The position numbers and the translations under genes were made by a program. Under the pieces are notes generated by a model. The model made no database searches. It was not told the origin of the DNA and was given only the letters and a program-made list of their open reading frames with translations. Of a stretch of DNA of 64,000 nucleotides, positions 1 to 64,000 are shown in pieces. Origin of the DNA: Candidatus Poribacteria bacterium. GTDB taxonomy: Bacteria > Poribacteria > WGA-4E > PCPOR2b. Location: contig OZ220744.1 of assembly GCA_965116925.1 (NCBI GenBank), positions 3,264,001 to 3,328,000 on the forward strand, in the 5' to 3' direction. Numbering within the stretch: the first letter of the stretch is position 1; every line of letters starts with the position of its first letter.

Positions 1-2
1 CG

Positions 3-320
3 CAAAAAAGCGACAAAATTTCTGATAAGCCTGTATACGATGGTGGCAATAATTTTGGTCGATTTGCACGGACAGGAATAATGGATAGGTATTTGGAAAT
101 CGCCAAAAAAGAGTCTCTCTGTGGGATAAGTGCAGAGCATTGGTTGAGTTTCTTCAAGATTTTCCAAGAACAAAAAGACGAAGAATCCATCAACGCTGAG
201 CTTAATAGACTAAGGACTTTAGTAACTGGTACAGATAGGGAAACCGACCAGCAAATAACTGACGCATTGGAAAAAATCGTGTCAGGTATTGATGACCTGT
301 TGTATCAAAGACAAACATAG
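3..320 (+). CDS. 3' part of an unknown protein, truncated by the window start
   Basis: The frame of ORF 81..320 stays open back to base 3 (QKSDKISDKPVYDGGNNFGRFARTGIM...). No family recognised. Confidence 0.5.
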   Translation, partial: QKSDKISDKPVYDGGNNFGRFARTGIMDRYLEIAKKESLCGISAEHWLSFFKIFQEQKDEESINAELNRLRTLVTGTDRETDQQITDALEKIVSGIDDLLYQRQT

Positions 321-351
321 GATTTAAACCTTGACCTATGGAGATTTCAAA

Positions 352-711
352 ATGCAACTCGAAGATTATTTCGACTTTTTGTCGGAGGACGATATTCGGA
401 TTAAAGGCACACGCATCGACATTGAGAGCGTTCTATACGAGTATATCCATCGTGACCAGGAACCAAAAGCCATCGTGCAGTGCTACCACACGCTTTCTCT
501 GGAACAAGTTTACGCAACGATTCTCTATTATCTGCACAACAAAGAAAGGGTCGGTGCGTATTTGGCAGATTATCTCGAATACTGTCGAAAGTCGAAAGAG
601 GACTACGAAAAAAATTTACCACCTGTAGTGGTGCGACTACGACAACTCAAAGCGGAACGTAAATCGGGGAAGCGAAAATTGTTCATTCACCCGCCGAACC
701 GGACGACATAA
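352..711 (+). CDS. DUF433 domain protein (antitoxin-like)
   Basis: IRIKGTRI.IESVL and LSLEQVYATILYY match DUF433. GGAG precedes ATG352. Confidence 0.85.
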   Translation: MQLEDYFDFLSEDDIRIKGTRIDIESVLYEYIHRDQEPKAIVQCYHTLSLEQVYATILYYLHNKERVGAYLADYLEYCRKSKEDYEKNLPPVVVRLRQLKAERKSGKRKLFIHPPNRTT

Positions 712-801
712 CGTCGTCTCCCGCGTAAAAATGAACCCATGATAATGTATAAACGATATAACAGCCACAGAAATCCGGACGGGTCAATCGGGATTCAAAG
801 C

Positions 802-896
802 AATCTGAATCACAAATTAAACAGATCATACGGAAAACACGGATTCGGAAAAAATCCGTGTAATCCCTTAATCCGCGTCAATCCGCGATTCAGACA
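802..896. repeat. Family K element, ends TCTGAATC...GATTCAGA(CA), with internal AATCCGYGT 9-mer repeats
   Basis: Inverted ends at 804 and 887-896. Related copies or ends at 39420 and 47874-48003. Confidence 0.6.
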
Positions 897-2127
897 ACGT
901 AAACCGCATCCCATTAAATCGCCGCCCCAACGCAGCCGCCCGACGCTTAACCCCTTCGAGGTCATCCCCCCTCAACGCGTCAACGATACAATCCGCAACC
1001 TCCGGCACATCCGCCGCCATCATACCACGTCGAGTCACCTCTTGGACCCCAATCCGTAAGCCGTGCGCCCCCAACTCCGCCGGAACGCTCGCCCCACCGG
1101 CGATGATATTACACGCCTCAAGCTGGTCTGCCATCGCTTTGCTCTCACCAAACTCATCAACAATCGGTATCAATGTGTGCGATTCCGTAAACCCAAGTTC
1201 CTGCCCAAGAAGACGAATCCCCCGCTGGTGTAACGCCCGCCCCAACGCTTTTGCGTTACTGATAATTGCGTCCGCATGTTCAGCACCACAAGCCAGCCAC
1301 TCTAAGAATGTCCCCGCCAACGCCGGCAAACGCCCCAAATGATGGTTGCTCTCAAGCAGAGGCGCAACCGCAGGACCAATCTGTTCCGCAAGCACTCTGT
1401 CATTCGTCAAAATTATCCCACCTTGCGGTCCAGCGAGTGTTTTATGCGTGCTCGAAATAATTACGTCCGCACCCTCCTCAAACGGAGACTGAAACCGTCC
1501 GCCGGCGATCAGTCCCATGACGTGAGCGGCGTCATAGATCAGGTATGAATCGGGGCAGTATCGGTTCATCGCCTCCTTCAGCTCGCGGACAGGCTGCGGA
1601 AAGAGAAACACACCCGACCCAATCGTCACCAATTTGGGACGATGCTTCTCGATGAGCGCGACCGTCTGATCAATGTCGATATTAGACCGAACCCCGTCCC
1701 ACGGAATCTCAATAGATTCGAGCGACACCTTCAACGGGGAGGAGGCTAACTTCTGTGCATACTGATGCCCGTTATGAACCTCCAACGCAATATCGCCGGG
1801 CCTTGCTAGCCCAAAGGTGGTTGCGATGCCCGCGATGTTGCCAGAGAGCGGGCGGAGATCAACATACGCCGCACCGAAGAGTTGCTTTGCCAGTTCCTGC
1901 GCCAATTCCTCGATCTGCACAATGAACCGGTTCCCTTGGTAACTTCGCGCCCGTAGATCTATCCCGCTGTAGTTCCCGTAACGCTGATCTAAATCTTCGA
2001 CCAGCAGCCCCTCCACCAACGGACTCGGAACATTTTCAGACGCGATAAGATTCAGACAATCTCCTCGAAATGTGTTGTGCTGCTCCAATAGGGAGTTAAT
2101 CTCTTTAACTTTTCCATTAAAATCCAT
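868..2127 (-). CDS. Serine hydroxymethyltransferase-like PLP enzyme (divergent GlyA family)
   Basis: LNLIASENVPS, YDAAHVMGLIAGG, SSTHKTLAGPQGG (PLP Lys), GLRIGVQEVTRRG. Confidence 0.85.
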   Translation of the reverse strand: MDFNGKVKEINSLLEQHNTFRGDCLNLIASENVPSPLVEGLLVEDLDQRYGNYSGIDLRARSYQGNRFIVQIEELAQELAKQLFGAAYVDLRPLSGNIAGIATTFGLARPGDIALEVHNGHQYAQKLASSPLKVSLESIEIPWDGVRSNIDIDQTVALIEKHRPKLVTIGSGVFLFPQPVRELKEAMNRYCPDSYLIYDAAHVMGLIAGGRFQSPFEEGADVIISSTHKTLAGPQGGIILTNDRVLAEQIGPAVAPLLESNHHLGRLPALAGTFLEWLACGAEHADAIISNAKALGRALHQRGIRLLGQELGFTESHTLIPIVDEFGESKAMADQLEACNIIAGGASVPAELGAHGLRIGVQEVTRRGMMAADVPEVADCIVDALRGDDLEGVKRRAAALGRRFNGMRFTLSESRIDAD

Positions 2128-2147
2128 AGCAACCTCGTTCTAGACAA

Positions 2148-2214
2148 GTGCGAAGAGAAACCGAGTTTTTTCTTGAAAACTCGGTTTCTTTGCACTATAT
2201 TCTTAACATGAGCC
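2148..2214. repeat. Family F partial copy: AGAAACCGAGTTTT hairpin plus TTAACATGAGCC end
   Basis: Same hairpin and end as the copy at 18129-18215. Confidence 0.7.
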
Positions 2215-2300
2215 ATTGTTTTCACGTTTCATAACCTGTCCCGATTTATCGGGGCATCACGTTTCACGTTATCAACAGCTGCAAACGAGCACCATCGGTT

Positions 2301-3674
2301 CTATAGCTGCCCCGATGTCACATCCCAGTTTTCTAGTAGAGTTTGGTAAGTTGGGGATTCATAACGCGAAAACAGGAACATCGGCGCATATTTGGGGAGT
2401 TCGCCGCCGGTGATATGAGCCGCCAACAACTCACCCGCCGCCTGAGATGTCATAATACCGTAGCCCGACAGCCCCCCAATCACATACGCCCCCTCAACCG
2501 GCAAGGGACCAATCAACGGTCGATTCTCCCACGTCTTACAGTAGTATCCACCATCGGCGTAGGCTCGGCTTCCGTGACCAAAATACGCCGACAGACCGGG
2601 AATCATCCGGGCAAGCCCGCGTATCAGGATTTCGGGATAATCTGGATCAAACGTGGGGGGCCAAACGGGCGGTTGGGGTTCAATATCATACGTCCAAATG
2701 GCGAGAAGCACATGCGTGTTGCCGTCCATACGTGACCGGAAGTGAACGCCAAACGGAAATTCATCGAGCAGCCAACGGGTCTCGTCATCCGCAGCAAACT
2801 TTTCACGCTCTGCATCAGTCCAAGGCAGCTTAATCGGATCGCTCCAAAACAACAGCGGTGTGTCCGTCGGCACAATTCCCAACTCATCTCGGAGAGCAAT
2901 TTTGCCGTGCAGTTCGTTGAAAACGGGGAGGTCCACCCCTACCATTGCGCCCACCTCTTTGAGATACGGTCCCGCAGCGATCACAAAGGTGCCGGTATTG
3001 ATACAATCCCCGGATTGAAGTTGAACCTCCGTAACCCGATTGTCAGTGACGGTAACACCCCTTACGCGATCCCGGACAAGACGAACGCCAGCGCGTTGTG
3101 CTTCTGCTAACAACCATTTACCCAGTTTTTGAGCGTCTAACCAGCCTGCGCGACGGACATGCAACGCCGCTACCGCATCCTCCGTTACAGCCGGAAAATG
3201 TTCCCGGACGAGATCCGGCGAGAGAAGCAGATCCACGCCGGTGGGAAGCCCCTCAAAGCCTTCGGACGGTGAGGGTATGTAAGGGGTGGGACCCGGATGC
3301 TCCCGAACCGGTCCCGCACCGAGGGCAGAAGTCTCAGCAGCCGCATACTTCATAATGGGGATTTGACCCTCATCTGCTGTCAGGAAAACATAACCGCGGC
3401 GGTTCATTTGGAAACAGTTGTCTGTCTCTTGCGCCAGTTCCTCTAACAGATCAATGGAACGATTCACGAAATGCACCATCGTATCACCGGGACCAGGCCA
3501 CCAATTCCGATATGCCTCTGTCCCTTTATTGCTCGTCAGCGTCAACGGCTCCCGTTCATCAACGAGGACAATGTTCGTAACTCCACCCCTGACCGCTAAG
3601 TGATACGCCGCCGCAATCCCAGCCATCCCCGCACCACAAATAACAACCTCTGAACTTATACTTGTCACACCCAA
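2301..3674 (-). CDS. FAD-dependent oxidoreductase (DAO / sarcosine oxidase beta-like)
   Basis: VVICGAGMAG Rossmann motif, RPLIGP, GLSGYGIMTSQAAGEL. Confidence 0.9.
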   Translation of the reverse strand: MGVTSISSEVVICGAGMAGIAAAYHLAVRGGVTNIVLVDEREPLTLTSNKGTEAYRNWWPGPGDTMVHFVNRSIDLLEELAQETDNCFQMNRRGYVFLTADEGQIPIMKYAAAETSALGAGPVREHPGPTPYIPSPSEGFEGLPTGVDLLLSPDLVREHFPAVTEDAVAALHVRRAGWLDAQKLGKWLLAEAQRAGVRLVRDRVRGVTVTDNRVTEVQLQSGDCINTGTFVIAAGPYLKEVGAMVGVDLPVFNELHGKIALRDELGIVPTDTPLLFWSDPIKLPWTDAEREKFAADDETRWLLDEFPFGVHFRSRMDGNTHVLLAIWTYDIEPQPPVWPPTFDPDYPEILIRGLARMIPGLSAYFGHGSRAYADGGYYCKTWENRPLIGPLPVEGAYVIGGLSGYGIMTSQAAGELLAAHITGGELPKYAPMFLFSRYESPTYQTLLENWDVTSGQL

Positions 3675-3875
3675 ATCCCTCCCTCAGAACCAGTGTTCGA
3701 TTCTTGCTTTCACGTTCATAATTCATCTGAATCTAACATAGGGCATCGACTGAAAAATGTCAAGCGAAAATTAGGGGTTAGACATCGGAAATCTCTTGTC
3801 CAAACCCATGAAATCGGTTATCCTTTTCTCCAATAACCCAAGCTGCTACCTAATTGAAGATCTATCTGTTTTCTC

Positions 3876-3985
3876 GTAGGGGCGGGGTTCCCCCGCCCGT
3901 AAAATCAGTCTTTCGCTCCAGAGGAGCGAGATGTCTATAGACCGGCGATAGGGGTAATCCCTGCGCTCCAGAGGAGCGCAATATT
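3876..3985. repeat. GTAG-REP hairpin plus two GCTCCAGAGGAGC hairpins
   Basis: gtaggggcggggttcccccgccc. gctccagaggagcg occurs twice; related copies at 47371-47490. Confidence 0.7.
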
Positions 3986-4042
3986 TATAGCAATAAACCA
4001 ATGAACCAATAAACTTTATCATTTCCACGAAGGAGAAAAAAC

Positions 4043-4879
4043 ATGACATACATCGACGCACACGTGCACGTTTGGACAGACGATTTTGATCGCTACCCTC
4101 TCAGTCCACCGTTTCAGGAAAGCGATATGCACCCCAAAACCTTCTACCCCGAAGAACTCCTCGCCCACGCCGAACCATCGGGCGTCAATCGAATTGTGCT
4201 AATCCAGATGAGTTACTACCAGTTTGATAACACCTACATGCTCGATGTGATGGACGGGTATCCGGGCGTTTTCTCAGGAACTGCTATCGTTGATTGGGAG
4301 GCGGAAAGACCCGATGAAACGATGCTAGAGCTTGCCGAGAGGGGTGTCCGCGCATTTCGTATCTATCCGACGGATGCGCCAATCGAGAATTGGTTGGACG
4401 GACCAGGATTTGAGCGGATGTTTGCCACAGGCGCAGCGCACAACCTCGCCATCTGTCCGCTAATTAATCCAGATGCCTTGCCCGCTCTCAGTAGACAGTG
4501 TGAACGATTTCCAGATACGCCAGTCATCATCGACCATTTCGCTCGGATCGGCGCAGACCAACCAATCTGTGAGGAGCATATCGACCAACTGTGTGCAATG
4601 GCGAAACACCCAAAGGCAATGGTGAAGATTTCCGCCTTTTACGCACTCGGTGAAAAAGCACCGCCCTATGATGACCTTGAACCAATGATTCGTCGTGTGT
4701 ATGAGGCGTTTGGATCCGAGCGACTGATGTGGGCAAGCGACTGCCCCTTCCAAGTCGTTGATCACACCTATGAGGACAGCCTCTTCCTGATACGGGATAG
4801 ATTGGATTTTCTCTCCGAATCGGATAAAGACCAGATCCTCCGAAAAACCGCAGAGGATTTCTTCTTTCCAGGAACCTAA
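4043..4879 (+). CDS. Amidohydrolase family 2 protein
   Basis: IDAHVHVW, IIDHFAR, RLMWASDCP; AAGGAG RBS. Confidence 0.9.
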   Translation: MTYIDAHVHVWTDDFDRYPLSPPFQESDMHPKTFYPEELLAHAEPSGVNRIVLIQMSYYQFDNTYMLDVMDGYPGVFSGTAIVDWEAERPDETMLELAERGVRAFRIYPTDAPIENWLDGPGFERMFATGAAHNLAICPLINPDALPALSRQCERFPDTPVIIDHFARIGADQPICEEHIDQLCAMAKHPKAMVKISAFYALGEKAPPYDDLEPMIRRVYEAFGSERLMWASDCPFQVVDHTYEDSLFLIRDRLDFLSESDKDQILRKTAEDFFFPGT

Positions 4880-4883
4880 GTTA

Positions 4884-5100
4884 TAGTAGTAGGCACACTC
4901 CGTATGCCGTAATTCAGGAGCGGTTATAGTAGTAGGCACACTCCATGTGCCGTAATCTGCACCCATCTCCGTAGGCGGGGCATCTTGCCCGACCGATAGC
5001 CCAGTTTTGTAGGTTGGGTTGAACGGCAGTGAAACCCAACATAATGAACCAATGAACTAATGAACAACTCGTTTTCACGTTTCACGCATCACGTTTCACG
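4884..5100. repeat. Cluster of GTAG-REPs plus octamer and heptamer short tandem repeats
   Basis: tagtagtaggcacactcc...gccgtaa twice; gtaggcggggcatcttgcccg; gtaggttgggttgaac...aaacccaac; (AACCAATG)n; (TTTCACG)n. Confidence 0.8.
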
Positions 5101-5122
5101 CTTTTTGCGTTTGCACTTTCCT

Positions 5123-5536
5123 TAGGACTTACGCACTTCAGTTTTAAGAGTAAAAACGGACGCAGATCTCGCAGATAAAGGTAGCATGAGCGAGATTAAA
5201 AAGGTTACGTTTTGCCTGCGAAAATCAAATTTTCCCATTTTTCCCGCGCAAATGGGAAAATTGTCCCTATTTCAGCATGAAACGTTTTGTCATAGACCTT
5301 CAATCGTATTACAAACAGTTACAAACAATTACATTTTATCGTTGGGATTCTTATTGTTGATTGCAGATTGAGTAGGAGTTACGCACTTCCGTAGGGAACG
5401 CAGATCTGCGTTCCCTACGAACTCCTTGATGGTGCCTCCACTGTAGTTGCCCGATTCATCGGGTGTTGGACATTGTGTTCTGCGGCGATAAATCGCCGAA
5501 CTACAGGGTTTTGAGCACTCAACTGCGTAAGTCCTA
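5123..5536. mobile_element. Family E MITE / IS remnant, TIR TAGGACTTACGCA...TGCGTAAGTCCTA, with REP cargo
   Basis: Perfect 13-bp inverted ends, a second left end at 5373, and a perfect 28-bp palindrome at 5391-5418. Confidence 0.75.
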
Positions 5537-5755
5537 TTTCCTTCTACAGGCGCCCCAGAGGAAATTCCTTGCCCAATACCACAAAATCGGTTATCCTGTT
5601 TCCTGATCGACACGTTTTACACTTTCTTTTTTTATAAGCCTCCTAGATTGCACTTCCAAACTCAACTGCGCCAATGAACCTGACCAACGTTCTTCACATT
5701 TCACGTTTCACGTTTTGCAATTTCTTTTTCGATGAGCCATAGGAGATAATAACTG

Positions 5756-6685
5756 ATGACAGACTATCGCTTCAAAGTTGGAATGGACCTTCAGATGACA
5801 GGCTTACCTTACGTCGAGGCACTTGCCCTCGCTCAGGAACTCGACGCAAAGTATGGGTGGTTTGGCTTCCTCGACTGGGCAATCGACGGCGAGATCACCG
5901 ATGCTGCGGTTGATGAGATGGGCGAACAAGCAGCCCGGCACGGAGTCGAACTATTCATGATCGGTGCCGGAGGTTCCTTCAGCAAACTGCATCTCGAAGA
6001 TCTGGAGTTGGAAACACTACAAGACCATCCAGAGTTTCAGGAGGATTTCAATCGCCTGATTCAGACAATGGGTGTTGCCAACCGGCTCGGTGTGAGTTCG
6101 GTGCTGTCCTACACCTTCGCATGGCCCGGCGAATACTCCGCTCAGAAGCCGACTTGGCCCATGCGCTGGCTGACGCGCGGCGGTGTCATCGCCGACGTCG
6201 ATATGGAGAAGTTGGTCAAAGTCTTCTCACTCGTGGCGGCGCAAGCAGAGCAGCACGATATCGACGTGGTGCTTGGCAATTTGCCGTGGCACTATACCAA
6301 CACGACCCGCCACTGTCGGGAACTAATTGAGCAAGTCGGTTCCAAACGGCTCAAGATTATGTGGCATCCGTCCGACAACCATACCGCGGGCGAATCGGAT
6401 TCAGCGACCGCGGGCTTTATTAATGTGCGTCCCTACCTCCATTCACTCCACGTAAAAGATCTCGAAGTCCTTGATGGACTGAAAAATAATTTTGAATACT
6501 GTCCGCTTGGCGAAGGCGATGTCGATTACCCGACGGTACTGCGAAATCTGCGTGACCACCGCTGCGATGTGGTCTTTGCTGTCGCCACCCATTTTAAGTC
6601 GCCGAGCGGTTCCGGCGCAGACGCGATGCGAATCAACTTCGCCAAAATCAGACCGCTTATTGAACAGGTAGAATCAGGCGGATAA
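5756..6685 (+). CDS. Sugar phosphate isomerase/epimerase (xylose isomerase-like TIM barrel)
   Basis: LHSLHVKD, PLGEGDVDYP; AGGAG RBS. Confidence 0.8.
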   Translation: MTDYRFKVGMDLQMTGLPYVEALALAQELDAKYGWFGFLDWAIDGEITDAAVDEMGEQAARHGVELFMIGAGGSFSKLHLEDLELETLQDHPEFQEDFNRLIQTMGVANRLGVSSVLSYTFAWPGEYSAQKPTWPMRWLTRGGVIADVDMEKLVKVFSLVAAQAEQHDIDVVLGNLPWHYTNTTRHCRELIEQVGSKRLKIMWHPSDNHTAGESDSATAGFINVRPYLHSLHVKDLEVLDGLKNNFEYCPLGEGDVDYPTVLRNLRDHRCDVVFAVATHFKSPSGSGADAMRINFAKIRPLIEQVESGG

Positions 6686-6695
6686 GGAGGGAACG

Positions 6696-7745
6696 ATGGC
6701 AAACCAACTGAACGTTGCAATCATCGGTTGTGGCGGCATCAGCGGCTCACATATACCGAACATCCTGAAAACGCCAGAGATCCGTCTCGTCGCCACGATG
6801 GATGTTATTGAGGAGGGGGTAAGTAGGAACGGGCGGCGGGTCGGGGCACGGGTGCGTGCCGAAGAAGGGAACGCAGACTACTACACAACCGACCTCAACC
6901 GTATACTCTCCGATCCCGAAATAGATGCGGTGCTCATCTGTTCAACCCACGACACCCATGCAGACATCGCTATCAAAGCCTGTGCTGCGGGCAAACACAT
7001 CTTCGCCGAGAAACCGTTGGCGATGACGCTGGATGAAGCGCGTCGAGTCCAGCAAGCCGTGCACGAGTCGGGGGTACAGCTGATGAGCGGTTGGTGGTTC
7101 AAGCATTCGCCGGTAACCAAACGGCTGCGCGAGGTTATCCCTCAACCGTACTATACCCTCTTCACCTGCCGTGTCTCTTACGACAAACCGAACGATCCCG
7201 AAGGCCCCTACGGCCGCGACGGCATCCTCGACAACTCCGGCTACAATCTCCACTGGATTTGGCACATCATGCGTTCGCAACCGGTGGAGATCCTTGCCAT
7301 GGGCTACAATGGACAGCCGACAAACACCAGCACAATCACTGTTCGCTTCGCCAACGGCGGGATCGGGACCTCTGTCTTCAGCACCGTCGGCAGCGGCGGA
7401 GCCCTCCCCAAACACTACGCCGAAGTCTTGGCTGGGGCAGTAAGTGCAGCAACAATTCGCTTCGGAAACCTCACATTCCAAGGGACTGACGAGCCAGGCA
7501 TCGAACATAACGAATATCACAACGGCTTCGACGAGGAGATGGGTATGTTCGCCCGACTATGCCTTGAGGGCGGCCCAAGTCCGATGGATGCGTGGGAAGC
7601 CTGTATACCGACGCTCATCTTTGAGAAGGCGATTGAATCGATGCGGACACATCAGCCGGTGTCTGTAAACATCGAGGACGAATTCTACCTGCCCGACGGA
7701 AAATTACCCGCCAGCATCGAAAACTTCGGCGATGTGAGAGATTGA
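6696..7745 (+). CDS. Gfo/Idh/MocA oxidoreductase
   Basis: VAIIGCGGIS, GKHIFAEKPLA. Confidence 0.9.
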   Translation: MANQLNVAIIGCGGISGSHIPNILKTPEIRLVATMDVIEEGVSRNGRRVGARVRAEEGNADYYTTDLNRILSDPEIDAVLICSTHDTHADIAIKACAAGKHIFAEKPLAMTLDEARRVQQAVHESGVQLMSGWWFKHSPVTKRLREVIPQPYYTLFTCRVSYDKPNDPEGPYGRDGILDNSGYNLHWIWHIMRSQPVEILAMGYNGQPTNTSTITVRFANGGIGTSVFSTVGSGGALPKHYAEVLAGAVSAATIRFGNLTFQGTDEPGIEHNEYHNGFDEEMGMFARLCLEGGPSPMDAWEACIPTLIFEKAIESMRTHQPVSVNIEDEFYLPDGKLPASIENFGDVRD

Positions 7746-7758
7746 ATTGACATCCGTT

Positions 7759-7915
7759 TCTAGGGCGTGTTGACATTCGTAGGGGCGAGGTTTCCTCGCC
7801 CAACGGGTTGGGGAACCCAACCCCTACAGGAATCGACCTAATGTAGGGGCAACCCTTGTGGTCGCCCTGTGATCTGGAGATTGTCTGTGTTGTGGGCCGA
7901 CTTAACATGAGCGAA
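7759..7915. repeat. Family D end (CTAGGGCGTGTTGACA), REP doublet, REP and family F end
   Basis: gtaggggcgaggtttcctcgccc...aacccctac followed by gtaggggcaacccttgtggtcgccc; the same pair recurs at 54691-54780. Confidence 0.7.
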
Positions 7916-7970
7916 CATAATGCGTAACCCTCTGCGATTTTCATCCCGTGTGGGAAATGGAGTCTTTCAG

Positions 7971-8525
7971 ATGAAAGAAGGTCAAATCATTAGAACAATC
8001 CAAAACAACGGCGAAACCGTTACCTTCCGCTACCCCCGATGGCAGGATGTCCCCGCGTACGTCGAGATGTGCAATATCCTACACCAAGAGCGGGTGATGG
8101 CATACCACGCAGAGACCAGCTTCGCCAAGGGTTGTGAAAGACTGAGTGGGATCCTTGTCGATCTGGAAACCGGAAAACGCTCACATCTTCTAATAGAAAT
8201 AGATGGGGAGATCGTCGGAGAAGGCAGCTTGCAACTCGACACCGCACATCGGATGGGAACGCTGGGAATCAAAATCATCGGCAGGTGTCGCAGACGCGGA
8301 CTGGGCAGGGAAATGATGCTGCTCTTGGAAGCGGAAGGTCGAAAGTTCGGTTTGCGCCGGATCTACCTGCACGTCTGGCATCTGAACGAAGCTGCCATTA
8401 GCCTGTATCAGAAGATCGGATACCGAGAAGTAGGGCGCGTACCCGAATGGTACAGCATGAGAGATGACGACGGCAACCTCGTGTATTCAGATCTCATCGA
8501 AATGATAAAGGACATCGGTGGTTAA
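7971..8525 (+). CDS. GNAT family N-acetyltransferase
   Basis: RRRGLGREMM acetyl-CoA motif, NEAAISLYQKIGY. Confidence 0.85.
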   Translation: MKEGQIIRTIQNNGETVTFRYPRWQDVPAYVEMCNILHQERVMAYHAETSFAKGCERLSGILVDLETGKRSHLLIEIDGEIVGEGSLQLDTAHRMGTLGIKIIGRCRRRGLGREMMLLLEAEGRKFGLRRIYLHVWHLNEAAISLYQKIGYREVGRVPEWYSMRDDDGNLVYSDLIEMIKDIGG

Positions 8526-8661
8526 ACTTAATGCTGGCGGGAGTTGCACACTTCAACTCCAATTTTATCGGGATTTTATGAATGAAGCGTGAAACGTGAT
8601 GCGTGAGAGGCTTGGTTTATCACGGTTCATGTTTATTTGTCTTGAGCGTTCAGCAGCTGTC

Positions 8662-9648
8662 CTACTTTGTTACCTTTATCTCGCCCCAACGTGTCGGAGC
8701 CAGTCCTTGCAGTGAGACTGGTAGTCGTGGATCCCATTCGTGGGGACCGAGATCGTCTTGGGGATGATTGGTCAACTGGGTCAGCTGCCCATCCTGAAGG
8801 CGGAAACGGTAAATCTCCCAATTATTGCCATCCTTTCTGAAGGTTACTGCCCGATTTCTGCCTGCAAAGAGGATTGATTCCCCATCGGTGGACCAGGTTT
8901 CGCTTGTCATATCCCATTGAGGCAATGGCACCGGCTCCCGCTTGACCGCCTCTTGTCTTCCCGACGGATGGAGCGTAGCAATCACCGCAAACGACTTGTT
9001 TGAATCAAAGCCAATCGTTTCTACATACAGCACCTTTTTCCCATCCGGCGACCACCCGCCCAAAAGTATTTCTGTATTCGGCTTCGGTTGAGAGACTCGC
9101 CACAGCCCCCTGCCATCGGGACGAATCGCGTAAATCTGCCGGCCTTGGCCAATATTGCCTTCAAAGAGAATCTGTTTCCCATCCGGCGACCATTGCGGAT
9201 TCGTGGCAAACTCGAAGCGTGTTACCTGCTTCACCCGACTCCCATTGGCATCCATCACGAAGATATTGAGACGATGATTTTCATCGGCATTCTGCTTGCT
9301 ACGAAACGCAATCTGACTTCCGTCCGGCGACCAGTAGGGATAGCCATCAGATGCAGGATGCTGGGTCAGGTTGTGTTGATTGCTTCCATCGGCGTCCATC
9401 ACATATATCTCCCAATTTCCGTCGCGTTTACTATGGAACGCGATCTGTTGTCCGTTGGGAGACCAAACGGGGGAAGAATCACTCGCCTCGTTGAACGTTA
9501 GTCGTGTTGGGTTACTCCCGTCGGAGTGCATCGTGTAGACTTCGGTGTTTCCATCCCGATGGGAATAAAATACAATTTTGCCCCAAAGGGGAGACGTGAC
9601 AAGCCAAAGACAAACCACGAGGATAATAATTCGCATAGTAACCCTCAC
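8662..9648 (-). CDS. Secreted TolB/PD40 beta-propeller protein with WGxIK tail
   Basis: Signal peptide, repeated PxWSPDG, C-terminus LPVSLQGLAPTRWGEIK. Confidence 0.9.
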   Translation of the reverse strand: MRVTMRIIILVVCLWLVTSPLWGKIVFYSHRDGNTEVYTMHSDGSNPTRLTFNEASDSSPVWSPNGQQIAFHSKRDGNWEIYVMDADGSNQHNLTQHPASDGYPYWSPDGSQIAFRSKQNADENHRLNIFVMDANGSRVKQVTRFEFATNPQWSPDGKQILFEGNIGQGRQIYAIRPDGRGLWRVSQPKPNTEILLGGWSPDGKKVLYVETIGFDSNKSFAVIATLHPSGRQEAVKREPVPLPQWDMTSETWSTDGESILFAGRNRAVTFRKDGNNWEIYRFRLQDGQLTQLTNHPQDDLGPHEWDPRLPVSLQGLAPTRWGEIKVTK

Positions 9649-10586
9649 TTGGACACCGCTCTAGCCTTGATGTGCCCCCATGTTCGCGGGAACATCTGTT
9701 GTTTGAGGGAGACCGATAGCCTCCGCCCCCACTCTTGGAGACTATAATCACCGAAAGGCGCGTCCGTCAACTGTATCAATTCATGGGTGTCAAGGCGGAC
9801 ACGGAAGCTGCTTGCCCTGCCATCGTTACTTCCCACAAAGAGTATTGAGCGTCCGTCTGCGCCAAAGCTAACTGATTGAATTGCCAACATTGGGGGGATA
9901 GGCACCTCCGCCTCCATCACCACGTTCAGTAGATCCATATCCAGTGTAGCGACAACGATGCGATCTCCCGCTGCGCCCCATTCTAGATAGACAATCCGCC
10001 TCCCGTCAGGCGACCAACCGCCCAACCACTTCGGCTCACCGAGCCGGTGTTTGGCGACAATCCGCTTGTCCGACCCGTCCGGACGGATCGCATGGAGATC
10101 GCCCTGCCCCTTAAAGAGAATCCACTGCCCGTCAGGTGACCACTTCGGTGACTGCGCGTTAAAGTCGAAGTCAGTCACCTTTCGCACAAATCTGGTGACC
10201 GGGTCCACCGTGTAGATATTCGCATGGCGGTCGGGCGCGTCCCCCGTGAATCTGTCGAAGGCTATCAGCTTCCCATCGGGAGACCAGTCGGGGTGGAGAT
10301 CTTGCTCGTTGTTTTTGTGTCTCGTCAATTGACGGAGGTTCTCTCCGTCGGTGTCTATCACATAGATGTGAGAGTCCCTGTTAAACGCAATCTGGCGTCC
10401 GTCGGGAGACCACGTTGGGGAGAAACTGTCATGTCGGTTATTCGTAATCTGTATCGGCTCCCCGCCATCGGTATTTATCGTAAAGATTTCGTATCTTGCG
10501 TCATCACGATGGGACGAAAACACTATCTTGGCATATAGAGGGCTCGTGGCAAACCAGAAGCAAGCCACGAGGGTAACGACTCGCAT
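9645..10586 (-). CDS. Secreted TolB/PD40 beta-propeller protein with WGxIK tail
   Basis: Signal peptide, WSPDG repeats, C-terminus LSVSLKQQMFPRTWGHIK. Confidence 0.9.
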   Translation of the reverse strand: MRVVTLVACFWFATSPLYAKIVFSSHRDDARYEIFTINTDGGEPIQITNNRHDSFSPTWSPDGRQIAFNRDSHIYVIDTDGENLRQLTRHKNNEQDLHPDWSPDGKLIAFDRFTGDAPDRHANIYTVDPVTRFVRKVTDFDFNAQSPKWSPDGQWILFKGQGDLHAIRPDGSDKRIVAKHRLGEPKWLGGWSPDGRRIVYLEWGAAGDRIVVATLDMDLLNVVMEAEVPIPPMLAIQSVSFGADGRSILFVGSNDGRASSFRVRLDTHELIQLTDAPFGDYSLQEWGRRLSVSLKQQMFPRTWGHIKARAVSK

Positions 10587-10607
10587 AAAGAACCTCCTAC
10601 GTAGGTG

Positions 10608-11576
10608 CTACTTAGTTGTCTTAATTTCTCCCCAAAGCGTTGGGGTCCGTCCCTGTGGGGAGACCGGCAGACGCGGATTCCATTCATGTGGCGATTCATG
10701 TGGTGCGAAGTTGTCATGAATATCATCTGTCAACTGATGCTCGTTACCTTTTGGGTGTGGCAGCCGGTAGATATTCCAGTGGTCATCTTCCTTGCCAACA
10801 TAGAGGATAGATTTTCCATCAGGAGAGAAAGCAGAACCGATAACAGGTATAAGCAGTGAAATCGCCAGTTCACCGAATACCTGCTGTATCCACCCCGGCT
10901 CGTTTGGTGCCAGCGTGGCGACCATAAGAAATACATCATCAAAGCGTCCGTCAATAGTCTGTGTATACAGAATTTGCTGTCCATCAGGCGACCATCCGTG
11001 CAGAATCACCATATCTCGACCGCCAACGTCGGTTACCTGCCATTGGTGAGAACCATCGGCATTGACGATATAGATCTGCCGAACCTTATCGTTGCCTGCT
11101 TCAAAGGCAATCCGCGTTCCATTAGGCGACCACTTCGGTTTTGAAGCGACGGGAAAGAATAAATCTGTTATTTGCTGCACATTATTCCCGTCGGTATCCA
11201 TCACGAAAATATCATGCTTTTTACCGCCCTCCCGGTCACTCGCAAAGGCAATTCGCTCTCCATCGGGATGCCAGTCAGGGAAGGCATCATACCCTGGATG
11301 ATGGGTCAGATTGCGTTGGCTGCTGCCATCAGCGTTCATTACATAAATCTCATCATTTCCAGCCCGATCACTATGGAACGCAATCTGTCGTCCATCAGGA
11401 GACCAAGTGGGATAAACATCACTTGCTGGATTGAATGTCAACCGTGTCTGATTGCTGCCATCTAATTTCATCTTATAGATTTCATTGTTCCCATCTCGTG
11501 TGGAATAAAACACTATCTTACCATAGAGAGGACTCGTAGCAAGCCAAAGGCAAGCCACGGCGATAATAATACGCAT
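10608..11576 (-). CDS. Secreted TolB/PD40 beta-propeller protein with WGxIK tail
   Basis: GGAGG before ATG11576, WSPDG repeats, C-terminus LPVSPQGRTPTLWGEIK. Confidence 0.9.
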   Translation of the reverse strand: MRIIIAVACLWLATSPLYGKIVFYSTRDGNNEIYKMKLDGSNQTRLTFNPASDVYPTWSPDGRQIAFHSDRAGNDEIYVMNADGSSQRNLTHHPGYDAFPDWHPDGERIAFASDREGGKKHDIFVMDTDGNNVQQITDLFFPVASKPKWSPNGTRIAFEAGNDKVRQIYIVNADGSHQWQVTDVGGRDMVILHGWSPDGQQILYTQTIDGRFDDVFLMVATLAPNEPGWIQQVFGELAISLLIPVIGSAFSPDGKSILYVGKEDDHWNIYRLPHPKGNEHQLTDDIHDNFAPHESPHEWNPRLPVSPQGRTPTLWGEIKTTK

Positions 11577-11624
11577 AATAAACACCTCCATTTACCCATT
11601 GCTGAACAAAACGCCTAGGCAACA

Positions 11625-11640
11625 TACAAGAACCGTGCCA
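11625..11640 (-). promoter_or_regulatory. Candidate sigma-54 (-24/-12) promoter for the propeller cluster
   Basis: Minus strand reads TGGCACGGTTCTTGTA against consensus TGGCACGN4TTGCW, with one mismatch at the -12 C. Confidence 0.4.
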
Positions 11641-11849
11641 ATCTCCGATACCGTGTCTCTTCGGCTCCACAGCGATATTAACCGTGCAAGTGTCCAATAA
11701 ATGAACAGGGGTGTTCATGAAATGCCCCCTTCTAAATCCGTCCTCAACGAGTTGAGGGATTCAAAGTAGCTTGTGGCCCCCCTATTGGATTTATCCGTGT
11801 TTTCACGTTTCACGCATCACGTTTCGCTCATTACGTTTCACGTTTTAAC

Positions 11850-11917
11850 TTTTTTATGGTATTTTACATAAAAAACATATAAAAACATTTGCAAAACTAT
11901 ATTGCTTGTGGTATCAT
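11850..11917 (+). promoter_or_regulatory. Sigma-70 promoter of the moaA-suf cluster with an upstream operator-like palindrome
   Basis: TTGCAA(11889)-17 bp-TATCAT(11912) with extended TG; TTTTTTATG-N8-CATAAAAAA at 11850-11875. Confidence 0.55.
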
Positions 11918-11959
11918 TAACGCCCGGAATCAAACTTAAACTCAACTAATTAACCCTGT

Positions 11960-12973
11960 GTGCCCACCCACAAAATGACGAACACACGACTTATTGACAG
12001 CTTCAATCGAGAACATACGAACCTACGCATCTCCGTAACCGATCAGTGTAACTTCCGCTGCATCTACTGTATGCCGGAAGATATGCAGTTCATGGAAGAT
12101 GACGCGATCATGACGTTTGACGAAATTGTGCATCTTGCGCGTATCTTCGTCGATCTGGGAATCAATAAGATCCGGCTTACAGGTGGAGAACCGTTAGTTC
12201 GTCGCGGGGTGCCAGAGCTAATCAAGCAGCTTGGAGAAATCAAAGGGTTGAAAGATATCAGCTTAACCACAAACGGCATTGGCTTAATCACGCAGGCGAA
12301 AGACCTCTACGATGCCGGGCTGCGCCGAATCAATGTCAGCCTTGATACACTCGATGAGGCAAAATTTGAGCAGATGACGCGCCGCAAGGTGCTTTCAAAG
12401 GTCTTAGAGGGGCTGCAAGAGGCGCAACGTTGCGGGTTTGATCCAATCAAAGTGAATGCGGTAGCAATGAAGGGCTTTACCGACGATGAGATCGTTGACC
12501 TTGCAAAATTTGCCCGTGACAATGCTTACCAACTCCGGTTCATCGAGTTCATGCCCTTAGATGCGGACGACATCTGGGGACGGAATATGTTCATTCCGGG
12601 CAAAGAAATCATCAATAAAATTGATGCAGTCTATCCCCTAAATCCAGCCAGCATGAACGGCGATGCGAAACATGATCCAGCAAAGCTTTACCAATTTGAT
12701 GACGGTAAGGGGGATGTCGGGTTTATCTCGTCCGTGACCGAACCGTTTTGTGAACAGTGCAATCGGATCCGTCTCACCGCCGACGGTCAGTTGCGGACAT
12801 GTCTATTTTCTATTACAGAAACAGATCTGTTGACCCCACTACGCGCCGGTGCCCCCGACGAAGCTATTGGGGACCTGATTGTTGAATCGGTAAAACAGAA
12901 AGAAGCGGGACACCAGATTAACGCAGTGAACTTTGTCAAACCGAAACGAAACATGTCGATGATTGGCGGTTAG
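11960..12973 (+). CDS. moaA: GTP 3',8-cyclase (Moco biosynthesis radical SAM enzyme)
   Basis: CNFRCIYC, LTGGEPL, FIEFMP, CEQCNRIRLTADG.LRTCL, C-terminal MSMIGG. Start may be ATG11975. Confidence 0.97.
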   Translation: MPTHKMTNTRLIDSFNREHTNLRISVTDQCNFRCIYCMPEDMQFMEDDAIMTFDEIVHLARIFVDLGINKIRLTGGEPLVRRGVPELIKQLGEIKGLKDISLTTNGIGLITQAKDLYDAGLRRINVSLDTLDEAKFEQMTRRKVLSKVLEGLQEAQRCGFDPIKVNAVAMKGFTDDEIVDLAKFARDNAYQLRFIEFMPLDADDIWGRNMFIPGKEIINKIDAVYPLNPASMNGDAKHDPAKLYQFDDGKGDVGFISSVTEPFCEQCNRIRLTADGQLRTCLFSITETDLLTPLRAGAPDEAIGDLIVESVKQKEAGHQINAVNFVKPKRNMSMIGG

Positions 12974-13019
12974 AGGCATTGCGGACTTATAATATACAGA
13001 AGGAGTCGAACAAGAATTA

Positions 13020-13850
13020 ATGAGTACCGAACTAGTTATCAAAGATTTACATGTCAGCGTGGAAGACCAACCGATCATCAAAGGCTTGAACCTAAATGTC
13101 AAACAGGGTGAAATCCACGCACTTATGGGACCGAATGGATCCGGCAAGAGCACCCTTGCCAACGCACTGATGGGGAATCCGTTCTATACGATTGATTCCG
13201 GGGAAGTTACCATTGGCGGAGAGAATATCCTTGAATTGGACCCAAATGAACGCGCAAAGTTAGGGCTTTTCTTGGCGTTTCAATATCCAACTGCAATCCC
13301 CGGCGTCAGCATGGCGAACTTCCTTCGCATGGCGGTGAGTGCCGTGCGGTCTGAAGATTCAAATGGGTCAGATGCAACGGAACTTATCCCGATGCGAGAG
13401 TTTCGCCGTGAGCTGCGTGCAAAGATGAAACAGCTCGGCGTTGATGAATCGTTTGCACGACGCTACCTCAACGACGGGTTCTCCGGGGGCGAGAAGAAAA
13501 GAGCCGAAGTCCTACAACTGGCAATGCTCGAACCCAAGATCGCCATCCTCGACGAAACCGATTCAGGATTGGATATCGACGCAGTCCGGATCGTTGGCGA
13601 AAGCGTCAATCAACTGATTGGTCCAAACCTCGGTGTGCTGATTATTACCCACTACCCGCGCCTGCTCAACTACATCCGTCCGCAGTTCATACACATTCTG
13701 CTAGACGGAAGAGTGGTCGAATCCGGAGGCTGGGAACTCGCTGAGTTGTTAGAGGAGAAGGGGTACGATCCCATTCGTGAGGCACACGGTCTCACAGAGG
13801 CTGTTGTCGAAGCTGAACCTGAAGATACATTGCCCTCTCTAAGAGCATAA
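13020..13850 (+). CDS. sufC: Fe-S assembly ATPase SufC
   Basis: MGPNGSGKSTL, FLAFQYP, GFSGGEKKR, LDETDSGLDID. Confidence 0.97.
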   Translation: MSTELVIKDLHVSVEDQPIIKGLNLNVKQGEIHALMGPNGSGKSTLANALMGNPFYTIDSGEVTIGGENILELDPNERAKLGLFLAFQYPTAIPGVSMANFLRMAVSAVRSEDSNGSDATELIPMREFRRELRAKMKQLGVDESFARRYLNDGFSGGEKKRAEVLQLAMLEPKIAILDETDSGLDIDAVRIVGESVNQLIGPNLGVLIITHYPRLLNYIRPQFIHILLDGRVVESGGWELAELLEEKGYDPIREAHGLTEAVVEAEPEDTLPSLRA

Positions 13851-13856
13851 AAACAA

Positions 13857-13970
13857 GGCTCATGTAAAAAGAAAGCGCAAAATACCGAAAGAAACCGTAG
13901 GCGGGGCATCTTGCCCCGCCCGTCCGTGCCAAAAACTCGGTTTCTGTTACACGATTTCTTAGCATGAACC
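13857..13970. mobile_element. Family F MITE (GGCTCATGT...CATGAACC) carrying a GTAG-REP
   Basis: Imperfect inverted ends; gtaggcggggcatcttgccccgcc sits inside the family F hairpin. Confidence 0.65.
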
Positions 13971-14014
13971 AAAAACAAAACAGATCCACCGAAAGCGGAA
14001 AGGAAATACGAAAA

Positions 14015-15436
14015 ATGGCAGAACAAGAAAAGCCGAACGAAACTGTAGACATCGGCGTAAGCGACGAGTATAAATACGGATTTCACGATGATGTTAAGCC
14101 TGTTTTCAAATCACGAAAGGGTCTTGATACTGAGGTCATCAACGAGATGTGTGATGTCAAAGGCGAACCCGATTGGATGCGTGAATACCGGCTGAAAGCC
14201 TATGAAATCTTCAAGCAGAAGCCCGATCTGAAATGGGGCGGCGACCTCTCTGACCTCGACTACGACGACATCTACTACTACGTCAAAGCCTCCGACCGGG
14301 TCGAGCGGAGTTGGGACGATGTCCCCGACGACATCAAGAAAACCTTTGATCGACTCGGTATCCCGGAAGCGGAACGAAAATTCCTCGCCGGTGTTGGTGC
14401 CCAATACGATTCAGAGGTTGTCTATCACAACATCGAAGAAGAGTTGGAGAAGATTGGCGTTATCTTCGTCGATACCGATACAGCTATCCGTGAATATCCG
14501 GATCTGGTCAAAGAGTATTTCGGCACTGTGATCCCGTCCGCGGATAATAAACTTGCCGCGCTCAACTCGGCGGTCTGGTCGGGTGGCTCTTTCATCTATG
14601 TCCCGCCCGGCGTAAAAGTCGATTATCCGTTGCAGGCGTATTTCCGCATCAACAGCGAAAACATGGGGCAGTTTGAGCGGACGCTGATTATTGCCGACGA
14701 AGGGGCGGAAGTCCATTACGTCGAAGGCTGCACGGCACCCACCTTTTCCAGCGAGTCGTTGCACAGTGCTGTCGTTGAGATTATCTGCAAGAAGGGATCG
14801 CGGGTGCGCTACACCACCATCCAAAACTGGGCGAATAATGTATACAATCTCGTAACCAAGCGAGCGACCGCTTATGAAGATGCTCACATGGAATGGATCG
14901 ACGGTAACCTCGGCTCAAAACTCACGATGAAATACCCAAGCATCTACATGATGGAGCCCGGTGCACACGGAGAAATCCTCTCAATCGCGTTTGCAACCCA
15001 AGGACAACATCAGGACGCCGGCGGTAAAGTCATCCACTGCGCCCCGAACACCAGTTCGCGTATCACCTCCAAGTCGATTAGCAAGGACGGAGGTCGTTCC
15101 AGCTATCGTGGCGAGCTCAAGGTGCTTAACGGTGCGAAGGGGTGTAAGTCCAATGTCGAATGTGATGCCTTAATCCTCGATGAAGACTCTCGATCCGATA
15201 CCTATCCCGTTATCCAGATTGACGCAGACGATGTGAACGTCGGGCACGAAGCACGTGTCAGCAAAATTGGCGAGGAACAGCTCTTCTATCTGATGAGCCG
15301 TGGGCTATCCGAAGAGGAAGCCTCAACCATGATCGTCAACGGATTCATCGAACCGCTCGTAAAGGAACTCCCGATGGAATACGCGGTCGAAATGAACCGC
15401 CTGATCCAACTCCAAATGGAAGGTTCAGTTGGATAG
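14015..15436 (+). CDS. sufB: Fe-S assembly scaffold SufB
   Basis: [53 protein letters not shown] before ATG14015. Confidence 0.97.
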
Positions 15437-15478
15437 AACGGGACAACCAAAGGGTTCACTCAATTTAGAGGAAATGAC

Positions 15479-15721
15479 GTGGCAACAGTCACCCTTGACG
15501 AAATTCAACGTGATTTCTTGGGTTGTCTTCATCGCGTTCAAGCCGGCGAAACGCTTGTTATTGTGCAAGTTGACAAGCCTATAGCGGCAATCAAACCGAT
15601 TGAGACAAATCAGACGCAAGAACTTCGCCCTTTTGGCTTGTGTGCGGGTGAATTTCGGGTTCCTGATGACTTTGATGATCCGTTGCCAGAAGAGATTATC
15701 AGGCAATTTGAGGGCAAATGA
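15479..15721 (+). CDS. Phd/YefM-type antitoxin (VapB-like)
   Basis: RVQAGETLVI...KPIAAIKP, RPFGLCAGEF.VPDDFDDPLP; ATGA overlap with the PIN gene. Confidence 0.88.
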   Translation: MATVTLDEIQRDFLGCLHRVQAGETLVIVQVDKPIAAIKPIETNQTQELRPFGLCAGEFRVPDDFDDPLPEEIIRQFEGK

Positions 15722-16101
15722 ACCTCTTGCTGGATACACACATTTTCCTTTGGTTTATCAGTGGAGATGCACGTCTATTGGATTCTCTGAGACAAATCAT
15801 TCGCAATCCGGAAAATGATGTCTATCTGAGTGTCGTTTCGATTTGGGAAGTGATAATCAAACACGGATTAGGTAAATTGCCGCTACCTGAACCACCAGAG
15901 ATTTATCTTCCGAAACAACGAAGGCTGCATTTGATTCAGAGTTTGCCGGTAGACGAAGATAGCGTTAGCCAGCTGAGCAAATTGCCGCTACTTCACCGGG
16001 ACCCATTTGATCGGATGTTAATCTCTCAGGCGTTACAGTATAATCTGACAATTGCGACTGTAGACAATGCTATTCGTGCTTATCCGGTTCCGGTTATTTG
16101 A
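15718..16101 (+). CDS. vapC: PIN-domain toxin (VapC family)
   Basis: LLLDTHIFLW, SVVSIWE, HRDPFDRMLISQA. Confidence 0.92.
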   Translation: MNLLLDTHIFLWFISGDARLLDSLRQIIRNPENDVYLSVVSIWEVIIKHGLGKLPLPEPPEIYLPKQRRLHLIQSLPVDEDSVSQLSKLPLLHRDPFDRMLISQALQYNLTIATVDNAIRAYPVPVI

Positions 16102-16139
16102 TATTAATACACTATTGTTAGAGAAAGACGGAGAACGAA

Positions 16140-17537
16140 TTGCCTTCAGAATTAAACCACAATCCCCCTTACGAGGCTCAAGCGGGGGATTTTTCACGAG
16201 AATTTGTAGAGCATATATCCAAAACGCAAGACGAACCCCGTTGGATGCGCGAGCGGCGTTTGGCAGCGTTTGACGTTTACGATCGCCTGCCAATTCCCAA
16301 GACGCCCAATGAGGATACGTGGAAGCGGACGACGGAAATGCACGTACAGGACTATTGGCGTCGCACAGACCTACGTCCCTTCAAGCTAGATCGGTATCAC
16401 CCGATTTCATTTTCGCCTTCCGAATCCGCTGAGGGTGCTCCACTGTCCGATGCGCTAGCGAATCGACTGGCATCTTTGAACGGAGAGCCGGGGCAGATAG
16501 TTCAGCAAGATGGCGTTGTTCGTAATGTCGCGTTGTCGGGAGACCTTGAACGTAAAGGCGTCTACTTCGCGGATATGAACACCGCTTTGAGGGAACGTCC
16601 AGAGTTGGTCGAATCCCATTTTATGACCAAAGCCGTTCCAGTCGATTGGAACAAGTTCGACGCGCTCCACGGCGCATTCTGGCAAGGTGGCTATCTGTTA
16701 CATGTTCCGCGAGGTGTCGTCCTCGAAGTACCATTGCGTGTGTTTGTCGCGCTCTCTGAAGCGGGACGGACAGATCTGTCGCATACCCTGATTGTTGCTG
16801 ATGAGGGTAGCCAAGTCACGGTTTTGGAGGAACATCTTTCGGGGGACACGGATACGCCCGGATTACACTGTGGTGCCGTCGAAATTTTTGTCGCAGACAA
16901 CGCTCACGTAAACTACGTCGGGGTCCAAAGATGGAATCTCCGAACCTGGAATTTTTCGACACAACGGGCGATGATTGGGAGAGACGCTCAGTTGCGTTGG
17001 GTGTCGAGCGCACTGGGAAGTCGTGTGAGCAAACTCAATCAGTTATCAGTTTTGGAGAAGCCGGGAAGTCACTCCGAGATGCTCGGATTGACCTTTACAC
17101 ACGCCCGTCAGCACCTCGATATTCACACATATCAAGACCATCAAGCACCACACACAACAAGCGACCTGCTCTATCGCACCGTCCTCAAGGATCGTTCGCG
17201 GAGTGTGTGGGCGGGTATGATCCATGTCCACCCCGGTGGTCAACATACAGACGCCTATCAGAAAAACGATAACCTGATGCTAAGTGACCATGCCCGCGCA
17301 GACCCCCTGCCCGGACTCGAAATTTTAGCCAGTGAGGGCATCCGTTGTACGCACGGCGCGACTGCGGGGCCCATCGATAAAGATCAGGTGTTTTACCTCA
17401 TGAGTCGTGGCTTATCTCACGACGCAGCAGAACGGTTGATTGTTGACGGCTTTTTTGAACCTGTGATGCAGAGAATTTCGTTAGAATCGGTTCGGACGCA
17501 ACTTCAGCAGTCAATCGATCATAAATTGGCGATGTAA
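16140..17537 (+). CDS. sufD: Fe-S assembly protein SufD
   Basis: SufBD beta-helix; PGLEI...CTHGATAG...FYLMSRG. Confidence 0.92.
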   Translation: MPSELNHNPPYEAQAGDFSREFVEHISKTQDEPRWMRERRLAAFDVYDRLPIPKTPNEDTWKRTTEMHVQDYWRRTDLRPFKLDRYHPISFSPSESAEGAPLSDALANRLASLNGEPGQIVQQDGVVRNVALSGDLERKGVYFADMNTALRERPELVESHFMTKAVPVDWNKFDALHGAFWQGGYLLHVPRGVVLEVPLRVFVALSEAGRTDLSHTLIVADEGSQVTVLEEHLSGDTDTPGLHCGAVEIFVADNAHVNYVGVQRWNLRTWNFSTQRAMIGRDAQLRWVSSALGSRVSKLNQLSVLEKPGSHSEMLGLTFTHARQHLDIHTYQDHQAPHTTSDLLYRTVLKDRSRSVWAGMIHVHPGGQHTDAYQKNDNLMLSDHARADPLPGLEILASEGIRCTHGATAGPIDKDQVFYLMSRGLSHDAAERLIVDGFFEPVMQRISLESVRTQLQQSIDHKLAM

Positions 17538-17631
17538 CCGTGCGAAAACCACAGCGCGTTTACCGTAGTTTTCACGTTTCACGTTTTACGTTTCACTCTC
17601 CACACTTTTCAAAATTGAAAGGAACCTAACA

Positions 17632-18006
17632 ATGAGTCAGCCAACAATTACCGCTTATATGAAACCTGTTTGCGGTTGGAGCAACGGTGTCCGCGCGATC
17701 TTCCAAAAATATGGATTGGAATACGACGATCGCGACATCATTAACAACGCAGATAACTATCGTGAAATGGTCGAGAAAAGTGGTCAGCCACTTCAGCCGA
17801 CAATCGAAATCAACGGCGAGATTATCGCCGATGTCAGCGGCGACGAGGTGGAAGCATACCTTATCGCAAAAGGCTATGTCCAACAGAATGATGCCGATGC
17901 TGGCGTGCCGACAGACGCGGCATGTGAAGATCACGGCGAGACAGTCGATGTCTCATTCTCAGGTGGAAAATTGACCAACTGGGCAAGCAACCTGTTTTCA
18001 AAGTAA
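17632..18006 (+). CDS. Monothiol glutaredoxin-like protein
   Basis: YMKPVCGWS, SGQPLQPTIEING; AAGGA RBS. Confidence 0.8.
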   Translation: MSQPTITAYMKPVCGWSNGVRAIFQKYGLEYDDRDIINNADNYREMVEKSGQPLQPTIEINGEIIADVSGDEVEAYLIAKGYVQQNDADAGVPTDAACEDHGETVDVSFSGGKLTNWASNLFSK

Positions 18007-18018
18007 GTCAACCATACT

Positions 18019-18119
18019 TATAGTGAAGTCTAAAAATAAATAGACACTTTCGCCCCCGGTAGGTGCGGTTTCCAACCGCACCGGTTTGGGGTGTCTCATT
18101 AATTCTAAGGTCCACCATA
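18019..18119. mobile_element. Family A MITE (Correia-like ends, GTAG-REP core)
   Basis: TATAGTG...CACCATA; similar to the copies at 26011, 30734, 32217, 37371 and 51758. Confidence 0.85.
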
Positions 18120-18128
18120 AAACGTGGG

Positions 18129-18215
18129 GCTCATGCAAAAAGACGGTGTAAACCACGAATAGAAACCGAGTTTTTTCTTGAAAACTCGGTTTCTGTTGCA
18201 CTTCTTAACATGAGC
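18129..18215. mobile_element. Family F MITE
   Basis: GCTCATG...CATGAGC inverted ends; internal AGAAACCGAGTTTT/AAAACTCGGTTTCT hairpin. Confidence 0.75.
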
Positions 18216-18453
18216 GAATATCAGGATTCAAGGATATTATCTTTCTTATCCTTGAACCCTTAAATCCCGATAAGGGTTAGTAGGCATAGATAGAATCTTC
18301 ACGGATTTTTCCTTGCTTTCAATCCGTGTGTGCAACTTTTGTCGCACACAACTTTCACCATCAATTACCGATTGCCTTTGTAAACGTTTTCTATTTGTAG
18401 CTGGATAATTTATTGTTCCTTCACAAGCGAACAATAAATGTTAACCTTATAGA

Positions 18454-19638
18454 TTGATCCATTGCAGATTAAAAACAATGCGAACTTTAATGGATTTAAT
18501 CCAATTTATACGTGAGAATCCCCCGCCAGGACAGTCCTGGCGGAAGAAGCGATGGGAAACAGAGTTATCAACAGAAATACCAAATTGGAAAGAGCTCGTA
18601 AAAAAGTCAATCCGGGGCTGGTACAGTATAGACCGGGACTGGGACGATATAGAATACTTCATATCCAGAAAAAAAAGAGGTTTCTCGGCATTGCGTGAAA
18701 CTTTTGTAGAGGCCGGCGGATTAGAATTGGCGAAAAGATGGCTGTGTTCCCAAGCTTCTTATAAATCTTCTTATCTAAAAGAAGCTGCGAAGAAATGGTT
18801 CCTTAGTAATATACACATGTGGAGTAAATTCAATTGGGAAATAAAAAATCAGATAATATTTGATTTTTTTGCCGACGGAAAGTACCTTCCTTTACCCAAA
18901 AAAGTTGAAAGCTTGCGTTCCATTATGGCAGCTGCTGGCGATAAAGTCTATTTGGCGAGACTTGATGAAACGATTTCTCGACGTGTAAAAGCGTATCCAG
19001 TCACTTCATTTCAGCATCCGATATACAGTCCTAAGAACCATGAAGAGAAGTTGATTGCGCGGTTAATGGAAATAACACGCCAAAGCGGGTATTTGCCCTC
19101 CACCTTGCCATCAATTTTTAGGTCTTCCGAGATACCGCCAATTCTTCTTACTCATCCTGAATTGGAAGAGGAGGAAGAACAGAAAAAGCCCAAAATTTCG
19201 ATTGAAAACCTACTTGGGTTCTATGACCACCAACTCCAGCAAATCATTATTTATAAAAAAGGAATCAAGTGGTTGGGAGGAAAGGGTTTTGACGAAGAAT
19301 GGTTGTCTGCTGTTGTCCTGATCCATGAAATTGGACACTGGATTACCCATCAACTTCCCAAACCGGGAGGAGTGCCCACGTGGCCAACAGACTTATACGC
19401 TTCAAGCGAAAGAGATGTTCACGAAGGTTGGGCACAGTTAATCACATGGTGGATTGCTGATCAAGTCGGGGGGGAGTTTAAACATACCTTTGAAGAACTG
19501 AATAAATGTCAACCTCCGCCTTACCAAGTCTTTAAACAGTTTAAAGAGGAGCCGAAAGACAAGGTAATGGCATCCCTTGAAAAATTAAGACGTCTTCAAC
19601 GTTCAGCTTACCTTGAAGATTGGAAAAATGCACTTTAA
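18454..19638 (+). CDS. Hypothetical protein with C-terminal zincin-like HExxH motif
   Basis: LLGFYD...IHEIGHWITH...HEGWAQL; AT-richer than neighbours; start uncertain. Confidence 0.65.
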   Translation: MIHCRLKTMRTLMDLIQFIRENPPPGQSWRKKRWETELSTEIPNWKELVKKSIRGWYSIDRDWDDIEYFISRKKRGFSALRETFVEAGGLELAKRWLCSQASYKSSYLKEAAKKWFLSNIHMWSKFNWEIKNQIIFDFFADGKYLPLPKKVESLRSIMAAAGDKVYLARLDETISRRVKAYPVTSFQHPIYSPKNHEEKLIARLMEITRQSGYLPSTLPSIFRSSEIPPILLTHPELEEEEEQKKPKISIENLLGFYDHQLQQIIIYKKGIKWLGGKGFDEEWLSAVVLIHEIGHWITHQLPKPGGVPTWPTDLYASSERDVHEGWAQLITWWIADQVGGEFKHTFEELNKCQPPPYQVFKQFKEEPKDKVMASLEKLRRLQRSAYLEDWKNAL

Positions 19639-19734
19639 GAATGAAAGCGTTTCTTGGGTTTGAATGTCAAAAACGTCAACAGGTTCATGAGATAAAAAAC
19701 GCTGATAAGTTTTGCGTTTTAATTCACTTAAAAT

Positions 19735-21021
19735 TTGAAACAAATTGGAATCCCAATGTACGATCAACCTATGAATGCTCCTACACTCAATACGTTTGAT
19801 GTCGAAGCTATCCGAAACGATTTTTCCATTCTAAAAGGGGAAAACGATCTACCCCTGATCTATCTGGACAGTGCTGCGACCTCCCAAACACCGGATTGCG
19901 TCATTGAGGCGATGGATGCGTATTACCGGACCTACAACTCAAATATCCATCGGGGCATCTACCGAATCTCTGAGGAAGCGACCGCCAAGTATGAGGAAGC
20001 ACGAAAGCAGATCGGTCGTTTCATCAACGCCCGTCGTTCCAGCCAGATCATCTTTACACGAAACACCACCGAGTCAATCAACCTAGTTGCATATAGTTGG
20101 GGGAGTGCCAATCTCCGAGAGGGCGATGAAATTCTTGTCACGGTCATGGAACACCACAGCAACCTCCTGCCGTGGCAGTTGCTATCCCAACGCACCGGAG
20201 CAAAACTGCGGTTTATTGAAATCACCGACGAAGGAGTATTGCAGCTTGATGATTTGGACGAATTGCTGACAGAGCGCACCAAGATAGTTGCGATGACGCA
20301 TGTTTCCAACGTCCTCGGTACTATCAATCCTGTTCAAGAACTTATAGCCGCTGCCCATGCTGTCGGCGCGAAAGTGCTAATTGATGGCGCACAGAGTGTG
20401 CCGCATTTCGACGTAGATGTGCAGGAGCTAGATTGCGATTTTCTCGCTTTTTCAGGGCATAAAATGTGCGGTCCCACCGGCGTCGGTGTCCTGTACGGCA
20501 AGTCAGACCTCTTAGAGGAGATGCCACCATTTTTGGGCGGCGGTTCGATGATCCGTGCTGTCCAGCGCGAAAGTTCGACCTACGCCGATGTCCCAGCCAA
20601 ATTTGAAGCTGGAACACCAGCCATTTCAGAAGCAATCGGACTTGCCGCTGCTGTAGACTATCTCAGCAAAGTTGGCTTAGAAGCAATCTTCGTGCATGAG
20701 CAAGAGTTACTTGAATATGCACATCAGAAGCTCAGCGAGATCGAGGGCATTACCATTTACGGACCCAAGCCCCGGCAAAAAACAGGAGCAATCACATTTA
20801 ACTTGGAGGGTATCCACCCCCACGACTTAGCAGGCGTCCTAGATACAGTTGGAGTTGCAGTCCGCGCCGGACATCACTGTGCACAACCGCTCATGCAGAA
20901 ATTTGGAGTTATCGCTACAGTCCGCGCAAGTTTCTACCTTTACAACAAACTTGAGGAGATCGATACCCTGCATGAAGGATTGCTGAAAGCCCAACGTATG
21001 CTGACGCGGAGACGAAGATGA
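19735..21021 (+). CDS. sufS: Cysteine desulfurase SufS
   Basis: YLDSAATSQ, EHHSN, FSGHKMCGP, VRAGHHCAQP. Start may be 19756. Confidence 0.97.
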   Translation: MKQIGIPMYDQPMNAPTLNTFDVEAIRNDFSILKGENDLPLIYLDSAATSQTPDCVIEAMDAYYRTYNSNIHRGIYRISEEATAKYEEARKQIGRFINARRSSQIIFTRNTTESINLVAYSWGSANLREGDEILVTVMEHHSNLLPWQLLSQRTGAKLRFIEITDEGVLQLDDLDELLTERTKIVAMTHVSNVLGTINPVQELIAAAHAVGAKVLIDGAQSVPHFDVDVQELDCDFLAFSGHKMCGPTGVGVLYGKSDLLEEMPPFLGGGSMIRAVQRESSTYADVPAKFEAGTPAISEAIGLAAAVDYLSKVGLEAIFVHEQELLEYAHQKLSEIEGITIYGPKPRQKTGAITFNLEGIHPHDLAGVLDTVGVAVRAGHHCAQPLMQKFGVIATVRASFYLYNKLEEIDTLHEGLLKAQRMLTRRRR

Positions 21022-21416
21022 ACATCTACGAAGAAGACATTCTCGATCATTACGAAAACCCAAGTAATTACGGAACACTTGAGAATCCCGACATCTCTTA
21101 TGAGGAAGACAATCCCCTGTGTGGCGATCAGATTCGGATGGATCTCAAGGTTGAGGACGGTATCATAACCGACCTTCGATTCTCTGGTCACGGTTGTACC
21201 ATCAGCCAAGCAGCCGCTTCAATGTTGACAGAAGAGATTAAAGGCAAACATCTGGATGAGGTCAAACAGTTAAGCAGAGATGATATCTTGGACATGCTCG
21301 GCATCCCCTTAGGTCCCGTCCGTCTCAAGTGTGGACTGTTGGCATTAAAAGTACTAAAAGCCGGTGCTTATGGTCTCAAGGGTTGGCCCGGAGAAGAAGA
21401 CGAGGAGACCGAATGA
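21018..21416 (+). CDS. sufU: SufU/IscU-type Fe-S scaffold or sulfurtransferase
   Basis: ILDHYENP.N, NPLCGD, GCTISQAAAS, RLKC. Confidence 0.93.
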   Translation: MNIYEEDILDHYENPSNYGTLENPDISYEEDNPLCGDQIRMDLKVEDGIITDLRFSGHGCTISQAAASMLTEEIKGKHLDEVKQLSRDDILDMLGIPLGPVRLKCGLLALKVLKAGAYGLKGWPGEEDEETE

Positions 21417-21727
21417 GCGAGTTTTTTGAGGTCGCAAAAGTCAGTGAACTGCCGCCGGGGGGCAAGAAACTGGTTGAAGTGGACGACATACCCGTTGCAC
21501 TGTTCAATGTAAATGGCGAGTTTTTCGCTATCGAAGATGTCTGCACCCACGATGGAGGGCCCCTCGCTGAAGGCGAACTTGATGGCGACGAGATCGAATG
21601 CCCACGACACGGGGCACGCTTCAACGTCTGCACCGGTGCAGTCCTGTGTATGCCAGCAACCGAGCCAGTCGAGTGTTACGAGGTCAAGGTTGAAGGCGAT
21701 ACGGTTTTCGTCCGCACAGATTATTAG
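21413..21727 (+). CDS. Rieske [2Fe-2S] ferredoxin
   Basis: CTHDG...CPRHGARF; ATGA overlap with sufU. Confidence 0.93.
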   Translation: MSEFFEVAKVSELPPGGKKLVEVDDIPVALFNVNGEFFAIEDVCTHDGGPLAEGELDGDEIECPRHGARFNVCTGAVLCMPATEPVECYEVKVEGDTVFVRTDY

Positions 21728-21736
21728 CCACTGGTG

Positions 21737-21855
21737 CTAGTACACTGTCAGGCAAATTATGATTGTCTATATGGATTGAGACTCATAATACTTCGTAGGG
21801 GTCGGGTCACCCGACCCCCTTGTTGATATGCAAAACTTATATGACTGAGTACTAG
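21737..21855. mobile_element. Family C MITE (119 bp, CTAGTAC...GTACTAG)
   Basis: Three near-identical copies (21737, 37162, 52111); about 14-bp TIR; GTAG-REP core. Confidence 0.9.
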
Positions 21856-21911
21856 TTGGTTTCACGTTTCACGCATCACGTTTTACTCTCGGTTGTGAAT
21901 GGAGGATTCTT

Positions 21912-22211
21912 ATGGTAACAGAAGATGCTGTATTTGAAGCAGTCAAAGAGATTATTGATCCAGAAGTTGGTATTAACATTGTTGATATGGGATTGATTTA
22001 CGGCGTTGACGTTGAGGACGAAACCGTTAACATCACAATGACCCTAACCAGCCCGGGCTGTCCCGCCGGTGGACAACTTATCAACGGAACGCAGCATGTC
22101 ACCCAACAACTTGAGGGCGTTGACGAAGTGAACATCAATGTCGTTTGGACGCCGCGTTGGACACCAGAAATGATGACCGAAGAAGCTAAGGACGAATTGG
22201 GTATCTTTTAA
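21912..22211 (+). CDS. sufT: DUF59/SufT Fe-S maturation protein
   Basis: IDPEVGINIVDMGLIY, MTLTSPGCP, VWTPRWTPEMM. Confidence 0.9.
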   Translation: MVTEDAVFEAVKEIIDPEVGINIVDMGLIYGVDVEDETVNITMTLTSPGCPAGGQLINGTQHVTQQLEGVDEVNINVVWTPRWTPEMMTEEAKDELGIF

Positions 22212-22220
22212 TTTTTGTCT

Positions 22221-22568
22221 ATGAGACAACAACAGCCGAAAACGATTAAAAGATTGGGGAACGACGGGCTGCAGATCGTCTGGAAAGATGGGCACGAAAG
22301 TGAATACACCTATCCATATCTCAGGCGTATGTGTCCATGTGCGGAGTGTTCAACGATAAGGCACAGGGGGCAGGACGTTCACTCCCTATTCGGCCCCGAA
22401 GGACTCGGCGATCCAAGCCAGATTACAGTTCCAACCGATACCCAACCCCTTAACCTCGAGCTTGTGGGTCGTTATGCCATCCAGTTTACTTGGAGCGACG
22501 GACATTCGACCGGCATCTACTCTTTTGAAACACTCCGGGAAATCTGTCCCTGTCCGCAGTGCACTTAA
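22221..22568 (+). CDS. DUF971 / GBBH-like N-terminal domain protein
   Basis: W.DGHES.Y...LR..CPCAEC, VGRYAIQFTWSDGHSTGIYSF. Confidence 0.88.
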   Translation: MRQQQPKTIKRLGNDGLQIVWKDGHESEYTYPYLRRMCPCAECSTIRHRGQDVHSLFGPEGLGDPSQITVPTDTQPLNLELVGRYAIQFTWSDGHSTGIYSFETLREICPCPQCT

Positions 22569-22589
22569 TCGAAACCGAGGAACAAAAAA

Positions 22590-22955
22590 TTGAAAACAGC
22601 AGACGCCTCCCAAGCACCTCCACCGTTTCAACCGGAGAAACACGAAATTTCGGTCCAAGAACTCAAGGGTAAACTTGATCAAGGCGAACCCATCCAACTC
22701 ATTGATGTTCGAGAACCGATGGAACACCAGATCGTTTGTCTTGAAGAGGCACAACTCATCCCGATGAATGACCTGCCCCAACATATTGAGGGTCTCGATC
22801 CCAATGGTGAAATCATTCTCCATTGCCATCACGGAATGCGAAGTATGCAAGCCGCTTACTACCTATACCAAAACGGTTTCCAAAACGTGAAAAGTTTGAC
22901 CGGTGGAATCGATCAGTGGGCAATCGAAATCGACCCCACACTAAATCGCTACTGA
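22590..22955 (+). CDS. Rhodanese-like sulfurtransferase
   Basis: LIDVREP.E, CHHGMRS, SLTGGIDQW...IDP. Confidence 0.9.
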   Translation: MKTADASQAPPPFQPEKHEISVQELKGKLDQGEPIQLIDVREPMEHQIVCLEEAQLIPMNDLPQHIEGLDPNGEIILHCHHGMRSMQAAYYLYQNGFQNVKSLTGGIDQWAIEIDPTLNRY

Positions 22956-22973
22956 TTCTTAGAGAGGATTAAA

Positions 22974-23153
22974 ATGTTTGTTGAGTTTGAAGATAGAACT
23001 GGCATCCTTGAACGGGTGGAGATGGAAATTGAAGAGCCGTGCCCAATCTGTTGCGGTATGCTGTTTCTCATTGATGAATCCAATTCGGAAAGCGGGTATC
23101 GTTGTAGCAGCTGCAGCGTCCTGTTTGAGCCTGTAGACGATGATGACCTGTAA
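22974..23153 (+). CDS. Small acidic zinc-ribbon protein (59 aa, missing from the ORF track)
   Basis: AGAGGA RBS; MFVEFEDRTGILERVEMEIEEPCPICCGMLFLIDESNSESGYRCSSCSVLFEPVDDDDL. Confidence 0.8.
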   Translation: MFVEFEDRTGILERVEMEIEEPCPICCGMLFLIDESNSESGYRCSSCSVLFEPVDDDDL

Positions 23154-23305
23154 AACAAACTGCCGAATCTTCATTTAGGAGTTACACCTGAGCCCCAATG
23201 CTGCGATCGAGATTCAAAACAACCTCCCTCCCCCAACTTTTGTCTTTCCGCGATCTCAAAGAGTATCCCCTCGTTAAATAACGTTAACAACTTGAGTTAA
23301 TATCC

Positions 23306-23490
23306 GTAGCGCAAACTGTTAGTTTGCGAGCTGGGATCACAATCTAACAGATCGTGGTACAAAAGTCGATCGTAGGTCGAGATTCACATCTCGACACAAA
23401 ACCGTCGATTTTGGCAAATCGACCTACAGAAGAAATCCGAAGCCATCTCTGACGTGTGAACAAAGGGTTGGGAGACCCAACCCCTACGAA
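23306..23490. repeat. REP doublets (REPIN-like)
   Basis: gtagcgcaaactgttagtttgcg...cacaatctaacagatcgtggtac (inverted copy at 37038-37096, partial at about 39521); gtaggtcgagattcacatctcgac...aaatcgacctac. Confidence 0.8.
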
Positions 23491-23566
23491 GGGGCATGTG
23501 TTTGTGTGCCCCCTTGATCGTCTGATTACGATGAAATGTCAACAGAACCTAGCAAGACGAATTAAC

Positions 23567-24406
23567 ATGGAAAGAATTTGTCGAATAACACAACTAACCT
23601 TATTTGTTATGCTGTTTGTGGTTATCAGCAGCGGACTTTTCGGTTGTGCCGGAAGAATCAGCGATATTAACATCTTCACCGACGCACAAGAAGTCCAGCT
23701 TGGGAAACAATTCTCTGGCGAAATCGAAAAAGAGATGAAGATGTACTCAGATCCGATTGTGACCGCGTACATCGATCAACTCGGACAACACCTCGCAAAC
23801 CATTCCCAACGACAGAACATCACCTACCACTTCAAGGTTGTGGACACCGACGTTGTCAATGCGTTTGCAGTACCGGGCGGATATCTCTATGTGAATATTG
23901 GACTGATCCGTGCGGCAGAAAATGAATCCGAACTAGCAGGCGTGATTGGTCATGAAATCGGACATGTCGTCGGTAAACACGGCGTAAAGCAGATGACCCG
24001 ACAACTTGGGCTCGCAGCGGTGGCACAGTTGGCTCTGGGAGAAGACCAAAGCAAACTCAAACAGATGGTCGCTAACTTGGCTGCGGGTGGAGTCCTGATG
24101 AAGTACAGCCGGGACGCTGAGAGGGAGGCAGATATATACGCCGTCCAAGAGATGTATGATGCCGGCATCAACCCCGAAGGTATGGCGACATTTTTTGAAA
24201 AACTGCTTGAACGCCAGAGAGGGAAGCCGTCAAGGCTTGCACAGATGTTCTCGACACATCCGCCGACAACTGAACGGATTGCCGCTGTCCGGTCGCAGAT
24301 AGCCAAATTGCCCCGAAAGTCCAATCTGAAGAAAGATTCTCAGCGTTTTCACCAAATAAAAAAACGGCTGCCACCCCCCTCAAAAACGTCGAAAGGGAAA
24401 CGCTAA
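23567..24406 (+). CDS. M48 family metalloprotease lipoprotein
   Basis: LFGC lipobox, NAFAVPGG, HEIGH, EREAD, STHP. Confidence 0.92.
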   Translation: MERICRITQLTLFVMLFVVISSGLFGCAGRISDINIFTDAQEVQLGKQFSGEIEKEMKMYSDPIVTAYIDQLGQHLANHSQRQNITYHFKVVDTDVVNAFAVPGGYLYVNIGLIRAAENESELAGVIGHEIGHVVGKHGVKQMTRQLGLAAVAQLALGEDQSKLKQMVANLAAGGVLMKYSRDAEREADIYAVQEMYDAGINPEGMATFFEKLLERQRGKPSRLAQMFSTHPPTTERIAAVRSQIAKLPRKSNLKKDSQRFHQIKKRLPPPSKTSKGKR

Positions 24407-24443
24407 AACGCCACCAATACCAAACGATCAATGACCGAAAGGA

Positions 24444-25625
24444 GTGCATCGAATGCGTTGGTTACTACCCGTTTTAAGCGTGGTTTTCATTGTCTTGTTA
24501 TTCTCTTCAGATGCTCAAGGGTTTATTTATCGAGAGTTTACCATCCAAGAGATTATTGAGGGCAGCACCAATATCGCGTTTGGAAAAATTAAAAGCGTCG
24601 ATACCAAGAGAATGAACGCCATCATTGAGATCGAAGAGGATCTCAAGGGACAAAAACTTGACCAGATTAAACTCAACATTGCCACCGGTTGGTATGTCCG
24701 AGGAAGCTCACCGCAGAAGATGATCGATCTACTCAAAGTCGGTATGCCCCTCATCGTTTTTTACCAACAGACGTATGTTGTCGAAGCACTTGGATATTTT
24801 GATGGAACGTGGTATAGAAACCGCACGAGGGATCCTAAAGGATGGTGGGTGTTTACGCATCTGTGTCCCTATATGGAGCGGACATTCGATGGAACAACTA
24901 TCGAATTCCGAGAGGTTATCCGAGCGATTCTCGCGGGTGAGCGATGGGTGGGGGCGCCGGAAGATGCCTTGAAGATATTGACTTTGACGGGAAATACTGA
25001 AGTCATGCCGTCTGATAGTCCCGTTCCTGTGCCAACCAACACCGTCAGTTATGAATACAACACCATCCGATCTGTCCGCAAGGTTAAGAACAGAACGATG
25101 GCGTACGAGGCAACCCAAGATCCCGCCTTGCCCGGCTTAGACGAAGTCGATATGTTGTGGCTTGGACATCGCGAGATCGCTTATGGCGGTTACCTGCTCA
25201 ACGAAGCAACTGAGAAGAAGATCAAAGCCTTCGTCGAAAATGGCGGGATTGTTATTGTGAGCGGACAGGACGCGGATCGGGAAGAGCCGTTTGAAATCGG
25301 TTGGTTGGCAGGAAGTATGAACGGTGTTGAACGAAAGCCAACTCAGGATTTTGCTGTCACAGAGCAAGGGCAAAAACTGTTTGCCGAACCGAATGAGATC
25401 CAAGCCGGGCGTCTGTATATCGATGACACTTGGACGGATTGGGACAGTGACTTTCAAGTGTTAGCGACTGCCAATGACGGAGAAGACCTCGTTGTTGGAG
25501 TACGAAAGCACGGCAAAGGGCTGTACATCATCACAAGCCTCCGCAATGATAATCGGTACACCGTTGAAAGAAACAAGGGGTTAATCGAGAATATCCTTCA
25601 CTACGCCGCCAGCCAAGTTCAATAA
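24444..25625 (+). CDS. Secreted hypothetical protein, C-terminal class I GATase-like domain
   Basis: Signal peptide; IKAFVENGGIVIV and HGKGLYII patterns. Confidence 0.65.
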   Translation: MHRMRWLLPVLSVVFIVLLFSSDAQGFIYREFTIQEIIEGSTNIAFGKIKSVDTKRMNAIIEIEEDLKGQKLDQIKLNIATGWYVRGSSPQKMIDLLKVGMPLIVFYQQTYVVEALGYFDGTWYRNRTRDPKGWWVFTHLCPYMERTFDGTTIEFREVIRAILAGERWVGAPEDALKILTLTGNTEVMPSDSPVPVPTNTVSYEYNTIRSVRKVKNRTMAYEATQDPALPGLDEVDMLWLGHREIAYGGYLLNEATEKKIKAFVENGGIVIVSGQDADREEPFEIGWLAGSMNGVERKPTQDFAVTEQGQKLFAEPNEIQAGRLYIDDTWTDWDSDFQVLATANDGEDLVVGVRKHGKGLYIITSLRNDNRYTVERNKGLIENILHYAASQVQ

Positions 25626-25889
25626 CGCGAAACCTCTCAGAAAATCTACCCACGTTCAGGGGAAATCGGCTTCACCGGCTCATTTCTCCATCAATTAAAT
25701 TTCTCGCCTATCCTCTCTTTCACCCCTCCTCCCTGCTATTGTCACCTCAAGCGTTCACTTATTCAAAACTTCTTTCGCGCATCAAGGCGGATATATTTCC
25801 GCCTTGCACAATTAACCAATTTTTCCTTGAGATTCAAGGCAACCTATGCTACACTCTCATTCACGTTATCCAATTAACGGGAGGGCACT

Positions 25890-26473
25890 ATGAATACTAA
25901 TCCTGAGACCACTGAACTCCGAGAAGTTGTTCAGCAAAGGATCGAAATGGTCAAACAGAATGCCTACTTGCGTGGTGCATTTGAGCAGATGAACAAACGC
26001 TTCAATGACTTATAGTGAATTCAAAAAATAAAGAAACACTTGCGCCCCCCCGGTAGGTGCGGTTTGTAACCGCACCGGTTTGGCGTGTCCCATTAATTCT
26101 AAAATCTACTATAGTTGAATCTATCAACCAACGCTTTGAACAAGTGGACAAACGCTTTGGGCAGGTGAACCGACGCTTTGATGACTCGGCTGAATCTGTC
26201 AACCAACGCTTCGATCCGGTGGACAAACGTATCAATGACCTTATCCAACTTTTCGATTACCGCTTTGAGCAAGTAGATAAACGTATTGACGACCTTACCC
26301 AGTCTGTCAACCAACGCTTCGAGCAGATGGAAAGACGCTTTGAGGCAATGGAGGGATAGACTTCTAGCGTTGAGGGGCAAGTCAGTACGCAGTTGAGATG
26401 GATTATTGGGTTGATGGCATCAATGTATCTAGCACTCATCGCTTTGATTATCAAGGTGTTTTTAGGATCATAA
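25890..26473 (+). pseudogene. Coiled-coil repeat protein with C-terminal membrane anchor (DUF1640/CCDC90-like), disrupted
   Basis: Removing the MITE at 26011-26113 restores the frame. In-frame TAG at 26357 precedes the TM tail LRWIIGLMASMYLALIALIIKVFLGS. Confidence 0.85.
26011..26113. mobile_element. Family A MITE inserted into a gene with TA duplication
   Basis: GAC T|TATAGTGAATT...AATCTACTATA|GTT GAA. Confidence 0.92.
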
Positions 26474-26495
26474 TTTTCAAATAAACGGAAAGCCG

Positions 26496-27800
26496 ATGCA
26501 CTCAATAAACAAAATCGCTGCACTGTCCCTACTTCTTTTTTTTACGATAGCGAGCAGCGTCTACCCACAGTGGTTACTTGTACCGATGGATAATACACAG
26601 GTCAACCATCTGAAGGCTTACGGATTGACCTACTGGACACTCGAAGTTCCCCGCGAATATGATGCAAAGTGGTTGTTAAACTATCGCGGCGGCTCCTTTC
26701 TTCTGAATGATTCCCCAGATGTACAACTTAAAGCGCAAGTGATGGGGGTCAGTTTCCAGCCAATCTCAACTGCCGAGTACGGTGCAATCCAAGTAGAAAT
26801 GGATAACAGCAATATGGATGAGATCCTGCTGGAAAAAGCACCCAAGATCGCCGTATACGCCCCATCGGAGGATTCGCCCTACCGAGATCCATGGGACGAT
26901 GCCGTAAAAATTGCCCTTGAATACGCGGAGATTCCATACGATACAATCTGGGATAAAGAGGTCGAAGCTGGGATACTGTTTACAGGAGAGTATGATTGGC
27001 TACATCTGCATCACGAAGATTTTACAGGGCAGCACGGAAAATTCCACAGCGCGTATAAGGGGCAAGTCTGGTATCAACAGCGCAAACATCTGTTTGAGGG
27101 TGCTGCAGCGGACGCAGGATTTAACAGCGTGCCGAAGCACAAAGCGTACATTACCCAGCTAATCCAAGATTACATCGTCAAAGGCGGATTCCTTTTCGCC
27201 ATGTGTTCTGCACCAGAAACGCTGGATATCGCGCTCTCGACAAACGGAGGAAGCGTGGACATCGTCGCCCCAGAACTCGACGGAACCCCACTGGCTCCGG
27301 ACTATCAGTCCAAGCTCGATTTCAATAAAACCTTTGCCTTTGAAAGGTTTGTCCTTTACCCCAACCCGAATCGGTACGAATTTTCAAATATCGACAACCC
27401 ACGCCCAGAACTCAATCCGCTCACAGGTCTGGAGGATTTCATCCTGTTTGAGTTCGCCGCAAAGCATGATCCCATTCCCACCATGCTCACCCAAAATCAT
27501 GTGAATCGGGTGCGTGGATTCCTCGGACAGACCACATCGTTCAACAAGAACACCATCCGTGAAACAATCACAATCATGGGTGACATCGAAGGTACCCGCT
27601 ATGCCAAGTACGTTCACGGCAAGTTGGGCAAGGGCACATTCACATTTCTCGGTGGACATGATCCGGAGGACTATCGCCACCTCGTCGGCGAGGGCAGAGT
27701 CCCGACCAACTTAGATCTCCATAAACATTCGCCCGGCTACCGGCTTATCCTGAACAACATCTTGTTCCCCGCAGCAAAGAAAAAGCCCCAGAAGACGTAA
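26496..27800 (+). CDS. Conserved secreted protein (family often labelled 'asparagine synthetase B')
   Basis: Signal peptide; NHLKAYG, WLLNYRGGSF, WLHLHHEDFTGQ, GGHDPEDY, NNILFPAAKKK. Confidence 0.75.
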   Translation: MHSINKIAALSLLLFFTIASSVYPQWLLVPMDNTQVNHLKAYGLTYWTLEVPREYDAKWLLNYRGGSFLLNDSPDVQLKAQVMGVSFQPISTAEYGAIQVEMDNSNMDEILLEKAPKIAVYAPSEDSPYRDPWDDAVKIALEYAEIPYDTIWDKEVEAGILFTGEYDWLHLHHEDFTGQHGKFHSAYKGQVWYQQRKHLFEGAAADAGFNSVPKHKAYITQLIQDYIVKGGFLFAMCSAPETLDIALSTNGGSVDIVAPELDGTPLAPDYQSKLDFNKTFAFERFVLYPNPNRYEFSNIDNPRPELNPLTGLEDFILFEFAAKHDPIPTMLTQNHVNRVRGFLGQTTSFNKNTIRETITIMGDIEGTRYAKYVHGKLGKGTFTFLGGHDPEDYRHLVGEGRVPTNLDLHKHSPGYRLILNNILFPAAKKKPQKT

Positions 27801-27825
27801 TAGATTCAAATAGATCTCCGTAATC

Positions 27826-27906
27826 CGTAGGTTGGGTTGAACGGAGTGAAACCCAACATCCTCCTGTAGCAACACCGTCGCTGTAGGTCGAGATTCACAT
27901 CTCGAC
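27826..27906. repeat. Two GTAG-REP hairpins
   Basis: Same classes as those at 5008 and 23372. Confidence 0.75.
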
Positions 27907-27937
27907 GATCCCCTGTACACACAGAAAGGAGAATACA

Positions 27938-28372
27938 ATGGCATACTTTTTCCACAAAGAAGATGCAGAAGTTGTTCGGATTGAAGGCGAAGCACCCCGC
28001 ACACTGTACACCTGTATTGAACCCAAGACAGCCGATACCGAGCATTTTTCGATGGGGCTAGAGGAGATTGATCCCCACAGCGAAATCCCGTGGCATTCCC
28101 ATTCCGATGCGGAGGAGATTATCTTTGTATTTGGCGGAGAAGGTGTAGGATATGTCGCCGATGAAGTGGCAGACCTGAAACCGGGAACAGTGATTTACCT
28201 GCCGCCGACGGTCGAACACCGCTTTGTCAACACCGGCGACACGCCGCTCTGGATCACGTGGGCACTTTCGCCCCCCGGCTTTGAGACACAAATTCGGAAA
28301 ATCGCCGATGGGTCCGCTGGGATGGAGGTCTTTAGTGAAACAGAAGATGCGAATTCCGATGGACAGTCCTAG
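27938..28372 (+). CDS. Cupin domain protein
   Basis: PWHSH..AEE...G.G, LKPG.VIYLPP.VEH.F.N. Confidence 0.9.
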   Translation: MAYFFHKEDAEVVRIEGEAPRTLYTCIEPKTADTEHFSMGLEEIDPHSEIPWHSHSDAEEIIFVFGGEGVGYVADEVADLKPGTVIYLPPTVEHRFVNTGDTPLWITWALSPPGFETQIRKIADGSAGMEVFSETEDANSDGQS

Positions 28373-28405
28373 GGGAATCAGGCGTTTCACAAATCGGCAG
28401 TTGAT

Positions 28406-29311
28406 ATGACAGAAAACTACCGTTACCCCAATATTCTCCAGGCTATCTGGATTCTGGTTTTACTCAATATTCTATCGAGCGTGTTACTTATCCTCTGGTA
28501 TAGCTTTGTGCGTGTGACCGGCTTTCTGCTTCTAGTTCACTTCGCTGTCACGTCATTGATTGGTCTCATTCCCTACGGGCTAATTTTGATGAGAGGGCTT
28601 AAACGCGCTAACACCTCATTCAGAGAAATATGTCCGCTCGTGCCGGTACGATTGTCCCTATTTTTCCCAATGGCTCTCACAATCATTGGCATCTTTAGCC
28701 TACTTGAAATAGGGTCTTGGCTAAACTTCTTCCCGTCCCCGTCAGAGTGGTACCCAGAGTGGTACACCGATTTTATGTATAATCTTGTGGTTGCTCCAAA
28801 TGCTCATGTGGTTGCTCCAATGTGGGTTATAGCTGCAAGTTTCGTGATAGTTGGCCCCTTGACTGAAGAACTGTTAGTGCGAGGGTTGATACTACGTGGT
28901 TTTCTGAGTCGTTATAGCGTGCGAAAAGCTGTCCTTGCTTCCGCCCTGCTTCCTGTATTGATACCCTTCAATTCTTTGAACTTCATCGGTCTCACTATGT
29001 TGGGCATTCTACTCGCATGGTGGTTTATTCAGACGCGCTCGATGCTTCCCTGTTTTCTTGGTCATGCCCTCTATGGCGCGTTGGAAATCGCTTATATCCT
29101 ACTTAGTCAATTGGAGCTTAGTCAATCGGAGATATGGTTTCAGCCTCTCTTGGAGATATGGTTTCGTTTTTTCTGGGGGAACTTTGTCTGGGGGAACCTT
29201 ATTGGTGTCATACTGACAGCGTTAGGGATATGGCTTTTGGTTCATCAGTTTCGGAAATCGAGTGATATAGTTCCTGAAGATGTATCTGGAGATAGATCCG
29301 ACCAATTATGA
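28406..29311 (+). CDS. CPBP (Abi/CAAX) intramembrane protease-like protein, degenerate
   Basis: Multiple TM segments and GPLTEELLVRG; the FxxxH motif is absent. Confidence 0.75.
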   Translation: MTENYRYPNILQAIWILVLLNILSSVLLILWYSFVRVTGFLLLVHFAVTSLIGLIPYGLILMRGLKRANTSFREICPLVPVRLSLFFPMALTIIGIFSLLEIGSWLNFFPSPSEWYPEWYTDFMYNLVVAPNAHVVAPMWVIAASFVIVGPLTEELLVRGLILRGFLSRYSVRKAVLASALLPVLIPFNSLNFIGLTMLGILLAWWFIQTRSMLPCFLGHALYGALEIAYILLSQLELSQSEIWFQPLLEIWFRFFWGNFVWGNLIGVILTALGIWLLVHQFRKSSDIVPEDVSGDRSDQL

Positions 29312-30678
29312 GCGAAAAAAAGAAAATCTATTTCCGCTACGACGACGGCACGGTTATCGCTGAAAACGCAGAGACACCGCCCCCACACTTTCAGTGGGAC
29401 ACGCGGGTTGAAAAATGGCGCGCCCTTGCGCTGCACTACCCAATCGCTGTCGAGCAATTGCGCGAGAACGACGTCCAATACACAACAAGCGTCCCGAAAT
29501 ACCGAACCATCAAGCCAACGCTCAAACTCGATTTCGACCTCCACGACTATCAACGGGAAGGATTACAGGCGTGGATCGATGCGGATTGCCTCGGCACCGT
29601 TGTTTTACCGACAGGCGCAGGCAAAACGCTCCTTGCCCTCAAAGCCATCGAACATGTGGGACGCAGCACACTGATCATTGTGCCAACGATTGATCTGCTC
29701 AACCAATGGTACGACCTACTGACCAACGCTTTTGACCTCGAAATCGGTATTTTGGGAGGCGGATACCACGAACTCCAAGAGATTACCGTCACGACTTACG
29801 ACAGCGCGTATCGCTACAGCAACGAATACGGCAATCGCTTCGGCTTCCTGATTTTTGACGAAGTGCATCACCTCCCTTCTCCAAGCTACAGCCACATTCC
29901 AGAACTCAGTATCGCTTCGAGACGGCTCGGCTTGACAGCAACGTATGAACGGGCGGACCGAATGGAGGAGAGACTGCGTCAACTGATCGGTGAAGTGGTC
30001 TATCGAAAGTCGATTGACGAACTCAAGGGCGAGTATCTCTCAGAATATGAAACCGTTCGGCTCTACGTCGAGCTGACTGAAGCAGAGCGAGAAGAATATA
30101 CGCGAGAACGCGCAATCTATCTCGATTTTCTCCGTAGTCGAAATATCCAACTGTTCGGCGGCGGTTGGAGCAAATTTGTCCGACTCAGCACAAGAGAAAA
30201 AGCGGCACGGCGGGCGATGCTTGCGTTGAACAGATCCAAAGCCATCGCACTCGAAGCCGAAGCCAAGTTAATTCTCCTTGAATCCCTGCTGAAACAACAT
30301 CGCAAAGATCGAGTCTTGATCTTCACCGGAAGCAACCGCTTCGCCTATCGCATCTCTACGCGCCACCTGCTGCCGGCAATTACGCATCAGACCAAAACCA
30401 AAGAACGTAAACAGATTCTTGAACGCTTCAACGCCGGCGAATATCCCGCCATCATCACGTCGAAGGTACTTAACGAAGGAATCAATGTCCCGGAGGCAAA
30501 TATCGGTATTATCCTCGGTGGCAGCGGGAGCACACGCGAACATACCCAACGACTGGGCCGCATTCTTCGTAAACGCGAAGGGAAATATGCGATCTTGTAC
30601 GAAGTGGTGACCAAAGACACACTCGAAAAGGGTGTGTCCCAACGTAGACGACAGAAGCCTGTCAAGCGGGACCCATAA
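29308..30678 (+). CDS. XPB/Rad25-like superfamily 2 helicase
   Basis: LPTGAGKT, FDEVHH, LGLTAT, NEGINVP, QRLGRILR. Confidence 0.92.
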   Translation: MSEKKKIYFRYDDGTVIAENAETPPPHFQWDTRVEKWRALALHYPIAVEQLRENDVQYTTSVPKYRTIKPTLKLDFDLHDYQREGLQAWIDADCLGTVVLPTGAGKTLLALKAIEHVGRSTLIIVPTIDLLNQWYDLLTNAFDLEIGILGGGYHELQEITVTTYDSAYRYSNEYGNRFGFLIFDEVHHLPSPSYSHIPELSIASRRLGLTATYERADRMEERLRQLIGEVVYRKSIDELKGEYLSEYETVRLYVELTEAEREEYTRERAIYLDFLRSRNIQLFGGGWSKFVRLSTREKAARRAMLALNRSKAIALEAEAKLILLESLLKQHRKDRVLIFTGSNRFAYRISTRHLLPAITHQTKTKERKQILERFNAGEYPAIITSKVLNEGINVPEANIGIILGGSGSTREHTQRLGRILRKREGKYAILYEVVTKDTLEKGVSQRRRQKPVKRDP

Positions 30679-30733
30679 CGTGCCTCCTCGGTCTTCTAAA
30701 ATTGTTGTTTTGACAATGGGCTGCTGAACATAT

Positions 30734-30953
30734 TATAGTGAATTCAAAAAATAAAGAAACACTTGCGCCCCCCGGTAGGTGCGGTTTGATGAGATTTAAG
30801 TATTTAAATCAGTAATCCCTATTTGCCTCCAAACATACGGTAGGCGCGGTTTTCAACCGCGCCGGCGTCGCTAGCAAATTACCGAATCATTTTTTTAATC
30901 TTCATGTAACCGCACCGGTTTGGCGTGTCCCATTAATTCTAAAGTCTACTATA
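30734..30953. mobile_element. Family A MITE with family B element (30789-30905) nested in its hairpin loop
   Basis: Both A ends intact; about 117-bp insert ATGAGATTTAA...TTAATCTTCAT within GGTTTG/TAACC. Confidence 0.88.
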
Positions 30954-31074
30954 GATTCGGATTTTCAGTGACAAGAACATAGTTGTTGGGTTACAATAAA
31001 GTAAATTACCATTACATGCAGAAGATCGGGATTTTCTTCCCCATTAAGGAGTGGGGGGCTAGCACTTAGATTCG

Positions 31075-31992
31075 ATGCTTATCATCTATCTCACAATAGC
31101 GGTGCTCTCAGTCTTCATTGGTGCTGTGATCGCCTTTTACACGCTACGTTCAAATCCGGTTATTTTTTCAATACTCGCAGGGTTCACAGCCAGTACCGTA
31201 GTGGGGTTGGTCGGTTTTTACCTCATACCCCATCTTTATGAAGACCTCGGATGGATGAGTCTTCTTGTCATGGCAGCCGGTTTTCTACCCATCTTTCTGA
31301 TTGAGCGGTTCAGCCATCGCAACCCGCGGTTCCCAATACAGAATCACCGCTGGGTTGCGGATTTGACAGTGATTGGGCTATCTATTCACGCGCTGACCGA
31401 TGGATTTAACCTCGCTATTGCAAGCAAACACGAGGAACTTGGTATCGGGCTTGCCATTGTGGTTTTAGTACATCGTCTGCCGGTTGCTTTTGTACTGACA
31501 CTAGCATTTCTCAGCGACAATTCATTTATTTCAACCATTGGACGCCGCCTCCCCTTCGGATCTCGTTTACAGTTCAGCGTACGATTGGCATTTGTCGCAA
31601 CCGTCGGACGACTGCTCCCGCTCTCAATTGCACCGGTCATTGGGGCGTTCATCGGGGAACGGATTTTGACCGGGGGATTCGGTGATTTTATCGAATACCT
31701 GACAGCCTTTGCGGCGGGTACGCTGTTGAATGTGGTAATCGAGAACTTTCATGGCGGTCATGCGTCTCATGCCCACGCGCTGCCTCCCGAAGAGGCACGC
31801 TCTCATTCTGAAGTGGGAGGTTCTCGCGAAGCTCTTCCAATAAGAGAAAGAATGTTATCTCTTGACAAGGTGAGTGCAACAATGGCTTTCATGGTGGGTC
31901 TATTGGCTATTTTCCTCTTGACCCGTGCTGTGACTCACGATCCCCATGACTTACATCGCCACGATGATCATCATCATGAAGCGGATCATTAG
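31075..31992 (+). CDS. ZIP family divalent metal transporter
   Basis: GLSIHALTDG, LVHRLP, AFAAGTLL; His-rich loop and C-terminus. Confidence 0.8.
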   Translation: MLIIYLTIAVLSVFIGAVIAFYTLRSNPVIFSILAGFTASTVVGLVGFYLIPHLYEDLGWMSLLVMAAGFLPIFLIERFSHRNPRFPIQNHRWVADLTVIGLSIHALTDGFNLAIASKHEELGIGLAIVVLVHRLPVAFVLTLAFLSDNSFISTIGRRLPFGSRLQFSVRLAFVATVGRLLPLSIAPVIGAFIGERILTGGFGDFIEYLTAFAAGTLLNVVIENFHGGHASHAHALPPEEARSHSEVGGSREALPIRERMLSLDKVSATMAFMVGLLAIFLLTRAVTHDPHDLHRHDDHHHEADH

Positions 31993-31993
31993 C

Positions 31994-32145
31994 GGAGTTA
32001 CGCACTTCAGATTGTAGTTGCCCGATGAATCGGGCATCAAGGGGCATGTTCAGACTCCACACCTATCGTAGGCGGGGCATCTAGTTTCCCCCCATTGGTT
32101 CTGAAGCATTGAACTACAAACCTCATCGTTCAACTGCGTAAGTCC
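31994..32145. mobile_element. Family E MITE with REP cargo
   Basis: GGAGTTACGCA...TGCGTAAGTCC. Confidence 0.75.
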
Positions 32146-32216
32146 CGTAAAATATTAAAAACAAATCTGCCTAGACACAATAAAAGACACCTTATCTTTT
32201 TGATAACTCAACTGCT

Positions 32217-32318
32217 TATAGTGAATTCAAAAATAAAGAAACACTTGCGCCCCCCCGGTAGGTGCGGTTACAAACCGCACCGGTTTGGCGTGTCCCATTA
32301 ATTCTAAAATCTACTATA
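32217..32318. mobile_element. Family A MITE upstream of dnaE
   Basis: Near-identical to the 26011 copy, with the hairpin loop inverted. Confidence 0.9.
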
Positions 32319-32343
32319 ATTGTTCATTGGAAGGATACACAAT

Positions 32344-35300
32344 ATGACAACATCCGAATTTGTTCATCTGCACAACCATAGTGAATACAGTCTACTTGAT
32401 GGTGCGTGTCGAATCCCTGACATGATTGAATGGGCGTATCAAAACAGTGCCCCCGCTGTCGCGCTCACAGACCACGGCAACATGTTCGGCGCATGGGAAT
32501 TTTACAAGAAAGCAAAGGACAAAGGCGTCAACCCAATTGTCGGTTGTGAGGCGTATGTTGCCCCCGGCAGCCGTCGTGAGCGCGGAAAAAGTCAAGGCAG
32601 CCCTTATCATCTAACGCTACTCGCTGAAGACGCGACCGGGTATAAAAACCTCATGAAACTGGGGTCAATTGCCTACCTTGAAGGCTTCTACTCAAGACCC
32701 CGCATTGATATGGAAATTTTGCGCGAACACCGTGAGGGGATCATTGCCTTGACAGGGTGCATTCAAGGCTACGTGCCCGCGCTGCTTGCCTCGGATCAGC
32801 GCGAAGGGGCGGTGAAAAACTTCCGGATGCTTCAAGACATCATGGGTAAAGATAACCTCTACGTTGAGGTTCAAAATCACGGCATCCCCGAAGAAGCGCG
32901 TGCCTACCCAGTGATGGTTGAGCTTGCCAAGGAACACAACCTACCAATTGTTGGAACAAATGATTGCCATTACCTCAATAGCACCGACCACACAATGCAC
33001 GATGTGCTGTTATGTATTCAGATGAAGCGTGCGGTGAAGGAAGAAGACCGCATGAGGTTCCTGAATCAGTTCTACTTCAAGAACAATGATGAGATGCATA
33101 AAGCCTTGGCGGAATTCCCGCCAGAGGCGATTGCCAATACACTTGAGATTGCCAACCGCTGTCAACTGCAACTCGATTACGGTGAACACATCATGCCGAA
33201 ATACGATGTTCCTGAAGGCTATACGGCGGATTCATATCTCAGTAAACTGTGCTATGACGCGCTCCGTCAAAAATATGGCGAACTTTCGACGGAGATGAAG
33301 GAACGACTTGACTATGAACTGGACATTATTCAGAAGACCGGCTATGCGGGTTACCTACTAATTGTGTGGGATTATGTCAATTTCGCCCGTGAACGCGGGT
33401 TCCCGCTCAACGCACGGGGTTCAGCAGGTGGAAGCCTAGCACTTTTTGCACTCGGTGTTACGACGTTTGAACCGATGAAATATGACTGTATGTTCGAGCG
33501 GTTCCTGAACCTGGATCGTATCAGTATGCCCGATATTGACATCGACTTTGGAGATGAACATCGCAAGATTGTCATTGACTACCTGACCGAGAAGTATGGG
33601 GCGGAGTGCGTTGGACAGGTGGCAACATTCAGCACCTTCGGTGCGAAGGCCGCTGTCGCTGATGTTGGTAGGGCACTCGATGTGCCCGTGCAGGATGTTC
33701 GCCGAGTCACGCAACTCGTTCCTACCATTCCCGGTGTGACGCTTGATGAGTCGTTAGAGGAGGTGCCACAACTTAAAGAGGTCGCCGAAGCGCAAGAAAA
33801 CCGCGAGATGATGGGCATCGCCAAATCGATTGAGGGCATGAAGCGGCACGTCTCCATCCATGCGTGCGGGGTTGTACTGTCGAACGGTCCGCTGACCGAT
33901 TATGTCCCACTCTTCAAGGATAAGCATGACCGTATTGCAACACAATTTGATCTTAAAATGCTTGAAGATGTCGGCATGGTCAAATTCGACTTCCTCGGGC
34001 TGCGCACCTTGAGCGAGGTTTACGACTGCCTTGCGCGGATTAAGACAAATCACGGCGTCGATCTCTCGCTTGAGGAGATCCCATTCGATGACGAAAAGAC
34101 GTATGGGCTTATCAGCCACGGTCTCGTCGGCGGACTCTTTCAGTTAGAAACCTCGCCAGGGATGCGTCGCGTCATCATGCAAATTAAACCGGACAACTTT
34201 GAAGACTTCATACCCATTCCCGCGCTCTACCGCCCCGGTCCCCTCGACAGTGGGATGATGGACAGTTTCATCCGTAGAAAACTGAAGGTTGAAAAGGTGC
34301 AATATCTCCATCCGACCCTCGAAGATGCGCTGAAGAACACCTACGGGGTGTGTATCTATCAGGAACAGGTGATGCAGATCGCACGAGACATGGCTAACTT
34401 CACGCTGGGTGAGGCGGATGTTCTCCGCGATGCGATGGGCAAGAAAAAAATGGATGTCCTCATGATGCAGCGCGAAAAATTCATCGAAGGTGCGGTAGCC
34501 AATAACATCAAGGCGGAAGATGCTGAAAAAGTTTTCACGTACCTCGAACCCTTCGGTCGATACGCTTTTAACCGATCCCACACCGTTGCGTATGCAATTC
34601 TCTCCTATCAGACCGCTTATCTCAAGACGCACTATCCCCGTGAGTTTATGGCGTCGATGATGACCGGCGAATCTGCCGACAGCGACAAAATCAGAAAATA
34701 TATCGCTGAGTGTAGCGGACTGTCGGAATACCTCGAAACGCCAATCCAAGTCTTGCCACCGGACATTAGCAGCAGTAGCAAAGATTTTACCGTCGTTGGC
34801 GACGACATCCGCTTCGGACTTGCCGCAGTCAAAAATGTCAGCGAAATCGCGCTTGAGGCAATCGTCGAAGCACGGGAGCAGGGAGGCTCATTCAAATCGC
34901 TCCAAGACTTCTGTGAGCGGGTTGATACGAAAGTAGTCAATAAACGAGCGATTGAAAGTCTGATTATGGCAGGAGCATTTGATGCACTTGATGGGCATCG
35001 GGCGCAACAACTTGCAAGCCTTGAGCAGACCATGAAGGTGGCTCAAAGTACCCAGCAAGACCGGGAAAAGGGACAAATGGGGCTTTTCGGCGCAGTTGAA
35101 GAGATGCCGATGACACAGATCGAACTGGTTGATGCAGCAGAATGGTCACATGCCGATATATTGAAGAATGAAAAAGAACAACTCGGTTTCTATCTTTCTG
35201 GACACCCGCTGGAGCAGTATGGGGACATTATGAAATACTATACGACTGTTACTTCCCAAACGCTTGGCGAGCCCCCAAGCGGGACGGAGGTATATGCCGC

Positions 35301-35871
35301 CGGTCAGCTTGTTTCCCTCCGTCTTACAAAGACGAAGAAGGGGGATCCAATGGCAATTCTCGTTGTTGAGGACTTGGAGGGAACTACCGATGTTGTTGTG
35401 TTCCCGGAAGCCTACAAGGCTTCGCGTGATGCAATAGAGGAGGACGCGGTAGTCTGGATCCGGGGGAATGTCAGTGAAAATCGACGGAGAAATGGCGGAG
35501 GTGATGACGAAATAGAGGAGGACACCCATCAGATTCAGGCAGAAGAGATTTTATCCATTGATGCGGTCGTCGAGCGATTGACTTCAGCGGTCGAAGTCAC
35601 AATCCCTGAAAGCGATGCGGCTAATCAAGAAAAACTGGATGAACTGCAGAATATCTGCGTCCGTGCGAAGGGCGACCACGATCTCATCCTACGCCTGCTT
35701 ACTCCCAAATATGGTGAGGTGATTGCACAGTGCAGCGCACGCTACAATATTTCATATCCATCTCAAACGGTGTCGGAAATTGAAGCACTCTTCGGCAGCG
35801 ACTCCGTTAAGCCGAGTAATCGCACTACCCGTGTTGGAGAGAAACCCACGTCTGTAATGAGTTATGTCTGA
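32344..35871 (+). CDS. dnaE: DNA polymerase III alpha subunit
   Basis: PHP domain HLHNHSEYSLLDG, ALTDHGNMFG, ARGSAGGS, MPDIDIDF, KFDFLGL, C-terminal OB fold. Confidence 0.98.
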   Translation: MTTSEFVHLHNHSEYSLLDGACRIPDMIEWAYQNSAPAVALTDHGNMFGAWEFYKKAKDKGVNPIVGCEAYVAPGSRRERGKSQGSPYHLTLLAEDATGYKNLMKLGSIAYLEGFYSRPRIDMEILREHREGIIALTGCIQGYVPALLASDQREGAVKNFRMLQDIMGKDNLYVEVQNHGIPEEARAYPVMVELAKEHNLPIVGTNDCHYLNSTDHTMHDVLLCIQMKRAVKEEDRMRFLNQFYFKNNDEMHKALAEFPPEAIANTLEIANRCQLQLDYGEHIMPKYDVPEGYTADSYLSKLCYDALRQKYGELSTEMKERLDYELDIIQKTGYAGYLLIVWDYVNFARERGFPLNARGSAGGSLALFALGVTTFEPMKYDCMFERFLNLDRISMPDIDIDFGDEHRKIVIDYLTEKYGAECVGQVATFSTFGAKAAVADVGRALDVPVQDVRRVTQLVPTIPGVTLDESLEEVPQLKEVAEAQENREMMGIAKSIEGMKRHVSIHACGVVLSNGPLTDYVPLFKDKHDRIATQFDLKMLEDVGMVKFDFLGLRTLSEVYDCLARIKTNHGVDLSLEEIPFDDEKTYGLISHGLVGGLFQLETSPGMRRVIMQIKPDNFEDFIPIPALYRPGPLDSGMMDSFIRRKLKVEKVQYLHPTLEDALKNTYGVCIYQEQVMQIARDMANFTLGEADVLRDAMGKKKMDVLMMQREKFIEGAVANNIKAEDAEKVFTYLEPFGRYAFNRSHTVAYAILSYQTAYLKTHYPREFMASMMTGESADSDKIRKYIAECSGLSEYLETPIQVLPPDISSSSKDFTVVGDDIRFGLAAVKNVSEIALEAIVEAREQGGSFKSLQDFCERVDTKVVNKRAIESLIMAGAFDALDGHRAQQLASLEQTMKVAQSTQQDREKGQMGLFGAVEEMPMTQIELVDAAEWSHADILKNEKEQLGFYLSGHPLEQYGDIMKYYTTVTSQTLGEPPSGTEVYAAGQLVSLRLTKTKKGDPMAILVVEDLEGTTDVVVFPEAYKASRDAIEEDAVVWIRGNVSENRRRNGGGDDEIEEDTHQIQAEEILSIDAVVERLTSAVEVTIPESDAANQEKLDELQNICVRAKGDHDLILRLLTPKYGEVIAQCSARYNISYPSQTVSEIEALFGSDSVKPSNRTTRVGEKPTSVMSYV

Positions 35872-35877
35872 TAGATT

Positions 35878-36019
35878 TAGGACTTACCCAGCTAACCGTA
35901 GGTGGGGCATCTAGTTTCCCCGCACCATTTAAGGCTTACCCAGCTAACCGTAGACGGGGCATCTTGCCCCGCACTATCTATGCGGGACATTTGGTCCCGT
36001 GCTGAAATGCGTAAGTCCT
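35878..36019. mobile_element. Family E MITE with an internal tandem REP duplication
   Basis: TAGGACTTACCCA...TGCGTAAGTCCT; cttacccagctaaccgtag occurs twice. Confidence 0.7.
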
Positions 36020-36173
36020 GAGATTGTTACCGTGTGAAAGCTGTATCGAGCTTCTTACACATGCTGCCAAAAGTGATTAATATCAAAAAATCGTGCATCG
36101 AGTGCATGAGTTCGCTCGTTGATTAATGAACCAATATACTAATGAACCAATAAACCAACGGACTAATCAACCA

Positions 36174-37031
36174 ATGGCTGTCGTTCCAAGAATCATCGAA
36201 GAAGAACTGCGTTTCAAATTCTATAACGGAGAAGCATTTTTCCTCGCCTACAATAAGGGTTACACCCAATACGGCGATATGTACAAATCGCGTCCTGATT
36301 TCTATCCCGTTTATTCTCCAAGCGGACGCGAAGTGACATCTACCTGCGCCTACCGTTATAATCATCACAAATCAATTTTCATCGGTCATGCGGACGTGAA
36401 TGGCATTAACTTCTTCCATGACAACAATCCAACCCGATCTGACCTCGGTGACATTGTCTTGGAAAAGAGCCAGCATGAGATTGATGAGAGCGGGATTCAC
36501 GTTATGACACATAACGGTTGGATAACGAAGGCGGGGGTTCGTCTGTTGGATGAGGAGCGCAACTTCACAGTTATTCCCGATGAGGCGGCACATATCATTG
36601 ACTTGACAAGCACACTGATTGCTAGCCAAACGGATCTGACGTTTGCACAAGATAACCACGCATTTCTCGGTGTGCGTGTTGCCGATACGATGGACGTGGA
36701 AGATGGAGGGACAATCCTCAACGCCAATGACCAACGCAACGAGGAAGAGGCGATGGGACAGGCCGCCGATTGGACAGACTACAGCGGAGTTGTTGCCGGT
36801 AAAACAGTCGGTGTTACATTGATGAATCACCCATCGAATCCGCCTGCGGCATTCTTCACACGGAATTACGGCACATTTTTAACCAACTTTACTTTGCTAG
36901 ACCGATACCAACTGTCCCGTGATCAACGCTTGACACAACGGTTTCGTATTCTCATCCACGAGGGCGATGCGGTTGAAGCCAACGTTAAGGCGTACTACAA
37001 TCAGTTCGTTGAAACGCCACCACGTTGGTAA
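36174..37031 (+). CDS. DUF6807 / 'PmoA' (PF14100-like) family protein
   Basis: RPDFYPVYSPSG..VT, HHKSIFIGHADVNG.NFF, WTDYSG, HPSNP....RNYG. Confidence 0.75.
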   Translation: MAVVPRIIEEELRFKFYNGEAFFLAYNKGYTQYGDMYKSRPDFYPVYSPSGREVTSTCAYRYNHHKSIFIGHADVNGINFFHDNNPTRSDLGDIVLEKSQHEIDESGIHVMTHNGWITKAGVRLLDEERNFTVIPDEAAHIIDLTSTLIASQTDLTFAQDNHAFLGVRVADTMDVEDGGTILNANDQRNEEEAMGQAADWTDYSGVVAGKTVGVTLMNHPSNPPAAFFTRNYGTFLTNFTLLDRYQLSRDQRLTQRFRILIHEGDAVEANVKAYYNQFVETPPRW

Positions 37032-37161
37032 GCGGTCTTTTGTACCACAATCTGTTAGATTGTGATCCGAGCCCGCAAACTAACAGTTCGCGCTACTTAT
37101 GGCAGATTGCCCGATGATTATAGCGTTTGCCGAATTAGCAACAGCAAAATGTCAACACGCC

Positions 37162-37280
37162 CTAGTACACTGTCAGGCAAATTATGATTGTCTATATGGA
37201 TTGAGACTCATAATACTTCGTAGGGGTCGGGTCACCCGACCCCCTTGTTGATATGCAAAACTTATATGACTGAGTACTAG
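37162..37280. mobile_element. Family C MITE at the CTAG end of a family D end
   Basis: Matches the 21737 copy; preceded by TGTCAACACGCCCTAG. Confidence 0.9.
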
Positions 37281-37370
37281 GCATTGAAAGTCCATCGTTT
37301 TTCAAGTTGAATTACCCGACTCCTTGCTCTAGCGGAGTGCAATAGAATTGTTTCAGCAAACCAATGAACT

Positions 37371-37472
37371 TATAGTGAATTCAAAAAATAAAGAAACACT
37401 TGCGCCCCCCGGTAGGTGCGGTTACAAACCGCACCGGTTTGGCGTGTCCCATTAATTCTAAAATCTACTATA
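37371..37472. mobile_element. Family A MITE just upstream of moxR
   Basis: TATAGTGAATT...AATCTACTATA, ending 6 bp before ATG37479. Confidence 0.9.
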
Positions 37473-37478
37473 ATAACC

Positions 37479-38453
37479 ATGCCTCTAGAAACTCAAGTAC
37501 AGCAGTTTAAGGAAAACTTCAACCGAGTGGAGGCAGAGATCCACAAGCGCATCGTTGGGCAGGATGAGGTCATTGAAGGCGTGTTACTCTGCCTCTTTGC
37601 CAACGGGCACGCGCTCCTCGAAGGCGTACCCGGCTTAGGTAAAACACAGTTGATTCATACCCTGAGCGAGGCACTTAGTTTGTCGTTCAACCGGATCCAG
37701 TTTACGCCCGACATGATGCCTTCGGACATCACAGGGACAATGCTCCTCGTTGAAGATAACCAAGGGCGGAAGCAGTTTGAATTTCAGCAGGGTCCCATAT
37801 TTGCACAGATTATCCTTGCAGACGAAATTAACCGGGCGACACCCCGTACACAATCTGCCCTGCTAGAGGCGATGCAGGAACGTACCGTGAGCGTGGCACG
37901 GACAAGTTATAAACTGGAAGAGCCTTTTTGTGTCCTTGCAACTCAGAATCCTATTGAGATGGACGGCACGTACCGCTTGCCAGAAGCGCAACTGGATCGA
38001 TTTCTGTTCAAACTCCAGATTACCTTTCCGGGCGAAGCTGAGCTTGGTGAGATCCTGCGACGAACAACATCGGAGGCGGAGACCTCTGTTGAGAAGATTA
38101 GTGATGCAGAGACAATTCAGTCAATGCGCCAGCTCGTCCGGGGTGTACTGATCGCCGAACATGTGGAACGCTATATCATTCAGCTCATCCGTGCGACACA
38201 TCCAGATAATTCCAACAGTCCAGAGATGACAAGGCAGTATGTTGAATTGGGTGCAAGTATTCGTGGGCTGCAAGCGATTACATTGACGGCGAAGATCAAA
38301 GCATTACTGGATGGGCGTTACAATGTTGCTTTTGAAGACGTGCAATCGGTTGCACTGCCAGCCTTACGCCACCGCATTATTTTGAACTTTGAAGGCGAAG
38401 GGGAGGGCATCCAAACCGATGATATTATTAAAAATATACTCAACTCCTTATAA
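37479..38453 (+). CDS. MoxR family AAA+ ATPase
   Basis: LLEGVPGLGKT, RIQFTPDMMPSD, LADEINRA.PRTQSALLEAMQE, ATQNPIE, LPEAQLDRF. Confidence 0.95.
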   Translation: MPLETQVQQFKENFNRVEAEIHKRIVGQDEVIEGVLLCLFANGHALLEGVPGLGKTQLIHTLSEALSLSFNRIQFTPDMMPSDITGTMLLVEDNQGRKQFEFQQGPIFAQIILADEINRATPRTQSALLEAMQERTVSVARTSYKLEEPFCVLATQNPIEMDGTYRLPEAQLDRFLFKLQITFPGEAELGEILRRTTSEAETSVEKISDAETIQSMRQLVRGVLIAEHVERYIIQLIRATHPDNSNSPEMTRQYVELGASIRGLQAITLTAKIKALLDGRYNVAFEDVQSVALPALRHRIILNFEGEGEGIQTDDIIKNILNSL

Positions 38454-38509
38454 CTCGTCGAAGTTTGACGTTTTTCTTACATTTTACCTATTACTTCTGA
38501 CATCTATCT

Positions 38510-39358
38510 ATGTGGTACTTATTTGAAGAATCATTTTCCAATATTCGACACGGCGGTTTTGTTAGTTTCCTAAGTATCGTAATTATCACCCTGACGGTCA
38601 CAATCGGAAGCGCGCTGATCCTAATTAGCAACTATCTACGCGGGGAAATTGAAGATCTCAAAGACAAACCTGCGATGATTGTCTTTCTTAAAGACAGTGT
38701 GGGGGAGTCCCAAGGGCGGGAATTTCGCAGCCAAATTGAGAAGATCGATTGGGCTGCAACAGTGACTTATGTTTCTAAAGAGGAAGCCCTGGTCCGAGGT
38801 GAGGAGATGTTCGGTGAATTTGGAAAAACACTCACAGAGGGATTTGCAGATAGCAATCCATTCCCTGCCTCACTAGAGATTTATATCACAGAGACGTTAT
38901 TACCTTCGGAAAAGTTGTTGCAGCATGTTTCTCAGATTCGGTCCTTTAGCCAAGTGGAGGACGTCAAATATGAGCAGGAAACCTCTGAATTTATCCGCAA
39001 GGTCGAGACGGTACTTCTGGGTTTAGGCGGATTGATGGGCGGTGCTTCGGTAATTATCGTATGCTTTTCAATTATGTTGACCGCCTATTTTCGCCGCGAG
39101 GAGATCCGGGTCATGAGATTGGTTGGGGCAACCTACTGGTATATCCGGGTTCCACTTATCGCCCAAGGGGTGTTTCTAGGGTTTATCGGGAGTTTAACTG
39201 GAATAGTTAGTTTTTACACGCTGTTTCGCATATTCGTCCCACGAATTAGCGAGATACAGTTCATTCCCTTAGATCAGCTCGGCCTGATTCTACTCGGAGG
39301 GGTTCTGCTTGGATTACTCGGCAGCATCGCACCGATACGGAGATATGTAAACGTTTAG
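38510..39358 (+). CDS. ftsX: Cell division permease-like protein FtsX
   Basis: YVSKEEAL, NPFPASLEI, RREEIRVMRLVGAT.WYIR.P. Confidence 0.85.
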   Translation: MWYLFEESFSNIRHGGFVSFLSIVIITLTVTIGSALILISNYLRGEIEDLKDKPAMIVFLKDSVGESQGREFRSQIEKIDWAATVTYVSKEEALVRGEEMFGEFGKTLTEGFADSNPFPASLEIYITETLLPSEKLLQHVSQIRSFSQVEDVKYEQETSEFIRKVETVLLGLGGLMGGASVIIVCFSIMLTAYFRREEIRVMRLVGATYWYIRVPLIAQGVFLGFIGSLTGIVSFYTLFRIFVPRISEIQFIPLDQLGLILLGGVLLGLLGSIAPIRRYVNV

Positions 39359-39419
39359 GAGCCCAAGTTTGGGATATGAACCAATCGTGCTAGTATAGTT
39401 GGGGTGTGTACATAATTAT

Positions 39420-39619
39420 TGTCTGAATCAGGATTTTCAGATTTCTGTAGGTCGATTTTCCAAAATCAACATCCCCTAGCACATCGCACAATATTCCGTG
39501 TATTCCGTGGCGCGACACGTTTTTTGTACCACGATCTGTTAGATTGTGATCCCAGTCCCGTTCCGAGGACTCGATAAATCGGGATTTGGCGTGTCTCATT
39601 AATTCTAAAATCCACTATA
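39420..39619. repeat. Mosaic of a family K end, a REP, a REPIN half and the right half of family A
   Basis: gtctgaatc; gtaggtcgattttccaaaatcaac; tgtaccacgatctgttagattgtg; ...AAAATCCACTATA. Confidence 0.7.
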
Positions 39620-39704
39620 GTTGTAAAGATGTTGCTAACACCAGTCGCCCTCTATCCACTCCAAAAGATAAGAACCCGATTTGAGAACAGAGGAGGCATA
39701 GCAG

Positions 39705-40676
39705 ATGCAACGAGGGAACAATCTCACACCTTTGATTTTATCTGTCGTTGTCGTGTTAGGGCTAACACCGTTGATGGTATCCGTTGACGCACAGGCACGG
39801 ATTGCCTTTGAATCTGATAGGGATGGGCACATTAAAAACAACTTTTTCGCTTATGAAATCTACGTGATGGACACCGATGGGGGGAATCAGCGAAATCTCA
39901 CTAATAATCCCAATGATGATAGGTCCCCCTCATGGTCTCCGGATGGCAAACACATTGTCTTCATGTCGAAGAGGGGTGGAGACTTTGACATCTACGTGAT
40001 GGACACCGATGGCGGTAACCAGCGAAACCTCACCAAGCATCCCGATAACGACTCGCATCCCGTATGGTCTCCCGACGGTAAACGAATTGCCTTCGGGCGG
40101 CACGGGGCAATCTTCGTGATGGATGCCGATGGGGATAATCAACAAAACCTCACTGAAAATCGCACGAGTGGCCAGGATCCCTCATGGTCTCCGGACAGCA
40201 AACACATTGTCTTCATGTCTAATAGGGCGGGGGACCTGGATATCTTGGTGATAGACGCCGACGGGGGCAATCAGCGAAATCTCACCGAAAATAATGCCCG
40301 TTTTGACCAGGATCCCTCATGGTCTCCGGACGGTAAATACATTGCTTTTACTTCCTGGAGGAATGGGGTAGGCGGAAACAAAGACATCTATGTGATGGAC
40401 GCCGATGGGAGCAATGAGCGAAACCTCACCAAGCATCCCGATAACGACTGGCATCCCGTATGGTCGCCCGACAGCAAACGGATTGCCTTCGTGTCGAATA
40501 GAACTAAGGATTTGAATCGGGACATCTTCGTGATGGACGCCGATGGGAGTAATCCTCAAAACCTCACCAATCATCCCAATGATGACGAAAATCCGGCATG
40601 GTATAACCCTGTGCTTTCAGTTGCTCCTGCCGGTAAAACCCTCACAATATGGGGACGGCTCAAGGGGGTTGACTGA
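39705..40676 (+). CDS. Secreted TolB/PD40 beta-propeller protein with WGxLK tail
   Basis: PSWSPDG repeats; C-terminus LSVAPAGKTLTIWGRLKGVD. Confidence 0.9.
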   Translation: MQRGNNLTPLILSVVVVLGLTPLMVSVDAQARIAFESDRDGHIKNNFFAYEIYVMDTDGGNQRNLTNNPNDDRSPSWSPDGKHIVFMSKRGGDFDIYVMDTDGGNQRNLTKHPDNDSHPVWSPDGKRIAFGRHGAIFVMDADGDNQQNLTENRTSGQDPSWSPDSKHIVFMSNRAGDLDILVIDADGGNQRNLTENNARFDQDPSWSPDGKYIAFTSWRNGVGGNKDIYVMDADGSNERNLTKHPDNDWHPVWSPDSKRIAFVSNRTKDLNRDIFVMDADGSNPQNLTNHPNDDENPAWYNPVLSVAPAGKTLTIWGRLKGVD

Positions 40677-40746
40677 TAACTTCCACTATTCGGAGAACGG
40701 TGTTTAAGGATAAAAACCCGATTTGAGAACAGAGGAGGGATAATAG

Positions 40747-41775
40747 ATGCACCGGAGAACCAATCTCGCCCATATGATTTTAGCCGGCGTCATAGTCTTG
40801 GTGCTGACACCGCTGATGGCGGTCGTTGATGCACAAGCACAGATTGCGTTTGTGTCTGAGAGAGATGGGAACCCTGAAATCTACGTGATGGACACCGATG
40901 GGAACAATCAGCATAGACTCACCAATAATCCCGATAAGGACTATTCACCCTCTTGGTCCCCCAACGGCAAGCGCATTATCTTCATGTCTAATAGAGATGG
41001 GCACGCTCACTTTATACCCGGTTTGTTCACTTATGAAATCTACATTATGGATGCCGATGGGAGTAATCCACAAAATCTCACTAACAATCCCGCTGATGAT
41101 AGGTCTCCCTCATGGTCTCCTGACGGTAAACAGATTGTCTTTTCGTCTAATAGGGATGGCTTTAAAAACGCCGAGCGTGTAATTACTCATGAAATCTACG
41201 TTATGGATGTTGATGGGGGAAATCCTCAAAACCTCACTAACAATCTCAATAATGATTCTTCACCCTCATGGTCTCCTGACGGTAAACGGATTGTCTTTTC
41301 GTCTGTGAGGGATGGACACTTTGAAAACGAATTTGGAATCACCGATGAAATCTACGTTATGGATGCCGATGGTGGTAATCCTCAAAGACTCACTGAAAAT
41401 CCCAAGAATGACTGGGATCCCGTATGGTCCCCTGACGGTAAACGGATTGCCTTCGCGGCTGATAGGAAGGGAGACCTTGAAAACTTTGAAATCTACGCGA
41501 TGGATGCCAATGGGGAGAATGAACAAAGACTTACAGAAAATCGCAGTGATGACTGGTCTCCCTCATGGTCCCCCAACGGTGAACGGATTACCTTCAGGTC
41601 TGAGAGGGATGGAAACGGTGAAATCTACGTGATAGATGCCGATGGAGGCAATCCTCAAAACCTCTCCAATAATCCCCATAGTGACTTTGGTCCTGCTTGG
41701 TTGAACTCTCCGTTTTCGGTTTCTGCTGTGGGCAAAAAATTCATGATGTGGGGATGGCTCAAACAGGTTGATTGA
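40747..41775 (+). CDS. Secreted TolB/PD40 beta-propeller protein with WGxLK tail
   Basis: PSWSPDG repeats; C-terminus FSVSAVGKKFMMWGWLKQVD. Confidence 0.9.
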   Translation: MHRRTNLAHMILAGVIVLVLTPLMAVVDAQAQIAFVSERDGNPEIYVMDTDGNNQHRLTNNPDKDYSPSWSPNGKRIIFMSNRDGHAHFIPGLFTYEIYIMDADGSNPQNLTNNPADDRSPSWSPDGKQIVFSSNRDGFKNAERVITHEIYVMDVDGGNPQNLTNNLNNDSSPSWSPDGKRIVFSSVRDGHFENEFGITDEIYVMDADGGNPQRLTENPKNDWDPVWSPDGKRIAFAADRKGDLENFEIYAMDANGENEQRLTENRSDDWSPSWSPNGERITFRSERDGNGEIYVIDADGGNPQNLSNNPHSDFGPAWLNSPFSVSAVGKKFMMWGWLKQVD

Positions 41776-41874
41776 TAACTTCCACTATTCGGAGAACGGT
41801 GTTTAAGGATAAAAGAACGATAGACTGTCTAGCAGCTTGCGCTATACGAATACATCAGACTAGGAGAAACCTAA

Positions 41875-42996
41875 ATGGCTAAATATCGAGTCGGAGTCAT
41901 CGGCTGTGGAAGGAAGGGTGGGTCGCACGCGCGGGCGTATGCGCTTAACCCCTTGACCAAAGTTGTTGCATTCGCTGACACCGATCCCGAAAACTTAGAA
42001 TTGTACTGTAAATACTACGATGTCCCGGGATACAGCGATTATCGGGAGATGCTTGAGAAAGAACAAATAGACATCGCTGCACCTATCCTACCTGTCAGAC
42101 CAAACCCAGAGGTCGTCATTGGGTGTGCCGAAGCAGGTGTACGAGCAATCCTCTGCGAAAAGCCCATTGCAGCAACGCTTGCAGATGCGGATCGGATGGT
42201 GGAAGCCTGCCAATCACGCGGAATCAAGTTCGGATCCGGCGACCTTGACCGAAACCTACCACAATACTGGAAAGCCTTGGAAATCATCGAATCGGGCGAG
42301 CTGGGTGAGGTCAAAAGCATCAACTTCATAGGTGGGAGCGGCACAGAGATGTCAGGCGGTGGCTGTCAGCTTTTTAGTCTGATGCGTATGTTTGCCGGAG
42401 ATGCCGATGTTGCGTGGGTCGTTGGCTGGGTTGCCGACGATCCAGAGAGCGATCATGACCAAGGTGTAGCGGGCTATCTGCGTTTCACCAACGGTATTGA
42501 AACCTTCATGCACCGTGAACCTGATGCGAGAGGGCGTGGATTTGAGGTTTCGTGCAGTCGGGGTGTATTCCGCAGCAACAATAGTTTGCTCAGCCTATGG
42601 AAAGCGGACGGCGATATTGATCCATTGACGGGCAGATCACTCAAAAAGGTGGAGGGCGTGTTTCCCGAAACCAGCGTTTACGGCAGAATGAGCGGGGACT
42701 ACGATGCGGACGGTTGGAGATGGCCCGGAGACCGAAACATTGCGAGCGTCCAGTCCATCGTTGACGCACTTGAGCAGGACATCGAACCGAGGGGCAGCGG
42801 CGATAATGGACGTAAGGTCCTAGAAATCGCTATTGCCCTACGAGAATCGCACCGACGCGGACACGCACCGGTGAGACTCCCCCTTGAAGACCGCAGCCTC
42901 AGACTTTTCCCGAAAAGTTCGCGGATGGATAACAAAAAACCGCAGATGGGCAGAGAAACCTACATGCCCCAAGTTCAAGGGAAAAAGCAAACGTAG
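41875..42996 (+). CDS. Gfo/Idh/MocA oxidoreductase
   Basis: VGVIGCGRKG..HA, ILCEKPIA. Confidence 0.9.
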   Translation: MAKYRVGVIGCGRKGGSHARAYALNPLTKVVAFADTDPENLELYCKYYDVPGYSDYREMLEKEQIDIAAPILPVRPNPEVVIGCAEAGVRAILCEKPIAATLADADRMVEACQSRGIKFGSGDLDRNLPQYWKALEIIESGELGEVKSINFIGGSGTEMSGGGCQLFSLMRMFAGDADVAWVVGWVADDPESDHDQGVAGYLRFTNGIETFMHREPDARGRGFEVSCSRGVFRSNNSLLSLWKADGDIDPLTGRSLKKVEGVFPETSVYGRMSGDYDADGWRWPGDRNIASVQSIVDALEQDIEPRGSGDNGRKVLEIAIALRESHRRGHAPVRLPLEDRSLRLFPKSSRMDNKKPQMGRETYMPQVQGKKQT

Positions 42997-43025
42997 ACAT
43001 CCTCCACCCTCCGTCAAAATAATAC

Positions 43026-43055
43026 AGCCCTGTGCGTTGTGCATGGGGCTTTTTT
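43026..43055 (+). terminator. Rho-independent terminator
   Basis: AGCCCTGTGC-loop-GCATGGGGCT stem (with G-U pairs) followed by a T-tract. Confidence 0.7.
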
Positions 43056-43107
43056 GTTATGCAGAGTGATGAAAATCAGCTGCTATCTGTCTGACATTAT
43101 GCTAAAA

Positions 43108-43180
43108 TAGTAGTAGGCATACTCCGTATGCCGTAACCATCTGCGTTAAAGTAGTAGGCATACTCCGTATGCCGTAACCC
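43108..43180. repeat. Tandem pair of GTAG-REPs
   Basis: agtagtaggcatactccgtatgccgtaacc twice; same class as 4884-4955. Confidence 0.8.
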
Positions 43181-43241
43181 TTAAACCGGTAATCGATGCC
43201 CCTAAAAAAATAATTTCAACTGTCAATTCAAGGAGAAATCA

Positions 43242-45737
43242 ATGTCAGACTACCAACCACTAAATATCTCATCACACTGCAACGTTGGCGCAGAAATTCT
43301 TGGCGAAAACGCCAATCCCGCAATCGGTGCACAAACCTTCCACGGCTTGCCCTTCCAGATCAGCGCGGAGGGCAACTATTTTCTCGGTTTCGGGGACAAA
43401 CTTAACACAGAACCGATTACCATACCACTCAACGCAACGCCGAAACGGGTCATTGTTGCACATCGACTGCTCGAATCCCAAATCTTTGAGGGCGATCCCG
43501 TCGGACGCTTGATTGCGAACTACATTTTCCGCTATGCAAACGGTGAAACGGTCAATGTGCCGATACGAGAACGGTTCGAGATCGCTGTCGTCCCACCGGG
43601 CTGGGGACAACTGCCTTTCCTCGCATGGCCAGACCAGCAAGACGGACTCCACCCACGCTACGAAGGTAATTGGAGCGCAGCGGGCAACCGCCAGACCGAA
43701 GCCACGCAGGCAGGACCCGCAGACTACTATCTGTGGGTCTGGGAAAATCCAAATCCGTCGGAGACGCTGGAATCCCTCCAAATCGTACCGGAGGGACCGG
43801 CGTTCATCCTCGCCGCCCTTACACTGGGAAACCTCAATGAAGATCCTATCTCTAGAAAGGCGATCCGCGATGTCATGATTACCCTGCCGCAAGAGGAAGA
43901 TGCCGCAAAGCCTTTCCGCATGGAGGTAGAGGTTGATCGCGGCGTGGCGACCTATCCGTATCCGCTACCAGAGAAATCAACGGACGAATTTCTCAATGAC
44001 GAGCGGAAAGGTTGGGGCGAGACACAAAACAACAGTAGCAGTCCCGCCTATGTCGAAGTGACGGCAACCCCATCAGCGACAGTTACGGTCAAAAATCACG
44101 ACGAAACGTTAGGCGCAGTGAAATGGGGAGAGTTAGAGGAGAAAGGAAAGGTTGCACCGAACGAACGGGTACAGGTCGAAATCGTTGACACCGGCAGAAA
44201 CTGGGTCCATACAAGGGTGGTCGATGATGAGACCAATCAGCCGATTCCGTGCCGTCTCCATTTCCGTTCCCCAAAAGGCGTGCCTTACGCGCCACACGGA
44301 CACCACGCACACGTCAATTCAAACAACGGCACTTGGCATGTTGATGTCGGCGGAGATGTGCGGTTGGGACAGATTTCTTACGCATACACCGACGGCACAT
44401 GCCAAGGCTGGCTGCCGCGCGGCGAGGTCATCGTTGATGTTGCAAGAGGCTACGAATATGAGCCGTTGCGAACAAAGGTTGAGATTAAACCGGGCCAACG
44501 CGAACTGACACTACGGCTCAAGCGTTGGTGCAACATGAACGCCGAGAGGTACTTCAGCGGTGATACCCACGTCCATTTCCTCTCAACGCAAGGTTCTCAC
44601 ACGGAGGCACAGGGCGAAGACCTCAATGTCGTCAACCTACTGCTCTCCCAATGGGGACACCTCTTCACCAACACAGAGGAGTTCATTGGTCGTCCAACTG
44701 TTTCCGACGATGGGCGCAGCATCGTTTACGCCACGCAGGAAAATCGCCAGCATCTGCTTGGACATCTCACGCTGCTCGGCTTGAAAGAGGAGGTAAGTCC
44801 GTGGTGTTCCGACGGCCCCGGCGAGGCAGAGCTTGGTGGCAACATGGAAACGACACTCTCCCATTGGGCGGATGCCTGCCACGCGCAGGGCGGCACCGTT
44901 GTCCTACCCCACATCCCGAACCCCAACTGCGAACCAGCGACGCTTATTGCCACCAATCGTGTAGATGCAGTCGAGTACCTGACCGAGGCGATGTACGGAC
45001 ACATCGAGTATTACCGCTATCTCAACTGCGGTTACAAACTGCCGCTGGTCGGTGGAACAGACAAGATGACCAGTGATGTGCCGGTCGGTGTATATCGCAC
45101 CTACGTCCACATCCCCGACGATCAGGAGTTCAACTACGATAACTGGTGCAAATATCTCCGCGCCGGTAACACGTTCCTCAGCGGCGGGCCCATCATTCGT
45201 CTGACAGTTGATGGACAACCTATCGGGAGCACAATCAACCTGCCGGGAAACGGCGGCACGGTAGAGGTCGAAGCGTCAGCGGAGTCCATATTCCCCATTC
45301 ATACGTTGGAAATCGTTCAGGCGGGCGAGGTTGTCGCCTCAACAGCGGAGAATAACGGCGCACGTACGCTGCATCTGAAAGCAAAGTTAAACGTTGATGG
45401 ACACTCGTGGATTGCAGCCCGTTGCGGGGGACCCGGCTACACCCAAGCAGTACCGCATCTCGACGGTTGGGGGCGTGGAATCATCGCCCACACCTCCCCG
45501 GTCTATATCGCCGTCGGCGGTGAGTGGTGGATGTTCGATTCGGAAACCGCAAACTATATGCTGACACTCATTGAAGGCGGATTGTCATATATCCGCAACA
45601 CTGCCCGCCACCACCGTCCGGGCACAGTAACACACCATCACGGAGAGGACGACCATCAGGCTTTCCTTGAACGGCCCTTCATGGAGGCACAGGAAGCCCT
45701 CCACCGACGGATGCATCAACTGGGAATTCCACATTAG
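43242..45737 (+). CDS. CehA/McbA family metallohydrolase (PHP-like)
   Basis: FSGDTHVH, QENRQHLLGH, YYRYLNCG..LPLVGGTD, AHTSPVY. Confidence 0.85.
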   Translation: MSDYQPLNISSHCNVGAEILGENANPAIGAQTFHGLPFQISAEGNYFLGFGDKLNTEPITIPLNATPKRVIVAHRLLESQIFEGDPVGRLIANYIFRYANGETVNVPIRERFEIAVVPPGWGQLPFLAWPDQQDGLHPRYEGNWSAAGNRQTEATQAGPADYYLWVWENPNPSETLESLQIVPEGPAFILAALTLGNLNEDPISRKAIRDVMITLPQEEDAAKPFRMEVEVDRGVATYPYPLPEKSTDEFLNDERKGWGETQNNSSSPAYVEVTATPSATVTVKNHDETLGAVKWGELEEKGKVAPNERVQVEIVDTGRNWVHTRVVDDETNQPIPCRLHFRSPKGVPYAPHGHHAHVNSNNGTWHVDVGGDVRLGQISYAYTDGTCQGWLPRGEVIVDVARGYEYEPLRTKVEIKPGQRELTLRLKRWCNMNAERYFSGDTHVHFLSTQGSHTEAQGEDLNVVNLLLSQWGHLFTNTEEFIGRPTVSDDGRSIVYATQENRQHLLGHLTLLGLKEEVSPWCSDGPGEAELGGNMETTLSHWADACHAQGGTVVLPHIPNPNCEPATLIATNRVDAVEYLTEAMYGHIEYYRYLNCGYKLPLVGGTDKMTSDVPVGVYRTYVHIPDDQEFNYDNWCKYLRAGNTFLSGGPIIRLTVDGQPIGSTINLPGNGGTVEVEASAESIFPIHTLEIVQAGEVVASTAENNGARTLHLKAKLNVDGHSWIAARCGGPGYTQAVPHLDGWGRGIIAHTSPVYIAVGGEWWMFDSETANYMLTLIEGGLSYIRNTARHHRPGTVTHHHGEDDHQAFLERPFMEAQEALHRRMHQLGIPH

Positions 45738-45869
45738 GAGTTGATTGGTCCCGTTTTCACGTTTCACGCATTACGTTTCACGTTTTTCGCATGAACTTTT
45801 ATGGGCAGACGGCAAAAAAGGGATGCCCGACATTTCTGTTGTTCTTCCACTCATATTCCCCAATCGGTG

Positions 45870-45898
45870 TTGACAATTCCGATCTGATTCTGTATACT
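45870..45898 (+). promoter_or_regulatory. Sigma-70 promoter
   Basis: TTGACA-17 bp-TATACT; implies the downstream gene starts at ATG45962. Confidence 0.7.
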
Positions 45899-45961
45899 TT
45901 TCTACATCTGAATGCCCCTCAAAACGATTTCACCCAACAACAACCGAAAATCGGGTCGAAG

Positions 45962-47011
45962 ATGGCGAAAAAAAAGAAGAATCGACGCCTCAATATTGCG
46001 CGTAAACGCGCAAAACGTCAACAGAACCAGAAATTCAAGCGCAAGCAGTTGGCTATTCAGAAACAGCGAGCGTTACAAGCAGCGAAGTCCGACGAAGAAC
46101 TACTACAGGACAAAATTGCGAACAGCAAACTGTTGCTTGATGAGTCTGAATTTGAAAAGATCATCTTTGATCCCGATCTGTTGCGGCAGAAAACGGTGGA
46201 AGCCTTTGAAGCAGGCGCGTTCAATTCTGAAGTTAGGGAGAGCGAGGAGACAACACCAGAGGGGGAAGAAGGTCCTGAAAGTATTAATGACATCTTTCGT
46301 TTTGAAGTGCTGCGCCACCTGATTACGGTCGAATTTATTAACACCGTCTCGTATGCACTCAAGGCATGCGAAACACGCCTCAGACGGATGGGGGATCGGG
46401 AGAAATCAGAAATAGCATTCGTTGCGAGATCGCTTTTTGAGTACGCTGATCCAGAAACCCTCGCGTTTCATCCGCTTATTTTCAATATCTGCGTCCGTAC
46501 ACTAAAGCAAATGTTAGCAGACCCTCAATCGGCACCCGACACTATCATAGGCGTGCTCTCCGACGTGTTCGAGGAAAGCCAGTGGACAGAGATCGAAGAT
46601 CCACCGGAAACACCCCCAGACCCGGACGAAGATGAAGAGACTGTTGATTCGGCAAGTGAACAGGTTTCGATCCTTGAACCAGAAGAAGATCAAACGACCA
46701 CGCCAGAAATTACCCCGTCCGTTCCAGAGGTTTTGCCGGAAACCCTGAAAGCTAAAGCACTGTACAAAAACGCTGATGGCTTGGAAATTCGGAATACGAT
46801 TGAGTTTGGAAATGGGTATCGGGTGGTTCAGGATACCGACTCGCAGGTAGAATTTGCCCATACAGACGGCCAGCGTTATATCACACTGACCACGGATCGG
46901 TTGCTGCTACAATGTTCATCGATAGAACTATTGGATGTTGCAATGGAGGAGGTCGAGGTGCTGTGCAATGATGCACTATTCTACTTAGCAAGAACGGTTG
47001 ACGACACCTAA
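45962..47011 (+). CDS. Hypothetical protein (very basic N-terminus, acidic Pro-rich linker)
   Basis: Long ORF downstream of a near-consensus promoter; no family recognised. Confidence 0.75.
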   Translation: MAKKKKNRRLNIARKRAKRQQNQKFKRKQLAIQKQRALQAAKSDEELLQDKIANSKLLLDESEFEKIIFDPDLLRQKTVEAFEAGAFNSEVRESEETTPEGEEGPESINDIFRFEVLRHLITVEFINTVSYALKACETRLRRMGDREKSEIAFVARSLFEYADPETLAFHPLIFNICVRTLKQMLADPQSAPDTIIGVLSDVFEESQWTEIEDPPETPPDPDEDEETVDSASEQVSILEPEEDQTTTPEITPSVPEVLPETLKAKALYKNADGLEIRNTIEFGNGYRVVQDTDSQVEFAHTDGQRYITLTTDRLLLQCSSIELLDVAMEEVEVLCNDALFYLARTVDDT

Positions 47012-47058
47012 ATTCAAACAGTCGGTTTTGGACAGGCACAAGTTTCTTAATCCCGCTG

Positions 47059-47500
47059 TCCCGATTTATCGGAGATCTATCGGAGGGCTATCCCTACATT
47101 GGGTTAATTCCTGTAGGGGCAACCCTTGTGGTTGCCCTCCTGTCGGTCGATTTTCCAAAATCGACCTTTCGTAGCCACAGGTTTCCTAACCTGTGATCAT
47201 TGCGTATGAAGATGTCGCAATGTGAATATAGACTTACAGGTTGATAATTCCCGTAGGTTGAGGTGGCAACATGTGTATAGCGATATTGAATTGGTAATAC
47301 TAACATATCAACACGCTCTAGTTATTGACAATCCGTCGGTTTGCTGTTAAAACTGAAGAATCCTACTTTCGCTCCAGCGGAGCGATATGTCTATAGAATG
47401 TGGATACGTTTAGTGCCCGCGCTCCAGCGGAGCGCAATGTGGATAACAATCGACCAATGAACTAATGAACCAACACAGCTCCAGCGGGGCGACAGGTGCT
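47059..47500. repeat. Intergenic REP mosaic
   Basis: tcccgatttatcgg; gtaggggcaacccttgtggttgccc; gtcgattttccaaaatcgac; gtagccacaggtttcctaacctgtg; a family D end; GCTCCAGCGG three times. Confidence 0.75.
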
Positions 47501-47678
47501 ACGCAGGATTGATGCACGATATATCCAGAAAATCACTGCGCTTCGTTCAACAATCCTGACTGTAGGTGAATTTGGTTATTTCTAATAGGCATCGAGTATG
47601 GATACTCAGCGTACACAGGCTATCTAGTAACTCAGGTCTTTATCAGGCTAAAACAACTCATTAAAAGGAGGTGATTCC

Positions 47679-47783
47679 GTGGCACGATCGAAAGTTGGAC
47701 AATCACGGCGCCGCACACAGATTCGACATCGCCAAAAACGCCGTCTCAAGAGAAAGAAGTTAGCCCTGAAACAAGCGCGCTAG
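47679..47783 (+). CDS. Small highly basic protein (34 aa, missing from the ORF track)
   Basis: AAGGAGGTGA RBS; MARSKVGQSRRRTQIRHRQKRRLKRKKLALKQAR. Confidence 0.7.
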   Translation: MARSKVGQSRRRTQIRHRQKRRLKRKKLALKQAR

Positions 47784-48115
47784 CAGCCGCGACGCCAAAA
47801 AGAATAATATAGCGTAAGTGCAGTTGATAGACCAAGCACTATAAACCGAGTTGTTTCTTCAAAACTCGGTTTCTGTCTGATTCTAACGATTTGGGTTATG
47901 TTACAGAATCCCAGTCGTCGTGTAAATGATCCCAATCGTGGCGCAGATTGCCTAATCTGTGAGCCCCGCATCACCTATTACGCTCCGTTTCGCGATTCAG
48001 ACAAACACCAGAACAACAACTAGCAACTTAGGTTAATAAAAAAGACCATTTGAGGCGTTTGTAAAGTGTGAACCCAAGTATGTTAAAACATACATCTCTT
48101 TGACGGAGTCTGAGA

Positions 48116-49864
48116 ATGCCTAAAATCGATCCAATTACGCGCGAGATTATGCAAAATGCCTTGGCATCGGCTGCCGACGAGATGGCGATGGCACTGTACC
48201 GCACCGCCTATTCCACCATCGTCCGGGACTGCCTCGACTACTCAACCTCCCTTTGTAACGCTGATGGCGAAATGATTGCGCAAGGCGTAACCATTCCCCT
48301 CCACCTCGGCTCCGTCCCCTTCGCGATGGAAACGCTGTTCAAGAAATTCGACGGCGATATGCAGCCCGGCGACGTCTTTATTCTCAACGATCCCTTCGAT
48401 GGTGGGATGCACATCCCGGACATCTTCATCGTTAAACCCATCTTCTGGGAAGATGAGCGCGTCGGGTTTGCTGTCAGCACCGCCCATCATCTGGATCTGG
48501 GCGGACGCTTGCCCGGCAGCTCCGCCTGTGATAACACCGAAATTTTTCAGGATGGCTTCCGCATTCCTTGGTTAAAACTGTATCGTGCCGGCGAACCTGA
48601 TGAAGCAATCTTCACACTGCTCCGTGCAAATGTCCGAGTGCCACAGATGGCTATCGGAGATTTGCGAGCGCAACTGGCAGCCTGTCATATCGGCGAGCGT
48701 GCGGTGCACACACTGATCCAGCGTTACGGACTGGAAACCTTTACCACCTGCGCCAATTCACTCATTGACTATACCGAGCAACTTGTCCGCGCAGAAATCG
48801 CCTCATGGCCCAATGGCAGCCATACCTTCACAGACTATATGGACAGCGACGGCGTCGGGGGACCGCCCGTGCGCCTAACGGTAACAATGACGGTAGAAGA
48901 CGATACCCTCACCGCCGATTTTACCGGCACAAACCCGCAAGTCCGAGGTGCCATCAACAACACCCTCTCCTTTACCGCATCGGTGGTCGCGTTGTGCGTC
49001 CGTTCAGTGATACGCGAAGATATTCCAAATACAGCGGGCATGTTCAAACCGCTGAAAATTATTGCGCCGGCGGGGACAGTGGTCCACGGGGTTATGCCGG
49101 CTGCCTCCTCAATGCGCGGCATCACTGGATTCAGGCTGGTGGACACCATCTTCGGCGCGTTAGCGGGCTTACTGCCAGACCAAGTCCTAGCCGCCGGCGA
49201 AGGGGGCAATTCCCTCGTGATAATTGGTGGGCAGCGGGAGGATCGGACACCGTATGTCTACTATGAACTGATGTCAGGGACATGGGGCGCACGTCCCGAC
49301 CGCGATGGGATTGACGGACTCTGTAACCCCGCCAACGTCGCCAGCAATATCCCGATTGAGCAGGCGGAATCCGAATATCCGGTGCATATTGAACGCTACG
49401 GATATGTTACGGACAGCGGCGGCGCGGGCAAATTCCGCGGTGGTCTGGGGCTTGAGCGTGAGTGGCGACTGCTTTCCGGTGAAGCGCATCTCGCCATCCG
49501 CTCTGATCGCAGAGACCACCTTCCCTACGGTCTCTACGGCGGAAAGCCGGGCAGGGGCTCGATTAATATCCTCCATCACACCGGCGGAGAGGAAGAAGTG
49601 TTACAGACCATGATCTCCACATCAATGGAGGCTGACGAGCGGATCTATCATCGTCAGGCAGGTGGTGGAGGCTGGGGTGACCCCCTGCTGCGTCCACCGG
49701 CTGATGTGGCACGCGATGTCAAGAACGGCAAGGTTTCACTTAAAGCAGCACGGGAAGCGTATGGTGTGGTCCTTGATGAGGCGACGCTAGCAGTAGACGA
49801 AGCCGCCACCGCAGCACTCCGCGGACAAGGGCATAGCGATACACCTCAAGAAGCACCATGTTGA
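48116..49864 (+). CDS. Hydantoinase B / oxoprolinase family protein
   Basis: RTAYSTIVRD..DYS, NDPFDGGMHIPD, HHLDLGG, DSGGAGKFRGGLG, GGGGWGDP. Confidence 0.95.
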   Translation: MPKIDPITREIMQNALASAADEMAMALYRTAYSTIVRDCLDYSTSLCNADGEMIAQGVTIPLHLGSVPFAMETLFKKFDGDMQPGDVFILNDPFDGGMHIPDIFIVKPIFWEDERVGFAVSTAHHLDLGGRLPGSSACDNTEIFQDGFRIPWLKLYRAGEPDEAIFTLLRANVRVPQMAIGDLRAQLAACHIGERAVHTLIQRYGLETFTTCANSLIDYTEQLVRAEIASWPNGSHTFTDYMDSDGVGGPPVRLTVTMTVEDDTLTADFTGTNPQVRGAINNTLSFTASVVALCVRSVIREDIPNTAGMFKPLKIIAPAGTVVHGVMPAASSMRGITGFRLVDTIFGALAGLLPDQVLAAGEGGNSLVIIGGQREDRTPYVYYELMSGTWGARPDRDGIDGLCNPANVASNIPIEQAESEYPVHIERYGYVTDSGGAGKFRGGLGLEREWRLLSGEAHLAIRSDRRDHLPYGLYGGKPGRGSINILHHTGGEEEVLQTMISTSMEADERIYHRQAGGGGWGDPLLRPPADVARDVKNGKVSLKAAREAYGVVLDEATLAVDEAATAALRGQGHSDTPQEAPC

Positions 49865-50225
49865 CGTACTCCAAAAGCTGAAGTATTTGGATTCTTGTTA
49901 GGAATCCGCTTTCTAATTGTGCGGTCAACAACGCTGCACCCCGTCGGGTGTCTTAATGCGTCTCTCGCAAGGGACAACGCCCTGCCCCTATGCCAGCGTC
50001 TATATCCTGCTTCCCGGTGCCGGTAACTGTAGAAAGTATACTATATTTGTTCAGGTACATCAAACAAAAAATGCGCTAAAGCATGGGTGTATAGACTTCG
50101 CCCCAACTGCTCCAAAGGTAAACCTTTTGGGGTTTTACCCCTAAAGGAATTTATGATAAAATGCAGCCCATCTACAAAACAACAATTCTTGTGCTCTCTT
50201 TAATGTGCACTTAACGAGGAGCTCT

Positions 50226-51731
50226 ATGAAAAACAAATTATCTCGACGGCAATTTCTACGCGCTGGTGCGCTCGGAACCGTATCCGCAGCTGTCAGTCTC
50301 GGATTCTTAGGGTGTAGTCGGGCATTGATTCAAAAGGTGCCGGGCTTCAGACCTGAACTCTTTGAGTTTGCTCCGACTGCAAACCAACTCCTTGACCTCC
50401 CCGAAGGGTTTATCGCACACGCTTTTTCAAGAACGGGTGAAGAGATGGACGATGGACTCTGGGTGCCGGGCGGACACGATGGCATGGCAGCATTTCCGGG
50501 ACCTAACGGCAAAACTATCCTCGTCCGAAATCACGAATTGCAGGCTACTTCAAAAAACGTCGGAGCCTTTGGCTGGAATAACGAAAAGATTGAACCTGCT
50601 GCTATTGACAGATTCTATGACGCTGGATCCGGTGAACTACCGTGCCTCGGTGGGACAACGACGCTGGTTTATGACACGCAAACGCAGACATTGGAGCAAC
50701 ACTCCTTGAGTCTGATAGGAACGATCCGGAATTGTGCCGGTGGTCTCACGCCTTGGAATACGTGGCTTACTTGTGAAGAAACAATCCAGAAAGCAGAGGA
50801 GACGTACGAGGTGGAGCACGGGTACAATTTTGAGGTGCCGGCGTCCACTGACATAAAATTAGCCGACCCGATCCCACTAAAAGCGATGGGGCGTTTCAAT
50901 CATGAAGCGGTCGCTGTCGATCCCAAAAGTGGGATTGTCTATCAAACCGAGGATAGAGGGGACGGTTTAATCTATCGGTTCATCCCTGACAAGCCGGGCG
51001 AACTCGCTGCAGGCGGTAAACTTCAGGCATTGAAAATTCGGGACCGCAAGGGTGCAGATACCCGAAACTGGCGAAACCGGAAACAACAAGTTTTCTGGTG
51101 GACATATAATCCGATGCCGGTGGGAGAAACACTTGACGTTGAATGGGTAGATATTGAGAATGTGGAATCACCGGAGGATGACCTCCGCGTACAAGGGACT
51201 GAAGATAAAGGGGCCGCGAAGTTCGCTCGGGGCGAAGGGATATGGTACGGTGGTGACTCCGACAAGGGGGAATTCTATATCGCCTGCACAAATGGCGGCA
51301 TAAAACGCAAAGGACAAATCTGGAAATACGTGCCAAGCCCTTATGAAGGTACAAGCCGTGAGGAACAACACCCCGGCACGCTTCAACTCTTTATTGAGCC
51401 AAACGACAGCAATCTCATGGAGAATGCTGATAACTTGACAGTCACACCTTGGGGGGATTTAATCATCTGTGAAGATGGTCCAAACGAGGAATTCCTAATT
51501 GGCGTAACGCCCGAAGGAAACCTCTACCGGTTTGCTCGAAACGCTGGCAATCTATCAGAACTCGCGGGGGCAACATTCTCACCGGATGGCACGACGCTTT
51601 TTGTGAATATCCAGAGTCCTGGGATTACGCTCGCAATCACCGGTCCTTGGCATGAAATTCGACAACGTTCTGATATATTGTGGCAAAAGCCTAACAGTAC
51701 GACATTAACGAGCACGTCGCTTGGCAGCTAA
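50226..51731 (+). CDS. phoX: Alkaline phosphatase PhoX (DUF839), Tat-exported
   Basis: SRRQFL Tat motif, HDGMAAF, LVRNHE, RNCAGG.TPW.TWLTCEE, MGRFNHEA, TLFVNIQ.PG. Confidence 0.88.
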   Translation: MKNKLSRRQFLRAGALGTVSAAVSLGFLGCSRALIQKVPGFRPELFEFAPTANQLLDLPEGFIAHAFSRTGEEMDDGLWVPGGHDGMAAFPGPNGKTILVRNHELQATSKNVGAFGWNNEKIEPAAIDRFYDAGSGELPCLGGTTTLVYDTQTQTLEQHSLSLIGTIRNCAGGLTPWNTWLTCEETIQKAEETYEVEHGYNFEVPASTDIKLADPIPLKAMGRFNHEAVAVDPKSGIVYQTEDRGDGLIYRFIPDKPGELAAGGKLQALKIRDRKGADTRNWRNRKQQVFWWTYNPMPVGETLDVEWVDIENVESPEDDLRVQGTEDKGAAKFARGEGIWYGGDSDKGEFYIACTNGGIKRKGQIWKYVPSPYEGTSREEQHPGTLQLFIEPNDSNLMENADNLTVTPWGDLIICEDGPNEEFLIGVTPEGNLYRFARNAGNLSELAGATFSPDGTTLFVNIQSPGITLAITGPWHEIRQRSDILWQKPNSTTLTSTSLGS

Positions 51732-51757
51732 CAATCCTGCATTGGGAAGTTCCTTTT

Positions 51758-52071
51758 TATGGTGAATTCTCAAAATAAATGGACACTTTCGCCCCTCGGT
51801 TTCGATCCCGATTTATCGGGATTTGGTAGGCACTGTTTCTAACTGCGCCGATGCGGTTCGGTTTCCCACCGCACGGCATTCACTCCAACCCGGTAGGTGC
51901 GGTTTGATGAGATTTAAGTATTTAAATCGGTAATCCCTATTTTCCTCGAAACACACGGTAGGCGCGGTTTCCAACCGCGCCGGTGTCCATAACAAATTAC
52001 CGAATTATTTTTTTAATCTTCATGTAACCGCACCGATTTGGTGTGTCTCATTAATTCTAATGCCCACCATA
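51758..52071. mobile_element. Family A variant (TATGGTG...CACCATA) with nested family B (51907-52023) and extra REP cargo
   Basis: B sits at the same nucleotide as in the 30734 copy; compensatory change in the TIR. Confidence 0.8.
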
Positions 52072-52110
52072 AATGCCCCTAAATCAGCGACAATAAAATG
52101 CCGACACACC

Positions 52111-52229
52111 CTAGTACTCTGTCAGGCAAATTATGATTGTCTATATGGATTGAGACTCATAATACTTCGTAGGGGTCGGGTCACCCGACCCCCTTGTTGA
52201 TATGCAAAACTTATATGACTGAGTACTAG
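52111..52229. mobile_element. Family C MITE
   Basis: 119 bp, one visible difference from the other copies; follows a decayed family D end. Confidence 0.9.
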
Positions 52230-52279
52230 CAACTTGCGTTATCATATTAGAATTAGTCAACAATAGCGAGGGAAGAAAA

Positions 52280-53038
52280 ATGAGCGAACGAATTGCTATT
52301 GTCACCGGGGGAGCAAGTGGCATCGGTAAAGCCATCGCCGAAGTGCTTGCGAATGGTGGAGATCGAGTGGTCATTGCCGATCTAAACGAGGCTGCGGGAA
52401 AAGAGTTCGCTGATACAATCGGTGGCTATTTTGTGAAAGCGGATCTTTCCCAACGGGGAGACTGCCAACGCCTCGTGGACGAGACGTTGGTTCGCTACGG
52501 CCATATTCACATTCTGATCAACAACGCAGGTTTCCAGCATATCGATCCCATTGAGGTCTTTCCCGAAGACACTTGGGATAAAATGCTAGCAGTGATGCTC
52601 ACCGCACCCTTCTTGCTGACCAAATACGTCTGGGGCTCGATGAAAACCCACGGGTGGGGACGCATCGTCAACATCTCCTCCATTCACGGACGGGTCGCTT
52701 CGCCCTTCAAGAGTGCCTACATCACAGCCAAACACGGTCTCATCGGCTTCACGCGCACCGCGGCGTTGGAGGGCGGCGAACACGGTATCACCGTCAATGC
52801 CATCTGCCCGGCGTATGTCCGCACACCTCTGGTTGAAAGCCAAATTGCCGACCAAGCGCGGACACGTGGGATTTCGACGGAGGATGTCGTCGAGCAGGTG
52901 ATGTTAGCACCCGCCGCCATCAAGCGACTCATCACACCGGACGAAGTCGCTGCCCTTATCGTTTACCTCTGCTCTGATGTGGCTGGCGCGATCACCGGGG
53001 CGGATTGGGCTATAGATCTGGGTTGGACTGCGAGATAG
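52280..53038 (+). CDS. bdhA: 3-hydroxybutyrate dehydrogenase (SDR)
   Basis: [49 protein letters not shown]. Confidence 0.85.
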
Positions 53039-53049
53039 GGGAGGTACAG

Positions 53050-54645
53050 ATGCAGGCTGATCTGCTGATTTACGGTGGAACTGTTATTGACGGAACAGCA
53101 GCCCCACCTTTCCGTGCGGATGTGGCGATTAAGGATGGCAAAATCTTTGACATTGGAGCGATAGAAAAACAGAAGGGTATACCGTGCATAGATGCTCAAG
53201 GTCTCTTTGTCGCGCCCGGCTTCATCGATATCCACAGCCACTCCGATTTCACGATAATCCTCGATCCGCGGGCGATGAGCTCAATCACCCAAGGCGTTAC
53301 CCTTGAAGTCGTTGGTAACTGCGGTCACGGCTGCGCTCCCATCGGCGATCCAGAATTGGCAAAAATGAACATCTACGGATACCAAGAGGGGCACGAAATC
53401 GGTTGGCGTACCATGGCTGAATACCTAGAATGCCTTGAAGCGGGCAAGCCAGCGGTCAATGTGGTATCTCTCGTTCCGAACGGTAACTTACGCCTCACCG
53501 TCGCTGGACTGGTGGATCGTCCCTCAACCCCCGATGAACTCAGGCAGATGAAAAACCTGCTAACACAGAGCCTAGAGGAAGGGGCATTCGGTTTCTCCAC
53601 AGGTCTCGAATACGGACCCGAAAGGGATTGTACCGAAGCAGAGATCATCGAACTCTGTCGCGTGGCATCTGATGCCGGGAGCTTCTATGCGACCCACACC
53701 CGCAATCGGGACGGGGAAGCGCAGGAAACCATCGCGGAGGCAATCCGGACCGGGGCTGCATCAAACCTGCCTGTACAGATCTCCCACATCTCCGTCGTCT
53801 CGCGGCTCGCTGAAGATGGGCAATGGGCAATCGAGAACGCGCTCCGACAGGTTGACGAAGCACAGGATAGCGGGTTGGATGTTGGATTTGATATGCACAC
53901 ACGGCTGTTCGGAACCACCAATCTGAGCGCTGCCCTGCCACCGTGGGCACTGGAAGGGGACACAGCTGCCATTGCTGCGCGATTGCGATCGGCTGCCACC
54001 CGCCGAGAGTTGAAAACCTATCCCAGCATCATCACCGCCTTGGCACGGGGGGATTGGAACAACATCGTCCTCTTTAAGGGCAAAGCGCGCCCCGAACTCT
54101 CCCGTAAGAGCATCGCTGAAATCAGCGAATTGACAGGCGTTGATCCATTTGACGCTATCTACGACCTGCTGCTCGCTGAAATTGACGACCTCCACAGCCT
54201 GATGATTCTTGCCTTCACCTATCGGGAAGAGGATATCCGCAGCGCCTTTGAGCACCCTAGTTGCATGGTCGGCTCCGATGCCACCGCGTTGGCAACCGAC
54301 GGTCCGTTAGGAGGGACGTCGTTCCACGGTGCGTACACCTGGGCCTCCTGGTTCTATCGGCACTTTGTGCACGACAAGAGGACGCTTAGCCCACAAGAGG
54401 CTATCCGCCGGATCACGTCGCTGCCAGCCAGCCGACTCGGTTTAACTGATCGGGGTGCCCTGTGCAAGGGGGCGTGGGCGGACGTGGCAATTTTCGATCC
54501 ACAAACCTTCGCAGATCAGGGCACCACCTTTGAACCGAACCAGACCGCTATCGGTATGCACCATGTCATCGTCAATGGAAAGGTGGCTCTCAAAGATGGG
54601 AAGTTGACCGGAGAACGTAGCGGGCAGGTCCTGCGACGCGCATAA
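53050..54645 (+). CDS. N-acyl-D-amino-acid deacylase family protein
   Basis: APGFIDIHSHSD, QGVT.EVVGNCG, GFSTGLEY, QISH, MVGSDA. Confidence 0.92.
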   Translation: MQADLLIYGGTVIDGTAAPPFRADVAIKDGKIFDIGAIEKQKGIPCIDAQGLFVAPGFIDIHSHSDFTIILDPRAMSSITQGVTLEVVGNCGHGCAPIGDPELAKMNIYGYQEGHEIGWRTMAEYLECLEAGKPAVNVVSLVPNGNLRLTVAGLVDRPSTPDELRQMKNLLTQSLEEGAFGFSTGLEYGPERDCTEAEIIELCRVASDAGSFYATHTRNRDGEAQETIAEAIRTGAASNLPVQISHISVVSRLAEDGQWAIENALRQVDEAQDSGLDVGFDMHTRLFGTTNLSAALPPWALEGDTAAIAARLRSAATRRELKTYPSIITALARGDWNNIVLFKGKARPELSRKSIAEISELTGVDPFDAIYDLLLAEIDDLHSLMILAFTYREEDIRSAFEHPSCMVGSDATALATDGPLGGTSFHGAYTWASWFYRHFVHDKRTLSPQEAIRRITSLPASRLGLTDRGALCKGAWADVAIFDPQTFADQGTTFEPNQTAIGMHHVIVNGKVALKDGKLTGERSGQVLRRA

Positions 54646-54690
54646 GATAACTCAGGTTGATAGTAGTAGGCATGAGGTGAGTGTCCAATC

Positions 54691-54780
54691 GTAGGGGCGA
54701 GGTCTCCTCGCCCAACGGGTTAGGAAACCCAACCTCTACGCGAATTGCACCAATGTAGGGGCAACCCTTGTGGTTGCCCG
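54691..54780. repeat. REP doublet plus REP (same order as 7779-7868)
   Basis: gtaggggcgaggtctcctcgccc...aacctctac; gtaggggcaacccttgtggttgccc. Confidence 0.8.
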
Positions 54781-54842
54781 AAATACTTGGATAAATACCG
54801 ATCTTATGAAAGCACCCAAATGGGGAAACAACCGAAAGGAAT

Positions 54843-56102
54843 ATGTCCGTGACACAGAAAACAGACGGTAACAGAATCCGCGTTGGCGTCGTTGGGGTCG
54901 GACGCGGAATGAGTTTTGCACAAGGAGCTCCCTTTGTTGGTATGGAGTTGGTCGCACTCTGCGATACATGGGAGGCAAAGCTGCATGAGGCGGGGCAAAA
55001 ATTAAACGTTACGACCTACACCGATTACGATCAATTCCTCTCCCACGACATGGACGCCGTTGTGTTAGCAAACTACTTTCATCAGCACGCTCCCTTTGCC
55101 GTCAAAGCCCTTGAGGCGGGACTACATGTGATGACTGAAACGATGGCGTGTGGGACACCGGCGGAGGGCGTCGCATTGGCGAGGGCGGTAGACAAGTCCG
55201 GCAAGATTTTTCTATTTGCCGAAAATTACCCCTATTTTGCCTACAATCAAGAGATGCGCCGCCTTTACCAAAATGACGAGGTCGGTGAGGTACAGTACGC
55301 CGAAGGGGAGTACAACCACCCCTTCGATTCACGCGGTTACAATCAATTATCGCCGGGGATGAACCACTGGCGCAATTGGATTCCGTCTACCTACTACTGC
55401 TCACACGCGCTTGCGCCCATTATGTTCATCACCGACACCCATCCGGTGAGCGTGAACGCGTTGTCAATCCCCCGATCCGAAAGCGATACCGAGAAATTGA
55501 GCGTCCAGCGAGGCGACCCCGGTGGCATCATCCTCTGTCGCATGGACAACAATTCGGTCGTCCGAATTATGGGGCTGAAGATGCGCGGGCACGGCGTCTG
55601 GTATCGGATCCACGGTTCACGTGGGCTGATGGAGAATCTACGTTCTGGTGCCCCCGGCTCCCTACGCGTGCTGCACGAGCCGTGGGATCTGCGCGAGGGA
55701 GATGAAGCCGAAAAGATTTACGCGCCAGATTTTCCCCACCACGCTGAGGATGCGCGACGGGCAGGACATGGCGGTGGCGATTTCTTCACCAACTACCATT
55801 TCGCCGAAGCCATCCGCAAAGATGAAAGGCCCTATTTCGATATCTATCGTGGGCTTGAGATGGCGATGGTGGGGATTCAGGCGTGGCGGTCATGTCTGGG
55901 TAACGGCACACCTTACGAGATTCCCGATTTCCGCCAAGAATCCGTCCGAAAAGCGTACGAGGACGATAACTGGTCTCCTTGGCCCCAAGACCAAGGTCCC
56001 GGTCAGCCACCGCCTAGCGTCAACGGGTTCAATCCGCCGAGCGAGGACGCTATCGCCTATGCCCGCAAGGTTTGGGACGAGATGGGTTACAAGGGAGAAT
56101 GA
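54843..56102 (+). CDS. Gfo/Idh/MocA oxidoreductase
   Basis: VGVVGVGRG, AENYPY, AEGEYNH, AGHGGGDF. Confidence 0.9.
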   Translation: MSVTQKTDGNRIRVGVVGVGRGMSFAQGAPFVGMELVALCDTWEAKLHEAGQKLNVTTYTDYDQFLSHDMDAVVLANYFHQHAPFAVKALEAGLHVMTETMACGTPAEGVALARAVDKSGKIFLFAENYPYFAYNQEMRRLYQNDEVGEVQYAEGEYNHPFDSRGYNQLSPGMNHWRNWIPSTYYCSHALAPIMFITDTHPVSVNALSIPRSESDTEKLSVQRGDPGGIILCRMDNNSVVRIMGLKMRGHGVWYRIHGSRGLMENLRSGAPGSLRVLHEPWDLREGDEAEKIYAPDFPHHAEDARRAGHGGGDFFTNYHFAEAIRKDERPYFDIYRGLEMAMVGIQAWRSCLGNGTPYEIPDFRQESVRKAYEDDNWSPWPQDQGPGQPPPSVNGFNPPSEDAIAYARKVWDEMGYKGE

Positions 56103-56133
56103 GCCGTTGGGACGTTAGCAGACAGGAGGCTTT

Positions 56134-59100
56134 CTATGCTGCCCAATCCACACACAACGCCTCGGCTTGTTCTAGTACCGTTGTGGTAGCACTCTCTTGT
56201 CTGTCAGGTGGGTAGCCGTGTCTGCGAAGAACGCGTTTCACCATCACCCGTAGCCTTGCGCGAACGCTTTCCCTTAGTGTCCAGTCGATCGTCACATTTC
56301 GCCGAACGGTTTCCACCAATTCGATCGCGATGGTTCGCAGCGTTTCGTCACCTAACACTTGCACCGCACTATCGTTGACCTCAAGCGCGTCGTAGAATGC
56401 TAGTTCATCATCTGAAAGCCCTAGTGCCTCGCCACGTTCTTGTGCCTCGCGCATCTCTTTTGCAATTTCAATCAGTTCCTCGATTACCTGTGCCGCTGCA
56501 ACCGTACGGTTCTGATAGGTACGAATCGAACGTTCCAACATCTCTGCAAACGAACGCCCTTGTACGACATTTTTCCGTGAGTGACTCCTAATCTCATCGT
56601 TGAGCAACCGTTCCAAAAGTTCAACCGCCACATTTTTGTATGGCAATTCGCGTACTTCAAGGAGAAATTCGTCGGAGAGAATTGAGACATCGGGTCGCTC
56701 CAACCCTGCGGCAGCAAAAATATCAATCACACCTTCAGAAACGACTGCTCTAGATACTAACTGTCGTATCGCCTGCTCTGTCGCCTCAGACTGCACTTCC
56801 TCTGTAGCGGTCGGTTTCGCCAAAACACTTCTCACCGTCTGAAAAAAATCGACATCGTCGCGAATCTCTGTCGTCTCTTCGTGCGGCACTGCCAGCGCAA
56901 ACGCTTTCGAGAGTGCAGTAACCGTCTCTAGTAGGCGGGTTTTGCCATCCTGCTGCCTCAGAATGTGTTCTTGCGCCGCAGGTAGTAATCTAAGGCGGTC
57001 TGTGGCGTTCCCATCAATCCACGTCGACCAATCGAAACCGTGAAACAGTCCGCAGCAGATCTCGTGCTTTTCTTGCATCACAGCGACCTCCTCCGCTTTA
57101 TCAACGGCGGTGCTCCCTTTTCCCCCGTTTTCGGTATAGTTCGCTAACGCCTGTTTCAGGTGGTAGGCAAGCCCAATGTAGTCCACAATTAAACCGCCCG
57201 GTTTGTCACCGAACACCCGATTGACACGGGCAATGGCTTGCATCAGTCCATGTCCGCGCATCGGCTTGTCCACATACATGGTATGAAGGCTAGGTGCGTC
57301 AAACCCTGTTAGCCACATATCACGGACAATCACCACTTTCAACGGATCTTTGGGGTTTTTGAATCGTACCGCGATCTCTTCTCGCCGAGCCTTGTTGCGG
57401 ATATGCTGCTGCCACGACGGATCATCATCGGACGAACCTGTCATCACAACCTTGATTTCTCCTTGCTTGTCATCGTCATCATGCCACTCTGGATGGCGTT
57501 CGACAATGGCGTTGTAGAGGTCAACGCAGATACGCCGGCTCATACAGACAATCATCGCCTTGCCATCTATTGCTTCCAACCGTTCTTCAAAGTGTGTAAC
57601 AATATCATCCGCAATGAGTCCCAACCGCTTTTCCGTTCCCACCAATGCCTCAAGTTGCGCCCATTTGGTCTTGAGTCTCTCTTTGCGTGCAACCTCCTCT
57701 CCTTCGGTTGCCTCCTCAAAGTCCGGGTCAACGTGAGGCTTTTCGTCCTGATCCAATTCAATTTTGGCGAGACGGCTTTCGTAGTAAATCGGAACGGTGG
57801 CACCGTCATCAACCGCACGTTGTATGTCGTAGATGCTGATGTAATCTCCGAAAACTCGACGAGTATCGCGATCTGCGGTTTCAATCGGCGTGCCAGTAAA
57901 ACCGATAAAAGAAGCATTTGGGAGTGCGTCTCGGATATGACGGGCAAATCCGCTGATAAAATCGTATTGGCTGCGATGCGCCTCGTCCGCGATAACCACA
58001 ATGTTTCGCCGATCGGATAGTAAGGGGAAACGGGTTTCATCACCCTCTGGAAAAAACTTTTGGACTGTGGTAAAGACTACCCTGCCTGAAGCGACTGTCA
58101 GAAGTTCGCGTAGATGTCCTCTATCGCTTGCTTGCACCGGGATTTGTCGCAAAAGTTGACTACACCGGGAAAATGTGCCGAACAGCTGCTCATCTAGGTC
58201 GTTTCGGTCCGTGATAACAACCAACGTCGGGTTTGCCATCTGCGGATGCTGGACGATGCTGCCGGCATAAAAAGCCATGGTCAAACTCTTGCCCGAACCC
58301 TGCGTGTGCCACACGACGCCGCACTGTTTGTCCCCTTCCGGGCGCGATGCTTCTACCGTCGTATCGACTGCCGTTTTCACAGCGTGGACCTGGTGATAAC
58401 CCGCAATCTTTTTGGCTATCGTCTCGCCCTCAGTCTCTTCAAAGACGACAAAGTGTTTGAGATAGCTCAAAAATCTGCCCTTCTCAAAGATTCCTTTAAG
58501 TAACACCTCTAGTTCTAATTCGGTTGAAGGTGCCTCGTCCTCTCCCTCTATCGTCCGCCACGGCAGAAACCATTCATTATCAGCGGTCAGGGACCCGACG
58601 TGAGCCTCTAACCCGTCAGAAATGATAACTGCCTCGTTATAGGTGAATAGCGAGGGGATTTCTTGCTTGTAGGTACAGATTTGGCGAAATGCCGTTAGGA
58701 TGGTGGCTTTTTCGTCGGTCGGGTTTTTGAGCTCGATCACGGCTAGGGGCAGCCCGTTGATAAACAGCACAACGTCCGGGCGGCGTTCGCTGCTCTCTAC
58801 CACTGTGAATTGGTTGACCACCAACCAGTCATTGTTTTCAGGTGAATCAAAATCAACCAACCGCACCCGCTCACCCCGCATCGTACCGTCCGGCTGTCGA
58901 GCCTCAACCTCTATCCCATCGACTAGCATCAAATGGAATGCACGGTTGTTCTGTATCAATGCGGGGGAATCGGGATAAAGCACTTTTCGGATTGTGTCCT
59001 CTTGTGCTTCGGCGGGTAGGTTTGGATTCAGGCGGGCAACTGCATCGCGTAAACGACGCTCTAAAATTACTTCGCTATAGGTAGAGCGTTCGGCATCGGG

Positions 59101-59208
59101 AGCCTCCGGGGCGATGTCGGGTCCGTGTAAAACGGTATAGTCTATTTCAGCGAGCCAATCGAGCGCGGCTTCTTCGATATCGGATTCGTAAATCGTGTTG
59201 AGATTCAT
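56134..59208 (-). CDS. hsdR: Type I restriction endonuclease subunit R
   Basis: [20 protein letters not shown] nuclease motif, [42 protein letters not shown]. Confidence 0.97.
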
Positions 59209-59287
59209 ATTATTGCCTCAATACGGAGGACTGTTTGTTGCGGCATCTAAATTACCTCCGATATCTTATTTGAAACATATTGAACCA

Positions 59288-60340
59288 TTATTCTGCTTCC
59301 CCTTGCTGTTGAGTGTACCGATTCACAAAATCCGCACTATCAATATCCGGTTGACCTTGCCGTGCATAGAACGAAGAAAAGCGTGATACAATATCCTTTA
59401 CAAAAAAAGGCGATATCTGAATTGCAGGATCCTCAAATTGGTCTTCAAAATCGGCCTTGTGCAGCGTTTTCAGTTTTCTGAAGTTGAGAACCCCACCTTC
59501 AAAAAAATCAGTTTGGGGTAGCCAATGCGAGTATTGGCGTCTGTTATTAACAATTTCTCGGACTTTGCTTTTGCTCCTACTGCCCTCTAATGCCTCATTC
59601 ATACTCTCGATCTCAACAAGAAGAATATGATCTGTGTTGGATTTACCATTCCGTCTAATAACAAGATCACACGCTGGACTCAGAATCGCAAACTGCTGCT
59701 CCCCCGTTTTTTCTTTCACAATACTTCCAGTGGTGATAGTGTCTAACAACGGTGGGGATAGGTAGACCTCCTCTGGAAAACAGTTTTCTTCACCTTCCTC
59801 AAGAAGTTGAAACAAGTGATTCAGGGCGTATCGGAGGAGAGCCTTTTCGGTGCGTTCTAGATCTGTTTCTCCATAAGACACCCACGTTTCTATCTGTGGT
59901 AGAAGATTTTTGAGAAAGACTTCAGTTAGATTTTCTTCAATAATACCTCTTCCTCCCATAATACGAGTCAGTCCTGTGTTATATATTCCTTGAAACAGTG
60001 CAAGATCAGAGTCGTATGTTTCAACTGTACGATGACGCTTCTTAATGACGGAGGGATGATCAATAACCTCGCTGACGAAAGCTGTGACGAAAATAATCGG
60101 TATTCTGGTAAATGGATCGTGAAGTTGACGAACAATTTTATTTCCACCCTCTTTATCATTACCCAGTCTCAAGTCAATAATTGCACCATCATAAGAACCA
60201 TCTATTTTGCTTAAAGCACTCAAGAGATCTTCGGCTATCTCATATTCAACTTTTAACTGATTTCTATCATTGAATACTTCTACAGAATTCTTAAATGCCT
60301 CCCGTTGATTTGGTATGTCTTCAACAAGTAGAATTTTCAT
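59288..60340 (-). CDS. Response-regulator receiver fused to an uncharacterised (MazF/PemK-like?) output domain
   Basis: KILLVED, AIID56L, IIFVT86; C-terminal TGSIV...AILSPACDL...RFSSFYARQGQPD; no HTH. Confidence 0.8.
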   Translation of the reverse strand: MKILLVEDIPNQREAFKNSVEVFNDRNQLKVEYEIAEDLLSALSKIDGSYDGAIIDLRLGNDKEGGNKIVRQLHDPFTRIPIIFVTAFVSEVIDHPSVIKKRHRTVETYDSDLALFQGIYNTGLTRIMGGRGIIEENLTEVFLKNLLPQIETWVSYGETDLERTEKALLRYALNHLFQLLEEGEENCFPEEVYLSPPLLDTITTGSIVKEKTGEQQFAILSPACDLVIRRNGKSNTDHILLVEIESMNEALEGSRSKSKVREIVNNRRQYSHWLPQTDFFEGGVLNFRKLKTLHKADFEDQFEDPAIQISPFFVKDIVSRFSSFYARQGQPDIDSADFVNRYTQQQGEAE

Positions 60341-60352
60341 TGTATTCCCTTT

Positions 60353-62497
60353 TCACTCTGTTTTGGGTTGAAGCCTGAAATAGGCACCTTCATCAGATTC
60401 AAAGGCCTTCAGCTCAAGGTTGTTTCGCGCTGCGGCTTCACCCGCTATAGCCAGTCCCAAACCTGTTCCGTCGGGTTTGGTGGAAAACTGAGGTTCAAAG
60501 ATTATTTCACTGTCAATGAGGTCCGGTGCAATTCCCGGTCCGGTGTCACGATAGTCGATATGAATCAGGGAGTTACCGTCTGTCAGGAGCTCAATGCTGA
60601 TTTGCCGTACAGGAATCTTTTTCTCAACCATCCAATAAAGGCTATTATCAATAAGATTTGTGAAAATTGCGTAAATATCTTGGGACCAAGCGGAGAATTT
60701 GAAGTCGTCAGGGCCTTTAATTTCAGCGGATACGTTGTGGGATTTCATTTCATTTTCAAAGACAGAAAGCGTGTTCTTTATAGTTTGTTTCAGTTTCACC
60801 GGCTTTCTTGCACCGCGTTTTCCTGCTGCCAGCGGATCAAGCCTGCGGAAAAGTGTTACAAAAAACTCCATATTCTCCTCAATGCCATCGGCAATCGAAA
60901 GCAATTTTTCAAGTTTTCCCAAATCTCCGGTTTTCTGAAATGATTCGTTCCAGTACCTAAGGTTCGGTATTTGGTTGCGGAAGTAGCCGAGCGGTTGGCT
61001 GCCTTCATGGACGATGACATTGAGAAGCTTCCCCAAGGTAGCCTGGCTTTGATAAACCGCCACAGCTTGGTAGATTGCATCAGCGACTTTATTTTTATCT
61101 TCCTCATCCTGACTGATAATCTCAATGATTTCATCGGTAGTTATTTTGTCAACCGTACTCTTGTCAAGTCTCGTCTGTATGTCCCATTTCAACTGATCAA
61201 ACGAAAAAAGCCGTTCTAGTTCTCGTTCCACTTTGAGGGCAGATCGGCTCAGACCTACCTTTCTTCTGTAAGCAAAACGTCGCCATTCAAGTTCAGTGAT
61301 GACCCCCATTGTGATTTTCTTCAGTTGATCGAAAGCCTTGTTTTCCTTGAGTCCATCCCTTGCACTTTTTTCAATCAAGCCGGATGGATACTCAGACTCA
61401 ATCTGCACGTACCCAATTACTTGGTTGCTGCTGATGCATTGTGTGGGGTTCTGGATACGGCGCGCATTCAGTTTGAGCCAGTCAAAGTCAGCATCGCCTA
61501 GTGGCCTTATACGAAATCCGTTCCGATAAACACCGATGCCGTTGTATGCGTTCAGAAGCTGCCTGGCCTGGTTCTTTCCAACATAGCTGCCGGATCCATC
61601 CTTGAGACCACGGCCAATCAAGGATTCAATGGCTTCCTTCTCACGGTCATACACTCGGATATCGATATCAAGTTCACCGCAGCCAGTCCGCTCTCCAAAA
61701 TCGAATGCAATCTGTTCTTCCCCAATATTACGGGCTTTCTGCGATGAATATGTCAGGGTCCCTTTGCCGTTGTCGCTGATGTGCCCTGAAATTTTGTAGT
61801 CAAAAAGATCGAAAAGTAGGTAGGGTTCGACAAATTCCTTGATGTCCTCCACCGTCGGAAAACTGTTAACTGTTAAGTGTATACGGAATTCATCATTGCT
61901 GAAAACACGGCTCACCGGCGAGGTCAATTTCTTCAGTTCAAACCGAAGCTTATCAAACCGTTCTTGATCCCATTCGGCAAGAAGTTCCTTATCTCCATTC
62001 ATGGTTAGCCGCGTACCCGACGGTTCGGAGACTTTTGCTGTTTCAATGAAGATTTCCACATCATCCAGATACTGAGCGGTGTCGAATTTGCCCCATTCGA
62101 GATAGGTTGTTGTTTTCTCACCTTCAGAAGTGACAGTTTCAAGAAGTAGGTCTATGCCGAGAATGGAAGCAGCATAGCGTCCCACACCTTTGTGTCCCTG
62201 CAGAATCCTTCCGGAAGGACTTTGGTGCCTTTCAAGTTTGTCCTCGGTTGATGGGACCAGCCACTTATTGATAACATCCTCTCTTGACATGCCGTGACCG
62301 TGATCGGAGATAACGATAGTATATCCACCGCGGTCGTGAGATGCCTTGAATTCTATGTTCACATCAGGAGAATCGGCATCATAAGCGTTTTTAACCAACT
62401 CGAGGACAGCCGCATAATTGTCCTGAATAAGATCTCGACCGATGGTCAAAATGTGCCGCCCCGCAGGTCTAATTTTATAGGTGGTGTCGGTGTTCAT
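60353..62497 (-). CDS. GHKL (Hsp90/MORC-like) ATPase fused to a histidine kinase
   Basis: N-terminal ELVKNAYDAD, DHGHGM, GHKGVGR; C-terminal H-box IVHEG.QPL, NLIDNS, DTGPGI, FEP.FSTK, GTGLGL; no TM segment. Confidence 0.9.
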   Translation of the reverse strand: MNTDTTYKIRPAGRHILTIGRDLIQDNYAAVLELVKNAYDADSPDVNIEFKASHDRGGYTIVISDHGHGMSREDVINKWLVPSTEDKLERHQSPSGRILQGHKGVGRYAASILGIDLLLETVTSEGEKTTTYLEWGKFDTAQYLDDVEIFIETAKVSEPSGTRLTMNGDKELLAEWDQERFDKLRFELKKLTSPVSRVFSNDEFRIHLTVNSFPTVEDIKEFVEPYLLFDLFDYKISGHISDNGKGTLTYSSQKARNIGEEQIAFDFGERTGCGELDIDIRVYDREKEAIESLIGRGLKDGSGSYVGKNQARQLLNAYNGIGVYRNGFRIRPLGDADFDWLKLNARRIQNPTQCISSNQVIGYVQIESEYPSGLIEKSARDGLKENKAFDQLKKITMGVITELEWRRFAYRRKVGLSRSALKVERELERLFSFDQLKWDIQTRLDKSTVDKITTDEIIEIISQDEEDKNKVADAIYQAVAVYQSQATLGKLLNVIVHEGSQPLGYFRNQIPNLRYWNESFQKTGDLGKLEKLLSIADGIEENMEFFVTLFRRLDPLAAGKRGARKPVKLKQTIKNTLSVFENEMKSHNVSAEIKGPDDFKFSAWSQDIYAIFTNLIDNSLYWMVEKKIPVRQISIELLTDGNSLIHIDYRDTGPGIAPDLIDSEIIFEPQFSTKPDGTGLGLAIAGEAAARNNLELKAFESDEGAYFRLQPKTE

Positions 62498-62617
62498 AGC
62501 GAATTTGCCCTCAACTTTTCTGCGGTTTTTAATCTAAGGCATTTATTCCAGTATAGCATCAATGATTCAAAAAGCCCATTCAATCCGGCTTTGACCTCAA
62601 TCGCGTTGGAAAACGCT

Positions 62618-62695
62618 TTATTGATTTATTACCTCTCCCAATAACAACTTCGACAGCAGCGCGTCTCAAATTTGAGAGAAGGTGCAGGATTGTTC
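62618..62695 (-). pseudogene. Decayed copy of an hsdS 3' end
   Basis: Translates EQSCTFSQI*DALLSKLLLGEVINQ*, resembling the HsdS C-terminal pattern E.S.TL..LRD.LLPKLLSGE. Confidence 0.65.
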
Positions 62696-62724
62696 AGGGG
62701 ATTCTGATCAGCCAGCGAATGAGG

Positions 62725-63999
62725 TTACAACCCCTCAAAGAAATTGCGAAAAATATTAATGAGATCATGGCGAGCTCTCGAATTATGTTGGCGTTCATTA
62801 CCTCCCCAGAGCCGTTCTTCATACGCGCGAATCCAATCTCCCCATGAACTCTCCATTTGCTCACGTGTAACATTTAAGCAGGTCCATAACTGCGTGAGTT
62901 CTTTCTGACTGCGAAGCATGGTAATTGCACGTTGGGTTATACTGTAGTCCTCAGAAAGAAAAGTCAACGGGACATTATTAAATGTAGAAAAGATATCCTG
63001 CTGATCTGAAGCGATTCTTGATGCTAATTCATGAACACTCAGTGCCATATAATATGCAACCAGTGAAGTCCGGTATTCCGATTCATCTCCGAAGATGGGA
63101 TCCAACCACTCCCATTTTTCATAAGCCGTAGATAGATAATGCCAACTTTCTGTACAATTATTCCCAAGCGATTCAGACCACCCCATAAGTTCACGCCTTT
63201 TCCAGACGTGAAGGCGATCTGTTGTATATAAACCAGGAATTTTAACCCATGCGAGACTCAAGGCAAGATCTAACTGATTTGTGATTAGGCTGATTCCCCC
63301 GTGCAAACTATGGTAGATATATCCTAATGCAAAAGCAAGGTCCCCCCAGACTACAGGACCGGCAACTCTCCGGCCAACAGTGTCGGGCAGATCCTCAAGG
63401 GTAGACCTCTGATCCCTAAATTGTTCCATCTTGGATTCAACCCCGGCTAGAGCAACAGCAATTACGGGTGAAATAATCCCAACCGCCTCATCCACAGTCT
63501 CAAGCTTCTCTTTACCTGTTGGCGTTTCTCCAACCAGTCCCTCTTGTCGTCGTTGTACCAAAGAATTGAACGCCTTTGGCTTAATTCGTTTGACGAGTTG
63601 TCGCCAGCCGATCTCATCCCCTGTACGACTAATCTCAACTGCTGCGTAGTACGCGTTGGAGGCAGATTCAACTTGATCTGGAATTTCAGGCAGTTGAGTC
63701 TCTGTCTCTTCAGAAGGTGATGTCCCCTTTCTAGAAGATAATTGATCAAATAGACTTTCTCCCAAAGGAGGCTTCCTTTCAACTGGCACCTCGTAGAGTT
63801 TGTGAAGCAAATCATTGAATTTCTCATTAAATTGGCTATCATCTGTAAAGTCAATGTAAACTCGTCCACCTAAAAATGTTGGCATTTTCTCCTGCCTTGA
63901 CACCTGACGACTTATGGGAATAAATTTGTCAATCCCCAAATTTTCAACAAGCTGTGCAGTTACAATCTGCACCTCGTATCCAACCCCACCTTTGCGGTC
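62725..63999 (-). CDS. TIR/SEFIR domain protein, N-terminus outside the window
   Basis: Frame is open to the edge: DRKGGVGYEVQIVTAQL...KFIPI...PTFLGGRVYIDF...KPPLG, then an unknown helical domain. Confidence 0.8.
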   Translation of the reverse strand, partial: DRKGGVGYEVQIVTAQLVENLGIDKFIPISRQVSRQEKMPTFLGGRVYIDFTDDSQFNEKFNDLLHKLYEVPVERKPPLGESLFDQLSSRKGTSPSEETETQLPEIPDQVESASNAYYAAVEISRTGDEIGWRQLVKRIKPKAFNSLVQRRQEGLVGETPTGKEKLETVDEAVGIISPVIAVALAGVESKMEQFRDQRSTLEDLPDTVGRRVAGPVVWGDLAFALGYIYHSLHGGISLITNQLDLALSLAWVKIPGLYTTDRLHVWKRRELMGWSESLGNNCTESWHYLSTAYEKWEWLDPIFGDESEYRTSLVAYYMALSVHELASRIASDQQDIFSTFNNVPLTFLSEDYSITQRAITMLRSQKELTQLWTCLNVTREQMESSWGDWIRAYEERLWGGNERQHNSRARHDLINIFRNFFEGL

Positions 64000-64000
64000 A

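What the first reader, a model, noticed from the sequence alone, without database searches (positions are those of the whole stretch)
59345..59740. Receiver output domain looks MazF/PemK-like: a phosphorylation-gated toxin?
Residues about 201-332 follow the order of MazF elements as I recall them: TGSIV (MazF GDLI), FAILSP (AVVLSP), ILLVEI (CLCVPC), GGVLNFRKLKTL (GVALADQVKSI), then a terminal helix ISPFFVKDIVSRF (VAPEELQLIKAKI). The canonical RP arginine is missing, and a distinctive PACDL motif and RQGQPD tail are present. This is a by-eye alignment only. No antitoxin gene is adjacent, so the receiver may auto-inhibit the domain.
Basis: inference. Interest (0 to 1): 0.75.

Follow-up and report, generated by a model that had tools for sequence, protein, structure and literature searches.

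The report
Kinase-switched MazF-fold phage-defence effector
A signalling protein encoded inside a DNA-restriction gene cluster ends in a domain predicted to fold like the bacterial toxin MazF and related in sequence to a protein that is likely the anti-phage protein GajC, so it is likely a defence weapon switched on by phosphorylation, though its activity is untested.

Summary
The fold call holds. Residues ~200-330 of the 350-aa receiver protein are predicted (pLDDT 95) to adopt the MazF/Kid/CcdB fold: Z 11.1 to MazF, 10.3 to CcdB, 4.6 for the best unrelated chain. It is not a MazF. The catalytic Arg and Thr are absent, the first loop is 9 residues shorter, and a different set (C224-D225, H272, N-F-R, R327-x-G) is near-invariant. 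The gene follows a MORC-ATPase/histidine kinase (76 of 80 related loci), usually with a 5mC methylase (56) and Vsr (36). Here the pair sits between hsdS and hsdR, without the methylase. The same domain ends the published Response_reg_2 proteins, whose output was unknown. It also stands alone in toxin-antitoxin-like operons, and is homologous to an E. coli protein that is very likely GajC of type II Gabija, shown in 2026 to be needed for abortive-infection defence. Best reading: a phosphorelay-activated MazF-fold defence effector. Activity, target and dimer are untested. Natural receiver-less remnants argue weakly against simple auto-inhibition. This scan met the cassette before on other DNA but left the output domain unassigned.

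The parts
59288..60340 (-). Response regulator, 350 aa: receiver, helical hairpin, MazF-fold output domain
59975..60340 (-). Receiver domain (aa 1-122): E7/D8, phospho-acceptor D56 (codon 60173-60175), T86, R104 at the usual Lys position (family K 83, R 52 of 135)
   Evidence: Pfam PF00072 E 1.4e-5, below cut-off; Foldseek; conservation
59798..59944 (-). Two long helices (aa 133-181) with near-invariant W153 and R170; linker or possible dimerisation element
   Evidence: DSSP on model; conservation
59348..59743 (-). MazF/Kid/CcdB-fold domain (aa 200-331) with G205, P222, C224, D225, H272, N286-F287-R288, R327-Q-G-Q-P331
60353..62497 (-). Cognate soluble kinase, 714 aa: N-terminal MORC/MutL-type GHKL ATPase, His box H497, C-terminal HATPase_c
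   Evidence: Pfam PF13589 and PF02518; invariant E33, N37, H497 in 69 aligned homologs; adjacent in 76 of 80 loci
62725..64000 (-). SEFIR/TIR protein (500 aa, starts beyond the window), co-inserted upstream; context, not a constant part
56134..59208 (-). Type I restriction subunit HsdR; hsdM and hsdS lie just beyond the window, so the module is nested in a type I R-M operon

Best explanation
The protein is likely the effector of a two-gene anti-phage phosphorelay, in which the neighbouring MORC-type ATPase/histidine kinase would sense foreign or wrongly methylated DNA and phosphorylate D56, and this would switch on the predicted MazF-fold domain to arrest the infected cell. Shown: the gene layout, the conserved His and Asp, purifying selection on the domain, and its homology to the tails of Response_reg_2 proteins, to standalone toxin-position genes and to a probable GajC. 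Predicted: the fold. Inferred: phosphotransfer; activation, most likely by receiver-driven dimerisation, since MazF-fold proteins work as dimers (my own knowledge); the DNA trigger; abortive infection. For the chemistry I favour nucleic-acid cleavage by a relocated active site (about 60%) over CcdB-like protein poisoning (about 40%). In the ancestral cassette the 5mC methylase and Vsr likely provide the self mark. In this genome the methylase is gone and the pair likely backs up the type I R-M system around it.
For: Fold. Kinase directly upstream in 76 of 80 loci, C5 methylase in 56, Vsr in 36; no other conserved nuclease cluster in the core, so this domain is the only unassigned candidate output. 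The methylase's best PADLOC match is DISARM DrmMII, E 9e-162 (one protein scanned). dN/dS of the domain is 0.12-0.34 in 12 of 12 pairs. An E. coli plasmid protein (QMP33841.1, 258 aa) scores E 4.9e-7 against the domain profile and HHalign 83% over 139 columns. Its neighbour is a UvrD helicase with Walker A Lys at 252, the residue mutated in type II Gabija GajB, where GajC is a split MazF-like protein needed for abortive-infection defence (PMC13069673). Standalone ~180-aa homologs (HHalign 98%, E 2.4e-13; reversed control 0.15%) follow a small ORF and often a TIGR04255 gene (19 of 34 scanned). Precedents for His-Asp gating of defence: Detocs and Ambrosia. H272 and N286/R288 fall near positions once proposed as catalytic in MoxT and Kid (register from a weak alignment).
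Against: No activity data exist for this family. MazF's catalytic Arg and Thr are absent (Thr in 0 of 135 at position 245) and the first loop is 17 versus 26 residues; that is the loop whose substitution abolished GajC defence. The residues shared by all branches (G205, C224, D225, R327, G329) map to the face CcdB uses to bind gyrase, not to the RNA face, and could be structural or inter-domain contacts. H272 is not kept in Response_reg_2 tails or in the GajC-like proteins. The GajC identity rests on layout and the K252 match, since its sequence was not in the held supplement. The closest same-layout relative (L005) has a stop at residue 304. The 80 loci were selected by the RQGQP pattern and are rich in Poribacteria, so counts are not independent.
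Confidence: 0.55

Rival explanations
1. The MazF fold has been reused as a non-catalytic protein-binding module (like CcdB, or the MazF-like anti-sigma CalpT). The phosphorylated regulator would recruit or license another enzyme, such as the MORC ATPase, Vsr, the methylase or a neighbouring restriction enzyme, and would not be toxic itself.
For: Catalytic Arg/Thr lost. CcdB ties with MazF in the fold search (Z 10.3 vs 11.1). The universally kept residues map onto CcdB's partner-binding groove (Q2, F3, S22, I24, N95, W99-I101 in PMC5062330). Receiver-less remnants persist in genomes. Ambrosia showed no host toxicity. CalpT comes from an earlier scan note and recall.
Against: Homologs occur alone in toxin-like position behind a small partner ORF and in place of the GajA nuclease in an abortive-infection system. 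An invariant Cys-Asp plus Arg looks more like chemistry than an interface (inference).
Confidence: 0.22
2. One reading: the domain is a constitutively active MazF-like RNase held inactive by its own receiver, which replaces an antitoxin; phosphorylation or cleavage releases it.
For: No antitoxin gene is adjacent. Standalone homologs do have a small partner gene, which the fused forms lack. The isolated effector of Detocs DtcC is toxic.
Against: Receiver lost or broken with an open MazF-fold frame in 5 of 80 loci (L025, L053, L069, L072, L074). In-frame methylase-start fusions P0122 and P0160 carry the intact domain. These are weak: the remnants may be unexpressed, and the fusions are single ENA sequences that may be assembly errors. 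MazF catalytic residues are absent.
Confidence: 0.13
3. In this genome the pair is an orphan remnant of a methylase-dependent cassette and no longer functions.
For: No methylase or remnant upstream. The nearest same-layout relative L005 has a premature stop, and methylase-less L029 is broken.
Against: Both genes are intact with all conserved residues. At least 9 other intact methylase-less pairs exist among 57 loci passing a strict filter. dN/dS is well below 1 against methylase-less relatives too.
Confidence: 0.1

Closest known systems
GajC of type II Gabija (Liu-DS1; PMC13069673; read passages, section 20, start of supplement)
   Same: MazF-like fold; by inference the same sequence clade (G, C-D, N-x-R, R-x-G motifs; E 4.9e-7, HHalign 83%); defence context.
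   Different: GajC is standalone, split by a helical insertion and paired with a UvrD helicase. Here the domain is compact, fused to a receiver and paired with a MORC histidine kinase. GajC's nuclease activity is itself only inferred.
HEF_HK (PF19191) / Response_reg_2 (PF19192) R-M-linked two-component elements (PMC8011034; read parts 1-4 of 7)
   Same: Soluble GHKL-ATPase + His kinase next to a receiver protein, with C5 methylase and Vsr. Their receiver proteins end in the same domain (5 of 5; HHalign 96%).
   Different: This branch is shorter (350 vs 550-640 aa; kinase 714 vs about 1000 aa) and hits neither Pfam model. The paper assigned no output domain.
Ambrosia (bioRxiv 10.1101/2025.09.30.679545; read passages and section 8)
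   Same: Validated defence system with methylase, HATPase kinase and receiver; the phospho-Asp is required.
   Different: N6 methylase, HNH nuclease, XRE regulator and a wHTH-bearing receiver read as a transcription regulator; no MazF or PemK mention. I could not compare sequences.
Detocs (bioRxiv 10.1101/2023.01.24.525353; read passages)
   Same: Kinase-to-receiver phosphotransfer activates a fused toxic effector.
   Different: TPR-type sensor, PNP nucleosidase or other effectors, a separate buffer receiver DtcB; no MORC head or methylase link described in the passages seen.
MazF/PemK/Kid RNases and CcdB
   Same: Same fold over the whole domain (Z 9-11).
   Different: 5-17% identity; no catalytic Arg/Thr; short first loop; invariant Cys-Asp and RQGQP tail; no antitoxin gene; fused to a receiver.

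Membership tests
MazF/PemK endoribonuclease (PF02452) | MazF/Kid/CcdB SH3-like barrel with C-terminal helix | tested here: met
   (predicted model)
MazF/PemK endoribonuclease (PF02452) | Catalytic Arg (RP motif) and Thr (Arg28/Thr51 in PMC8086154) | tested here: not met
   Arg 8-9 of 135 at positions 215/216; Thr 0 of 135 at position 245; all 14 true PemK controls keep R, P and T
MazF/PemK endoribonuclease (PF02452) | Sequence match to the family profile | tested here: not met
   No hit for the domain or any of 54 members; HHalign 0.4%
MazF/PemK endoribonuclease (PF02452) | Adjacent antitoxin gene | tested here: not met
   12-nt and 79-nt gaps to kinase and hsdR; none conserved in 80 loci
MazF/PemK endoribonuclease (PF02452) | Homodimer | not tested
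MazF/PemK endoribonuclease (PF02452) | RNase activity and toxicity | not testable with these tools
   needs bench work
CcdB (PF01845) | Fold without RNase residues; sequence match and C-terminal gyrase-binding residues | tested here: inconclusive
   Fold met (Z 10.3); no sequence match (HHalign 0.55%); conserved residues lie at the equivalent face but differ in kind
HEF_HK/Response_reg_2 system | GHKL-ATPase + His kinase gene adjacent to a receiver gene, linked to C5 methylase and R-M genes | tested here: met
   methylase absent in this particular locus
HEF_HK/Response_reg_2 system | Match to Pfam PF19191 and PF19192 | tested here: not met
   Neither model hit at E up to 1; PF19192 found nothing in 4 genomes carrying the short branch
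Type II Gabija | GajC-type MazF-like protein | tested here: met
   Homology to a probable GajC; identity of that protein inferred from K252
Type II Gabija | Adjacent GajB UvrD helicase | tested here: not met
   Neighbours are the kinase and HsdR
Ambrosia | Five genes: XRE, N6 methylase, kinase, wHTH receiver, HNH nuclease | tested here: not met
   No XRE, HNH or wHTH in the locus or model
Detocs | Three genes with a standalone buffer receiver DtcB | tested here: not met
   One receiver gene per locus

The most novel reading that the evidence does not exclude
A previously unnamed clade of MazF-fold effectors with new chemistry (Cys-Asp plus Arg-x-Gly instead of Arg/Thr) is plugged into three different immune switches: a DNA helicase (type II Gabija), an antitoxin/chaperone-like pair (TIGR04255 operons), and a MORC-ATPase histidine kinase that reads DNA methylation and fires the effector by His-to-Asp phosphotransfer. 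That would be a restriction-modification system whose restriction enzyme is replaced by a phosphorylation-gated toxin.
Probability: 0.33. Interest if true: 0.85.

Novelty: new variant of a known kind. Interest (0 to 1): 0.66.

Why it matters
The MORC-kinase/receiver/methylase cassettes are widespread and were described in 2021 without an output domain; earlier notes of this scan also left it unknown. Assigning a MazF fold, and tying it by sequence to a probable validated defence protein, gives the family a candidate effector and five residues to mutate. It also points to conserved residues for GajC that the 2026 paper's main text did not name, and to an apparently undescribed three-gene toxin-antitoxin-like family. 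If true, it shows a methylation-linked MORC ATPase signalling by phosphorelay to a toxin fold.

Tried and rejected
Sequence libraries gave nothing for the domain: Pfam, PADLOC, NCBIfam, PDB sequences (only receiver hits among the 60 shown), phage genomes (no match). ESM Atlas returned only unnamed clusters of 118-199 aa. The viral fold library again gave mostly PemK-like proteins. Detocs DtcB was considered and rejected: DtcB has no output domain. HHalign to PemK and CcdB profiles was not significant. No methylase remnant was found upstream of the kinase. Length-restricted homolog searches returned only close relatives and fragments among the rows shown. A homodimer prediction could not be run (tool unavailable), and a VIA search of the full-length model was not run. 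My strict intact filter dropped 23 of 80 loci, about 9 of them only for a terminal stop. Twelve ~220-aa genes upstream of standalone homologs did not align to TIGR04255 (HHalign 2%). Not-in-print claim: searches found no paper joining a MazF-like fold to these receiver proteins or naming TIGR04255. The library lacks most subscription journals, bioRxiv supplements are closed, and the GajC supplement was cut before Table S5.

Full report
Observation. The flagged stretch is residues 201-332 of a 350-aa minus-strand ORF at 59288-60340. Residues 1-122 are a receiver domain (below the Pfam cut-off). The rest has no hit in Pfam, PADLOC or NCBIfam. I collected homologs (1371 proteins; 607 cluster representatives for the C-terminal part), aligned 135 full-length ones, and folded the whole protein and the C-terminal part (pLDDT 94.9 and 95.1). 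Foldseek returned only MazF-family toxins and CptN in the rows shown. The Foldseek-independent search ranked MazF (Z 11.1), MazF-mt3 (11.0), CcdB (10.3) and Kid (9.4) first, type III toxins next (5.1-7.8), and unrelated SH3-like chains at 4.6 or lower. It cannot be seen by profile comparison.

It is not a MazF. MazF needs an Arg and a Thr (PMC8086154, passages), both invariant in 14 true PemK proteins from related genomes. At the equivalent positions this family has Arg in 8-9 of 135 and Thr in 0 of 135 sequences. The span from the first Gly to the SP motif is 17 residues in 98 of 135, against 26 in 12 of the 14 controls. Conserved instead are G205, P222, C224 and P331 (135 of 135), D225, R327 and G329 (134), F287, Q328 and Q330 (133), H272 (125), N286 (122) and R288 (116). 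The domain is under purifying selection in 12 of 12 pairwise comparisons (dN/dS 0.12-0.34).

Context. Upstream is a 714-aa soluble protein with a MORC/MutL-type ATPase, a conserved His497 and a kinase domain. The pair sits after hsdM, hsdS and a SEFIR gene and before hsdR. The best 80 of 206 related genome loci come from Poribacteria first and then many other lineages. The kinase lies within 150 nt upstream in 76, a C5 methylase is present in 56 and Vsr in 36. The usual order is methylase, kinase, receiver, Vsr, with no other constant nuclease. One methylase scanned matches DISARM DrmMII best. The window's locus lacks the methylase and shows no remnant; 9 of 57 strictly intact loci also lack it. 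These loci were found with a pattern containing RQGQP, and many are kin, so the counts are descriptive.

The domain is a wider clade. All 5 proteins over the PF19192 (Response_reg_2) cut-off in 201 genomes end in the same domain (HHalign 96%). A genome-wide search with the short-branch profile alone also found three long receivers. The 2021 paper that defined PF19192 found no other known domain in these proteins (PMC8011034, parts 1-4 of 7 read). A merged alignment leaves G205, C224, D225, R327 and G329 invariant. Its profile hit 16 of 401 genomes in one phylum sample and 18 of 101 in the window's own phylum. Of 16 loci whose flanks I read, 14 were receiver-type, with a MORC kinase upstream in 12 (the other two are cut by contig ends) and a methylase in 10. 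The other two were standalone. One standalone type (~180 aa) is very common in metagenomes, aligns to the domain at 98% probability (reversed control 0.15%), keeps C-D, H, D-F-R and R-x-G-x-P, and follows a small ORF and often TIGR04255. The other (258 aa) lies next to a GajB-like helicase. Its E. coli plasmid relative has a helicase neighbour with Walker A Lys at 252. That matches type II Gabija, whose GajC is a split MazF-like protein required for abortive-infection defence against 20 of 70 phages (PMC13069673, section 20). The paper's sequence table was not in the held supplement, so the identity is an inference. That protein scores E 4.9e-7 against my domain profile and HHalign 83% over 139 columns.

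Mechanism. I read the module as sensor kinase, then receiver, then MazF-fold effector. Detocs and Ambrosia show that His-Asp transfer can gate defence (passages; section 8). MORC-type ATPases are R-M-linked DNA-handling proteins (PMC2292703, passages, which does not mention receivers). Sensing of unmethylated or foreign DNA is an inference from the methylase link; in Ambrosia, methylation did not protect phages. On direction of control, the receiver is lost or broken while the effector frame stays open in 5 of 80 loci, and two database proteins fuse the intact domain to a methylase start. This weakly favours activation by phosphorylation over release from auto-inhibition. Chemistry is open. 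For a nuclease: GajC stands where a nuclease stands, the cassette has no other one, and H272, N286 and R288 lie near positions proposed as catalytic in MoxT and Kid (PMC3879964, passages; register from the weak alignment). For a binding module: the five universal residues fall at the equivalent of CcdB's gyrase-binding groove (PMC5062330, passages; register), the first loop is short, and H272 is not universal. I had no access to coordinates and no dimer model.

Against the reading: no experiment on this family; the nearest same-layout relative has a stop inside the domain (L005); the GajC link is remote and indirect.

Novelty. The cassette class, phosphorelay defence and a MazF-like defence protein are each in print, and this scan noted the cassette several times with an unknown output. 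I found no paper or scan note linking a MazF fold to these receivers (paper searches; scan look-ups). PMC12839542 (passages) held nothing relevant. The library misses most subscription journals. Verdict: a new variant of a known kind. The fold is well supported, the effector role is likely, and the activity is untested. Interest 0.66.

Noticed in passing
L175:4786-6466 and L187-L266: A widespread standalone ~180-aa homolog (512 relatives among 598 pattern matches, 80 kept) is the last gene of an operon. Upstream lie a small ORF, most of which end in a similar acidic/Pro/alternating-hydrophobic motif by eye (a regex caught 27 of 66), and often TIGR04255 (19 of 34 scanned). The layout resembles toxin-antitoxin-chaperone systems; a SecB-like fold for TIGR04255 is recalled, not tested. 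No paper in the library names TIGR04255.
   Followed up: partly
L174:6514-9568; L267:3010-6052: GajC-like gene plus UvrD helicase, in an integrase island next to an smpB-like gene (by eye) and on 78 plasmid records, 70 of them from Escherichia.
   Followed up: partly
L132:3798-8228: A distant kinase-receiver-dcm cassette (26% identity) lies on Campylobacter plasmids: 41 of 46 plasmid hits, one of them opened and named pTet.
   Followed up: no
L001:10726-17591 (just beyond window end): The operon upstream reads Schlafen/AlbA-HATPase_c_4 gene, hsdM, hsdS, SEFIR/TIR gene; the same SEFIR-kinase-receiver insert recurs in L005, L019, L021 and L031.
   Followed up: partly
L019, L021, L031: Their receiver domains are far more diverged from the window's (dN 0.64-0.80) than their hairpin, MazF-fold or kinase domains (dN 0.12-0.27), which suggests receiver swapping.
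   Followed up: no
G000:C1:1694923-1697187: A second C5 methylase next to another MORC-type ATPase gene elsewhere in this genome.
   Followed up: no
P0122, P0160, L025:1350-1416: Deletions that join the methylase start to the receiver gene, in frame in two database proteins and out of frame in L025.
   Followed up: partly
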